Positions 1-64,000 of a stretch of DNA of 64,000 nt are shown here, one piece after another. Positions within the stretch are counted from its first letter, which is position 1; every line of letters starts with the position of its first letter. The translations under genes and the position numbers were made by a program. Origin of the DNA: Guillardia theta CCMP2712 (taxonomy: Eukaryota; Protista; Cryptophyta); assembly GCF_000315625.1 (NCBI RefSeq), contig NW_005434649.1, positions 62,001 to 126,000 of the forward strand, written 5' to 3'. The notes under the pieces were generated by a model. The model saw only the letters and a list, made by a program, of their open reading frames with translations, was not told the origin of the DNA and ran no database searches.

Positions 1-516
1 GCTGTATCTATCGACTCTGTGTCGTCTTTGTTGATGGTGAACTTGAACTTTGCCTGCCGTGACGATCCTTCAAACACTTTGCCCCGAACAACAAATTAGC
101 ATGTGAGGTCAGTAACCTGGAGGATTGGCTCTAGGATGTTGAGTAGATCTACGGTCAACCCCTGAAATGTTCCTTGATACATCTGTTATGACTTGCACTG
201 TACGGGAGTGCAGTATGACTTACCTTGCGCTGGATCATACATCACAAAAGGCGGACAATGATATGTTGACTGAAATGAGATCATCGTTACTCTCAACGTC
301 TTAGAATTGTGGGGTATGTACCACTATGAATGTTCGATTTCCGAAACCCTCGTCCATTGTTGTGAAAGTTGATTTGTTGCACGCTGTCTGATTGCGACTT
401 CCATGAGCAAAGAAACGAGCATTCACGTGGACAAATACGTTGGTTGTCGAGTCATTCAAAGTTTGATTTACTAAGCTTGAATTGTTTTGTTCAGCGCTCG
501 TGTTAGTCTGAATCAA
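1..516 (-). CDS. Ionotropic glutamate receptor-like / type-2 periplasmic-binding-domain protein, partial (runs off the left edge; 5' end unresolved)
   Basis: Splicing through three short GT-AG introns gives RTFIV|STYHCPPFVMYDPAQ.|.YQGTFQGLTVDLLNILEPILQ|AKFKFTINKDD. This matches the S1 ligand-binding segment pattern (IVTT...PPFVM...G..VDLL..L...L.F.F.I). The upstream segment has several N-x-S/T sequons (NQT, NDS, NKS, NRT). Confidence 0.7.
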
Positions 517-1909
517 ACGAGTGTCATTTCAGAGCATACAATTCAAAACTCAACGCACATCTGCAACCGAGCTTGGAACAGAACCTACAAGACAAGTCGC
601 GATGACCAGAAGCGTGGTTGTGCAGAGTTTGACCATTGCAACAGGAAGTGCTTAGGGAAGCCGTCTGCTTTGATACTAGTCAGTCGGGTATCAACCTGTC
701 ATCGTTCACCTGAATCGTAAATAATGAAGTTTGCTCGTGGTTTACATTCGCAGACGAGAACTTGAGTCTAAAAGAAACCTTCGCAGTCAACACAACCTGA
801 TCAGGTCGCACTTGAAATCGTTTCTGCATTCTTGTCTCCATCGTATTCTCGTATCTACATCATTCAGCCCCCCCCTCCCCCCCCATTCCGAATGTTCCAC
901 TTGACAAGTCTTGTCCCCTACCTTTCATTCTCCCATCCTTCTTTTTGCACACCTATATTCACTGACCGTTTTTCAGTCTTTGTTAAGTGTCGTCGCCGTG
1001 ATTCTATCACCGTCTCTGCCTCTGTTCATGTCCCAGCCCCTGCCACTGTCTCCGTCCATGCCCCATGCCCCTGCTTCAGTCTCTGTTGATCCCACTTCCC
1101 TTCCTCTCGTATCCTGTTTTCCTCTCCTCCCCCTCTTCCTCCCTCCCTATCCTATCTTCTCTCTCCTCTCCCTCTCTGCCTCTTCCTCTCATCTTCTTGC
1201 CTCCTGCATGATGTTTCGTCTCATGCCCACAGTCATTTTTTGACCCGAAACTTTTTCCACATTTATCCCAACCACCCTTCGTACCCATTTTACACACAGA
1301 TTTTGCACTTCACTAACCCCAGATATACACCTATGAAGCACCGGTGTAAAAACCACCCCACCCTCGATTTCAAGAACAATATGACAGAAGGTCAAATGCT
1401 GGGTCAAATGCGGATGGTTTGTTTTTTAGTCAATAAGGGTTTTTTTTATTCGTAAAATAGTTTGTGTAAAAGGAAAAAAATAAATGTCAAAAGCCTTCAG
1501 GGTACCATGTCGAGCGAGCATGAAAGGTGAGACGAGAGGAGAAGGAGAAGAGGAGGAAGAGGAAGACGAGAGGAGAAGGAGAAGACGAGGAAGAGGAAGA
1601 CGATAAGGAAGGGAGATCGAGGCGAAGAAGTGGGGAGACAGAGACAGAGAAAGAGAAAGAGACAGAGACAGAGAGCAGTGAAAGGAAAGCGTCTAGCTTA
1701 ACTCCCATGATCCTCTGCATATTATAGCTGGGGATCATCATCCTGGAGATTCTGAAATTTGCTCCTAGCGATTATGATGATGACGCCGACGTCTATCAAG
1801 ACCCGAACCATCCCGAAGAAGCTGGGACTTCCATGGCTCAACAGGAGCATGCAGACATGTGCGGATGAGTTGGCAGCTGTTGGATAACATTTCCTGATGT
1901 TTTCTCATC

Positions 1910-4900
1910 AGTGAATGGGTAGAAAGATTTGAAAGCGATTTGAAATCAAAGGGCTCGAACAACTCGTACGAGTATGAAGGGAAAGGGAGTGAATCACAAG
2001 TTGTAGGTAAGTTGAAAGTCAATCATGGCTGTCGTTGATCACCGCGTCAGAAATATTAAGGTCGATCAAAGAATCCTCCAGTCACGAAGATAAATCCATA
2101 TGGTTCAAGAGATTCAGTCGAGATCTGAACGTCTTCCTGGAAAACTTGAAAGGACTGAGCAGAAAATTTGCAGAGAAGATCGCCTGGAACAACGGCATTG
2201 AAGTTCTACTCAGCGCGCTTGAAGCAAGATTCGCATCAATCAACGAGTCTCCAGTGCAAGCAGAAGTCTGTTTGACCCTGTTGAAATGTCTGAGGGAGCT
2301 CTTAATTGCTGTAGACCTCAAGGAAACATCGTTCGACCCCTATACAAAAGCGAGGAGCAAGGCTCTTAGGAAGCTGGTGGCTAAAAGCAGGTGTCTGAAA
2401 GTTCTAGAAGACCTGCTGGAATCCAGCAAGCATGACAGGATTGTACTTGAAGTTCTTCATATCGCTCACATCTTCATGCCAGCTGCTGAGCAGCTGGCCA
2501 GGGAGGAAGACGATCACATACCGAAGTACGAGGCTGGTGTCAAAGGACAGGAAAGATTTCAGCTCCGAATGCGAATGTTCTCGAGCTGTCTTCGATTTAT
2601 CAAGGAAAATATACATCGGATACGGAGCGATCTAGAGTCGAACTGCCTTCAATCAGCTTTCACGTTAATGCACACTATCATGTCGACAGAACAGAATGTG
2701 GCAACAGGCCTTAATTCCTCCCCTGCCATGCAAACTAAAATGTTGGAACGAACAAACTCGTTCCAGTTTCTGTTGGCTAAGCGAGAAAACTTTCAAGTTC
2801 TGATGCAGGTCTTCCAATGCATGCAAATGGTGCTGGAGGTCAAAGGACGGGATAATCAGAACCATCAGGCCTGTGACAACGTCAGGAATGTGACGGTCAA
2901 AGCTCTAGCGCTGCTGATGCTCAGCCTTGAAACATCGGAGGAGATGACGGCGATGGTGGGGAGAAGCTCGAGATCGGCTCTGACTCCCCTTGTTGGCCTG
3001 TTCCTGCAGGATCAGGATCGACAAGTTTGCCTGTATTCGGTAGGGACCCTCAAGGCCATGTGCAACGACCCCCTCCTCCTCCAGGCTGTCTTGGCTCAGT
3101 GGCTGGGTGAGAATGGTATTCGAGATGGACTGCTCCGACTGCTTCCTCCAGCTGCTCCTCGTCACTTGAGCGGCTTGTGGGCCGTTGAGTTGCTAGGGAT
3201 CCTGTCGCTGAAATGCATGGAAGTACAACCTTGCAGTTACAACCCCATGAGTGATGGAACTTTGAGGTGATGTGAGATTGAAAGATGGTCTGACAATCAT
3301 CACATTGTATGTTCAATCGTCAAAAGGGATAGAGATAATTGATTGATGATGGTGATGATGGAGGTGGAGATGGTGGTGGTGATGGTAGTGGTGTTGGTGA
3401 TGATGATGATTGAGATGATGCTGGTGATTTTTGAGATGAGTGCTCGATTATGCCTCTGACGATAATTCTTAGTTCACTCCTTGAAGTTTTATCCGCCTCG
3501 TCAAACGAGGAGAGCGATGAAGATGATTTCAGCAGGATCGATTTCTATGAAGTGGTTTTCGGTGCCATCTGGAATATCTGCACTGCCTACGATCATGACT
3601 GCAAGTGCGAGACGAGAATGCATTTTTCATCCTTTTCTCGGTTTTGAGCTTGAAAACTTTGAAAGTCTGTGATCCCGTTCCTGTTCTTCTATGCTAGGTT
3701 TTACTTGGTCGTGATTCGTTTCGATTATTATCGGGCGTTCTGTGCATGTTTCTATCTCCCTCACTGAGTGTTGAAGGGTGTTATCATAGCTTTGACTTCA
3801 TATCTCAGTCATCCTGCATGTTTTGCTGATTTCCTCTGAGCTCACACTGTTACAGAGCTTCTTCAATGTGTCCTGACAGTCCTCACCGACGTGTTGGGCT
3901 CTCTCGACCAGCTCTCCGACTTCTCGTCCATGTTATCTCCACAAGTGTTCCAGCAACTACTCTGAGGCAAGTCAGTGTTGGGCTGTTGGACGCTGTCTGC
4001 AGGTGAGATTCAGGTGAGAACCTGGGGCAAGTAACAGACTGGCAGGTGCTCTTTGAATCTCCCAGCTCTGGACGAGCTCGATGCTCCTCTGGTTACCCTG
4101 CGGGTCTACTCTGACGATGGAGCACTAGACAAGTCCAGTGAAGCTTCTCCAGGTCCTGGATGACCCACACGCTGACATTCGAGACTTCGGCATTGCAGCG
4201 TTTGTTGGTGAGGTCAACGGAGCTGACGGGTGAAGTGATCAGGGTTGCCAGGCATGTCCAACGGGACCTTTTACCGCGTGCGAGGATCGGTCGAAATGAT
4301 CTCAAACAGCCTCGTCAGGTATGTCTTGCAGAGGTAGGACGGGAAGCGGGAGGTTGAAGGATGTTTACAGGTACTTTCGTCTCCTTGCGATCTGTTGCAT
4401 TGAACGACATGTCAAGTTCTGTCATGCCTGATGGGCAAACGCCAAAAGATTACCAGAAACTGCAAACAAGCGCTGCTAGTGTTGTGTTCGACGTCTCGGA
4501 ATACCCGAAAGCTGCAGATGTAACATGAGCGAACATGGTAGATGTCATTAATGCCATGTCAGATGTTGTGCAAAATGCAAGTGGTGCCAAACTTGGTGCA
4601 TTGCCTTGAGGTTTGTCTGTATTCTTCCGTCTCCTTCCTTATGAGCCAGCAGAACTCGCTAGACCCTGACTGTCGCATCGTATGCATGAGAACCATCGCA
4701 AGGTCACTTGACTCTTTGCTCATAACCCGGCTCAGATCATGTCAGGATCACGAGGCTCGCAGTCTCTGTGGACAGCATCATTGAGGTTTCATACTCCACT
4801 TCGTTACTGTCTTCCCCTCCTTCCCGTCCTCCCTCGGCATCCTCCTCCTGCTCCTCCTCCTGCTCTACTTGCTCACCTGACCTCAGGCCGGTGCCATCGA

Positions 4901-6037
4901 CCCGGTCAGCAAGATGCTTTTCATCTCATCCATTCAGGTGGATGCGATGCAAACGCTATCAGAGATTAGCTCGTGCTCCACGGTATCGCACTAGCTGCAC
5001 GAGCGCTGCTGAGATGACGAGCAGGACTTGGCCAGAAGATGTTGGACGAGCTGCAATGATGCTCTTGTGGAGAACATCTTCTCGTCGGATGAAGAAGACC
5101 GACTGTGCGCAGCTGCTGGTGAAGCATGGTTTGAATGCGATGGATACTCTGAAGAACAACTCGCAGTGTTGCTGCAGTCAATTACTTTGTGGGAAGATGT
5201 TGCTGCAGAAATCTTTGAGTGAGAGCTCATGTCAAGCATCCTCGTTATGACTGCTGTGCAAGGTTGTCATTCGGGGAAACGAATCTTCTTGAAATCATCT
5301 CGCGATTGTTTCTCAGGTCCGAATCCAAGAAGGTGGCATCTGAGGTGAGCGTTTCCCTTACCCCAGCTACTCTTCTTCTCTACTTGTCTCCAGTGCAGCT
5401 CGTGTCTGCACCAACACACTGATCTGCATCCAGTACTGTAAGATTTTCATCAACGTGTGGAAAATCCCCAAGGCACTGCAAGTCTTGCTAGAGGTTCTGT
5501 CCACTCTCGACCACCTTGGCCAGAGCGAGGGACCCAGTCTAGGTAACAAGAGGAAGAGAGATAACGAGTGGGAGGCAACACACGACAGAGCAAAGGCATG
5601 TTCCCCTCTCCCCCTTGAAACAAGTTGCAGATCGAGTTGTCATAGTTGCCAACGAGATGGAACGACTGATCTTGAAACTCTCTGACGCTCGCAAACTCAT
5701 CGCAGGTGATAGAGGAGGAGGAGGATAACCATCGCTCTTGTGACATCAGAATGTTTTTAATGTCATCTCACATTTCTATCTTGCATCAGAGAAACTCGGA
5801 GCCGAGCGGTTCAATGTCGACCTTCACTTGCACAAACTTGTGGAGGTCAGCAATCCAATCTTTGCCTTTTCTTAACATGCCTTGTCGTTTGTTTGCTTGA
5901 CATGTTCTGTCCTGTCTGTCTTTACCTGTTTCCCTTGCCTCGGTATCTTCTCCCTCATGCTCATCGTTCAGAGAGTTGCCTACATCACTTGGATGCGATC
6001 GTTTTTAGCACGCTGGAGATTTGCACCTTTGGATTGA
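1910..6037 (+). CDS. Large multi-exon ARM/HEAT-like alpha-helical repeat protein (5' end uncertain)
   Basis: 411-aa Leu-rich helical ORF 2035-3270 (e.g. LTPLVGLFLQDQDRQVCLYSVGTLKAMC). Further exons include VVFGAIWNIC and VVPNLVHCLE...CRIVCMRTIA, separated by short GT-AG introns. Probable stop at 6035-6037. Confidence 0.6.
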
Positions 6038-6178
6038 AATGAAGAATTGTAACTTGCTTTTATACCCCTAGCCTCATTGTCGTGCTCCGACTTCTCTGTC
6101 TCCTCCTCCTCCTCCTCCTCCTCCTCCTCTTGCGGAGGTTGCTATCTTGCACATGTCAAGTAAGATCAAGGAGTCTCC

Positions 6179-6581
6179 TCATCGCAGAGCTGAGACAAGG
6201 GAAGGCAGGTCCACCACAACCCCTGGCATGGTCAAGTCGCACATGTCCGCGAACTTCATCACGTTGTTCTCTCCGCTCGCTCGCAGGATGCAAGGATAGC
6301 TGGGAGGTTTCGCAACAAACTCTCCTCCTCCTCCCGCCTTCAACATGTGCGACCGGTCGGACGAGAAATTTTCTAGGTACTGCCGCGCTTCAACTACTCG
6401 GAAGCGAGGACGAAAGCTGCTGCGGATACTGGCCTGCGGTCGAAAGGCTCGCCTGATGTAGGCTTGCAAGGGAGAAGGAAATGGCAGGGTCGTGTCGAGA
6501 TCGTAGATGACAGGGCTTCTGTCCTGATACTTGACTGCACATATGACATGGTAATCCCATACCGCCAGCCCTTCCTGGTCA

Positions 6582-6616
<35 letters not shown>

Positions 6617-6859
6617 ATCTTCACCACTGCCATTGAAGCTCCCCGACAGCTCTCTATCATTGACCTCATCATACGCTCTTCCTCCTCCTCCCTGCCTCCA
6701 AACAGCAACAGTCTTGTTCTCATTTGATATCCAGATCGCCCATGCTTTCTCCACACTTTGGCTGAGAGGCGGTTGACAAAGTTGCTTGCAGAGAAGGTAA
6801 ACGTTCTCCTCGCAGTAGCAGGAGGTGTACTCGCAGCTCGATCGCCTCATCATCATCTC
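6179..6859 (-). CDS. NTAQ1: Protein N-terminal glutamine amidohydrolase (N-degron pathway), single exon
   Basis: Diagnostic motifs YTSCYCEENVY (catalytic Cys), VWDYHVI (His), YDLDTTLPFP (Asp), FSSDRSHM and PPSYPCI. Start taken at the MMMRR ATG. Confidence 0.95.
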
Positions 6860-8425
6860 CCCTATGCTCGTCGCAAGAATCAACTGCGCTGCCGCTCCTG
6901 GCATTCTCCATGCATTGCGCAGGCACTGGACCGGTCCATTTCTCTGACCACACGTAGGTAGGGTTGATAATCGTTACATACGTAACTGACATACCATTCA
7001 ATTGAAAGTACGGGTCATCTGGTTGACGGTACCCCATTACACCGGTACTGATAGACGTAGAAGTAGGGGTACACTTATAACCTTCAGGGGAAGGGTGGGG
7101 GTTGTAAATAGTCCGCCTCAGAAGGAGAGAGGAAGGAGTGGCCACCGAAGCCATGAGACAAGAGGCGAGAGGATCGGAGCAGCAGGAGCAGGAGAGCGGG
7201 AGCAGGAGCAAGCACGAGCAGGAGCAGGAGGAGACATGAAGCGAAGAAGGAGATGATCTACTGAGAGGAGATGAAGCAAGAAGATGAAGATGCTTGGACT
7301 GCCTATACATAGCAAGGGGAAGGGTCAGGTGACCCTGGGTGGCTGTTTAGCCGAGAGCAGGTGGATGAGAGAGAGAGGACCTGGACGAAGAATGTTTATT
7401 GTATCTGCTAGCATGGTTTGTTGTCTTTTCGAGGATTCTTGTGAAAGGGATCGGGGGATGTTACTTGTGTGGGAGTTAATGGAATATCCGGAGGGGAAGG
7501 TTACACATTAATGGGGCGCTATTTTCAGAATGAAATTATGGAAGGAGAGCAGAGTTTAAGAAGGGGTGAATAGGTGGTGGCTACATCTAGCAAAGTAGAT
7601 CAGTACAACTTGTGCTGCATGATTCGAACTTCTTCCTGTTGGTTGTCAGTAACTCGAAGTTTATTTTTACGTCGTCATTGAGCTGCACCTGTAATACCTG
7701 AGAACGCTTTGCGCTGATGGCGGGGAAGTTTGATCTATGATGGAGATACTTGAAGTCTGCATGACGATTGTGTGAGCTTCACGTACATTAGGGTGTGACT
7801 GAGGAGATTCCAACAAACATTCCTTGATCTAACTTGCTCTCCTCGCTGATATTTGAGATGTTTTCAGCAGGGCGTTGGAAGCTGCGAGTGAAGGGAGGCA
7901 AGGCATTCATATCAAGCCAAACATGGCGAGTTACAAGTGATCAACTGAGTTAAACCAGCTTCTTGGGGGGCTCAGAAACTTATCAAAATCGAACACGTAT
8001 CGTTGGGTATTCCGATTCTCTGCTGTGACCCGTCCAAACTTCATGCGCGAATAGGGTTCTGACTTGCGTTGTGCTCTCTATTGAAATGATAGATGCTGCA
8101 ACGTGGAGTCTAATTTTATTCAACATTGAGTAGGTCTTGCATCGGGCTTGCTGCTCGCATCAACAATCCATCAAATTTCAACTGTTTTGCACTGAAAAAA
8201 ATCTTGAAATGAGAATACACACCTCTGTTCTTCTCGGATCTTTCCTGTTCACCTCTTTCTTCTGTTCCTCGATGGTAAGGACAGCATGTAGTCTCTTTGC
8301 GTAACTAATGTTCTGGTTAGGGGTTAGTCGTCCTCCCTGGCGATCAGCTCAAAACGCCAAACTTAAGGCATAGGAGATTTCACACTGATTCGCCTTGCAC
8401 ATCTTGCCTGAAACAGCGCAAAAGC

Positions 8426-9577
8426 TTGACGTTGCCCAATCTTCGTTTGACTGGCGGCAGTGCAAGCAGCTCGCTCGATGTCGAATGGAATGCGCTCTTC
8501 GGCAGTTTGTTGGGAGGACTTTCCCTCTTCCTCTATAGCATGGCCAAGCTGAGCGACGGGATTCGAGGAGCGTGTGGTAGCAAGCTGAAGGATTTCCTTC
8601 ACGCCCTGTCGATCAATCGATTTGCTGGGTTCCTAACGGGTGTCTTCGCGTGCATGTTGACCAACAGCCTCAGCTGCATTGCGGTCATCTTGGTCAGCTT
8701 CGTCTCCGCAGACCTAATCGAAATGGAGCGATGCTTCGGCATCCTACTGGGCGCTTGCGTGGGGTCAACTTTCATATCGTATCTTGTGGTATTCAAGGTG
8801 GTCGACTATGGTCTCTTCTTGATCTTCTGGGGGTACTGCATCACTTTCTTCGGACATGCCATCAAGACCAAGCAGATCGGGGACGCAGTGTTCGGGCTCG
8901 GTCTCTTGTTCTACAGCATGGAGATCATGGGAAACGCGTTCAGCTTCGTCAAGACTCACGAGGGGTTTCTGCGACTCTTGTCGCGCATGTCGAATCCGTG
9001 GTTGGGGATGTTGGTGTCGACCCTCTTCACCGGCCTCATCCAGTCGTCGGGTGCTACCATGAGCATCCTCCTTCAGCTAGCGAGGCAGGGGATGCTGAAG
9101 ATGGACGCGTGTACTGGTCTCATGCTCGGAGCCAACGTGGGGACTTGTGTGACGGGACTTCTCGCAGCCATCGGCAAGAGCAGAGACGCGTTGAGACTGG
9201 CAGTCGCTCTCTTCCTCTTCCGACTCGTCTCGGCTCTCTTCATGCTGCCGTTTGTTCATCCCTTCAGTCGTCTCGTGTGCTACACTTGCAGCATCAGCCC
9301 ACATAGCTCGGCTCCCGGTGACGTCACCATCTTCCTGGCGTCTTCGCATACCATCTTCAACTTGGTGCTCTCTGTCTTCGTGCTGCCGTTCACCGACCAG
9401 TGGGCCCTCCTCATCCGCTGGCTCATCCCCGACAACTTTCGGGACGTGGACGGGTTGACGACGGTCAAGCTGGGAAAGGCGTCAAACAAGAAGAACCTGC
9501 ACGTCAAGAGGTCCAAGAGCCTCCCTACTGCCCCTCGCCCTGTCGCCTCCTCGCCCCAGACGCCGCCTGATGTATGA
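8426..9577 (+). CDS. Na+/phosphate cotransporter, SLC34/NptA/YjbB family (true start probably in a small upstream exon near 8271)
   Basis: LLGGLSLFLYSM N-terminal helix and two repeat halves (TNSLS...GACVGST and IQSSGAT...LGANVGTC). Also GLGLLFYSM and many hydrophobic helices. Confidence 0.9.
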   Translation: MTLPNLRLTGGSASSSLDVEWNALFGSLLGGLSLFLYSMAKLSDGIRGACGSKLKDFLHALSINRFAGFLTGVFACMLTNSLSCIAVILVSFVSADLIEMERCFGILLGACVGSTFISYLVVFKVVDYGLFLIFWGYCITFFGHAIKTKQIGDAVFGLGLLFYSMEIMGNAFSFVKTHEGFLRLLSRMSNPWLGMLVSTLFTGLIQSSGATMSILLQLARQGMLKMDACTGLMLGANVGTCVTGLLAAIGKSRDALRLAVALFLFRLVSALFMLPFVHPFSRLVCYTCSISPHSSAPGDVTIFLASSHTIFNLVLSVFVLPFTDQWALLIRWLIPDNFRDVDGLTTVKLGKASNKKNLHVKRSKSLPTAPRPVASSPQTPPDV

Positions 9578-9782
9578 GGGGATGAGAGGGAAAGATCAGG
9601 TGAAGGGGAGGCAGGGTCAAACTTTATGGCGTCGACTGAACAACAACATTCTTTTTCCCGTCTAAATTATGAAAAGTATAGCTGCTCTTCTCGATTCCTC
9701 TACCTTGTATTTACATCTACATGCCCAGCGCTGCCTGTCTCTTCATCTTGTTGGGTCCAGTGCTCTCAAGTCCAGATGCGCT

Positions 9783-11552
9783 TCAGTTGTACGTGTTTGC
9801 CGCGAAACAGTCTGACAAGAACTTGTCGACTTTGTCCGCCAGTTGTCCCTCCGCTGTCTTCGTCTTCAAATCCACGATCCGCACAATAACCTTGAGCCAA
9901 GTCATATAAAGACAATCCTCCTCCTCCTCCCCCCCCCCTTCTCCCTCCTCCTCCCTCTTTCCCCCCCCTCCTCCTACTACTCCCCACTCCGCTCCTCCTC
10001 CTCCTCCCCACTCCGCTCCTCCTCCTCCTCCTCCCCACTCCGCTCCTCCTCTCCTCGACAGACCTCAAGGAACTCATCGTACTCCAGCTCCCAGTCCCAG
10101 TCGTTCCACGTGCTGCCACCCCTGTCATCGCCTCCAGCCGACCAGACATCGTCCTCTTACCCGTCATCCCCCCCTGAGCTCGAGCCGGCCACCACCGAGT
10201 TTGCGGTTACGAAGCAGGAGGCAAGTTTGGATATGCCGAACTTGCTGTCCTGCTCACTCAGCGTCAGTCCTGCGCATCCGAAGCAGTGCTGCAGGGATAG
10301 AGGAAGAGCAGTACTGGGAGAGGGAGGGGAGCGCAGTGCTGCAGGGATAGAGGAAGAGCAGTCCTAGGAGAGGAAGTAGAGTGCAGTGCTGCAGGGATAG
10401 AGGAAGAGCAGTCCTAGGAGAGGAAGTAGAGTGCAGTGCTGCAGGGATAGAGGAAGAGCAGTCCTAGGAGAGGAAGTTGAGTGCAGTGCTGAGAGGAGGG
10501 AGGGGAGAGCAGTACTGAGAGAAAGGGAAGAGTCAAGTGGGAGGCAGCACGCACCATCTGCTGGGAATCCTTCATGAACTGATAGAGCTCCTTGAGATTC
10601 ATCGTCTCGTCCTTTCCGTCCTCAAGATCCTCAGTGTCTTCCTGCGAGTAGCTCAAGAAGACCCGCCGGATCTGCGCGCTCCTCTTCTTGAAAACTTTTT
10701 GAATCTCAGGGATAGAAGACATCTTCAGCAGGACAAGGTCAGGTTTCACAGAGCCATTCCCATCCACCTGTTGAGAATCTCTTGAAGGAATCCTGCAATG
10801 CTTCGTCATGTTGGTCAAGAAGATTTGGAGCTTCTTCGGAAGGTTATCCTGCGACTCGTTCAGAGCAGAGGACAAGCAAAGGAAAGAACGTGAAAGAAGA
10901 AGTGGAAAGGGCGAGAGAGCAAGGTCACCTTGCCAGGAATTTGTTCTCTTGAGATGCGAACTATACACTCTACAAACTTTCCAAGCTTGACGTTAAGAGA
11001 GTCAAGCGCTATTGACGGCTGAGAATGATTGTTCTGTGTAGGACTCATGCGAGAATCGTCTTCGTCGGACACGATCTCTGCCAACTTGGAGTCAAGTCAA
11101 GGGAGATGTCAAACCTGATTTACCTTGCTCAGGTCGAAGAGAAGTCAACATGATATGAGGTACTTTCACAAGCACCCTCTGCGAACATCTGTAGCGAATG
11201 AGCCAGACAACGATTGTTGAACAATGCTCGCCTGTTGTCTTTGCAAAAGATTTTCAATTCAGACAGTGAAATCTTATCCAGCGTCGTGACCTGATTTGAA
11301 ATTTGTGAATCAATGAACTCTAAACAATGGAAATTCTTTCACCTGATTGAGTGAGAGGGAAGCATAAGTGCGGAATGCATCCTTGATCAACATGCGATGT
11401 TTGTTGAGAAGTTCTATGACCTAGAAATCCATCAGTGTGTCTTTGGCCAACACATGAGTTTGCTTGGCAATGATCTTCAAGACGTTGAATGACCTCGTTG
11501 GGATATTTTCCCTGCAAACGAAGATTTTACAGGAAGCAATCGAAATGACAGC

Positions 11553-11608
<56 letters not shown>

Positions 11609-14600
11609 GTAGCAGCCAGCAGCCAGCATTGTGAGAAATACCTGAGGTAAAATGTCTTTGAGAACAATATCTCTGGGAAACTGGGGAGGTCCTCTGTACA
11701 ACGAAGATAATCGATCTTCCAGCTGAGAAATCTTTTCTCGTTGCGCATTCGACAGCTGGAAATGAAATGAAATCACTTGAGAGCTGAAACCAGAGCACTG
11801 CTTTGACCTCCAAGCATGCTTCCACGTGCATATCATTCAGAAGGCGACTGATTGTCATCCTTTCCCTCTTCTCATCCTGCACAGCAAAAGATTACCACCA
11901 ACAAAATCTTGTTCACAAGGATCTTCTCTACTCGAAATTCTTCCGTGTTCTCTTTCGCTGCTTTGCTTCGCTTCTCATCGAACGAATTCATCTTGTAGAA
12001 CGCCTACGGTAACGGCAATGAGACTAGGAGGCCCTCAGCCAGTAGAAAGATCACCGTCATTGAACTCTCTGACGCCTTGCTCAAGCTCTTCGCAATGTAT
12101 GGAGGGTATCGGACATGGAACGGAACCGGCTCTTCTGCTCACATTGAAATCAAAGAGAGCAATGACTGTGCGACTTCACCTTCCACTGAAGCCTGATCAG
12201 AAAGTTCTCGCAAGCCATCTGAAGATGTCATCGCTGTTGAGGTTGGGGAGTCTATCTTTCCCGTTTCTCCATCTGTCGCAAGAACAGTCGTCATGCTACA
12301 AGTAGTTGACAACTCTTGTTACCTGCGACTTGTACAAAGGACGATCGCCGCCGAGCTCCTGGCTCTGGAAGAAAACGTTTCAACGACAGTCAGTCTGCAA
12401 AGCATTTTGATTGCCTTCCAACCATCGTGGAAACATTCTTGAGCAAACAAAGTCAAACGATCACCCACCACGTTGAAGCAAAAACAGTCTCACTCTAAAT
12501 TCTCCAATGATCCGATGAGAGCAAGTGGCTTTTCCTTCCCATCCCACAGCCTTGAAAGTGCGCGATCAATCATAAAGTGACAAGAGAGTTTTGGGTGACA
12601 ATACCGACATGATCCTTCGCCTCCCACCGATACCCACAACCCTGACTTCGGGGAGAAGACGATATTCACTACTGTCTTCCAATGTCCTTGCATTCTCTTC
12701 GATCGCGACATCGACTGTGTCAGAGGATAAGCTTCATATCATCAGAAACATTTCGTTCACAAAGGGCGTTGTAGACTGCAGCCGCCATACTTGAACCGCG
12801 CCCGATGCTTCGCCCATCACAACTTTCGTTTCTGGAACCAAATCAATCAAAACCAATAAGACGACACAGAACTCTACTACTCACTTGCGGAGTTCACAGC
12901 CATGCACGAGATCGCATCAGGAGAAGTCAGGCAGAGCTTGTTGATGTCCGTCTACGGCAGCTGCATCAGCGGCGCTTTCAGTGTCTGTGACTTACTTCAT
13001 CCAAGTCTTCCCGTGTAATATCCAGTGCATCAGGAAACTCTTCGGGTGCATACGTCTTGACCTGCAACAGAGTCTCGCTCCTCCTCCTCCTCCTCTCGCC
13101 TGCACGTGCTACCTTTCGCATGGAATGTACATCGATGACATGAATGTGTCCGCTCCCTATCCCCACCAACACGCTACTCGTCCCTTTGATATGCAGCAGA
13201 GAGAAGATTGAAACCTGGAAGCGAGTAAGAGATCATAGCTCGAGATTGTTCCACCTTATTCTCATTGTGGCCTATGTTTCCAACATTCGAATCAACCTGC
13301 TCGGACTGTAAACAAAAATGTCATCGGGTTTGCGAGAATCGGAACATGACAACAGACTTGAGTGATGAAGCCTGAGGGATCCGCCATGTCCGATTGAAAC
13401 GTTGCTGGAGTGAAGGTTTGCTCCATCCTTCCATTCGACGCCATCCAGACAATCTGGTTGACCGAGTCAAACTGATGACAAGTCACAAAGGAATCCAACG
13501 ATCTCACAAGATTTCCAGCGGCATCTCCCGAAGCAATGGAAATGCTTGACGAAACTGAAACATAATTGTTACGCAGCACAATGACAGAAGAGAAGTCGCT
13601 GCGAGCCATAATGTAAATTGAAAAGAGCAGCAAACTCTAGGATTGATGAAGAATTGCAAGGTAGAAAACGAAAGCGATGTTTGCGATGAGCTATCATTCA
13701 TTTGGAGAGTGCGAATCGATGGGATCACAAATCTTTTCAGCCGATAGAGTTGAACAACGCAAGAGAAGAGATGTAAAGGGATGCAGGACATAACCAAGTC
13801 TTGAGAAGACCAACAGTCAATGAATGCTAACCTCCTTCCAAGGATGTCTTCTCAATCATACAAAGACAAAGAATGTCCGCCTGGTGACCCTGGTAAAGCA
13901 TGACGTATCAGCACACAACATCATGCTTTCATCACATTCAAGGTAGTAAATCACATGTTGATCACCTGTATCTTCACGCTTTGTGCGTTATCATCTTTTC
14001 CATCTGGATACATCACAATGACTTGATCCCATCCAGCTCCTACCAGAGGCCGCTGAATGAACCTGCCAGGAACTTGAATGTCTTGATAGATCGTCTGTTG
14101 ACATCAACCTGTTTGGAGAGAGATAGACCAAAGCCGCGATTTCCTTTTTCATCCTCGTGTACTCTTTCAGCATGACACCTGAGTTGAAATTCCAGCTCCT
14201 GACGCTCCCCTGCCAGCAACTTTCAGACTTGGACAGGCAGAAAGGGATAGTGACGTCATGAGCCCCGGTGAAGAGACGACGTTGAGAGTAGTCGAGGCAA
14301 GCAGACGTGATGGGAGAGGGTTGAGAAACACGGAAGGTATTGAGCTGTTAGGATCATTCATAACTTCAATCTTTGCGTGCGAGGGCAAGATCACAAGAGA
14401 CCTGATTCCCTGTCTTCATACAGAAGGTCCTTACATGATGCACGCCCACCACAATAATCTGGTGGAAGACGACACTGTAACATGCTGCGACCGTCTGCTC
14501 TCCGGTCCCCTTGCTTCTCGCATAATCGAGTTGAGTTTGTAGCGACACCCACAGCTTGTCTTGCTTTCTTTGATCCTTTGCGATGACCGTTAGAACATGT

Positions 14601-17600
14601 CGAGACAACTCAACGAAATCACCTCTGCATCTTCTCTGACAGTGGCCTTGGAAGAGAGGATGTCAAGGGAGGGAAGGTATTTCAATTCCCCTCGCTTGTA
14701 CTCTTGCTGCAGTTCGTCAACAACCTTGGAGACATCAACAACTGTCCATCCACTCTCTTTCATGAACTCGTCATTATGCAGCTGATATTCTGTCGAACTC
14801 TTCGATCTTGTTTTCTCTGTCTTGCCACTGCGTGATCGGATCGCAGATTGAACAGCAGATTTCGTCAAACTTGCAGACGACTGTGCTTCCGCGTTTGCGT
14901 TGCTCTCGATCTTCCAGAACTTAGCTCTGTTGCCGAAGGTAATCAGCTCCTTTGTCTGCTGGTCAAAACATGAGCATGAGAATCGATCTATCGGTCGATG
15001 TTGAAAAGTGTCCTAGGTTGTCATAGTGTCAGATTATCCAAACTCGAGAAGAACACTCCAGCAATACCAGGAATTTCTGTGCTGTTTGCAGAGAGTGCAT
15101 CTCCCAAACTCTCACTGTCTTGTCTGCAGACACGGAGACTGATAACAAGTTAAGTTCGCAACCGTCCATGTCCTCCAGGTACCTAAGGAAGACATGTGGT
15201 CCAGCATGTAGAGGCCAACGATGCGCGAGGAGTGACCCTTCAGCTCCTCTACTCCGATCCCCTCGAGCACTATGAAAGGATTCCACAACCTTATCACTTT
15301 GTCTTTTCCGCCGCAGACAACACATCTGCCTCTTCCTCACATGTTGTCCTCATACCCGTAGACCTCATACCTGTACTTTTCCGAAAAGGAGATGCAAGTT
15401 TGCGGGTGTGTGGTATGCAGGGAAAGGGTTTTTCGACCTTTCTCTGCCTCTTTGGTCAATTTTCCTTTGAGCTGTTGCAGTCATTGCGATTGAAACATGC
15501 ACAGAGAAATAAATACAGTGTCGAGACGTTGGCAGACATTCTTCCACTCCATCGGCTCCTTTCATGAGACATGTCACCAAACTGCAGCCTGCCGATGCAT
15601 GGCATGGAAGCTTGCCTTGTAAGATGTGTGTTTGACTGACAATACTCCATTTGACATGAATGAGCAGCCTTCAAAACACTGAATTTTGTCACGAACAGGT
15701 TTGATCACAGATTGAGAAATAAAAAGGTTCTAGGACAGCTTACCTCTGTCAGCTCGGGAACTTCTTGCAGAACACTTGAACTGGCTTGTCTAGTAAGCCC
15801 CTTGCCCTTGGAAGCATCTGAATTCAGCTTGAAAGATTTTTGCGTGTCAGGCATGTCAGATTCGACATTAAGAAGGGAAGACGATTTGTCCAGTTTTTTG
15901 ATGGGAAGGGAGGCAACTCCAAGTAAAAACTCGATCAGAAGCTTGTTCCTGGTGTGAGATAAATCTTTCCTGAAAGCGAGCTCCTTTTCTAGATTGGACA
16001 ATTCGTCTTTAAGTGAATTAAGATTTTCCTTCGAAGCCGAACTATTGTTTCTTTTCCTTCTTGCATCGGAATCTTGAAAGTAGGTGATCTTATGATGCAA
16101 TTCTTGGTGTTGATCCGCTGCTTTCTGATATTGTTGCTCTTTATCTCTTGCATCGTTCACCAAATTTTGAACTATCTCCAACACTTTGAGCTTCTCATCA
16201 CTTTTGTAGTCTTTCACTTTCCAAAAATCGTAATCCCCAACAACCACTCTGCCATCATCTCCACAACTGATTATTCCCACTTTCGGCCAGAGAATTATCG
16301 CATTCACATTCAATCCTGTCTGCTCTTCAAGAAACCAGTCATGCGCCTTGTATCTTCCCGCAACTTGAAACGTTTTGCAATTGTAGGCAGCAACCTCTCC
16401 ATTGATGTCTCCTACGAGTAACCAGAACGCATTCTCCATGTTGCTATTTGCTTGCAGGGCATGCGGGATACGTGTGATAGACATGCAGGATGGAACACTC
16501 TGAGGGAAAATCTTGTTGACGACTCTGAACTTGCGGCAGTCATACTCCAGGATCAGGTTCTCAGTCCCGCTGGACACAAAGACAGCTCCTCTACTGGTCT
16601 GGAGGTACGCAAGGGACCTGCTCGCTACTGCCTTAGTCTGACTCACCGCTGTCGGGGCTTCTATCTCAGTCATGGACGGGACAAGAGTGCTGTAAACTTT
16701 CTCGTGGGATTCTAGATTCCAGAAGATAAGATCTCGCTTGACCATGCCGATGGTCACTATCAACCTGTGACGGGTACACACCACGGCGGCTCCAACCATG
16801 TCTTTCGGCTGGGCGATGTCAGGATACATCACACCAGTGGACATGCTGCATTCAGGCTTCCACTTTGCGGCTTCTAGCTTTGTACCAGCCTCATGAACGA
16901 TGTAGGACAGGAACTCATCCCACTCGATACAGCCGTCGTCGTTTGCATCGATTTTGCAGAAGAGCTGAGTTAAGTCAGAAGAAGGTGAAATGAGTCAGAA
17001 TACTCGTACCTGTGCACCCAACTCGACTTCCATACCTGTGAACTCTTTCATGACTGACTCAAACTCTTCCTGGTTTTCATAAAATCACTTAGAGTCAAAA
17101 ACTATGACAAACACCTGTTGCAGTCCAACCGAATCTCCTATTCTTCTGGTGAAGCGTGATTCCAGTCTGGCCATTTCATGTGGTCGGAGATCTGTTATCT
17201 CCCGCACCTTCTTCTTAATGTCAGCATCATCAGCATCGCTGTCACTTTCAATCGAGTATTCCGAGTTCTGCCTCACAAACTCATCGACTGTGACAGTATT
17301 TCGAGCTTCTTCTTCAATCTTCCAGATCGCTTGCTCAGTCTTGGGGTCCATGGCAAATTTATGTGTATCTGAAGCAAAAGTCTCCATGCTGCTGTACTTT
17401 GCGAGCGCAGAGAAGGGTCGAGCAGCGACTGTCGGGGACCAGTCGTGAGCATCTTTGAACCCGGGAGCTGACTCGGGTCGTTCCCGAGCACCGAGGATCC
17501 TCGCTGCTCTTGCCGCAGAGCCTCTGATGCTGCTGCTCTGTGCGAGCACGTCGGTGAGAGCTGCATCAGAGTCGCTCTGCCACTCTCCACGAAGCCCGAG

Positions 17601-17783
17601 GGAGGAAGAAGGACGAACAACGTCTTTCTCCCGCAGTGGGAGCATCCCCAGCGCAGATGAAGGGCGAGCACTTGCAGACAGAGGTATCCTCCTCATACTT
17701 CCTGCACTTCGCAGTTCTGCCCTGGACCCCTCGTCCCTTCCCTTCCTCGCAGGATGAGCGGACGTGGGGCGTCTAGAGCTCAT
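9783..17783 (-). CDS. Large EF-hand + WD40-repeat protein (WDR49/WDR64/EFCAB8-like architecture) with C-terminal EF-hand-like region
   Basis: ATG at 17783 (MSSRRP). EF-hand LFCKIDANDDGCIEWDEFLSYIVHE at ~16890-16965. WD repeats include LKGHSSRIVGL...SVSADKTVRVWE, QGHWKTVVNIVFSP and ISCGDDGRVVV. C-terminal exons IRRVFLSYS...MNLKELYQFM and ELEYDEFLE|VIVRIVD...ANTYN* end at 9783. Joining all of this into one gene is inferred. Confidence 0.7.
10283..10490. repeat. Intronic minisatellite, 50-bp unit x ~4
   Basis: GCAGTGCTGCAGGGATAGAGGAAGAGCAGT... starts at 10283, 10333, 10383 and 10433, with a partial copy at 10483. Confidence 0.95.
11554..11608. repeat. (ATC)n microsatellite, intronic
   Basis: Direct reading. 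Confidence 0.95.
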
Positions 17784-18465
17784 GTTGTTTGTATTCGTTA
17801 CCACGATGAAAGCATGCGATATGATTCACTGCTCAGATGTGTGAGGGGAAGAAGCACTGAGATCAAGCTCATGCCGATCTTGGAGTGTGGACATACCTCT
17901 CCCTGCTCTACTCCTCCTTCCAGCATGCCTTCGCGCCTGGACTACTCATATTTCAACTGCTACCCGCCATTTCCCAATAATTTACTTATCTATAACTACC
18001 TCGCCTCAGAACAAACGATAGAAGACCAAAAAAGGCAGCAGCAATTTATTAGTGAATGTTCAGAGTCTTCGGAGTGCATCTAGAAAATAGATGGCGATAG
18101 TTCGGCTAAGATGCTTGAGAATCTTCTTCTGAGCAAGCTGATAGTTGTGACCAAGAGCTATGTCGTCATGACAAACACCCACAAACACGTTTCTCACGAT
18201 TCGCAAGAATTTCTTTGGCCTCTTTGTTCGAATCCTTGACATCTGTCTTAAACCTACCATCCTGGTATCTTCACGTTGGGACTCGCCTTCTTACCCTTGT
18301 TTGGAGACGGTTGACTGCGGGGAGGAGGAGGAGGAGGAGGAGGAGAGTCTCGATGAACATCTTCAAGGTCTTTGTCATCCAGCGTCTGCAGAAGGAAACA
18401 GTTAGATCTAAGGAGAAGTTGATTGGAGGAGAACCAGGCGAGGAGGGATATCGAGACGAACTTTT

Positions 18466-21400
18466 TCAGAGGGAACTTTCCACCCAGACCTTGATTTGGC
18501 TAAAGCAAGGGGATGAGTCAGAAACGAGCAAGTTCAGCTGGGCACGCAAACCTTCGTCCTTATCCTCGGAAGTCCAGGAGGGCAGCTTTCGTCGCCCTTT
18601 GTTGCTCTTCGCTGATTTCACCTTTTCCCTGTCCGTCTTCTCTTCATGTGAAAATCTAGGAGGAGCTTTCTTCTTCTTCTTCTTATCATCATCATCATCA
18701 TTGTCTGCTTGCTTCGCCTTGAACTTCTCCTCCGCCCTTTCATCAGGGAATGCAGGTGGGGCCGAGTATTTGGACGAGCCGCGGACACTTTTCTGCGAGC
18801 TCTTCGGCGGTTCAAACTTTGACTTGGATCGAACTTGAAAGGATGACGACTGAGAAGGCTGGTGAACGCTCGAACGTGCAGCATCCTCCTGTAAGGTATC
18901 CCTCTTCGCTGCGGCATTATGATCTGTCCCAGCATCGTGCAGTATGTGATGGTTGTGTACTGCGCCTTCCATCACGAACGCATCGTACATCATGCGCAAC
19001 CCCGAGATGAAATTCGACGCCCATCTCGCACTGTCAAAGGCAGCAGACTTGATAGCTGACCTTTGCATCGCCTGTTTCAAGGATCTCAACGTCTTTCGCC
19101 CCTTCAGCGCGAAGTGTTGAGCAAGCCTGACATAGTCCTGGTCGTTCCTAGCGATGAAGAGATCGCCGATGCCTGACGCCAGGCTCAGGCTCAGACTCAC
19201 CCGCGATGCCATCGACTCCCCAGGAGCAGAGATGATCGGCAGCCCTGCAAAGAGAGCGTCCGCTGCTGTCCCATGTGCCGCGTACGGCCTTGTATCCACG
19301 AAGAGATCACAGTTCGCCTTAGACGCGACGTGCCATTTTTCCTCAAAGAAGGTAGTGAAAATCAGTTTATCGGAGGGGATGCCTGACTGCTTGGCGTATC
19401 GTAGGAGAGATTGCTTGCCAGCTTCATTCCACGAGAGAAGCCAGAGCTTAGAATCAGGAACCTGACCCAACAAGTGCATCCAGAGTTGCCAAACCTTGGG
19501 TGTTATCTTGTAGAATTGGTTGAAGTTGCACAGGATGAACGAGTCGATCGCATCTGCAGGGAAGAACTCTGGCTTGCGCGAGTTCGATCCAGATGACTTC
19601 ATGAAGTATGACCCCCCTGCCAACTCCGCACGACTGGGCCAGGAGGAAGGGTCGAGCTCAGCAAGGTGTGCATAGAGACTGTCATGGCCGTTGTAGTGAT
19701 AGCTGTGAGGCATGTAAACCAGCCTCTCCACGTAAAACTCCGAGAATTCAGGAGGGATGACTTTCCGGTCCGCAACGATTCCGTGATGCTCAGCTATGCC
19801 TGTGGTGCCGGGGAATCCTTTGAAGCTCAGCTGGATAGGAGCAGGGGAGAGGATGAAGATCTCGTTGATCAAGGGCGCTGAAGTCCAACCGTCCAGGTTG
19901 ATCAGCACATGAGGCTGCTCGCGGTTGATGGCCGAGGCGGTTTCATAGAAGGCGGTAGAGCTCAGGTCCAGATACCCTCCCTTGCATTCAGCTTTCATCT
20001 TCCGATGCCATGACAGAGTTTCCTCGCTATCAACTCCTTCCCTCGGGTTCGGATTCAGAGAAAAGCATATCAGGGACACTTTAGAAGGGTCATGCGCTCG
20101 GAAGGCATAAACCATGTCCTTTCCCACTGGCCTGTCACGCAACTCTATTGAGACGTAACCCACTCTCAGTACTCCATCTGTCATGGGTAAAGGATTCAAT
20201 GGAAAACGCTGAAAATTCCTCACAAAAGTTCGTGCTTCCTGCCCATGAGCCTCGGCGATATGCCGCAGTACATTGAGCGACAATTCGTACGATAGGGACT
20301 CTAGAGGATTCGGGCAGATTGTGACGTCATATTCTCGCCGCCGACTCTTGGGCTGCCCTGGTTTACGAGTTGGGACATAGGTTCCTTTCTTCTTCATGAT
20401 GTCTGGTATGCCATACTGCCACATCCTTTCAAGATCATCCTTGTACTCCTCAAAATCCGTCCAATCACACCTGAAGAACATTAGGCAGTCATTGCTGCAC
20501 AGAGAGAGAGAGAGAGGGAAGGGGGTCAGGTGGGGGGTAACTTGGGTGGGGAGAGGAGAGAGAGAGAGAGAGAGAGAGAGCTTACAGTTTTCGCATGTCA
20601 AGATGAAGTGTACACTTGTAGTCTTGCCTGTTGGGATCAAGCTTCATGGCAAGTTTGATGGCATTTACGGCGAAGTCATATTGAGATACAGCCGAATAAG
20701 CTTCGCCCAGATTAAAGTATCCATCGGCATAGGTACCATCGAGAGAAACAGAATTCTTAAGATATTTGATCGCTAACTGCTGGGCTGTATGATTGAAGCG
20801 ATGGTGTCTGACCAGAAGGTTTCCGATGTTATTCGAGTATCCAGCTTCGTTCGGGTTAATGTTTGCTGCAGCTGTGTAGGCTTCTTGCGCTTCATCATAT
20901 TTCCCAATGCGCACAAAGGCATTCCCCATCCCGCAATAGCAATCAGCATGCAATGGCTCCCTGTGGATGCATTTCATATACTCAGCGATGGCTTCTTGGT
21001 TCTTGTCTTGCTTGAACAGAAGGATGGCCAGCGTTTTATAGTTGTCAGGATCCTCAGGCTGGAGCTGCAGCACCTTGTGCATCATCTCTGTTGCCTTGAC
21101 CACGTTCCCTGTTTCAGCAAAGAGCGTCGCAAGATTGAACATGGCGACCGAGTGGTCCTGCTGAAGCTCAAGGCATTTTTCCCATCGAAACTTGGCGTCG
21201 TCGAGCCTTCCCGCCTGCAAGTGTGCCATGCCGGCATGGTATTGGGCATCAGGGTTGTCGTATGCGAGGTCCGCGACCTCCTCGAAGATCTCTGCTGCAT
21301 GTACATGATCACCTTGTTCTCTGTATGCATTAGCCACGCTGAAGAGACGATTCGCCTCTTCTCTTCGCGCTCTTTCCTTCTCAGACAGCAGTTCTCCCTC

Positions 21401-21529
21401 CTGACCGTCTACCACTGCCCACATGCTCGTGATGCACAAGAGGAGAGCGATTGAGACACGCATGCTTGTTCGCATGCTTGTTCTCGCAGACTTCTGCCAT
21501 TGCTCCACCATCTTCCTCCTCGGCGCCAT
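18466..21529 (-). CDS. TPR + GT41 O-GlcNAc transferase (OGT/SECRET AGENT-type)-like protein with N-terminal signal peptide; 3' end may splice further
   Basis: Exon 1 has ~8 TPRs. Intron 20585-20471 joins RKL|CDW (cf. OGT IVCDW). Exon 2 has LRVGYVS, INLDGWTS...NEIFILSPAPIQLSFKGFPGTTG, ERLVYMPHSY, LCNFNQFYKITP, DLFVDTRPYAAHGTAADALFAGLP and MASRVS. Confidence 0.92.
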
Positions 21530-22180
21530 CGCCCTCGCTATCGATCCGCCATGCAATCCTTCCAAGGAAAAGATCTCGCGCTTTTACTCAACTCAAGCAC
21601 GGTACAAATCGCCGTTGGACTAGAATCGGACGCAGGTTCCGGCCCGCCCGGCCGGTGGGCGGGCCCGGGCCGGGCGGGTGACGGAATACAAGTTTGTTAG
21701 ACTTGTACTAGTCCAAAGTCACGCAGATATCACATCGACCTTAGTTGTTACAAGACAGTTTTTGCTCAAGACCGAGTTTAATGCACACAAAACCAGAATT
21801 GAGGAGCACATGAGAGAAACCCAAGCATCCAGACCGTACATGCGAGGACCTTAGTAAGACGGCTAGGAAAGCCCTCTCTTCGCTACATTGGCCGCCTCGA
21901 AACATGTAAGTCGTCTTGGTTTACAGGAGAGTTTTTGTTAACTTGGCGCTATCGGACTCAGTGGCACGGCTGGCATACTATGCTCCATCAGCGGGCCCAC
22001 TGGGAGTCGGTACAGGATGAGGGTTCAAGGGCCGTTGGTTCTCTCAGTCTTTTCTCTTCTCGCCGTATGGCCTGTGCGACAGTTCAGACTAGAATGATCG
22101 GGGGGGAAGGTACCCGACAAGACTACTCTAAACCTTTCCGATACGTTCTAATTAATCCGACTATTATTTGAATGCTGCTA

Positions 22181-25100
22181 CTACACGATGAAAGATTGAT
22201 GAGATTTATTGAGACTTCTTTTGAAAGAAATTCTTGATCGATTGGTTCTTCGAGGCTGGTTTTGTGTCTGATGATACCTTCTTGTTCTGATATGAAGTGA
22301 TTCGGCGAGATGACAAAGGAATACACACAAACGACATACCTGTGACCTCTTTTGATGAAAGATTTGCATGACATTGCCCTTCCTGTCAATGCGGAACTCT
22401 TCTCTAGTGAACACCTGCACAAGAAAGAATGATCTAGATTCGACTCGATGCCCCTCATATATCACCTTTGTCTTCTCTCCCGTTGGCAGATTGATCAGGT
22501 CGTATCTGTTTACATGCTTTACACGCTGCGAATGAGTGTCCTGATGTCACCCCCGCTCATCGTTGTATGCTTGATTCTTCCTCCTCATCTCCAACATCGC
22601 CCTGCGTGTCTGTCACTGGACGCCATGCCGGCATGCAACTTCACGTGACTGTCTCGGCCCTTGCTCCGCGAAGGTCAGTGATGACGCGATGAGGGTAGGT
22701 CTCTCCGAGCTTCACTCCTGCTGCCGACAAGTCCTGCGAGGGAACGAGAAGTGAGGGAGTGAGTGGTGAGGAGAGGAAGAGGAGAGGAGAGGAGTAGGAG
22801 AGGGAGGGATGGGGAGGGGAGGGGAGAAGATGGAGGGTTAGGGGAGGTGTGGAGAGGGAGGGAGAGGAGAGGAGAGGAGAAGAAGAGGGAGAGGAGGCAT
22901 ACGAATGTTGAGACAGTGACTGAGGAAGAGCATTAAGGGGTTGAAGCAGAAGATGCAAGGAAAGCCAGGAAAGTCCTCTCACTTTTTCGCTGGCTGTCCA
23001 TGGTGCATGAATGTGTTTGTTGCTGAGCTGAGCAAGCTCTGGTACCCACCTGTGCGAGATCAAAAACAGACAGGGAACGAGGGGAGAGGATGAGAAGGAG
23101 AGGAAGAGAGGAGAGGGGAAGAGGAGAGGTCGAAGGAGAGGGGAAGGGAGAGGGAGAGGGAGAGGGAGAGGGAGAGGGAGAGGGAGAGGGAGAGGGAGAG
23201 GGAGAGGGAGAGGGAAGAGAGGAAGAGAGAACGGGCAGGAAAGGAGCAAAGTAAAATCTAAGATAAAGGATCTACCTTCGCACGTATGCTCCTGTTGGGT
23301 CTTGCGATCCATTTTCTGGGCTCATAATGAAGTTCCACTGTACCTGATGTGTCAAAACAAGCGCTCCTCACCCTCCCCTTCCCCCATCCAGCAACCCAAA
23401 CTCTCTCTCTCCTCCCCGTTACCCCTGACCTCCTCTCCTCTGCACTGCCACCATCCTTCCACCAGACTGCTCGCTCTCTGTGTTTCTCCCTCCTCTGCTT
23501 CTACTCGCCTGATCGATTCCTGACCGCCCAGCGTTTTGCCACATCATCGCGTTGATGGCATGATCAAGATCCACCAACGTCTCATGGAACCATTCCAAGC
23601 CCTTGACCCAGCTGATACACAAGTACTGAAAGGCTGGTATTAGACCGCACTGTTCCCTTCCATTCACCGTCCATCGGGCTCCCTCCTCCATGTTTTCACA
23701 CACTCTCCCCTCCTTGCGTTCTCCTCTTCTCCTATTCTTTCCAGCTCCCTCCTCCTCTTTTCGCTTCTTCACGCACTCTCATGTTTTCATCCCTCAGTAT
23801 CGAAAGCCTTTGTCCTCCTCCTCCGCTCATCCCCGTTCCTCTCCTCTATCGTCGTTCTTTAAACTCTCACCTCGCACAGAAACGACGCTGCGATCATGCG
23901 CACGTTCTGGTGCATCCATCCTGTTGCATACAGCTCTCTCATCCCCGCGTCCACCATCGGGAATCCCGTCCTCCCCTGCTTCCACGCTGACAGCAGCTCC
24001 TCGTCTTCCCGCCACCACTGTCACAACCGCATCGGTCGGTCAGCACTCGCCGAGGGAGAAGAGGAAGAGCGGAAGGAGCAAACGGAGCGGTGAAAGAGGA
24101 GGGTAAGAAGACAGTAGAACAAGTCCCAAGGACGCGGACTGTGAGACCGAGGGCTGACGGTTGAGAGAGGATGTTGCGGGAGAGATTGACAACATCAAGC
24201 ACCCGTACTAGTAGCAGTGCCAGTGCTGGGGGGCAAGGGAAGAGGAGGGGGGGGGGGGTTGAACAGGAGGGGGAGGAGGATTGCCTGATCTTTGTAGTGC
24301 TTGCGAATGGGGACATGCGACATGTCAGGAAAAGTGTGAAGATGGAAATATGCAAGATCTCTCCTGCAAAGACAGCATCAGCGAACAGAACAAGATAGAG
24401 GAGCACAAAGAAAGGAAGGAGGAAGAAGGGAGAAAGAAAAACAAAGACAGAGGGAAAGAGAGAGGACAACCAAGCAGAAAATGTGTGGGAGGGAAAGGAA
24501 AATCGAAGAAAGAAGTAGAATGATTCTTCAGACAGGAGACACGAGATGGAAGACAACGGACAATAGTGGGAAACAGATAAGGGGGGAGGAGGATGGAACT
24601 GAAGGAGTCTCATTACCAGAAGAGGCGACGTGAGAAAGTTTTGATCTTGTCCTGGCTCAAGCGGGTGTCTACGACGGCAAAATGCAAAGTCCTGGGTGAT
24701 AGGATTCCAAACCTGATGAGAACTTGATGTAAAAACTGAGAAGAGCGCCAAAAGTTCAAAAACACCGAATCGGATACAATCAACTACCTACTACTGGAGG
24801 ACTTATAAGAGCAGAACAAATGCTTCAGATCAACATACTCCCTCCCTCCCTCCCTCCCTCCCTCCCTCCCTCCCTCCCTCCCTCCCTCCCTCCCTTTCTC
24901 GGAGCCCTACTAGCCTTCACACCTCAGGTACGGAGAAAGTCTCGACACCACGGGAACATCCGCACGACTGCGAGAACTCTCGTATTTGATCAGCTTCGAC
25001 TTGATGAACTTGTTCATTTCCTCCTGCAATCATAAACTTCATTTCATTTCCCCCTCCTCCTCCCTTGAAACCTCCTCCTTGGCCGTTCTTCCGCTACTCC

Positions 25101-27683
25101 TCCCTCCTCCTCCTCTTCCACTTCTCCTCTGCTTCCTCCCCTTGCTCCTCCCTCACCATTGCTGCTTCCTCTCCGAACTTCCAGCTACTCTTCACTCCTG
25201 CTCCCCAGTCGATCATCCTTCCATCTCTGCCGACAGGCATCTTTGCCATCTCCAGCTCCTCCAGCCGCAGAGAGCAAGGAGCTTGTCTCGCTCGGGTGAG
25301 TGTCTTCGGCTGAGGAAGAGGACGACGGAGAGGAGGAAGCCGGCTACATGCGCGAAGGAAGGGTGTCAGAGTTCCCCAGTGTCCTCGACCGTCGTATCCA
25401 GGAGGAATGGCAATGTCCTCAGGACGGTACAGCAACGATGCGTCGAAGAGATGGACGGAGGACCCTTCAGCCTGTGAAGGATAAGATTTGATGAGGAGAT
25501 GGAGAATGACAGGGCAAGAAGCTATAGCAGAAAGAAAACATAGGCAGAAGAAAGTGCTTGCAAAGAGACGGAAGGCAAACACAATGAGACGAGAAAGGAA
25601 AGATGACAAGTTAAGGGCCAGGAAAGAGGAGAAAGACAAAAATTGAACGATGAAGAAAGGAAAAAAGTAGCAAGAAGAGAAAGCAAGGAGAAGAGGAAAA
25701 CGAAAGAAAAGAGAATACAAGAGAGAGAGGAGGGGCGGGAAACCTCGACAAGACACTTCATCTCCTCATCCTGATCCCTTAGCCAGGGCTCATAAAGTCT
25801 GTTTGCATACAGAGCAGTAGCTTGAGCTTCCTTCATGACATCCAGCACTTGTCGACAGTATGACTTCTCTTGTTCAGCCGCATCAGGTTTGCTCGAAACT
25901 TTTCTGAAGATGATATCGATCCCGTATTTGTCTGTCAAGGATTTCTGAAATACCTTCAACGATTCCTCCAACCACACCTTAGAAGGAGAACCGAATCAAA
26001 GCAAAATTGCATTGAAAACAAAAGGAATAAGAGGGTGTGAGATGACAAAGGAGGGGAAATGGAGGACAAAAGAAAAATGAGATAGAGAAAGGCACGAGAA
26101 GAACAATTCATGAGACAGAATGATAATCGTAGAAATCATGCACAAGGTTGTAACATACAGCTGCTGCAGATCTCTCCAGCGAATGTTCACTTCCGATTTC
26201 AGGGTCCCACACAAAGACAGGGAGGACGGGACGACAAAGGCTCGCCTGCGGTGCATGGAGGAGCAAATTCAAACATGATCAGGTCAAGCTTGATCGAAGA
26301 GCGATGATGACGTACCGCATGGAAGAGCGCTGGATTGTCTTCGAGCCGAAGGTCGTTGCGGAAGAGCACGACCACAGGTGACCCGTCGACTTGTGAGGTT
26401 TGAGACCTCTGCAGAGGAAACAAGGGCAGCAACAACAAAGGTTTCAGCGGGAAGGAAAGAAGAAGACACGGAAGGAAACACACCTCGGTCGTGGCTTGTA
26501 AGAACTTGTCCTTCTTTAGGGGACGCTCATCGTTGGATTGATCAAAGCTAACGCTCGTGTCTCGGAGCCCGTCTTCCTGCTCTTGACATTTCAACCGCTT
26601 CCCCAACGACACGACTCCGTCCCTTGCACTACATGCAGACAAAGTCATGTGCCTGAAACCATGCTTGTTACATTCACATACCTGTCATCTTCACCGCATT
26701 GCTCACTCTCAGCAGCATGAAACTTGTTGACTTGCACTGAGCCGACGAGCTGTTCTACTCGTCGGAAATCCTCCTCTTTCACGCATGCAGTCTCTATCAG
26801 AACTTCGACATCAAACTCTCGGTAGATCGTCACTATCTCCGTCACAACAGCATCCGCCTTGTCAACCTGTGCAAATAGATTCTCAGATACACACCAAGCC
26901 CACCCTCCCGCCAACCGAGTCCAGGAACGCCTCTGAGAGGAACACACCCTTCCATGGTCGGAATTTCATCTGACGGTAAGAACAAGTTCAATGACATGTC
27001 TTCAAATATCCGTGAAAGCAAGTCAACAAGCACCTGAGCGAGAAACTTCTTGCTGGGAACGAAGAGGGAACCGAAGATCTTGAAGGGGCTGGCGGTGGAG
27101 GAGGCAGACCTCACGGCCTGGAGGAATCGGAGACCTTCTCTCAGCAGCTCCATGTTGCTTCCAAACTGCAACCAGACGTGCGAGACGCATCCGGTTGCAA
27201 CCTTTTCCTTGAGCCTCTGCTGCTCTCTTTCTCTTTCCTTCACATCAGGGAAGTATGGGTTGAAAGCTACTCCTATCTCCGCATGCTTCTGCCTGCTGCC
27301 CGCAAGCTCCTTCAAACAGGTGATGGAGTCCAAGGACGATGAAACAACAGAGCCAGAGACCAACAGGAAGCTGCCCACCCCTGCTGGAGGGCTTGTCACG
27401 TCGTTAATGAAGGTTTTGTGCGTCTCCTGGGCTGTCCTGAGCTTGCGGTTCTTCACGCTCCAATGAAGGCAGATGTCGACGTTGGGAACATTCTCCCACA
27501 GAACTTGTGCGAAGTCGTTCAGAGTATCTTTGTTGGACTTGTTCGGCAGGTTTACCTGAATCATGTCATCCTCGCACACAGCCCTCTCCTGCTCTCCCTA
27601 ACCTTAGTGATGTTGTACTTCCTTAGGACGGGAACTAGTTTGACGAGCTCAGGGACGCTCTTGGCATGCAGCTCATAACGCAT
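22181..27683 (-). CDS. Plant-like cryptochrome/photolyase (CryP-type) with N-terminal MTHFR-like FAD-oxidoreductase domain, many exons (3' end approximate)
   Basis: Photolyase exons: [148 protein letters not shown], and a tail GYDLINLPTGEKTKVFTREEFR. Upstream exons from ATG 27683: ITK|VNLPNK, ICLHWSVKN, FLLVSGS, IGVAFNPY, RLKEKV, VWLQFG, GSLFVPS, MKFRPWKGVFLS. Confidence 0.9.
23135..23222. repeat. (GAGAGG)n microsatellite, intronic
   Basis: Direct reading. Confidence 0.9.
24841..24894. repeat. (CCCT)n microsatellite, intronic
   Basis: Direct reading. Confidence 0.9.
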
Positions 27684-28079
27684 CTTGTTGCATGCAGCTG
27701 CTGCTTTGCTGCTGGTAGATGTGGGAAAGGATGGAGGGTACAAGAGTGCTCCAGAGAGTAGCGGATGAAGAAAGAAGAAGAGGAGGATATGCAGGTTGAC
27801 GATGGAGACAATGGTGGAGGTGGAAACAACAAAGAACGATGAGCGAAGGTGGGAGTGCTTGCTGTGCAACAACATGTCAAGAGACAACAAGGACAAACAA
27901 CTGAACATGTGTTCACATCACAAATCTTACCAGCACCTGCTTGTTATCTGCCCACAAACTTGTTATGTGTCAGTCGACCACTTGAACTGAGGTTTTGTTC
28001 AGACCCTCGGACACGAGGGTTTAGGTAGGCAGCGGCCGGGCCCGCCCCAATTACCCTCGGTCTTGAGACTAGTAAACAC

Positions 28080-30432
28080 ATGTGAACTCGGGAGTTTATT
28101 CAAGAAACTGACTTGTCGGAGGTCTGCTGCTGTTCTTGTAGGGGATGAGAATCGAGAGATGTGGACGAGCACTTAGCGGGCGTTTGACCTGCTGAAAATC
28201 AGATGGCAAATCGTCTTCATACAGCACCTTGTTGAGAACAACAGCTCGCATGTGGTGGGAATCCCGATTGTCCGCCCTCCTTGCTGTCTGCGGCCTGATA
28301 TTTCTATCATGTCACTTGCGATGTTGAGTGCTAGTAGGAGGACGTGGACCTTGCATTGCTGTCCTCCCCATGACTCTCTGCGACAGCTGTCCTGTCAGGT
28401 CGTCCTGCTCGGTACGAAGATTATCATACCTCGTTTTGAGTACGGAGGAATTCCCTTCAAGTCTGTGGGGAGAGGACATTGAGCAAACTTCCTCCTCCCT
28501 CTCGCTGTTCACCTAGTCCATGGGGGAAAGCTTTGTACTCCTCGTTGCGCTGAGTGCTCGACGCCCTTGCCCTCCTGAGTGAACTCTTGAGACGGAGGAG
28601 GAGGGAGCTGGAGCGGGACTCACAAGAGCTTTCGCTGCCCGTCGATGCGCAGCAGATCTGCCGTCACTGGACGCTGCAGTACCTGAGAGAGGAGAGCTTG
28701 TGAGGACGGCATCCCAGAGCTGCTGGAAGTTACTTGTACCTTCTGCTCGTTTCTCTCTTCGATTCCACGAGGAGACTCGGTGATATCAGCTCCCTTGACT
28801 ACCCTCTTTCCTGATCTTGACTCGTGGAAGGGATTGAGGGAGAGGGGGTTCCTCCGAATCTTCGTTGTTCGTTGATGGACAAACTCGACGTTACATGAAG
28901 CACGAAGCAGAGCTCATCAGGTACCCGTACGGTGACTGGAGGCTGTCCAGCCAAACTTCGCCGACTTGACATGGGCCTCTCCTCCTGGTCGATGAAGGAT
29001 GGATTCCTGCGGAATTTCTGCACAGCAGTCAAGAGGATAGCAGACTTTCACGAGCGCAGGATGACACATCGTGAGCTTCCATTGCAGCTTGGATGTCAGC
29101 TTCACAGGGCTCCTGGGACAACAGGGGAAGCTTGAGCGACATCAGCGAGGGTTCTATCTTGAGAGTAGATCGGATCCTGTTAAGAGTTGATGAGAAGGGG
29201 AGGGAACTTCAGAACGAGTTCACCATGTGTGGCTCAGACCCTCTTGGTGAGTCTCCAGCCAGTTCGACGCTTCCATCCTAGTCCGAGTCACAGGCTCGTT
29301 CGGTGCAGATACCTGCATGTTAATGCTATGAGGACGAGCAAGATCGGTCGCAAGAATGTTCCTTGTTCGCTAGCTCCGAGGGGTTCAAGACTTCGTTGGG
29401 TTCCAAGGGGAGTTCTGCTGTCTTGACCTGCCGCTCCAACTTTAGTAGGACGATCATCAGGGGAACAAGCATCAACCTTGAAGGAGACCTTGCGGGCCGG
29501 CCTCTCGTTCAGAATCTAACGAGTCGACCCGACATGAGCGAAACAGTACTCTCAACTTCTTTCCTCACCTCGAATGACAACGCGACGTGTTTGTTCAGCG
29601 CCTGGACTGAGCGATGGTCGTTGGGCAGTTCGTGGGTGACCCCCTGTAACGAGAATCCTCAGCAACGGTCCAGCAGGGTTGAGCCGAACCGACCTTGAGG
29701 ATGACCTTTCCTTTGTTGATCACCCTCCCGGCTACAGCAAGTATGTCAAGCTCCTTGCTCGCTTAACAGCAGGCGACCTTCGTCGTACTCGGCAGGTATG
29801 ACAAGGTCAGATATCCTTTTGTGCGCTCTACACGCCAACGTCAGGCGGGGCGGTCAGAGAATGAGGGAGAGTGATTTACTCGTCGACGCGTCCCCCCCAT
29901 CCCCCTCCGTTAGGGTTGGACTGCACCTGAACATCACGACATTATCTACTGGTAGTGATGACTCGCAAGGCAATACGTATGATATCTTCCTCGTCCTCCC
30001 ATGATTTCCGCTCGATTCAAGTCCCTGTCATGCTGTTAGAATCATCGAAGAGTCACTCGTCACGCCCATTCCCGCTCATGCTGCTCCAGTTTTTCTTGCA
30101 CAAACTTCACAAAATCCTGGTGGAACGAGATCAGCNNNNNNNNNNNNNNNNNNNNNNNNNNNNNNNNNNNNNNNNNNNNNNNNNNNNNNNNNNNNNNNNN
30201 NNNNNNNNNNNNNNNNNNNNNNNNNNNNNNNNNNNCTCCCTCCCTCCCTCCCTCCCTCCCTCCCTCCCTCCCTCCCTCCCTCCCTCCCTCCCTCCCTCCC
30301 TCCCTCCCTCTCCTCCCCCTCCTCATTAGACGGTCTTGATTCTCCTTGCCTCCTCCTCCCTCTAACCTTCCTTTGACTGGAGTACGATACAGTGACCAGG
30401 AGGACCTGTACGGTCGGTCTTCCAGGGATCAT
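28080..30432 (-). CDS. Hypothetical multi-exon Ser/Arg/Pro-rich, largely disordered protein; boundaries approximate
   Basis: Series of open minus-strand segments bounded by short GT-AG introns (e.g. DFVKFVQEKLEQHEREW, AVQKFRRNPSFIDQEERP, SSVLKTRYDNLRTEQ). No family motif recognised. Confidence 0.45.
30136..30235. other. Assembly gap (100 N) adjoining a (CTCC)n tract
   Basis: Run of n, followed by a (CTCC)n repeat at 30236-30310. Confidence 1.
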
Positions 30433-31043
30433 TCTCTTCCTCCTCCTCCTCCTCCTCCTCTATCATAGTCGGGGGCTCAGCATGTCGTCTAGCGTCGCTA
30501 CTACTAGCTAGATTGCCTTCATTGTCGCCTCTCACAACAAAACATATTAAAAACCGAAATGCACAAAATGACAGACCGTTGTTGATGTCAGTACAACGTT
30601 ACGTTTCGCACTGCAAGTTCGTAACCGTTCAATTTTTCGTAACGGTGCGTAACCGTGGTCGGCACATAAGCAGAATTGCAGGAGCGGGGGTGGGGGTTCT
30701 TTAAGGAAGGGTGGGTGGGTACTTCGGAACAAGGATTTGTATGAAGTCAGAGGGTTCAGGCAGTGGGGGTGGGGTGGGAGACAATTTTTCTTCAACAGTG
30801 GGTAGGGGTAGGAGGGTCGATAGGGTATAAGGGATCATGGAGGCGAAATGGAAGGACAAGGGAAGGGAAGAAGAGAGGAGCAGCGTCTTCTGACGAGTCT
30901 GTAAGCGCTCGAGCATTTCTTGCTAGGACTTATCTACTCCGTGTTCGTTTCATTCTGTTGTCCCTCTCCCTCCCCTTTCCATTTCTTCCTTTGCACAGCA
31001 GTAAGCCGAGAACCCTTCGAGACGCTTCTCCGAGTGTGCAGCC

Positions 31044-34000
31044 ATGGTGCACGTTCAGGGTTCATGCTTCCTCCCCACACCATCGCATTCTTGTTACCAT
31101 CGATTGCATGCCCCGACGAATCGTCACTCGTTGTGCCTGAAGCCCTTCAAGAGAGCTCGACACCTTGTACTAGGATCATCAATGGCGCTGCCCCCTGAAC
31201 TGCAAGCGCTGTCTGGGCAGGTCTGCAAATATGTTGACTGTCAGGGCCTCGGCAAGAGCATTCAAGATCAGCAGCGCATGTTGTCTAAATTGTCGGGGAG
31301 TGACTGGGCCTCGCTGTCAAAGCAGATGCAACAGGAGGCAGCGGCAGCGGTGGACGGAGTGGTGAAGGTCGTGGAAGCAAACCCCGCAGCCTTCCTGTCC
31401 GTCGGGGCCGTCCTGCTGCTGTCTGTCGCTGCTGTCGCCTCTCGTCGTCCCTCCATGACAACTCCCTACCCTTCCGGGGTTTACGACAAGGACACAGCCG
31501 CGGAGTACTTCAGAGAGAGGCCCGTGCTGTTCTTTTCGAGGGGCGCGCAGATCGCCATGGCTGCTCTTGGCTTCGGCGTGTCGGTCGGGCTGGACCTGCT
31601 GATGAACAAGTATGAGGAGAACGAGGGGAAGCGGGCGGACCAGGCGACGACCATCCTGACGGAGCTCGGGCCCACGTTCATCAAGATTGGACAGTCACTA
31701 TCCATTCGCTCCGACCTTCTCTCTCCCGAGTACCTGCGGGCGCTGACGCAGCTGCAAGACAAGGTGCCTGAGTTCTCGACAGAGACGGCGATTGAGATCA
31801 TCAAGGGGGAGCTGGGGAGAGACGTCTCCTCGGTCTACGACAACTTCGATCGCCCCATCGCAGCAGCGAGCTTGGGTCAGGTGTACAGGGCAAGGCTCAA
31901 GGACGGGAGGGAGGTGGCAGTGAAGGTGCAGAGGCCGAACATCTTGGAGAGGATTGCTCTCGATATGCATCTGATCCGTGAATCTGCTCCCCTGCTGAAG
32001 AAGCTCGGAGCTCCCGGGGACATCGAGGGGCTGGTGGACGACTGGGGTTTTGGTTTCGTCAACGAGCTGGACTACAGGAAGGAGGGAGAGAATGCGGAAG
32101 CTTTCATGGAATCGATCAGCAAGACTCCTCTGGTGTTACTCGCCTCTTTCTCTAGTCCCCGCTGATCCTCCTCTTGCTCCTGCTCCTGTTTGCTCTTGCG
32201 CTCCTGCTCTTCTGCCCCTGCCTCGCTTGCCCCTCCTCCTTCTGTTGCTGCCTCTCCTCCTCCTCCTCCTCCTCCTCCTCCTCCTCCTCCTCCTCCTCCT
32301 CCTCCTTCTCTTGCTCTTCCTCCTCCGCTGCCTATCCCTCACTTGCTGCTGCAGGCCAAGGTCCTCCTCCTCCTCCTTTCTCCTCTTCTTCCTCCTCCTC
32401 CTCCTCCTCCTCCTTTCTCCTCTTCTTCTTCCTCCTCCTCCTCATTCCTCTTCCTCCTCCTCCTCCTCCTCCTCCTCCTTTCTCCTCTTCATTCCTGCTC
32501 CTGCTCCTGCTCCTCCTCGTTGTCGCTTCACTTGTTCATTGTTTTCTTCATCTTTCCTCTTTGCCATCTTGTTTCGTTTACTCGTCCGATTGATTCCCTT
32601 CCCACTTCCTCCTTCCTCCTCCACCCCCTCTCTCCTCCTCACACTCTCCGCAGGTGGTAGCTGGCGTGTACACGAGGCTCATGGCAGGAGGGGGAGCGGC
32701 GAACATCGACGTCAACGCCGTGTTCTCCGAGCTGCAGGACCTGACGGAGAAGTACGGGAACTTGTTTCAGATCCCCCCCTACTTCGCCTACATCGCCAGA
32801 GCGTTTGGAGTGCTGGAGGGCATCGGGCTCAGCAACAACCCCAAGTACGCGATCATCAGCGAGTGTCTGCCCTACATCAGCCAGCGGCTCCTGACCGACA
32901 CAAACCCGCGCACTGCCGGGGCCCTCAACACGTTCATCTTCGGGGCAGATAAGGACAAGGGTGAGAGGAGGAGGGGGGGAGAGAGGAGGGGAAGGGAGGA
33001 GAAAAGGGTCAGGAGAAGAGGGAGAGGGAGGAGAGCAAAACCATGAAGTTTGGTAGTTGGGGGACAGGGAGGGGGTGGAAAGAAGGGGAGGAGATGGGAG
33101 CCAAGAAGTCTGTCTTGTCTTGTCTTGTCTTGTCTTGTCTTGTCTTGTCTTGTCTTGTCTTGTCTTGTCTTGTCTTGTCTTGTCTTGTCTTGTCTTGTCT
33201 TGTCTTGTCTTGTCTTTTCTGTTCTCTCTCCTCACGTGCTCGAGCAGAGGATCGTCTGCTTGACGTCGAGCGGGTCGAGTGGCTTCTGGATGGCTACTCG
33301 AGCTACCAGACGGCAGCGGGAGGAGGATCGCTGGTGTCTGCTGCGAAGCCCATCACCACGGTAGGGAGAGGGAGAGAGGACGAGGGAGTGAGGAGAGCAC
33401 AGAGGAAAGAGGAAGGGAAGTAGAGAGCGGCAGAGAGGAAGGGAAGGGAAGCGGGAAGGAGGGGATGACAAGATTTCCCTCCAGGTGGTAGAGGAAGCGG
33501 CCGAGCAGCTTTCGTCCCTCCTCCTCACGGAGGATGACAGCCCTGTACAGGCAATCGTCCTGGAGCAAGTGAGCACCACACACTCTCTTCCTCCTCCTCC
33601 TTCGTCCTCGTCCTCGTCCTCGTCCTCGTTCTCAACCACCACCACCAGCAGCAGCTGCAGCTGCATCACCTCGGCATTACTTCTTGACAAAGTCCTCCCT
33701 CCTCCTCCTCCTCCTCCTCCTTCAAATTCTCCTTCCGACGGGCGTCTCTTTGATTCTTGTGCAGCTCGCCCGCATCCTCAATGCGGGAGTGAGAGGAACA
33801 TGGACGGCAATCCGTAACTCCAGGCAAGAAGAGAGGAGGAGGACGAGGAGGACGAGGACGAGGAGGAGGATTGACGGTGGAATCAGTGGGAAGATGAGGA
33901 ACGGACGAACGCTGCTGGGTATGCTCGTCGATCCTCTTGGAATCTTTAGGGGGACCGGAATCTTTACCTCCGACGAGGATGACCGAAGGGTAGGAGAAGG

Positions 34001-34372
34001 AGGAGGAGGAGGAGGACAACGAGGAGCAGGAGGACGAGTGCGAGGAGGAGGAAGAGGAGGAGGCTGACTGCTGGAGCAGGTGATGGAGGCGACGCAGAGG
34101 CTGCTGGAGGTGGTGCAGCGTCAGTCAGTGAGGGAGAGCATGGGGAGCTTGAGGCCGCAGGAGCTGCGCGCGGTCGCCGCCATCGTCGTTAGGAAGTTGT
34201 GGGACAAGCGAGCCAAGCTGCTGCTCACCTCGAACAAACTCGCGTCCACCGCCCTCCGACAGTCCCTACAGAGGTATTGGAGGAGGATGGTGGGGCGGGC
34301 AGAAGGGCAAGGTAGAGGGGAGGAGGAGGAGGGTCTGATTTCGAGTTTTGACAGGTTGGAGAGGAGGAGATG
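31044..34372 (+). CDS. ABC1K/UbiB-family atypical kinase, probably plastidial; central catalytic exons absent from this sequence
   Basis: LTELGPTFIKIGQSLSIRSDLL (KxGQ), LQDKVP, PIAAASLGQVYRA, VAVKVQRP, ELDYRKEGENA. Later exon FQIPPYFAYIARAFGVLEGIGL...YAIISECLPYI. Confidence 0.92.
32250..32520. repeat. (CCT)n-rich low-complexity tract inside the ABC1K gene
   Basis: Direct reading. Confidence 0.9.
33109..33216. repeat. (TCTTG)n pentanucleotide microsatellite, intronic
   Basis: About 20 perfect copies. Confidence 0.97.
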
Positions 34373-34789
34373 AAAAGCAACAAGAACCAGTTGATTTTTT
34401 ACATCCTACATGTCAGATTGAAAGATCTTACAGCCTTCGTCCCATGCGCTTTCTCCCCTCCCCTACACGCATCTCTCCCCGCCCCCCCTCCTTTCATGCT
34501 GCTTGAGTTTGTCCCTTGCACGACAACTGCAGCAGCAAACTTCTGCTCGTGATCATATCCGTCACCTGATCCATACGTCAATCCCTCTCTTCCCTCCTCT
34601 CCCTTTTCCCATCCTTTTCTTTCTTATTTCCCTCCTGTCCTATCAATCCCTCTCCTGTCCTGCCCTGCCCTGCCCTGCCCTGTCCTGTCCTGTCCTCTCT
34701 TGCCCCCCTCCGTCCCCCCCCCCTCCCACTGAGCTCCTCTTCTCTGTCCTCTCCTACATTACGTAAAATCTTCCCCTGCACTTCCCTCT

Positions 34790-37070
34790 AATTTCTCTTC
34801 TCCTCCCTCCTCTCTCCTTCCTCGAACTTACTTTGATCGCCCCCGTCGGCTTCCGCAGGCAGCCAGTCATCACCTGCCCGAAGTTCTTCCAAGTGTTGTG
34901 CCGCCCTCCGTCCTGCCACAGCACATGAGGCCAACGAGGAGATGGGGGGGAAGAGGAGAGGTGGAGAGCTGAGAGAGGGGAGGGAAGACGAGAGGAGGGG
35001 AGGGGAGAGGAGAGGAGAAGAGGAGGAGAGGAGGGGAGGGGAGAGGAGAGGAGGAGAGGAGGGAGGAGAGAGGGGAGAGGGGAGGAGAGAGGAGGAGGGG
35101 AGGGGAGAGGAGAGGAGAGGATGCAAGTAATAGTTTTGAATCACCTCAGCTTGGAGCTGCAGACGATGACCGACTCTCCCGAGGGCTTGCAGGAAGACAC
35201 ATCCCTGTTCCTCTCCCTCCCCGTCGACTCTGCGACCGGATCTCAGCGATAGCAGACGCAAACAGGACAGGAGAGTAGTTGAGCTGGTGCAGCACCAGAG
35301 GGGAGGCACGGGGGGAGGCAGGGGAGAGAACAGGGAGGAAGATCAGGTGGAAGAAACAAGTGATAGTAAACGCGAGAGAGGACAGAGAGGTGGAAGGAGG
35401 ACGACGATAAGGAGGAAGAGGTGTTGGTGGTGGTGGAGGAGGAGGGGGAGAGGGAGGGGCAAAGTATGGGAAGCACGTTCACCTGCTCAACGACAGAGAC
35501 CCATCAGGGCTCTGGACGACGTTGGGTCGCTTGGCCTCGTCAAGGCAAAAACAAGAAGGAGGAAGGCATTGCTCGGCCCTCTCCTGTTGAGGGTCACTGC
35601 TGAGGAAAAGCATGTTGACCAGGATGAGAAATGAGGAGGAGAGCTGCAGGAATGTGATAGAGAGTTCAAGGGGGGGGAGGGGCAGGGAGGAGGACGAGGT
35701 GGAGGTGGAAAGGTTTGGAGAAGGAGAGGAAAGGAGGGTGATGAAGGAGGGGAAAGAGAGAGAGGAACGAATGCGGGAAAAGGAGGGGAAAGGTAGAGAC
35801 AAATGCGGGGAAAGGAGGGAGAGGAAGCAGGAAGAGTATTGCTTGAAGACCTCGGGTTTGGGAGGAAGGAGCGACTGCTGCTGGTGCTCCATGACGTACT
35901 GCTGCTGCATCCTCTTGTACTCCTCCTCACTCTTCTCACTCTGCTGCGCACGGCGACCTTGCGCCATGTCGTCCTGAGGTGAAATCAGCTGGGGGAGAGG
36001 GAGAGGAAGAGGAAGAGGGAGAGGGAGAGGGGAAGGGAGACGGAGAGGGAGGGGGAGAGGGAGAGGGAGGGGGAAGGAGCGGGAGCGGGAGCGGGAGACG
36101 AAGGAAGGATGAATAAGGGAAGTGAAAGTTCAGGAAGGAAGACGAGGCAGGGAAGGGAGCATCAATGCTGCAGCACACTCAAGGTTTTGAACCAACGACT
36201 CACCCCGCTCTGTCCCTCCTGCGCTCCCTCATCGCTCAGCTTCCCGTTCCTCTCCTTGCTGCTTCCCGATGGGACGTACAGGACTGGAGCTGTTGACATG
36301 CCGCGGCTGGAGAGAACTTCAACCTCCTTCTCAAGGCTCTTGACAGCCTTGCTCAGCAGCTGAATCTGCTACAGGGTGAGAGAAGCGGGAGGACATGTGA
36401 AGAAGATCAGGAAACCTTCTTGTCTTCTCCTTCTTTCACGTCGACCAGCTCCTTCTGCAAATCGAGGAGGTAGTTGTCGCTCTGTGGGGAGCCTGCAGAC
36501 TTTGATCGCGCCATGTGGTCGACATGATCTTGCAGGGCTGAAATCACATGCTGTACGCCTGACTCGTCCTGGGGAACGTCAAAGGACAGCAAGTTTACAG
36601 CATGACTGGGCGTACATCTTTCTGTGCAGTAGACTGTTTCGATTGCATTCCTTGCCCTGTCATGTAGATCTCAGAGAAGATTTTGAGGACCTTGATGAGC
36701 ATACTTGTCTTCTTCGATGGATGAGACGTATCGAAAGCGGCTCTATCCTCGGCAAAGCGGGCTAGAATGTTCTGAGGTATGGTATTTCTGTTCGATCGAT
36801 TGGAAGTCTCCTTGTCATGAACCTCCTTCTTTGCTCCGAATATGTCAGAGGAGATATCTTCATCGTCGTATACAGCCTAGAACATTGCGGAAAGAGTTAC
36901 AAGTGACCGCAAGATGATGAGAATCGCTCACTGTCTTCGCATCTATCCCGTAGCCAACAGGCCTGAAAGCGCTGAAGCACATCGTCACATAGGAGGACTA
37001 GGCATCCGGTTCAGACCTCATCATCAGAACGTCCGCCTTGCTGCCATGTCCGCCTCCAGTTTCTCTTCTC
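34790..37070 (-). CDS. Hypothetical multi-exon coiled-coil protein; boundaries approximate
   Basis: Minus-strand exons AVYDDEDISSDIFGAKKE..., ISALQDHVDHM...YLLDLQKELVDVKE, IQLLSKAVKSLEKEVEVL and EEEYKRMQQQY, separated by pyrimidine-rich introns. Confidence 0.5.
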
Positions 37071-37194
37071 ATCACAGCTACAACCATCATCACCACCGTC
37101 AACCCGCCGGAGAGCATGGCCGCGCCTTGCCGCCATCCTGCTAAATCCGGCATGAATGAAGTCCAAGCGGCACCGGTGTAGATGGGAGTCCAAT

Positions 37195-37642
37195 TCTAGG
37201 CCGCGCCGGGCCCCCTGCCGGGCCCCAGGCCGGGCCCGGCGGGCGCCGGCGCGGCCGGCACCCGGGTCCAGGGCCCGGCGGGCAGCGGCGGCGGCGCCTG
37301 GCAGGCTGGAAGTAATGGTAACGCCGGGTTTCCGAGCCAGAATCATGGCAAGTAAACCATGTTTTTTAGTCATCAGGAAGTTCAACTAGTACGTTCAAAC
37401 GAGTTCGGACCGCTGCTGCCGATCTCGCGTCACAGTGTCACCGGGTTACAAGCCAACGGTTCACGGCACGGTTCCGGGCCGCGCCCGGCGAGTCCCCCCG
37501 GGCCCGGGCGGTCACCGGTGGCCGGGCCCGGGCTCGGGGCGGCCTGAACAGTGACGGCCCGCCGGTCAGGGTGAGTCGGACTCCGGGAGGCTCGGAGCCT
37601 GGCGGCGGCCGCCGGGCCGCGGGCCGGGCGGGGGCCGCCGGT
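37195..37642. other. Very GC-rich island (GGCCCGG/CCGGGCC clusters) in a divergent intergenic region
   Basis: Two blocks (37198-37302, 37470-37641) of nearly pure G/C. Similar short blocks occur at 21638-21680 and 28031-28048. Confidence 0.7.
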
Positions 37643-38392
37643 TTACTGGAACTCTTTAGTTGTACCAGAACGATGCGACCCCTCTCCCCACCCCTAACCC
37701 CTCACCCCTTGCGACAAGTACCCCCCCTCACACACCCTACCCCGCTGATTGTGCTGCTGTACCCCTATGTGCATGTTTCAGGTACCGAGCCTTCAAGGGC
37801 CGCCAGGGGGTTAACACCTTACCTCATATCTTCTGTACCCCGTTGCCCACCCTACCCTAAGACCCCCCACCCCCCCTGATTGACTTATGTCATCATGGCG
37901 GAGGAGTAAACCATTGCGAAGACAAGGGGCGAAACAAGTCAAGAAGGGAGAGGAAGCAGGAGCAGGCAGAGCCAAGGAGGACAGACTTGGAGGGAGAGGA
38001 CAGGAGGAGGAGGAGGACGAGAATGCGTGCGGCTCGTTTGAAGTTCTCAGAGGAAGAAGGGCAGGGAGCAGAAGGGAAGGGAGGTACGTAACGAGTCAGG
38101 TTGAAACATCAGGCGATGATTGTCAACCGACATGTAACAGAGAGAGGACATGTATCAAAGAAAAGCTCGAGCGACAAAGTTATGAGCACGAAGTTTACGT
38201 GATCCTCTATTTCGTGTGTATGCTTTGTCTTTCGGCTGAAATCTTTTCCATCAGGTTAGAAACCAGGCAGCACACAAATAATATCCACAAAGAAAACGGA
38301 GCGGGGAGAGCTCAGTTTCATCTTGGGTAGATATCTTCCGATTCAATCTAAAACCTCTTGAAGCGCAGCAAGCCTGAGACGTCATCCCGGCC

Positions 38393-39718
38393 ATGACGGA
38401 CGTGAGCCCACAATGCTTGCAGATCGAGGGATTGCAGTCAACAGATGACGAGGAGAGTTTTGATACTGTCGAGATACAGAGAGCCAAGAGCGCAGACACT
38501 GATGAAGGCTCTTTCTACAGTGACAACAAGTTCGTTGAAGTTGAGGCTCTTGTTCCGTTCCCGCATCCTCCTCAGCCAGAGGGGTCCATCGAGAGTGTCT
38601 TGGCAGCTTTGAAAGCGCATGGAATAAGTCCTGACTTGTCCTCGTGGTGTGACAGAGCATGCGTCATCAGGTTTGCTCTCTCCACGTCCTGCCAGCTCTG
38701 ATCCGTCCTCCATAGGTTCCTGCGCGCCGAGAACGGCAACGTGGCTAAGGTGGTGAAGAGGATGCTAGTGACGATGGAGTGGAGGAACAAGACCCATCCT
38801 GAGAACGTGGTGTGCCAAGCTTGCATCAAGAACCACCGAGCTCATGACCTCCGTCTCATCGACAGCGACCGCTACGGCAGACCCGTGCGAGCTCCATCAG
38901 CAACTTTTGACCCTCGTTGTGACGAGTGAGCACAGGTCCTGTACAACTGCTTTCGTTGCTGCGACGCAAGGGAGCCGACCGTCCTTCTTGCTCACTTCAC
39001 CCAAGAGATCGAGCGAGCCATCGCTGTCATGCAAGCGCCCGTGGAGACCATTGTGTGGATCTGCGACTTCGAGGGGTTCGGCATGCGGGATGCGATGGAC
39101 CCGAGGTTCTCAGTCTCTCTGATCAACATGTTTCAGGTCCTCCCAGTCCTGTCTTGCTCGTGTCGCTGACTTGAGCTCCTTCAGACCCACTATCCCGAGC
39201 GACTCGGAGCGATCGTCTGCCTCGATGCCCCTCGTTTGTTTTCTGGCTTGTGGTCACTAGCGAAGCGTCTCCTGTCCCCCTCCACTCAACGGAAGATTTA
39301 CTTTGCAAGGTTACTTGACATTATCCGTGTGACGTGTTGACATCTTGTGGTTCAGGGGGATGACAGCAAGAGAGCAAGTCGCTAACGCCTTGTTTCATCC
39401 CTCCACCGCCTCATGGCTCATCGCTCACATGAAGGACAACAGGGTCAAGTCAAAGGTCAGTCTGCTGCTCTCTTCGCCTCGTTTATCCCTCACGCCCATT
39501 GCTGCCGTGTACAATTGTCGTTTCCTCTAACCTCATCCCAACTCCGACTCGACTATTTCTAATCTCTCTCTTCTCTCTCTCCCCTCCTATCTCCCATCCT
39601 ATCTCTCTCTTTCCTCCTCCTCCTCCTCCTCTCTCGCTCTCTACTGCAGGTCAAGGCTGCATGGAAGCTGCCGCATAGCATGCCTCCTCCGCATAAGCAC
39701 GCCAGTCAGACCAATTGA
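38393..39718 (+). CDS. CRAL-TRIO/Sec14 lipid-binding protein
   Basis: Spliced: CDRACVIR|FLRAENGNVAKVVKRMLVTMEWR, DRYGRP|VLY, WICDFEGFG, INMFQ|THYPERLGAIVCLDAPRLFSGLWSLAKRLLSPSTQRKIYF. Stop at 39716-39718. Confidence 0.93.
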
Positions 39719-39871
39719 ATGTGGAGGTTGAGGGGGGTGGGGTACATACATCAGGGTAGGGTACTTCAGGCAATTAATTCCAGGCAATAAGAGGGTAGCT
39801 ATCGAAGTAAATGCACCACTGTCGGGGGTAGGGGATGAATCAGACGGGTGGGGTGGTCACACGTGCTGAAC

Positions 39872-41125
39872 ATGGAGGAGGCGCTGGCGTTGAGGGGGGA
39901 GGGGAGGATGGAGGAGGCGGAGAAGGCGTTGAGAGCGCTGATGAGGAAGAAGCAGTTCCTCGAGCCAGCCAAGTACGAGCTCAGCATGCTCCTTCACGCT
40001 CAGGGGAAGCATGAGGAGGCGGACGAGCTCGCTACGGAGCTGGGGTTCCTCTACCGGCTCAATGACCATGTCTTCGAGGGGGGGAGGAGCGTAAGCAGAA
40101 GAGGAGAGGCAGAGGGAAGAGCGCTGATCTACGACGATGCTGTTTCAGAAGAGATGCTGAAGAGCTTGCAGGAGGTGTTCAGCGATGACAGCGACTTCTG
40201 GTCGAAGCACGAGTACCCCACTGATTTCTTTTTTAGCTATAACGCTCCTCTTGCGGAGCCTCAACTCAGCTCGGGCAAGAGGAGACGAAACTCTGCGTCA
40301 GATGCGCCCGGAGGAGCTCTGATCCAGGCGCTGGCGCGGCGCTTCATCCGACTGGCACGACCGCTCATGGAAGGGAAGGTGGCGGCGAGCGTGGAATGGT
40401 GGGCTCACTCCAGGGAGAGCTGCTGCGCTGGACATCAGTTGCACTTTGACTTGGATGAGATCAGAGTGAGAGAGGGAGAAGGATTCCCTCACCCGCTCGT
40501 CTCTTGCGTCCTCTACCTCCATGATGGCGGCAGCCCCACACTCGTGACGGATAGCAGCATCGACAGTCCTGAGGACGAGGACGAGGACAAGGCCTCGAGC
40601 ACGAAGGGCTTCCTGTGCAGACCGAAGAGAGGACGCGTGCTGTTGTTCGATGGCGGCTTGCTACATGGTGTGTGCCCGACGTTCTTTGACGGCGCTGAGG
40701 GGACGATGGGGAAGAAGAGCACGCCTAGGACAACAATCATGCTGGGGCTGTGGGAGGAGGGGGTGAGGACGACGAGAGCAAGGGCGAAGACCAGCTTCAT
40801 GGGCCCCAACATGAGTGAAGTGAGCAAGACGTGCCGAGGAAAGTGGAGCGAGATGTGCTCAGGGGAGCCTCAGCAGGATGAGGAAAGGAAGGCTGAGCCA
40901 GTGAAGGATTTCATTCCCGTTGGTGCCCTTTGGAAGGAGGTGGGGAAGGGAAAGAGGAAGGGAAAGGGGAAGGGAGGAGGAGCAGACTTCGAGGATCTTG
41001 GCAAGTTCATGCTCAAAGGTCATCCCAAGGAGGTACGAGGACTCTGCACGGGGAAGCCGAAGGATGTACCTGGTGCTGTCACCATCATCACGAGAGAAGA
41101 GCTTGAGAAGTTGATGAAGAAGTGA
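39872..41125 (+). CDS. 2OG-Fe(II) oxygenase-like protein with short N-terminal TPR-like helices, intronless
   Basis: VEWWAHSR, GHQLHFD (HxD), HPLVSCVLYL, GSPTLVTD, PKRGRVLLFDGGLLHGV (distal His), RTTIMLGLW (2OG-binding Arg). Confidence 0.75.
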   Translation: MEEALALRGEGRMEEAEKALRALMRKKQFLEPAKYELSMLLHAQGKHEEADELATELGFLYRLNDHVFEGGRSVSRRGEAEGRALIYDDAVSEEMLKSLQEVFSDDSDFWSKHEYPTDFFFSYNAPLAEPQLSSGKRRRNSASDAPGGALIQALARRFIRLARPLMEGKVAASVEWWAHSRESCCAGHQLHFDLDEIRVREGEGFPHPLVSCVLYLHDGGSPTLVTDSSIDSPEDEDEDKASSTKGFLCRPKRGRVLLFDGGLLHGVCPTFFDGAEGTMGKKSTPRTTIMLGLWEEGVRTTRARAKTSFMGPNMSEVSKTCRGKWSEMCSGEPQQDEERKAEPVKDFIPVGALWKEVGKGKRKGKGKGGGADFEDLGKFMLKGHPKEVRGLCTGKPKDVPGAVTIITREELEKLMKK

Positions 41126-41236
41126 AGAAAAACAGCAGGGCCGTTTGCTTCCTCCTCGTTATCTCCCATTCCCCTGTCATCCTACTCCCTCTCCATGTCT
41201 GCAACTCCGTCCCCATCCATAAAGTACATCTCAGTC

Positions 41237-43463
41237 CTACTCTGCCTTCTCTCCTTCCTTCGCTTCCTCCGTCCCTCCGTGACCAGTCGCTTGCCCGCCT
41301 CCTCCAGCCGCAGCCCCGACATGTCCAGAGTCGAATCCCCCATCCGTTCCCATCGCCACCGCCATGGTCGGCACGTTCTGCTGCGGCGCCTGCATCATCG
41401 CTTGCATGTAGTACTGAGGATCGTAGCCCTCGTAGCCCGCGACCTGCTGGCACGAGACATGAGAAAGTGTGAAGAAGAAGAGGATGGGAAGTGAAGGAGG
41501 AGGAGGAAGAGGAGGCAAGGGAATAGAAATAGGACTAAGAGGGCCGCAGCATCTCACCATGCCCATGTTGCCGTAGAAGAATTGTTGAGCTGAGCTAGGC
41601 ATCATTCCTGTGTAGATCGGCTGCCCGTACGCCATGTTCTGCTGCAATCAGCGTAAGAACAGAAGCCAGCGCTCACTTCCTCCCCTCCCCTCCTTCTCCC
41701 ATACCTGTGCCAGTTGCCGCATGAAGTTCGCGTTGTTGGACATGGCTCCCGACATCTGCGACTGCGCGTAGTTGTATCCATCACCTGCTGTAAGCCTGAG
41801 ACTTCCAGCCCCACCAGACCCTCCTCCGCTGACTTGTCCCTCCCTCCCTCCCCGGCCTTCTGCCACTACACACCACTCATCATGTTGTCGACGTGCTCTT
41901 TCCGAGGACCCTTGTTGGTCTTCCCTGGGTTGTTTCCTCGTCGATGGCTGCTCGTCTCTCCTTCCCCATTGGGGTTTCGGCCCCCCTTCTGCTGTACATT
42001 GCCGTTTCCCGCCGGCTTGATTGCAATGAGGAAATGGTAGAGGAGGAGGAGGAAAAGCGAGAGGAGGAGGAGTCAAACACTACAACCGTTGGAGCAAACG
42101 GAGCATTACCTGCGCATTGGACGTGTTGAGAACGCCTTTCATGCTCGTCAGCTCGTTCTTGGCCGCCTGCGTGCAAGCATGAGGGCAGCCACGTCATCCG
42201 ATGAGAAGTTCAACCATGAGCTCGCGGTTCAGCTGCTCCATCTGCGCCTCGAAGTGCATCTTCATGTTTTCCATCTGACGCCTCGCACGTCACTCCTCTC
42301 CTCACGTGCTCAACAAAGCAGGAGGGAGGAAGTGAGGGAGGAGGTTGAGGGAGGGAGAGCAAGGAAGACAAGCAAGCAAGAATGCCGTAGCAAGAGGCAA
42401 GCAACCTGCTCGTAGACATCCTTCAAATTGTCATGTGCGTTTCCTCCATCCGCTTGCGCTCCAGCGACGGTCAGCGCAAGGCCGAAGCCGCCTGATCTTT
42501 CCTTGGCATTGGGTTTCTGCTTGCCCGCTCCTACAGAAAAGGAGAAGGACCATGAGGGCTGGATGAACCCTGGAAGGCAGCTCGTCCCACCTGGTCTCGC
42601 CGCTGAATCTTCCTCAATGCTGGGCATCTCCTCAGCGGCTGTCGAGCGTCAGGAACAGGCACGAGTTGGCAGCTTCCGTCTCACCCTTCCTCCTGCTCGA
42701 CAGGGATCTCAACATCAGGCATCTGTGACCCCACGAGTTGACCCCGATGGTCTCCAGCGCCTCCATGTTCAGCTCACTGAGTAGGTCCGACGAGACCTGG
42801 GGCAGGCAAACTCAACGTACTGGCGGCGATGAGGATTGCAGCGATCCAACATGGTGCGATGCGAACAGACCGATGTACTGCTGAAGGCCCATCTCAGTCA
42901 GCCATGCGCAGACCGACGGGTCACAAGCTGCAGGGAGCTCGTCAGGAGCAGCCACACCAAACTCATCATCACCTGGCAGCGAATCCAATTTCTTGCCCTG
43001 CACGTCGTCTTCTACGGAGTTCTCAACGGGAGATCTAGCACTGGAAGCAATCAGAGGTGGCACAGACAAGTTTCAAGCTCCTCTCGCAAGCAAACTACCT
43101 TCTCTTCGAGCTCTCCTTGGACGCTCGGGGCTTCCCCCCCGCATCATCCTTGCCAGGCAGCGCCTCACTCTCGTGCAAGTACTCGGGATCCCCTTCCCGC
43201 AGCCGTCGAGACGGCTTCACGGTCCCTGCCTGTGATGAAGAATCGTTGTTCCCGTGCGATCTGTGTCTTTCCTCACTCTCATCATCGTTCGATCCCTGAT
43301 CTGCCTTCAATCTCCCCGTGCCATCAGTGCTGTCTCTCCCTTTGCTACTCGAATGTCCTGGCCTGGAGCGCTGCTTCCCTGTGCTCGTTGGACGGCTTTG
43401 CTGGCTTGCTCCATCCTGAGGAGAAGGTGGATGGTTTGAAGCTACAGCTTGATTGGATGACAT
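41237..43463 (-). CDS. SAM-domain protein with coiled coil and Q/M/G/Y-rich C-terminus
   Basis: SVCAWLTEMGLQQYIGLFASHH|VSSDLLSELNMEALETIGVNS is a SAM pattern. A coiled-coil exon lies at ~42110-42275. Terminal exons: QQNMAYGQPIYTGMMP, YEGYDPQYYMQAMMQAPQQ. Confidence 0.7.
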
Positions 43464-43707
43464 GATTTACACCGGATCAACGAAGCATCACAGCCTGCAA
43501 GCCAGGATTAGCTAACACCAGTGTTTTCCCTTATTTTCCTTGGTCTGAATACTTCTTCTCCTTCTTCGAGATGATTTAGAGGAAAAAACTCACAATGTAT
43601 GAGCTAAAATTCTCCTCCTGCTCATTTCGTGATAGTCTTGTACGTTCCTATTTCTCCCTGCCCTCTCAATTTCCCTATATGTCCTCTTCGCATGATCATG
43701 GGCTTCC

Positions 43708-43749
43708 CTGCTACCCTGCTACCCTGCTACCCTGCTACCCTGCTACCCT
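43708..43749. repeat. (CTGCTACC)n 8-bp tandem repeat x5
   Basis: Direct reading. Confidence 0.9.
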
Positions 43750-44551
43750 CCTTCTGGAATTCATCGTATATTTCCTTAATAATCCCCTCCACTCATGATA
43801 TTATTCCTTTCCTCCATCTTCTGCATTTCCTGGTTCGCTCCCGCTCTCGTTCTCTCCGTCGATTACGCTTCCTTCAGTTCATGCTCAATTCTTGCCGTGA
43901 TCTTCTACCTCCTGAGCCTTAAATCCTCTGCCACTCTTGCTCCTTCTCATCCTCATCTTGACGTAAACATATTTCCAATCCTGCACATTCTTCATCTCGT
44001 CTTGCTCGTGCTCTCACTTCTCCCCCCCCCGCCATTGCCTCACAAGCATGGATTTCCGGTCATTCCAGTTGCTGGTATACTACCCTACCCTCGAAAATCA
44101 TCCCTTGATACCCAACCCCCTGACAACAATTCACCCCTGTACACCATACCCAAAAATCTCAAAATTCGGAAGCAGCACAGCGAAGCATATGCATTTTATC
44201 TTAGTATCTCAAAAGTAACTTTTATTACCCTTGGCTTCCCAAACCTGTGTGACCCACCCCCGCTCCTCGAAGGCAATTGATGATGACCCCTAGTCTAGTG
44301 TCAATTTCCTCCCACCCCCGGTGATTATGTACCACACGATGTACCGCCTCAGGTGCATGCAGGGGGGTGGTCTGAGAAGGTACCTACGATGGCATTGGAT
44401 TCGGAAGGGGTGGAGGCTGGTCATGAAGGGGGTACATTCAAGTCCCTACGTCTGTCAGCTATTCCTGACTCTTCATTTCGAAAGGTCAATCGTTGCGAAT
44501 TGAAGAGTCAAACGTTGTGATAAATAAACGTTTGGCTAATTACGTTCTATT

Positions 44552-44640
44552 CCCAAACTTCCCCCAAACTTTCAAACTTCACCAAAACACTCGAACCTTC
44601 AAACATTCAAAACTTTCAAACTTCCAAACTTTCAAACTTG
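44552..44640. repeat. Degenerate (TTTCAAAC)n repeat
   Basis: Repeated CAAACTT/TTCAAAC units. Confidence 0.75.
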
Positions 44641-45278
44641 ACCATCGGCACAGAACTCTCAGTCCTTCTAGTTCCGGAAGACCTTCAAAGGCTCACTGTT
44701 TTCAAATGTTTTGAAAATTAACAGAAAACTTGAAAAGATAACATCATCAAGTTTCAAATGAGTTCGGACTCTACTAAAATTCCAAAAATGATAAAATCGT
44801 ACTGTAATGACTTCTTGTGGTGGTGAGGCCGCGGCCGACGGTTGACCCAGTCAAACTTGATTACATTACCGGTCCTTCCTACTCATAATCCATTAGGAAG
44901 GGTGGGGTTAAAATGTAGCTTCAAGCACAAGTACCCTGCAAGAATGTACCCACCCTAGCTCCAGTTTGATTGTCACGGCCTCAAGTAGTGCAGCCTAGCC
45001 GCAATGATCGGACGAACAGCTTCATGCCCTCCCGAACTCAAGGGCGAAGGCTTCAAGAACACCGTCGGTAATGTCCTCCTCCTTCTCGGCCCTTCCTTCC
45101 GAGGCTCCTCCTCCCAAGTTCCTCCCGGGTCATCCTCTTCGGCTCCGCTCCCTGCCTTCAAGTCTGGGCCCTGCGACTCCTGGCTGGCAGGGTCGGAGCT
45201 CTGTCAGCGGCAGGCCCTGCCGGCCGATTGGGTTGAGATTCCTGCATGCGTAGTGATACCCGACCTATGTTGTAGTAG

Positions 45279-46508
45279 ATGCTTTCCCTCCTTTCAAGTC
45301 TTCTTCTGCCAGCTCTTTGCAGCTCCTGTCATGCTCCCCTCGCACAGGCTGTTGCCGCGGTTGCAGGCTCCTTGAGACTCACCTTTCCACCCCCCTCCCC
45401 TCCACAACCTGACCGTGTCGGCCCCTCGTTTGATGCTGGTGTACCAACCAACCCTTGCTTGTTCTACCCTGTATGTACCCTTCAATGCGGGCTTTCTCCA
45501 ATTCTGGAAATTTGCAAACTTCCCTAATCGGAGTTTCAGAAAAGTTGAAGAATCGACCGCTATCTGCTAGGACTAGGAATGTCCTCAAATCTCTGCCGCA
45601 GGAGTACAGGCAAGGGCACCTCCTCCAGCTGTCTACCCTGCCAGAAGTTCTGATCCTGTCTAAATCTAAAGGAAAGATCTTCTTCCGCTGGAGCAGGAGG
45701 ACAACGCCCCAGAAGCCGCAGAGAGGTGAAGAGATGTCAATCTCTGCTTGCACTGACTCGAACTCAAGCGGGAATGCTACCATAACGAGGCTGAAGAGTG
45801 TGAGAGAAGACGTGGAATCGACTCTGGTACTCACTCAGAGCAGTAAGTCTTGTTCTTGCGATGCTCTTACGCCCTCGGTTCGGCCCTGTTGACGTTTTGC
45901 CGCAAGTCCTCAACGAAACCTCTTCGCTGCTAGCTTCTCAGTTCAGGGGGATGACATCGAGAGAGGTGAGCGCAACTTTCTATTCCCTTCCTTCCGCTTC
46001 CACGTCTGAGTCTTCTTCAAAGCTCAAGAGCCGTGTCAAACTTTCTTTCGAGACCTACGACACATCCAAGTGATTATATGCTTGCCCCTTCTCACTTGTT
46101 CAAACCCTTGTCATGACATCAACGATGATTTTACTTATTTCTTCACAGAGATGGCGTGCTACAACCTCACGAGGTCAAAGCTGCGCTTGCCGGGCTGGGA
46201 GCAAATCTCTCCGACACACAAGTCTTGGTAAAGGGGAATGGGCAGAGGAGGGTTTGCAAAAAGGGGAAGCGGGAAGGAAGGGGACGTGCGGTACAGAACG
46301 ATGGGAATATGATTTCATTCCAGCAATATTGTGAGATGCATGGAAAGGACATGGTCCTGAGGCTGGAAGATTATGAGAGAATCGTAATGCCTCGTTTCTC
46401 TCCCTCCTCCCTTTGTTTCCCTTCTCTATTCGACCCCGCTCTCATCATAGCTGGCAGGTCATGAATGCTGTTCAAGGCAAGCCGTTCGAGGTGGAGACAG
46501 ACGCGTGA
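45279..46508 (+). CDS. EF-hand protein with N-terminal extension (start uncertain)
   Basis: Spliced ELKSRVKLSFETYDTSK|DGVLQPHEVKAALAGLGANLSDTQ...HGKDMVLRLEDYERI|VMNAVQGKPFEVETDA*: a calmodulin-like EF-hand pair. Confidence 0.65.
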
Positions 46509-46772
46509 AGCTACAAAAACGAGAAAATTAGATGCTGATTATGCCAGACCCATGGAAGTTTTGGAAGTTGACTATCAAGACCGTCAACTGTGTAACATTT
46601 TTGATAATTTCCCACCAACGATCTAGATATTGATGATAGATTTTAAACCTTTCTGATGATTGAAGGAGAAAAAGCCTGCATTATAGAAAATTGGTCTACC
46701 CAGCGGTTGTGCATGAAGTCCTTTGAACAGACTGCGCCTCCACAACTTCGTTTTATGACCTTGCTCAGGGCC

Positions 46773-48481
46773 TCAATCTTTCTGCAGGAAAGATCTGTCA
46801 CAAGACCCTTGTCAAATAATCTTGAAACCAACCTTGGTTTGAGCATCCTTGTCCCTGTAAGTCTTGCGGCTGTGTGCGACATGTAAGAGGAGGCAAGGGA
46901 AAGGGAAAAGGCGGCGCTCAAAATGAGGGAGGGAAACGAGGAGTTGTAGCTGTGACAGAGGGGCGGGCAGGGAGTTGGAGGACAAAGAGAAAGATGGAGA
47001 TGTCTCGGAGAAAACAAAACGAAAAACCTGAAATTGATGAAAAGAAGCAGAAGCTGCATATGATTGTAATCAGCACGCTCCTTGTCCTCTTCCCCACATG
47101 TCATGGTAGACTCACAGAAAAATTGAAGGCAGCGTTGAAGTAGACAGCGCCTCGTCCCTCGCAGCCTATCAAGTGCGCGGACCAGGCATGAGCAGGAGAG
47201 CAACGACGGCCGAGTTGAAGAGTTGGGGGAAGAAATTCACAGACCTTCTCCCTTGAGGACTCGAGTCTTGTAATAGTCGAGGACGAAGAAGGGCAGAGCA
47301 AGGATGAAGCTACAGCCACAACTTTACGATTTTGGAACACGCGAAAGAGGGAACAGGATGACCTGGTCTGAAATTGGATAATCTGCCCTCGGGTGATATA
47401 ACGCTTCCACCATGGCGGCGGCTGGTAGACTGATGGACCAGATATCAGAGGCAAGCGGGGCAGAGGGAGATGGGGCAAATGGAGGAGCAGGGGAGGATGT
47501 GAGGGAGAGAGGGGAGGCATTCCTGTAATGGCGAAGTAATAGTACATAAACACGTGGATCAGCGTGTTGGCAAGAAGTCCAAGCGTCTGTCATCGCACTT
47601 GATGTCTCCATATCTCGATCTATCAATGTACCTGGAGGGACTGAGAGTACTCCAACCAGTTCCAGCACATGAGCACGACGACAGCATGATGGTAGACGTG
47701 GAGGAAGTCAAGAGGTTTTCTTTTCAAGACCTGACATAGTCAAGACTGGAGCATCAGAACATCTTCTGGGTCTTGAAGGAGACTTCCCACCTTGAAGAAG
47801 GTATCGAAGAATTCGAGGTATTTGCTCAAGTAGTAGATGTAAGACCAGTAGAACAATCCCCCCTTTGCTTGCGTTCCGATCTTCTCGCAAAACATCCACT
47901 CGATCCCATCATAACTTCATGTTCGTCATAAACATTTCCATGAATTTGTCCGATTACCTGCTCCGCTTCACAAGCTCGTACGCTGCACCAAGGAACATCA
48001 CCAAGGAGAGGAGGCAGAGAATGGCATTGTGAAGCGACAGGAGAAACTTCAACGTGGGGGTGTCCTGTTGCTTTGCGCCAGGAGGGAGAGGGCCGAGGAA
48101 GAACTTCAGCCCAAAGATCCCTCCGAAGTAGAAGAGCTATAAATTTCAAGTGAGAAGACCGCAGGGTTGAAAACATCGCCCTCAAGGACAACTTTGACGC
48201 AGAATATCTCAAGTTGATCTATTCCGCACACACAAAACCTCATCTAATCAACCTTTCCCCATCAGATTTCCAACCATTCAGTGACATCTTCGTCATGAAA
48301 TCGACAACAAGCAAGGTTGGAACCACACTCCTTCGCAGCATTCAACCTTCAAAATTGCACACATCGAGCAAAACGAGCAAGAAACAGCAACATCGCACAT
48401 GTCAACATCGTTCTCCTCATGTTATTCATCAACATGTCGCCTTCTCACCTCTCCCACGATCATGAACTCCATCTCCCGCAT
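46773..48481 (-). CDS. Fatty acid elongase, ELO/GNS1/SUR4 family
   Basis: HNAILCLLSLVMF, YLSKYLEFFDTFF, FLHVYHH (HxxHH box), NTLIHVFMYYYF, WWKRYITRGQIIQF. Spliced C-terminus ...AQTK|KD* is a dilysine-type ER signal. Confidence 0.93.
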
Positions 48482-48700
48482 CGGCGCATTCTCCCAATTA
48501 AAATCCGCCATCATCCTTTAAAACTCACCAACCCCTACCTCCCTCCCCCCTTGGGATTTCTGATGAAGTAGGGGTGGGTTAAAAGTAGGAAAATCCCGAT
48601 GAAAGCGGTTCAATGAAACTACTGCGGTTGGAGATGGAGGAGGATGAGGAGGATGAAGAACATGCTGCTGCTACTGCTGCTGCTTATGGTGGTGGTGGTT

Positions 48701-48758
<58 letters not shown>

Positions 48759-48812
48759 GGAGGAGGAGGAGGAGGAGGAGGAGGAGGAGGAGGAGGAGGA
48801 GGAGGAGGAGGA
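48701..48812. repeat. Compound (GAT)n(GAG)n microsatellite
   Basis: Direct reading. Confidence 0.97.
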
Positions 48813-50297
48813 AGGGAGGAAGGAAGGGATTGACTTTCCCTCTCCCTCTCTCCACCCGTCCATCCATCTTTCCTCCCCATTCTCTTTTTATCTGCATGGT
48901 CAACATTGAGGATTGTGAAAGATGTTGCCTGATACGAAGAAGTTTAGATGAGAGATGGAGGTGTTCTCGAGTAGGAAAGAGTAGGGGAGCAAACGACGTG
49001 AGCTGCTGATTAGCACATGTCTTGATTCATCGCAGCAGTACTCAAAGATTTTTCCTTTTCTCCTTCGTCTGATACAGTTGAGATAAATGAATTTAGCTAA
49101 AAGTTACGACAGGCAGCGACGTTGGCAGCATGCAGTGACAACTGGTGATAATTAAGTAGCCCAACAGTGAGCTTGCAGATGAAGCCGGTCTTTCTTAATT
49201 GCCACTGAAGTCATCTACATCATTTCCATTCTCCTACTTCCCCGACAAGCTGCAGCAACATTCTGCTCTTAGATCCTCTGCTGTCTCTGAGAAAAACATC
49301 TCGAGTAATCGGTTCAATGTTTCCTTGCTCCTGCTGGGGACAACATGGTTATTGGATTCAAATACCTTCCTGGGTATTTCGCCAACTTGCGGAAGCTGCC
49401 AGCTTTAAAGGTTGCAGCACGTACGACTTCTGCTCCTGCTCTCTACTTCCATCCGCCTCCTCATAAACACTCCACAACATGATTGCACGCCTCCTACACC
49501 GCCATGGCTTGACCTGACCTCGTCGCAACGAGCCCGATGGAGGATTCTTTACGGGCTTGCTCCTACTCTAGACAGACCCGCTAGATGCGCCATCCTCCTC
49601 ACAGGGTCTTATGCACGCGTGTTCTCCCGGTCCTCGTTCCCCTGGTCCACCATGATCGCGCTGGCGCCGTAGTTGCGCCTGGCAGGAAGGGGGCATACCA
49701 TAAATTATGAGCCGTTCAATAAATCCCCTATGTGTTCTCGTTATTTTATTGATAAACATAGATATCTGCAGCTGCGAGATTTGTAGGAAATTGAAAGTTG
49801 TAATAAACTTCGATCGGTGGGCCACATCCTCGGCACCACTTCCTTCCATGCAGCTTCCATGAACGCGCACTGACGAAGAGGCTCCTGTTTCATGCGCACT
49901 TGTCGATCCGCATGCCGACATGCTGCTTGCACACGAGGGCATGATCACACAAGCTCTACACACTTGCAGCTCTGCTCGCATTCCTTGCTGTTCTCCTCGC
50001 GTCTGCTAACTCCATTGATCCAATCCTTCCATCCCTTCCATGCATCCTTGCTCGTCTCTGCTCTCTTTAATAATGCTGTTTCGCACCATCGAGTTTGCAA
50101 TCAACTCATTTCGCTGAAAACTTCACTCCTGTGATGCATGCCTGCTGGTTTCATCTTCGCTTGCAAGTTCTGACGGCTGCCATAGGCCAAATCCCGATGT
50201 TCACTTCATGCTACACCTGGAATAAGGGCTGAGCTGATTCAGTCTCGTCCGTCTCGTCTCTCAGTTTGCAATCATCGCATCAAGCTGCTGTGACGTC

Positions 50298-51724
50298 AGA
50301 AGGGAGATCAAGTGATCGCCTTCAATACTTTGGTCAGTGAGTTATCAGACGAGGAAGGTCGACCCCTCATTTATTGGGCGTCCAAGCATGAAATAATCCG
50401 GGTTCACATGAAGCATGTCTCACATGAACAGATTCTCTCGCTTGTTCAAGAGGTTTCCAGCAAGCCTCCAATGCGGTTTCGGTCAGGCAAAGAGGCACGT
50501 GCACGCTGAGCAAGTACTAGTGAGGTCGTTTTCACTGGGGGAGCAAGAGCGCAAGGAGGCAACCAGAAGCATACTTCCCCCTCAGACGTACAGGTCCGAC
50601 CTTCCATCGGACCTTCCACCCTCGCACAGGAAAGAAGTGACTGGCAAGCCCGATGAGAAACCCAAAAGAAAGCTGCTCAAGTCGTTCACGACCTTGAAGG
50701 ACCTCGTCCAGTACTTGGAGCCTTTCTCGTCAGGGGGGGCAGCAGGCAGGAGGAGAGGGGGAGGTTACGGCGATGGTGACGCGATGGGCAGATGGATCGC
50801 TTCCCTTCCGAGGAGTCGAAGCGTCAATGGCTCTCAACCACTTGCATCGTCTGCGTCTTGACTCCAAGGTTGATCGATGACTCTCGCTTGTTGATGGTAG
50901 TGGTGAGAAGGGCGAAAGTGGAGGTAGTTCAAATGGTGGTGTTGGAGGTGGTGGTGGAAGAGTAGGATACATTTCAAAGGTTGAGAATTGTTTTGTTTGC
51001 AGAAGGACTCAGAATTGTCGGAAGACTTCAAGCGCCAGGTACTTTTTCGATCATTTCTTTTGTTCGAGACATGGTTGTACGTTTGGAACACTGCAAACGG
51101 TTCTTGATTTGGAGACGACTGATTTGGATGGTTTTGCTTTAGATCCATCAGTTTGCAGGAATGGTGATGAGAGACATCGGTGAGATCAAGGGCAAGAATC
51201 TGTCGTGGACGCTCAATGCGCTCAAGGTCTTCCTCTCAGTGTTGGAAATCGGAGCTCGCTGAATTGACTATAGGACGTCGTTGGTTTCGAAAGCTTGTTT
51301 GACGCAGCGGCAGATCGGCTGATGGCTGTTAGCTGACTCTGATGAGTTGCTTGTCATGCTGACTTGTTCTGTTATCCATATCCTCCAGCTCCCTGTCAGC
51401 CACTTCGAAAACCTACAGGTTCGTCTTATCCATTGACACCAACTTCATTTCCTGCTTTTCCTGCTGCCCAGTGAATTGCCTCTTGTTTTTTTATTCTTCT
51501 AAGCCTTGAAAAATTACTGAAAGTTTTTCTCTCGTCTGCAGTCGATCTCCCTGTGTTGCAACGCTTTCGCTCACTCCATCAACTCGAGGAAAATCTCGCC
51601 TAACAAGCTAAAGGTGATCGGCGTCCGCATGATCCTTCTGTATCTCACCTGTACACGAAGATGCTTGCAAATCATATGGCAACTGCTTCAGTGGCCTTAA
51701 TGGACCCGCAAAGCTCTGAGGTTG

Positions 51725-51763
<39 letters not shown>

Positions 51764-53631
51764 TTCCGCTCCCTCTGCCCTTGCCCTTGACAATCCCCTG
51801 AGTCGGCCTTGCTGCTGGGTTCGTGATTCTGGGTCTTGTCTGCATTTACCTCTTCGCCTGAATCCAAGTTTCAGGTGGATGCTCGGTCCATCGCTGTCCT
51901 TTGCAACGCTTTTGCTAAAGTAAGATTCAAAGGAGGAGGAAGCTAAGGAGGAGGAGGAGGAGGAGGAGGAGGAGGAGGAGGAGGAGGAGGAGGAGGAGGA
52001 GGAGGAGGAGGAGGAGGAGGAGTCGGTGGGGCGGGCAGAGAGAGGAAGCAGGAGGAGAAACTTAACCTCTCAGCAGATGAGCCCGGAGAGGGACGAAGTG
52101 TTTGAAAGTGCATCACAAGGTCACCTCTCCTTACTGCCATGGACTCGTTCTCATGTGTGTCGATAGCCATACAAGCCATGTCCAAGAGGAATGTCAGTAT
52201 GAAGCTACAGGTGAGAAGAGACCTGAGAAGAGACTTTATTCGCATCTCCGCTGCTTCATCTCTTCATCTCTCGTTTGTTGCTCCTCGTTCCTTCCACACG
52301 CTCTCAATCCCTCACTTTTGTCACTTCACTTCTCCTCCGCCCTCAACTAACCATCTTCTCAATCTCACTGATCGCCCTCAGGACGTGCGAAAGCTCTGCC
52401 ATGCCTTCTGTCATCGCCTCACCTACGATCAAGAAAGGTCGACCTCCCCCTCCCCCCCCACTCCCGGCGCTTGCTGAGCTCCTCCCAGGGACAGCGCGCT
52501 GTTCTGTATTCTTTTCTCCGTGGCCAAGTCAGAGCTGCGGAGTGAAAGAAAGAGAAGTCTTAAAACCAACAGCACGAGATGCTCGTCTTCTTGCCTCCTT
52601 GAGCATGGAGGTGACTTGCCCTTCACATTCCCCGCCGACTTCCGCTCACCCTGTTCGTGCAGACAACGTCGGGTGCCTTCCGGTCGACATCGCCCTCATC
52701 CTTCAATCTGTGACTGAAACCTGCGTCCTGCCTCCTCTCACCTGGTCCTCCAGCTCCTGCGATCGCAGTACAACGACTTGGAGATGCTCGAAGAGCTGAA
52801 GCAGACGATTGACGTTGACTTGCCTTGCACCCTATCCCATGGAACATTGAAACATTGTCCAGGCACTGAGTCTTAGCTTCCCGCAACACTTCGACGGGAT
52901 GGTAAATCCTGTGTTCATGCGTTGCTTGTTCTCCCTGCTTGTTCTTCCTGCCTTCTTCATTCCTCCTTCTCTTTCAAAACCCTTCTCCTTTTTCAGTTCT
53001 TTGTCGTTTGCTCTGTCTCTTTGCTCGATCTCTCTGACGTGCTTTAAAGAGCATACACGTCATCCTCAACGCTCTCGTGCAATTTCGTGTGTGTGACGCA
53101 AAGGTCTTAACCGCCATAGGCAGGTCGGCTATTTCACTCCTCTCGACCTCTTCTCCCTCTCCTTCCCTCCCCTTCCTCCTTCTCAACGGCTTGTCAAATC
53201 CTCACAGCTTTCAGGTGCATCATAGCGTCTAATAAGGTCAGCTCGAAACCAGAGGCGATCCTTTCCTTCAAGGCACTATCTTCAGCCTCCCTCCTTCTCC
53301 TCCTCACCATCTGCACAGACGATTCGCACCTGGCTCGACGTCGCTACCGATCTTCAGATCCACTCCGAGATTGTGGACATGATCATTGAGGTTCATCGTC
53401 TCCCTGCCCCTCCTCCTCAACCTCCGCACTCAGCTCCTTCTACCTCTCCCCGCCTTCCTGCTATCTTAGCTTCTTCTTCCTTTCTCTGCCTCCTCGTGCT
53501 TGCGCTGATCCTCGTTACAGATGGCGATGGAGATGATTTCCAGCAACGTTGCCAGCATCTCCAACGATGACTCGCATGCGCTCGTTCGCGCCATCACAGA
53601 GAGGGGGGCGGATGGGCCCCTGATAAGATGA
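50298..53631 (+). CDS. PDZ-like domain + OPR/FASTK-like helical-repeat protein (5' end unresolved)
   Basis: PDZ-like: KGDQVIAFN...KHVSHEQILSLVQEVSSKPPMRFR. Repeats: IKGKNLSWTLNAL, FENLQ|SISLCCNAFA, VDARSIAVLCNAFAK, DIALILQS, SIHVILNALVQF. Many short exons. Confidence 0.55.
51945..52022. repeat. (GGA)n microsatellite, intronic
   Basis: Direct reading. Confidence 0.97.
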
Positions 53632-53946
53632 AACAGTAGCAGCTCTTCTCCCTTCCTCCTCAACTCCTTCCTTCCCACCTCCTCTTCTTCGCGTTGCTCC
53701 TCCTCAATCCCATAAGGAGCGCTACTCCCTGTAAGAAAACGTCTTCTCTTCCTCCTTTACCCCTAGCGCTCCCGCCCTATCAAAATCTTTCCAACTTATC
53801 ATTCACATCCTCTAACTCCACTTGTATCATACCTTCCCTCCTCGTTCCTAGTCACACGGAATGTTCCTCTCTTTCCCTCTCCCTCCCCTCCTCCTTCCCC
53901 ACCTCATTCATCAGTCCTCATTCATCTGTTTATCCTTCAACTTCAC

Positions 53947-54732
53947 TCAATCAGCTCTCTCTACAAGTACATTCAGCCCGTCCATGATCCCGCTCTCCCC
54001 GACGGTGCTCTTGAGGTCGACCGGTCCTGTCTTCCATGACGTTCCTCCTCGCACGACGAGCTGGTAGTCTCCAGCTTCCACCCCGTTCTCATTCGCCCAC
54101 ACAGTCAGGAGCTTCTCCGTCGACATGGTAGGACGGACAGTCAGCTCGAGCGGCTCGCTGCCTCCGGTCAAGATGATGTTCCACTTGTCCTCGGGAGAGT
54201 AGGACGGTTTCTCCATCGACATGCGTTTCGCCTTGTCGCCAGACTTTACCGCAGTGGCACCTTCACCTGCCTTGATCTCATCCGACACCTCCTTCAGCTG
54301 CGTCTCGACGGTGTCCAGCGCAGTCCGCGCAAACTTCTGGGTCGCCTCTTCACCGAACAAGCCTCGTCCGGACTTGAGGTTGCCGAGGATGCCGCCAAGA
54401 GCGCTGCGAGACAGAACATGGTCACATGCTATCAATATGGCGGGGGTTCAAGCCAAGGGATCTCAGAGCAGCTCATCTAGTCTAACCTTGCAACTTGCTT
54501 GGTGTCGGGGACGTCAAAGTCCTCGTTCTTCATCGAGACTCTCCTGCAGATTCCTGCAGCACGTCCAGCTGAGGCTGCCCTCAGTGGTAAGCCGCATCCC
54601 GAGAACGCAGTCGCGACTGCGAGGGACTGAAGGATGAAAACCCCAAGGCACAAGACTGTTTGAGGAAAGGCGTCAGAGGGATGTGAGATTGATCGATATC
54701 AGGTGACGACCATGTGGAGAGAACGAGGTCAT
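53947..54732 (-). CDS. Predicted plastid-targeted protein with C-terminal ubiquitin/SUMO-like domain (3 exons)
   Basis: Spliced MTSFSPH|VLCLGVFILQSLAVATA-FSGCGLPLRAASAGRAAGICRRVSMKNEDFDVPDTKQVA|SALGG... C-terminal WNIILTGGSEPLELTVRPTMSTEKLLTVWANENGVEAGDYQLVVRGG...VDLKSTVGESGIMDGLNVLVERAD is a beta-grasp pattern. Confidence 0.7.
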
Positions 54733-55406
54733 CACAATATTGCGAGGAGTGAGCAAGAACGAGTTGAAATGGGCAAGAATCAACAAGAGCATCTCGGTGA
54801 CAAGACCTCTCAGTAGGATGAAAGAGATGTTATGTCACTTTGATGCATCTTTCACAGCTGAATCGTCCTCTTCTCCATCTACTTCTCTCTATTGCACTCA
54901 CCCGTCCTCGCCATTGCCGGCCGCCAGCGTAAGAAATCGGGGAGAAGGCCAACAACATAGTGGGGTGGGTCCAATGACTACCCTTAGTCCCCCTGCATTT
55001 CGTGCTACCAACACTGGGTACTTGGGTCCACTAAACATTTCTCGGACATTGGGGTAGGGTCATCCTCCACGGTTACGAGCGGGGATGTGGGAACCACATC
55101 ACAGGTAGGGTACCGTTTGTGGGAAGCTGGAGGGGTAGGAGTGTTAAGGGTGGGGATGGGGTCCAATTTCCTAGTCTTTGCCGTATACAATTAGGGGGTG
55201 GGGTACCCCGGAAATAGTAGGACGGCGAGAATGCCGGAGGCACGCCGTTGAAGGCGATGGCGAGGGGAGAGGAGCGAACATGAGAGGAAGGGACGGAATG
55301 AAAATGGTGGAAGAAGGAAGATGGAGTTGAGTGTGCATTGGAAGGAACTTGTGTTGTCATCATACACATCTTGAAGCCCCGTTCAGTATTGCCAGGGAGA
55401 CCAAAC

Positions 55407-57609
55407 ATGATTTCAAGAGAAGGGCGAAGGGCGGTGATGGTGGCTGGTGGTGGGCTGCTGGTGGTTGCAATGGCCTTGTGGACAGTGGGAAGGGGCGACT
55501 CCGATGCTCCGCAAGAGAAGCTTGCAGAGAGAGCAAACCTGTATGGTAGTGACTTGTGGAAAGGAATGTGGAGGAACGCGGGGGTTGCTGGTCCAGGGCA
55601 CTTTAATTGGCCACATGTAGCCAGCAAGAACGCTCCTACGGCTCATGTTGAACACGCACAAGATCAGAGCACCCATCATCAGGATAGGGCAAGACAGCAC
55701 GATGCGCCACGTAGCATCAAGGAAGCAGCAAGGTCTCGCATAGCCAAGTTGGCTCAGACGAGCCATCTCCCGGCAGTCAGTATCGTGCAACCAGTTGGCG
55801 CTGGAGGACAGCAGCAGTCGAACCAGATTGAACAGGAGCAGGAGCGGGAGCATGAGCATGAGGAGGTCAAAGAACAGGTGAGCAAGAACCCCAGTGACAG
55901 CGCGGAATCGCAAGCAGCACCAAAGTCCCCTCAGGAGGGTCAGTATGGCTGGAGACCTGGGATGGATACGATCCGTTGGCCTGACCAGCAAGTTGAGGAG
56001 GAGGTTGTTCCACCACAGGAAGTCCAGCAAGAGCAGCCCTCTTCTGTGAGCGTTCAGACCCAACCTCCAAGCTCTCCGACGACCCCGAGCAGTCCGAGCG
56101 AGATTCCATTGATGCGATCAACAGCGACTGATGTCATCAATGCAGTCCCGATGGAACCGGACGTGGAAGCTGCAGGTTCAGCTTCCCACCTCTCCCTCTC
56201 AACCTCTCGTCGCCCTTCGTCCCTGTCTCTCTTCCTGCCAGGTCGTGTAAGCTGACACTCGTCATGCAGCGATCAGCGGAAACTGGACAAGACGAGCAGC
56301 GGCAGGTGCATTCTGCAAGCAGGACCCGACAGGGTCACCTGAGCAGATGGTGCGAATGTCCTTGGGGGAATGAGCGAGGGCGTGCTGACCTTGCGCTCAG
56401 CCGAGACAGTGTGCTGTGTGGGAGCAGCCGGCGTGGGGTCGGATGAAGAAACTGCCGGTGATTCGATGCCTCAGGGTCGGTCGGGCGGCTTTTGACTTGT
56501 ATGGAAGGTGGGGAACAGCCCGCAAGTTGCCAATGGCTGCATCGAATACACCTGTCGCTCAGTTCGGGCTGAGCACGTAATCTTCCTGGACCAAAGGCTC
56601 GAGCTGATGCTGAAGCGGCTGCTCCTGGCCTGCGAGCATGGCGCCAGCATGATCGGATCATGGGCGAATGTAAGGAAGCGCTCCGAAGCTTGCTGTCACG
56701 CGAGCTCGAGTGAAGTGTGTCACAGGAAACTTGGATCCGGATGAAGTTGAACTGGGCGCGAATGTTCGGTCTTCAACACACTTACGAGCAGGCGGCAAAC
56801 GAGCATCTGGCATGGATGCAGGAGGAGGCGTTCAGAAAGAGCGTGATGGTGAGAATGCGGCAGAGGCAGAGGCAGAGGCAGAGGGATAGTTTGGCGCAGG
56901 GAGAGAGGAATCTGACGTGGAGGTGTGCTGTTGGTGATGTGTTCATGGTGAACAGGTGAAAATGAAGGGAGATACTTCTTCGTTTGGCGAGTACACTCAC
57001 GTAGACCCGATGACAATCACTCCCGGTGAAATTTGATCCTCAACAGAAGGTGTCAAACTTAGGTTTTCATCTGACGTCAATCCTTCAGGCACGAGGATGG
57101 AGAGTGCGGTGTCAGGCTGCATGTACCCGTTCATGAACTGCAAGAACCAGCTCCTGCAGGCAAAGAGACTTTGCCACGATGACGGATACTGGTATGAAGA
57201 GGGGAGGATCAGGATTGGAAGGAGGAAAGGGGGGGAGGAAAGAGTTTCTTTCAACAAGAGGTGGGGGGAGGGGAGGGGGGAGGCGAAGGAGGAGGAAGAG
57301 GAGGAGGAAGTCGTGGGGGTGCGGCATCTGACCTTGTGCTGTAGGGTGAGGCACGTGAGAGACTTTCATTGCACGGGAGGTTTCATCGCGTCGGAGCCAG
57401 GGGAGGCGGAGAAGTGGAAGTACATCGATCACTTCGCCATCTCCATGGCGCTGCTGGTCGGGGCCGTGGTCATCGGCCTCGTCGTCCGGGCCTACATGCT
57501 GAACCGGCTGGCCAAGCATGCGGGAGTAGATCACAGGCTGTGGTGGCTGAGGGGACAGACAGAGCAGTCGACGCCTCCAGATCGGGAGATCGTGCAGATC
57601 ACTGTGTGA
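55407..57609 (+). CDS. Hypothetical membrane protein: N-terminal anchor, Q/E/P-rich linker, Cys-rich domain, C-terminal TM helix
   Basis: AVMVAGGGLLVVAMALWTV at the N-terminus. Cys-rich exons lie at 56265-57190. FAISMALLVGAVVIGLVV lies near the end. Confidence 0.6.
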
Positions 57610-57857
57610 GGTAGGAGATACGTCATGGAGGGGAAGGAAGTTTCAAGGTCAATACGAAGCTGTTTCCAAAGGAATCGGATCATGGCGGGATGGTTCAATC
57701 TTCGTGTGAGGAAGAGAAGGGGAGGGGAGGGGAAGAAGAGTTGTTGAGGGCTCCTCAAAGTCAACGTCCCTTAGATCTGCGAGGAGGATCAAGGATGCGC
57801 TGTTGACATGTCAATGTGCTGTTGTATATAGTAAAGCTAATCCTCGACCGACTTGTC

Positions 57858-60162
57858 TTACTTTTTCTTCTTCCCCTTCTTAGAACTTGTCCCATCCTTG
57901 TATACCTCACGAAAGAGCGATTCCTGTGAAGGAGAAGGAGGATGGTCAGCCGTTTCCCCTCTAGCCCCGCACCTACTCACCTTGATCCCGTTCCCCGACA
58001 GTGTGAACACCGAAAGCCTCCTCGTCGGCACCCGCAGAAGCTCAGCAGCATCTTGCCCTATCCCGAGATTGTTTTCTAATAGAAGCTGTGGGAGGGTCAG
58101 GAAATGGTGGGAGCGGGAGGAGGGCGAGAGGGCGAACGAGGGAGAAAGTTGACTTGCGATAGGGGAGGACAAAGATCGAGGAAAGTAGCAGCACAAGTTG
58201 TAGGCGGAGAAGATGAGAAGAGCTGGGGATCAGAGGAAGGAGTAAGAGGGAGGACAAGTTGGAAGCTCTGGGAGGAAGAGGAAGGGGAGGGGAAGTAAAG
58301 GAAAGCCGGAGAGAGAGGAGGGGAAGGGATAGATCGTCACCTCCTCTAGAGACACGTTGAGGCTGAGCTGCTTCACCATGAACTTGAACTGGCTGATGCG
58401 CTGGATAGAGTCACCCAGCTCGTGGTAGGTGGAGGGGGAGAAGCAAGTCCCCCTCTGTATCCCCAGCTGACATAGCCTGATCGCCTTGACCCCCTGCGCA
58501 TGCTTCGACACCTCCGTGCCGCAGCTGCCCCGACTGAGAAAGACGCTCCCCCCGCTGATAGAACGTATCCGAATGATCTCTCGCCCGACATGCAGGCAGG
58601 CGCCCTTGACGATGCCGAGCTCGAACAGTTGCCGCTCGGAGACAGGCGTGTACCTCTGTAGGAAGTTCTTGCTCGTGGTCTCGTTGCCGGCAGACGGAAA
58701 GACAGGCTGCAGGCTCTGCAGCGGCAGGACGAACTTGACCGCGTCGAGGTCCTCCCGAATGATGAAAGCGCAATCTGCAACGATATCCGTCACGTGAATC
58801 ATCTCCATCCCCATCTGGCAGTAGCATCCCTTGGTGATCTGAGCTCGGAATACCTGGAAGGAGTCCTGCTTTAGGTGGGCCCAAGTCTCCTCCTTCTCAA
58901 GGGGACAGGCCAGCGACACTTCGAAGTTCGACTCGTCCACCTGGACTACTTTCTGCGTCCCGTTCTTATCCATCACCTTGTACGTGATGTCCTCCGTGAA
59001 CGAGTTGTCACACAGGTTCAACTTCTGCAGAGTCTCCGTGGCCGCAAACAGCTTCGGCTCTCCCTCGATGTACGATGTGAACAGTTCCCATCCTGCCCAA
59101 GGGCCCTGGGTGGCCCGGTAGTTCCCCGACGTGCCCTCCATCGGCTGTGCTCGGAACTCATCGCTCAGCACAGCCTTCAGTTCCAAGTCCCACAAGTTGG
59201 TCGCGTTCCCATCCTCATCCTGCTTGTCGCTGCTGAACTGACGGACCGACGTGGGTGCCCAGAGTTCTTGGTTGGTCATCCCCGCAAAGATTGGGATCAA
59301 GGAGTACCCAGGCAGGCTGTTACCTTCCTCATCAATGTACAGACCCAACTTGTTCCCCTTGAGGTCCAGCGACTTGACCTTCGAACCCTTGATGATGCCA
59401 TCAGCGATCAACTGCCCGCTGCGCGAGGTCAGGCCGCAGAACGCCAAGCTCAGGGTCGACACGTTGGTGTTGTTTCTCAGCCCCGACGCGATATGCTCGA
59501 CCCCCGCATCCCCGAAGTGATTGAAATCCAGTGTCAGCGATCGCAATGGCACGTGGGCCTTGAGACTCTCGCCGAGCAGTTCGCAGCCTTGCAGTCCGAT
59601 GCCGCAGTCCACCAGTTCCAGGTGTAACAATCCCTCCCACACGTCCGGCTTCGGCGGCTTCATCCCAAACTCTAACAATCCTTTGAGCCCTTCATCTTCT
59701 ACCGGAGAATGCCAGAAGCATATGCTCTTGACCCTGCAGTGGAGGGGACAAACCTCTTTCAACGACTGGGGCAACGAAACAGAAATCAGAATAGGAACGA
59801 GGAAAGAGTGTGGAGTAGATAGTAGAACTCACTCGCCCGAGCTGCTTAATCGCAAGAGGGTTCAGGTTGTCTACCTCTCTCTTGCCATCCTCCTTCACTT
59901 CCCCGGCAAACACGAGCTTCATCGTCTCCTTGGCCTCCTCGGGACCATTCGGACGCGCCCAACCCTGACTGTCGTACAACTTGTTGAGCAAGGCATTATC
60001 AACAGTGACCTAGAATCAACTCAGCTCTGAACGAGAACAGGAAGGAGACTTATCAAGTAGACACACCTGGACGTCATGGAGGTGCTTCTCCACGCTCTCC
60101 TTCACCCTCTTCATCTTCAGCTTGTTCCCGTCGTCGTCGACCTTCCCTCCCTTCCCCGACAT
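57858..60162 (-). CDS. RNI-like leucine-rich-repeat protein with large insertions
   Basis: LLHLELVDCGIGLQGCELLGESLK, LRSLTLDFNHFGDAGVEHIASGL, VSTLSLAFCGLT, VKSLDLKGNKLG, LQKLNLCDNSF, LLLENNLGIG. ATG at 60162; ends KKGKKKK*. Confidence 0.85.
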
Positions 60163-60583
60163 TCTCTCAACTGCCGCCAAACAGGTCTCCCTCAGAGCTT
60201 GTGCTAGACGATTTGGGGGCAGCAGTAGTGACCACTTCACAAAATACAACTTCAAGTCCGCCTCACTATAGTCAATAGAGATTTTGCGATGGCAGTGATC
60301 TGTTCTATTTCATTTTCGGACTGGATCACCCTACCCCCTACTTTGTCAACATAACACAGGGGATTGTTGGGGTCCTCCATCCTTGTCCCCTGGCGTCGTC
60401 GCATACGCGGTCAGGAGGTAGGGAGGAACCCTTGAGCTGTGAGTTGCAAGAGGAGGAGACAGAACATCAAAGAGCAGATACGAGGATAGAGGGATAGAGG
60501 GATACAGAGATCAGACAGGAGGTAGCAAGTGGACTGGGCAAGGCAGCCAGAGGCTGAAGGAGAAGGCAACTTAAAAGGCCAAC

Positions 60584-60835
60584 ATGCGCAATATCGTACT
60601 GCTGGTTGCAAGGCTATACAGTCCCGTGCATAACTTCTCCGTCCTCTCAGCGGATCCTGGGTATGGTGAAGATGAAACTTGGTACGAGGAACCGGGCATT
60701 GACGAGAACGGTCACTCAAGGTATCATATGAAGGAATGTTTAGAGCGAAACGGACAAGTCCTTCCTTTTTGTTTCCAGGATGAGAACGCGGACCCAGGCA
60801 TTGATTACAGTTCGTGGACTTTCTTCACAGCTTGA
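60584..60835 (+). CDS. Probable last exon of a small acidic hypothetical protein
   Basis: Protein-like ORF (ADPGYGEDETWYEEPG...ADPGIDY) downstream of a purine-rich intron-like segment. First exon not resolved. Confidence 0.35.
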   Translation: MRNIVLLVARLYSPVHNFSVLSADPGYGEDETWYEEPGIDENGHSRYHMKECLERNGQVLPFCFQDENADPGIDYSSWTFFTA

Positions 60836-60867
60836 AATTTAATGATAGCAATCTGGTTTATTGATTT

Positions 60868-62176
60868 TTAATGGATGGCCACGGACCAATCACGAAACTG
60901 CTTTCTGCCATATTGAATGTCACAAAGCTCGTGGAACAGTCTCGTCGACAACTCCCCAGCTCTGCCGTCCTTGCCGCAAGGTATCGCATACTCCTTTCCC
61001 ATGTATGAGATCCCGTTGATCGGTGATACAATGGCTGCTGTTCCAGCTCCAAAGATCTCGATCACCCTCCCCTCGTTTGCAGCGTTGATGAGATCTGCCA
61101 TGGTGAAAGTTTTCTCCGACACCTCGAACTCACGCCATTCTCTCGTAAGTTCCAAGATGCTGTCTCGCGTCACACCTGGAAGGATGGTGCCGTCCAACGG
61201 GGCTGTGATGAGCTCCCGCTTGCCGTCCGCCCTCTTCCAGAAGACGAAGAAGTTCATCGAACCGACCTCGGTGACGTAATCCTCCTCCCCGAACAGCCAC
61301 AGCACTTGCGAGTAGCCTTGCTGTGCCGCCATCTTCTGCGGAAGGAGCCCAGGAGCATAGTTGCCTCCAACCTGCCACGACAAGTCAGTCGACACATCCA
61401 CGGTGATCTGCTCCAACCTTGTTGCAGCCAGTCCCCCCCGGCCATGCTCGCTTGAACTTCGACTCCGCCAGCACCTTAACCGGGGCGAAGCCGTCTTTGA
61501 AGTAAGGTCCCACCGGGCAGGCGATCACGTAGAAGAGAGCATGATGAGCCGGATGAACTCCGAGCGAAGAGCTCGTGGCAATGACAGTCGGCCGGATGTA
61601 GAGCGAGAACCCATCCTTGTCCGGTATCCAGTCTCGGTCTACCTTGAGGAACTGTTTGAGACATTCGATGAACTGATTGCCGTCGAACATGGGCATGGAT
61701 AGGCGTTGGCACGAGTCGTTGAGACGCTTCATATTCTTGTCGGGTCGAAACAATCGCACCACACCTGATTTGTCTTTGTACGCCTTCATGCCCTCAAAGC
61801 ATTGGACGCCGTAGTGCAAGCAAGGTGCCGCTGCGTCGATCGACAAGGGGTGGTGAGGAACGATTTGCGGGGCACTGAACCCATCCTTCTCATCCCACTC
61901 AATCTCCAGCATATGATCAGTAAAGAATTTTCCAAAGGGTAGAGAGTTGTCGAAGACAGGTTTGGGCTTCAGAGCCGTCGCTCGCTGTATCTGTAGGGAT
62001 GTAGGTTACACATTCCAAGCCCAACCATGGCTTGTTACCTTGAGTAGAGAAGAATCGATAGAACTCCCACTTGTCGCAAAAGTCCTTGAGCCCCATGTTG
62101 GGCGGGGCATGACGACGTGAACGAAGGCAGTGAAGGCATGGTACTGAAAGCCCTTCAAACTCTTTACGGAAAGCAT
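60868..62176 (-). CDS. BCAT: Branched-chain amino acid aminotransferase, probably mitochondrial (3 exons)
   Basis: FGKFFTDHMLEIEW, LHYGVQCFEGMKAY, RLFRPDKNMKRL, SLYIRP, RAWPGGTGCNK|VGGNYA (PLP Lys), EVGSMN, ILPGVTRDS, EIFGAGTAA. Acid-free N-terminal presequence ending RTFAT. Confidence 0.97.
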
Positions 62177-62928
62177 CCTGTCGCCAAATTTTCTATCAAA
62201 AAAAAAACATTTTTGCAGTATGTGCATCATAAACCTCCAAAGGCTTACCTGAATTTCCTGTCGGTGACAATTCGATCGACCAGCCCTCCAATAATCTACA
62301 ACAACCATCAGCACAAGTTTTCACCAACACACTGAGAATGATCAAATTCGATCGAAAAAATTCTTTTCATTACAATATATCTCATTGAAGAGTACTACAA
62401 AGGCAACATGCCAATTTCCGAAATTTTGATTCAATTTCCTGATCCTGACATATTGGTACAAACTACAAAATCTTCTCACCATTAAAATGCACATTTTCGC
62501 CTTATCCCCACACACATACAAAGTGCAACCCCTCTCCAGATTCAAGGGAAACCTTTGCTCTCTACAAGCTTCTGCAGGCATCCAGGTCTTGCATCTAGAG
62601 CATCCATGTAATCTACCATGTTCTAATGCAAGAGCTGCATGGAGGAGGGCGGAGAAGACTAGCAGAGGCTCGGGCGAAGTTCCCAACTCCGCCCTGTTGC
62701 ATTGTGCAAGGGGTACAGAAGGCTAGGATCACGAACGGGTACAGGTATCTTCCGGTCCAAAAGGGGGGTACGGGGGTACTCGGAGGATCTCAAACATTGG
62801 TGGTCTACCATCTTCTGCGGATCTCTTTGATTGATCGGGTGGAGGGGTGATATATGATACTCTAAGGGTAGTGAGAGACAAGGGGGGTGGGGTAGTTTGA
62901 CGCTTGTCCTTTCCCGCTTGAGGGCGTC

Positions 62929-64000
62929 ATGGAGCGAGGGAAGAAGGCTGGCAGGAGCCGCGGGGAGGTAGAGAGAGGAAGAGACGGTGCAACAGACGCT
63001 GGCGAGTGCGGGCATCCTTCCTGTCCAGATCTTCTGGAGGAGGAGCAGGCCGCGGTCTGCCCTCTGCTTCTGGAAGAAGCTGGGCATGCGCGGGGCAACG
63101 ACGCTGTTGATGTTCATGGAGGGATCCGAGATGATGGGAGGGATAAGGACGTACGGGGAGGAAAAACAACTCAGTCTCGATTTGACTGTAGCTTCTCCTA
63201 TCTTCTGCATTTTGCATCTGTTATTTTTTCAGGCAGCGGGACTCAAACTTCGAATTGTCGATACATTCTCAGCCATCTCAGACTTGCTCTGGATGGGATG
63301 AGCGGCGTTTTGTATTCTTTCGTTCTCAGTCTCGATAGCAGGCGAGCTCAACGGTCATGTGTTCAACCGCTCAGCCTCAACGTGTTCCTCTGCTCCATCG
63401 TGATGTTGAACATTTTCGCTACAACTCTTGCATCTACCAGCTCAATGTTCCCTGATACTAATGTTTCATGTTGCAATCGAGATGTTGTTCTGAATTCGAG
63501 AGCACCTTTGCTCTGGTCATATGTTTCGGAAGGATCTTGGTACTCACATTATTGTGGTTCAATGGATTTGTCTTATGTAATCTCTGGGATCCCTCCGCGC
63601 TACTACGTCACGCAATGGCGAGGTATTTTGATTTGCTCTTTGTCAAGTTCGATTCTGACTCTTGTTTGCCAGCGCGGGTCGGGGGAACGTTTCGTGGCCC
63701 AACTGATCTAGAGCGCAAGGCTAGAATCTTGAGGGCCCAGGATCCCCTATCAGCATCCAGCCTACCTACACTTTTGGGCGAATCAGTCAAATTTGACGGC
63801 TTCGATGATTTTCTCTTGCTGGATCAAGCTGCCTCCTTGGACAACCTGACGTCCAGCATGACTCTAGTGGTTGCCTTTGCTGTCGATGGGGAGTTGACTA
63901 AAAGCTCTTGGATCCTCAGCACAAACGACCTCGAGTCGCCCTACCCTGTCGGACCCAAGGGGTTCGGACTATACCTTGATGAGTTTGGTGCCCTACGGCC
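62929..64000 (+). CDS. Membrane-anchored LamG/concanavalin-A-like domain protein, partial
   Basis: Hydrophobic LNVFLCSIVMLNIFATTLA. The exon from ~63673 reads ESVKFDGFDDFLLL...LTSSMTLVVAF...WILS...GFGLYLDEFGALR, open to the window end. Confidence 0.55.

What the first reader, a model, noticed from the sequence alone, without database searches (positions are those of the whole stretch)
18466..21529. OGT-type GT41 glycosyltransferase with an apparent secretory signal peptide
Seen: MRVSIALLLCITSMWAVVDG|QEGELL precedes the TPRs. There is no Phe at +1 and the following sequence is acidic, so it does not look like a plastid transit peptide. Established: OGT, SEC and SPY (GT41) are nucleocytoplasmic, and animal luminal O-GlcNAc is made by the unrelated EOGT (GT61). 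The catalytic Lys motif (NFNQFYK) is intact, but the OGT GNHP motif reads RDRPVG (His to Arg). Inference: an ER/Golgi or periplastid GT41 pathway, possibly with different acceptor chemistry.
Basis: partly seen in the sequence, partly recalled or inferred. Interest (0 to 1): 0.7.

Follow-up and report, generated by a model that had tools for sequence, protein, structure and literature searches.

The report
Cryptophyte GT41 transferase with signal peptide
An expressed gene of the alga Guillardia theta encodes an O-GlcNAc-transferase-like enzyme that, unlike its well-studied cytoplasmic relatives, begins with a conserved secretion signal and has changed sugar-pocket residues, so it probably glycosylates proteins inside the secretory system; such cases were already counted in a published table but never studied.

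Summary
The minus-strand gene (Guillardia theta) has 4 exons and encodes 1019 aa. It ends at 18254, not 18466, because two short 3' introns were missed. Transcript contigs from three studies carry all three splice joints and reach 21547-21554, so the hydrophobic N-terminus is in the mRNA.

All five orthologue lineages with a complete N-terminus have a signal-peptide-like start of unrelated sequence. None of about 115 other GT41 hits does. AlphaFold leaves residues 1-45 outside a confident 7-TPR domain.

The catalytic domain is most like animal OGT in sequence and fold. The whole clade has Arg at human-OGT His498, Gly at Thr921, and Tyr at Cys917. Cys917 is the position published as setting donor-sugar size, which argues against GlcNAc.

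Best reading: a luminal (ER/secretory) TPR-GT41 glycosyltransferase with an unknown donor sugar. A periplastid location is not excluded.

Novelty is moderate:
- A 2018 CAZyme table lists 8 of 60 G. theta GT41 proteins as predicted secreted.
- I saw four more such paralogues.
- This scan flagged others on other DNA of this genome (s1-433009, s1-431818, s1-445779).
- Both public models of this gene lack the signal peptide.

The parts
21404..21529 (-). Signal-peptide-like N-terminus, codons 1-42. Basic n-region 21458-21529 (net +6), 16-residue hydrophobic h-region 21410-21457, then Asp-Gly before the putative cleavage site.
   Evidence: pLDDT is below 50 for residues 1-45. A hydrophobic core is present in 5 orthologue lineages.
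21511..21513 (-). Second in-frame ATG (MVEQ...), the first start codon shared with the close relative. ATG 21529 reads AGG in that relative.
   Evidence: DNA alignment with metagenome contig L039. P0134 starts here.
21530..21625 (-). Conserved 5' flank and short 5' UTR. Transcript contigs end at 21547, 21550 and 21554. In-frame stop at 21584-21586. A 4-codon out-of-frame uORF starts with the ATG at 21550-21552.
   Evidence: The extension of the X1 contig beyond 21554 maps to another genomic contig, so it is chimeric.
20630..21382 (-). TPR domain, residues 50-300: seven TPRs plus a capping helix.
   Evidence: Pfam TPR_1, TPR_2 and others. AlphaFold gives 14 to 15 paired helices with pLDDT above 90.
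20786..20794 (-). The only N-x-S/T sequon of the protein (Asn246-His-Thr), inside TPR6.
   Evidence: N-x-T is kept in 12 of 12 clade sequences with a variable middle residue. This is weak evidence, see Tried and rejected.
20471..20585 (-). Intron 1 (115 nt, GT..AG, CT-repeat rich).
   Evidence: Contig pieces 18552-20470 and 20588-21554 in X1, X2 and X5. Reading frame checked.
18925..20469 (-). GT41 catalytic domain (residues 316-830), starting with the CDWTDF junction helix. No metazoan-type intervening domain.
   Evidence: PF13844 E 2.6e-66. Human OGT E 4e-59. AlphaFold two-lobe model. Foldseek best hits are Drosophila and human OGT.
20332..20373 (-). Clade-specific basic loop (PTRKPG..KSRRRE, residues 348-361), absent from animal OGT.
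   Evidence: Alignment. Low-confidence loop in the model, exon-2 residues 31-42.
20131..20133 (-). Arg428 at the position of human OGT His498 (within RDRPVG, 20122-20139).
   Evidence: Arg in all clade members. His in all other sampled GT41 proteins except one G. theta paralogue (Gt_L031).
19507..19527 (-). NFNQFYK: equivalents of human OGT Asn838, Gln839, Tyr841 and Lys842 are all kept.
19282..19284 (-). Tyr711 at the position of human OGT Cys917 / Arabidopsis SPY Tyr744. It lies within DTRPYAAHGTAAD (19258-19296), which also holds the His920 equivalent, Gly715 in place of Thr921, and the Thr922 and Asp925 equivalents.
   Evidence: Published role of this position: PMC9715652.
18500..18551 (-). 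Intron 2 (52 nt, GT..AG).
   Evidence: Joint 18499|18552 in contigs of X1, X2 and X5.
18386..18434 (-). Intron 3 (49 nt, GT..AG).
   Evidence: Joint 18385|18435 in contigs of X1, X2 and X5.
18254..18924 (-). C-terminal tail, residues 831-1019, interrupted by introns 2 and 3. It is Lys/Ser/Pro-rich and predicted disordered. Conserved islands are SSKY.APPAF, PSW, SGW.VPS.K and the terminal VKIP[GS]W. Stop codon at 18254-18256.
   Evidence: pLDDT is near 30. The tail is identical to transcript-derived P0001.

Best explanation
The gene encodes a TPR-GT41 glycosyltransferase that enters the ER through a cleavable N-terminal signal peptide and works in the lumen of the endomembrane system. That could be the ER (including the chloroplast ER), the Golgi, or a secreted location.

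Shown here:
- The gene is expressed and spliced as modelled.
- The hydrophobic start is part of the mRNA and of the reading frame.
- It is conserved as a feature, not as a sequence, across a cryptophyte-specific clade.
- It is not part of the folded TPR domain.
- The catalytic domain keeps the nucleotide-phosphate-binding set: equivalents of human OGT Gln839, Tyr841, Lys842, His901, His920, Thr922 and Asp925.

Inferred:
- After translocation, the seven TPRs hold extended segments of secretory or cell-surface proteins over the active site, and the GT-B domain transfers a single sugar to Ser/Thr.
- Tyr711 occupies the position of human OGT Cys917. By the published SPY/OGT comparison this narrows the sugar pocket, so the donor is more likely a sugar smaller than GlcNAc (fucose or a plain hexose).
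- Arg428 in place of His498, in the peptide groove, and Gly715 in place of Thr921 point to altered substrate contacts rather than to a dead enzyme.
For: Gene model and expression:
- Three splice joints appear in contigs from three studies, which reach 21547-21554.
- P0001 is an exact substring of the model.
- There is an in-frame stop upstream, and four ATGs precede the hydrophobic core.

Signal peptide:
- The h-region is 12-17 residues, followed by small residues, in G. theta/P0134, P0004/P0137, P0006, P0008 and P0135/P0145.
- None of about 115 other GT41 hits passes the same rule.
- Seven of 11 amino-acid differences from the 96%-identical relative fall in the first 47 residues, with no indel. 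This is the usual pattern for a signal peptide.
- Residues 1-45 have pLDDT below 50, next to a TPR domain above 90.
- The mature start has 4 acidic residues in its first 10. In diatoms this pattern keeps proteins in the ER (PMC3017844).

Enzyme:
- PF13844 at 224 bits; human OGT E 4e-59 against SPY 6e-23; Foldseek best hits are OGT.
- Motif table.
- Role of the Cys917/Tyr744 position and status of His498: PMC9715652. H498A/R637A lie in the peptide groove: PMC2556091.

Context:
- Four other G. theta TPR-GT41 paralogues have a signal-peptide-like start in the same open frame.
- 8 of 60 G. theta GT41 proteins are predicted secreted in PMC6260743.
Against: - No signal-peptide predictor could be run, and there is no localisation or activity data.
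- The raw RNA run gave almost no reads on the gene, so the exact transcription start is not mapped.
- The n-region is unusually long (18-24 residues) and basic in G. theta, and similarly long in two other lineages. This also fits a signal anchor.
- There is no KDEL/HDEL-type retention signal.
- The long Lys-rich, Pro-rich disordered tail looks more like a nucleocytoplasmic protein than a luminal one.
- Most orthologues have a short basic Ser/Ala-rich stretch after the hydrophobic core that could act as a minimal transit-peptide-like signal.
- The donor inference rests on one published single-residue rule and on a sequence alignment.
Confidence: 0.6

Rival explanations
1. The same protein is a type II membrane protein. 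The basic 18-24-residue N-terminus stays in the cytosol, the hydrophobic segment is an uncleaved signal anchor, and the TPR and catalytic domains face the Golgi or ER lumen, as in classical Golgi glycosyltransferases.
For: The n-region is long and strongly basic (net +6) and contains an RRK motif in G. theta. P0137 and P0145 also have long basic n-regions. Charge asymmetry places the N-terminus in the cytosol.
Against: The hydrophobic cores are only 12-17 residues, which is short for a membrane span. Each is followed within a few residues by small residues that fit the -3/-1 rule. P0006 and P0008 have very short n-regions. ATG 21529 is not conserved in the close relative.
Confidence: 0.15
2. 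The N-terminus is a bipartite signal that carries the enzyme across the periplastid membrane into the periplastidal compartment. That compartment is the remnant cytosol of the red-algal endosymbiont, which holds the nucleomorph. There the enzyme would act like a cytosolic OGT/SPY-type regulator.
For: All named clade members are plastid-bearing cryptophytes: Guillardia, Hanusia, Chroomonas. Four of five orthologue lineages have a short basic, Ser/Ala/Thr-rich stretch after the hydrophobic core. In diatoms, import across the periplastid membrane tolerates short and even neutral transit-peptide-like regions (PMC3017844). The plastid-lacking relative Goniomonas has 0 of 88 GT41 proteins predicted secreted, against 8 of 60 in G. 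theta. A nucleocytoplasmic-looking disordered tail would fit a cytosol-like compartment.
Against: In G. theta the first 10 mature residues carry 4 acidic and 1 basic residue. In the diatom tests that pattern kept reporters in the ER. Only 4-15 residues separate the hydrophobic core from the conserved start of the TPR domain. No aromatic residue sits at +1.
Confidence: 0.12
3. The hydrophobic segment is not used as a targeting signal. Translation or transcription starts further downstream (for example at Met36, as in the JGI model), or the segment is simply tolerated, and the protein is nucleocytoplasmic like other GT41 enzymes.
For: The JGI model starts at Met36 and the UniProt model at residue 130. 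The Lys-rich tail resembles nuclear proteins. The raw RNA run gave no information on the 5' end.
Against: Contigs from three studies extend upstream of all four earlier ATGs. Ribosomes would have to skip four in-frame ATGs, two of them in a good context. The hydrophobic start is kept in five lineages although the region evolves fast.
Confidence: 0.08
4. The basic N-terminus plus hydrophobic segment is a bipartite mitochondrial signal. It would anchor the enzyme in the inner membrane or intermembrane space, comparable to the mitochondrial isoform of human OGT (own knowledge).
For: Residues 1-24 are Arg/Lys/Ser/Thr-rich with a single acidic residue.
Against: Orthologues P0006, P0008 and P0135 have only 1-6 residues before a Leu/Ala/Val-rich core, which is typical of ER signal peptides and not of presequences.
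Confidence: 0.05

Closest known systems
Metazoan OGT and plant SEC (GT41 protein O-GlcNAc transferases)
   Same: TPR array joined by a CDW helix to a two-lobe GT-B catalytic domain. These are the best sequence match (E 4e-59) and fold match. The NFNQ.YK lysine motif and the equivalents of His558, His901, His920, Thr922 and Asp925 are kept. There is no metazoan intervening domain, as in plant SEC (SEC part: own knowledge).
   Different: It has a signal-peptide-like start, only 7 TPRs, Arg for His498, Tyr for Cys917, Gly for Thr921, a basic loop after the junction helix, and a 189-residue disordered tail. In the tree the canonical G. theta SEC-like gene (C41:247814-248803), not this clade, groups with animal OGT.
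SPINDLY (GT41 protein O-fucosyltransferase)
   Same: Tyr at the pocket position (AtSPY Tyr744), which excludes GlcNAc. No His-type base is needed, since SPY has Leu at the His498 position (PMC9715652).
   Different: The sequence and fold match is much weaker (E 6e-23, C-terminal lobe only; rank 45 and below). This protein keeps Tyr841 where SPY has Ala. SPY is nucleocytoplasmic.
Predicted secreted GT41 proteins in protist CAZyme and secretome tables
   Same: G. theta: 8 of 60 GT41 proteins predicted secreted (PMC6260743). GT41 also appears in predicted secretomes of oomycetes (PMC4316629) and thraustochytrids (PMC6050695), and a signal-peptide-bearing GT41 in a pelagophyte (PMC11375080). Four further G. 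theta paralogues have such starts.
   Different: Those are table entries with no gene-level description, conservation analysis or function. This gene's public models are truncated at the N-terminus, so it was probably not among the 8.
EOGT (GT61), the animal luminal O-GlcNAc transferase
   Same: It would be a functional analogue: a single-sugar O-glycosylation of secretory proteins in the ER lumen (own knowledge).
   Different: Unrelated family and fold, with no TPRs. Only PF13844 and TPR families match here.
TMTC1-4 (ER O-mannosyltransferases with TPRs)
   Same: They are precedent for TPR repeats used with a protein O-glycosyltransferase in the ER (PMC7001481, listed; the luminal orientation of the TPRs is own knowledge).
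   Different: They are multi-pass GT-C enzymes that use a lipid-linked donor, not soluble GT-B enzymes that use a nucleotide sugar.

Membership tests
GT41 (Pfam PF13844 Glyco_transf_41) | Profile match over the curated cut-off covering both catalytic lobes | tested here: met
   224.4 bits against a cut-off of 25, two stretches. Own-genome scan matches at C25:81012-81584 and C25:81657-82307.
GT41 (Pfam PF13844 Glyco_transf_41) | Two-lobe GT-B fold closest to solved GT41 structures | tested here: met
   AlphaFold model of exon 2 is confident over residues 1-516. The top 50 Foldseek hits are all GT41: OGT, XcOGT, TtOGT, SPY.
GT41 (Pfam PF13844 Glyco_transf_41) | N-terminal TPR superhelix fused to the catalytic domain | tested here: met
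   TPR families. Seven TPRs with pLDDT above 90. CDWTDF junction aligned to animal OGT.
GT41 (Pfam PF13844 Glyco_transf_41) | Essential lysine (human OGT Lys842, SPY Lys665) | tested here: met
   Lys636 in NFNQFYK.
OGT/SEC, protein O-GlcNAc transferase proper | Small residue (Cys917 in human OGT) that leaves room for the N-acetyl sugar | tested here: not met
   Tyr711 throughout the clade. Only animal OGT and the G. theta SEC-like paralogue have Cys. Rule from PMC9715652.
OGT/SEC, protein O-GlcNAc transferase proper | His at human OGT position 498 (GNHP) | tested here: not met
   Arg428.
OGT/SEC, protein O-GlcNAc transferase proper | Branches with canonical OGT/SEC in a family tree | tested here: inconclusive
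   It falls inside a starred set (97) with animal OGT and most G. theta paralogues, apart from bacterial-type GT41. The SEC-like paralogue, not this clade, joins animal OGT (91). The clade sits on a long stem. This was a quick tree without plant or red-algal sequences.
OGT/SEC, protein O-GlcNAc transferase proper | Transfers GlcNAc from UDP-GlcNAc to Ser/Thr | not testable with these tools
   Needs an enzyme assay.
SPY, protein O-fucosyltransferase | Tyr at AtSPY position 744, plus Leu and Ala at the positions of human OGT His498 and Tyr841 | tested here: not met
   The Tyr is present, but the other two positions are Arg428 and Tyr635. The SPY match is far weaker than the OGT match.
Sec-type cleavable signal peptide | Basic n-region, hydrophobic h-region of about 7-15 or more residues, small residues at -3/-1 | tested here: met
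   Tested by inspection and a simple hydropathy rule. The h-region is 16 residues (mean Kyte-Doolittle 2.74 over the best 10), with Val-Asp-Gly before Gln43. The orthologues behave the same way.
Sec-type cleavable signal peptide | Call by a trained predictor (SignalP, DeepTMHMM), and actual cleavage or translocation | not testable with these tools
   No such predictor was available and there are no experimental data.
Cryptophyte bipartite plastid or periplastid targeting signal | Signal peptide followed by a transit-peptide-like region that is non-acidic, with an aromatic residue at +1 for the stroma | tested here: not met
   In G. theta, +1 is Gln and 4 of the first 10 residues are acidic. 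The orthologues have short basic stretches, so for them the test is inconclusive.
EOGT (GT61) | GT61 catalytic domain | tested here: not met
   Only PF13844 and TPR families match.

The most novel reading that the evidence does not exclude
The clade is imported into the periplastidal compartment of cryptophytes. This would give the remnant cytosol and nucleomorph of the red-algal endosymbiont its own OGT/SPY-like protein glycosylation system, encoded in the host nucleus and retargeted by a signal peptide plus a minimal transit-like stretch.
Probability: 0.12. Interest if true: 0.8.

Novelty: new variant of a known kind. Interest (0 to 1): 0.5.

Why it matters
All characterised GT41 enzymes (OGT, SEC, SPY, the bacterial HMW1C type) act in a cytoplasm-like compartment. 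Luminal single-sugar O-glycosylation is done by unrelated families.

This is a conserved, expressed, signal-peptide-bearing GT41 clade with an intact nucleotide-binding set but a remodelled sugar pocket and peptide groove. It would be a concrete handle for testing whether GT41 enzymes also work inside the secretory pathway, or in the periplastid space of complex algae. It could also show which sugar they use and on which proteins.

The gene also shows how truncated gene models hide targeting signals. Both public models of this gene lack the signal peptide. The massive GT41 expansion of cryptomonads (60-88 copies) is so far unexplained, and this gene is one tractable entry point into it.

Tried and rejected
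1. Sequon depletion as a sign of luminal life. The protein has 1 N-x-S/T sequon against 4.7 expected (P 0.04), but cytosolic animal OGT also has 1 against 6.5 expected. Rejected. The 12 of 12 conservation of that single sequon stays as a weak hint only.
2. Conserved cysteines as disulfide evidence. Most are shared with cytosolic OGT. Uninformative.
3. Raw RNA reads (X19) for the 5' end. Almost no reads fell on the gene in the 6% of the run that was read.
4. The 83-letter extension of the X1 contig beyond 21554, tested as a possible upstream exon. It maps to another genomic contig (C6:1100879), so the contig is chimeric.
5. Rfam scan of the highly covered element upstream: no match.
6. Protein-atlas search with P0004: only generic GT41 clusters, no help on taxonomy.
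7. Census of all GT41 loci. The N-terminus of the nearest paralogue (L021) could not be read because of many introns.
8. The joined, spliced 1019-residue protein was not sent to any search or folding tool. Exons were searched and folded separately by reference. It was used only inside scripts for alignment and coordinates.
9. Not run: the large representative-protein search (the claim does not rest on absence of relatives) and complex prediction (no partner is proposed).
Full report
**Organism and gene model**

The window comes from Guillardia theta. The catalytic exon is 100% identical to UniRef A0A7S4PJS0_GUITH (P0001), and the partial NCBI model GUITHDRAFT_69463 (P0003) also covers it, at 95% identity over 70% of the query.

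The gene lies on the minus strand. Two long open frames (21565-20582 and 20640-18466) are joined by a 115-nt GT..AG intron (20471-20585), which restores the junction ...MRKL|CDWTDF typical of OGT.

Logan contigs from three runs of three different studies (X1, X2, X5) carry this junction. They also carry two further joints, 18499|18552 and 18385|18435.

The spliced CDS has 4 exons:
- 21529-20586
- 20470-18552
- 18499-18435
- 18385-18254

It encodes 1019 residues and stops at 18254-18256. The transcript-derived protein P0001 is an exact substring of this model, residues 130-1019.

Neither public model contains the N-terminus. P0003 starts at Met36 and P0001 at residue 130.

**Is the hydrophobic N-terminus in the message and in the frame?**

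The three transcript contigs reach 21554, 21550 and 21547, upstream of ATG 21529. The 83 extra letters of the X1 contig map to another genomic contig, so they are a chimeric join and not an upstream exon.

An in-frame stop lies at 21584-21586. Four in-frame ATGs (21529, 21511, 21475, 21463) precede the hydrophobic core.

A metagenome contig from a very close relative (L039, protein P0134, 96% identical) has AGG in place of ATG 21529 and ATA in place of ATG 21475. It keeps ATG 21511 and ATG 21463. About 100 nt of 5' flank are conserved. The signal-coding stretch has about 13 substitutions and no indel.

Seven of the 11 amino-acid differences between the two proteins fall in the first 47 residues. 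This region evolves fast but stays in frame and stays hydrophobic.

The one run of raw RNA reads (X19) gave practically no reads on the gene, so the exact transcription start remains unmapped.

**Is it a signal peptide?**

Residues 1-24 are basic (net +6). Residues 25-40 form an uncharged hydrophobic run of 16 residues. Val-Asp-Gly then precedes Gln43.

Every orthologue lineage with a complete N-terminus has a hydrophobic core of 12-17 residues followed by small residues. The sequences of these cores are unrelated. The lineages are G. theta/P0134, P0004/P0137, P0006, P0008 and P0135/P0145. Only P0005 lacks the core, and it is probably truncated.

With the same simple rule, none of the roughly 115 other GT41 proteins retrieved has such a start.

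AlphaFold, run on exon 1 with an alignment of the orthologues, gives pLDDT below 50 for residues 1-45. Residues 50-300 form a confident superhelix of seven TPRs. The hydrophobic segment is therefore not a TPR helix.

No trained signal-peptide predictor was available, so the call rests on anatomy and conservation.

**Where does the protein go after the ER membrane?**

There is no aromatic residue at +1. The first 10 mature residues of the G. theta protein hold 4 acidic residues and 1 basic residue. In the diatom reporter work of Felsner et al., acidic residues at this place kept reporters in the ER, and ER residents such as BiP show the same pattern (PMC3017844). That favours the ER or secretory lumen for G. 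theta.

However, the other four lineages have 4-15 mostly basic, Ser/Ala/Thr-rich residues between the core and the conserved start of the TPR domain. The same paper shows that passage across the periplastid membrane tolerates very short and neutral signals.

All named members of the clade are plastid-bearing cryptophytes: Guillardia, Hanusia phi and Chroomonas sp. CCMP1168. A periplastid location therefore stays open as a minority reading.

No KDEL/HDEL-type ending is present. The protein ends in a conserved VKIP[GS]W.

**The enzyme part**

Pfam gives PF13844 at 224 bits.

The best solved relatives by sequence are:
- human OGT, E 4e-59, both lobes
- Drosophila OGT
- Xanthomonas XcOGT, E 4e-34
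- Thermobaculum OGT
- Arabidopsis SPY, E 6e-23, C-terminal lobe only

An AlphaFold model of exon 2 is confident over residues 316-831 of the protein. It has a floppy clade-specific basic loop (residues about 346-357) and a disordered tail. Its Foldseek neighbours come in the same order: OGT, then XcOGT, then TtOGT, then SPY.

In a quick maximum-likelihood tree the clade is monophyletic (support 100). It lies inside a supported set (97) that holds animal OGT and most G. theta paralogues, apart from bacterial-type GT41. It sits on a long stem. The canonical SEC-like paralogue (C41:247814-248803), not this clade, joins animal OGT. The tree lacks plant and red-algal sequences and should be read cautiously.

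**Active-site residues**

Residues kept, in human OGT numbering, are Asn838, Gln839, Tyr841, Lys842 (Lys636 here), His558, His901, His920, Thr922 and Asp925.

Residues changed in the whole clade:
- His498 to Arg428
- Thr921 to Gly715
- Cys917 to Tyr711
- Lys898 and Arg904 are not aligned to like residues

In the motif table, the His498 position is His in all other sampled GT41 proteins except one G. theta paralogue.

The literature changes what the His-to-Arg substitution means. His498 was once a candidate base. It is now considered too far from the acceptor hydroxyl, the alpha-phosphate is the proposed base, and active SPY has Leu at this position (PMC9715652). H498A/R637A lie in the peptide groove and abolish activity in human OGT (PMC2556091).

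The same SPY paper argues that the residue at Cys917/Tyr744 sets the size of the sugar pocket. Cys is found in the true O-GlcNAc transferases. Tyr or Phe is found in SPY (fucose), in HMW1C (glucose), and in XcOGT and TtOGT, which show little or no O-GlcNAc activity.

By that rule this clade, with Tyr711, is unlikely to be an efficient O-GlcNAc transferase. This is an inference from one published rule and a sequence alignment.

**Family context and prior knowledge**

The G. theta genome gives 83 six-frame matches to PF13844, amounting to roughly 45-50 loci.

I inspected 20 other loci. Four (on C12, C7, C1 and C129) have a signal-peptide-like start in the same uninterrupted open frame as their TPRs and GT41 domain. 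A fifth is doubtful. They fall in different parts of the tree, so the feature is not confined to one lineage.

This agrees with Table 2 of Cenci et al. 2018, which lists GT41 as 88 (0 predicted secreted) in Goniomonas avonlea and 60 (8 predicted secreted) in G. theta, without comment (PMC6260743).

GT41 entries also appear in predicted secretomes of oomycetes (PMC4316629) and thraustochytrids (PMC6050695). A signal-peptide-bearing GT41 is mentioned for a pelagophyte (PMC11375080).

I found no paper that describes or tests any such enzyme.

This scan itself has flagged signal-bearing GT41 genes on other DNA of this genome (s1-433009, s1-431818, s1-445779). I could not map these notes to my loci.

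**Verdict**

Entry into the ER is well supported by expression, conservation and structure prediction. The final compartment, the topology (cleaved or anchored), the donor sugar and the acceptors remain open.

The thing is a new, conserved variant within a known family. The general phenomenon, predicted secreted GT41 proteins in protists, has already been tabulated, which tempers the novelty.

Steps left out by rule: the joined spliced protein was never sent to a search or folding tool. Exons were handled separately by reference.

Noticed in passing
window 21679-21991: A dispersed repeat of about 310 bp lies directly upstream of the gene. The genome holds more than 50 scored copies (637 candidates) at 80-86% identity, and part-copies at 99% on C269 and C17. 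RNA-derived contigs and reads cover it at depths of 10^3 to 4x10^4, with fixed differences from this copy. Reads show a poly(A) junction at 21759 on the minus strand. There is no Rfam match. The close relative's contig L039 does not align here.
   Followed up: partly
window 21536-21552, minus strand: A four-codon out-of-frame upstream ORF (ATG GCG GAT CGA TAG) sits just 5' of the start codon and is identical in the close relative L039. Transcript contigs end at 21547-21554, so whether it is in the mRNA is unclear.
   Followed up: no
L026 (C12:531574-532877), L027 (C7:802053-803351), L030 (C1:82995-83561), L037 (C129:79628-81404): Four other G. theta TPR-GT41 paralogues have a signal-peptide-like N-terminus in the same open frame as their TPRs and catalytic domain. 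L030 groups with bacterial-type GT41 in the tree.
   Followed up: partly
L018 (G000:C41:247814-248803): This looks like the canonical SEC/OGT orthologue of G. theta. It is the only paralogue sampled with Cys at the human OGT Cys917 position, it carries NFNQLYKIDP, and it groups with animal OGT.
   Followed up: partly
L025 (G000:C28:263978-265060): Another paralogue also has Arg at the His498 position (motif NARPVG), so this substitution arose or was kept outside the clade studied here.
   Followed up: no
L019, L020, L024 (C23:329203-330561, C24:664177-665532, C24:794450-795612): A tight group of paralogues has FC(R/N)LGR in place of FNQ.YK, so the catalytic lysine is replaced. L019 shows a PHD-like Cys/His pattern upstream.
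   Followed up: no
window 20332-20373 (residues 348-361): A clade-specific, conserved basic loop (..KPG..KSRRRE) lies between the junction helix and the N-terminal catalytic lobe and is predicted flexible. In a secretory protein a run of three Arg could be a dibasic processing site. This is pure speculation.
   Followed up: no
window 18254-18924: The disordered tail carries short islands conserved between G. theta, Hanusia and P0004 (SSKY.APPAF, PSW, SGW.VPS.K and the terminal VKIP[GS]W). They may be docking or sorting motifs of unknown function.
   Followed up: no
public models P0003 (GUITHDRAFT_69463) and P0001 (A0A7S4PJS0): Both public protein models of this gene are truncated at the N-terminus. 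The JGI model also skips internal segments. Published signal-peptide censuses based on these models will have missed this gene.
   Followed up: yes
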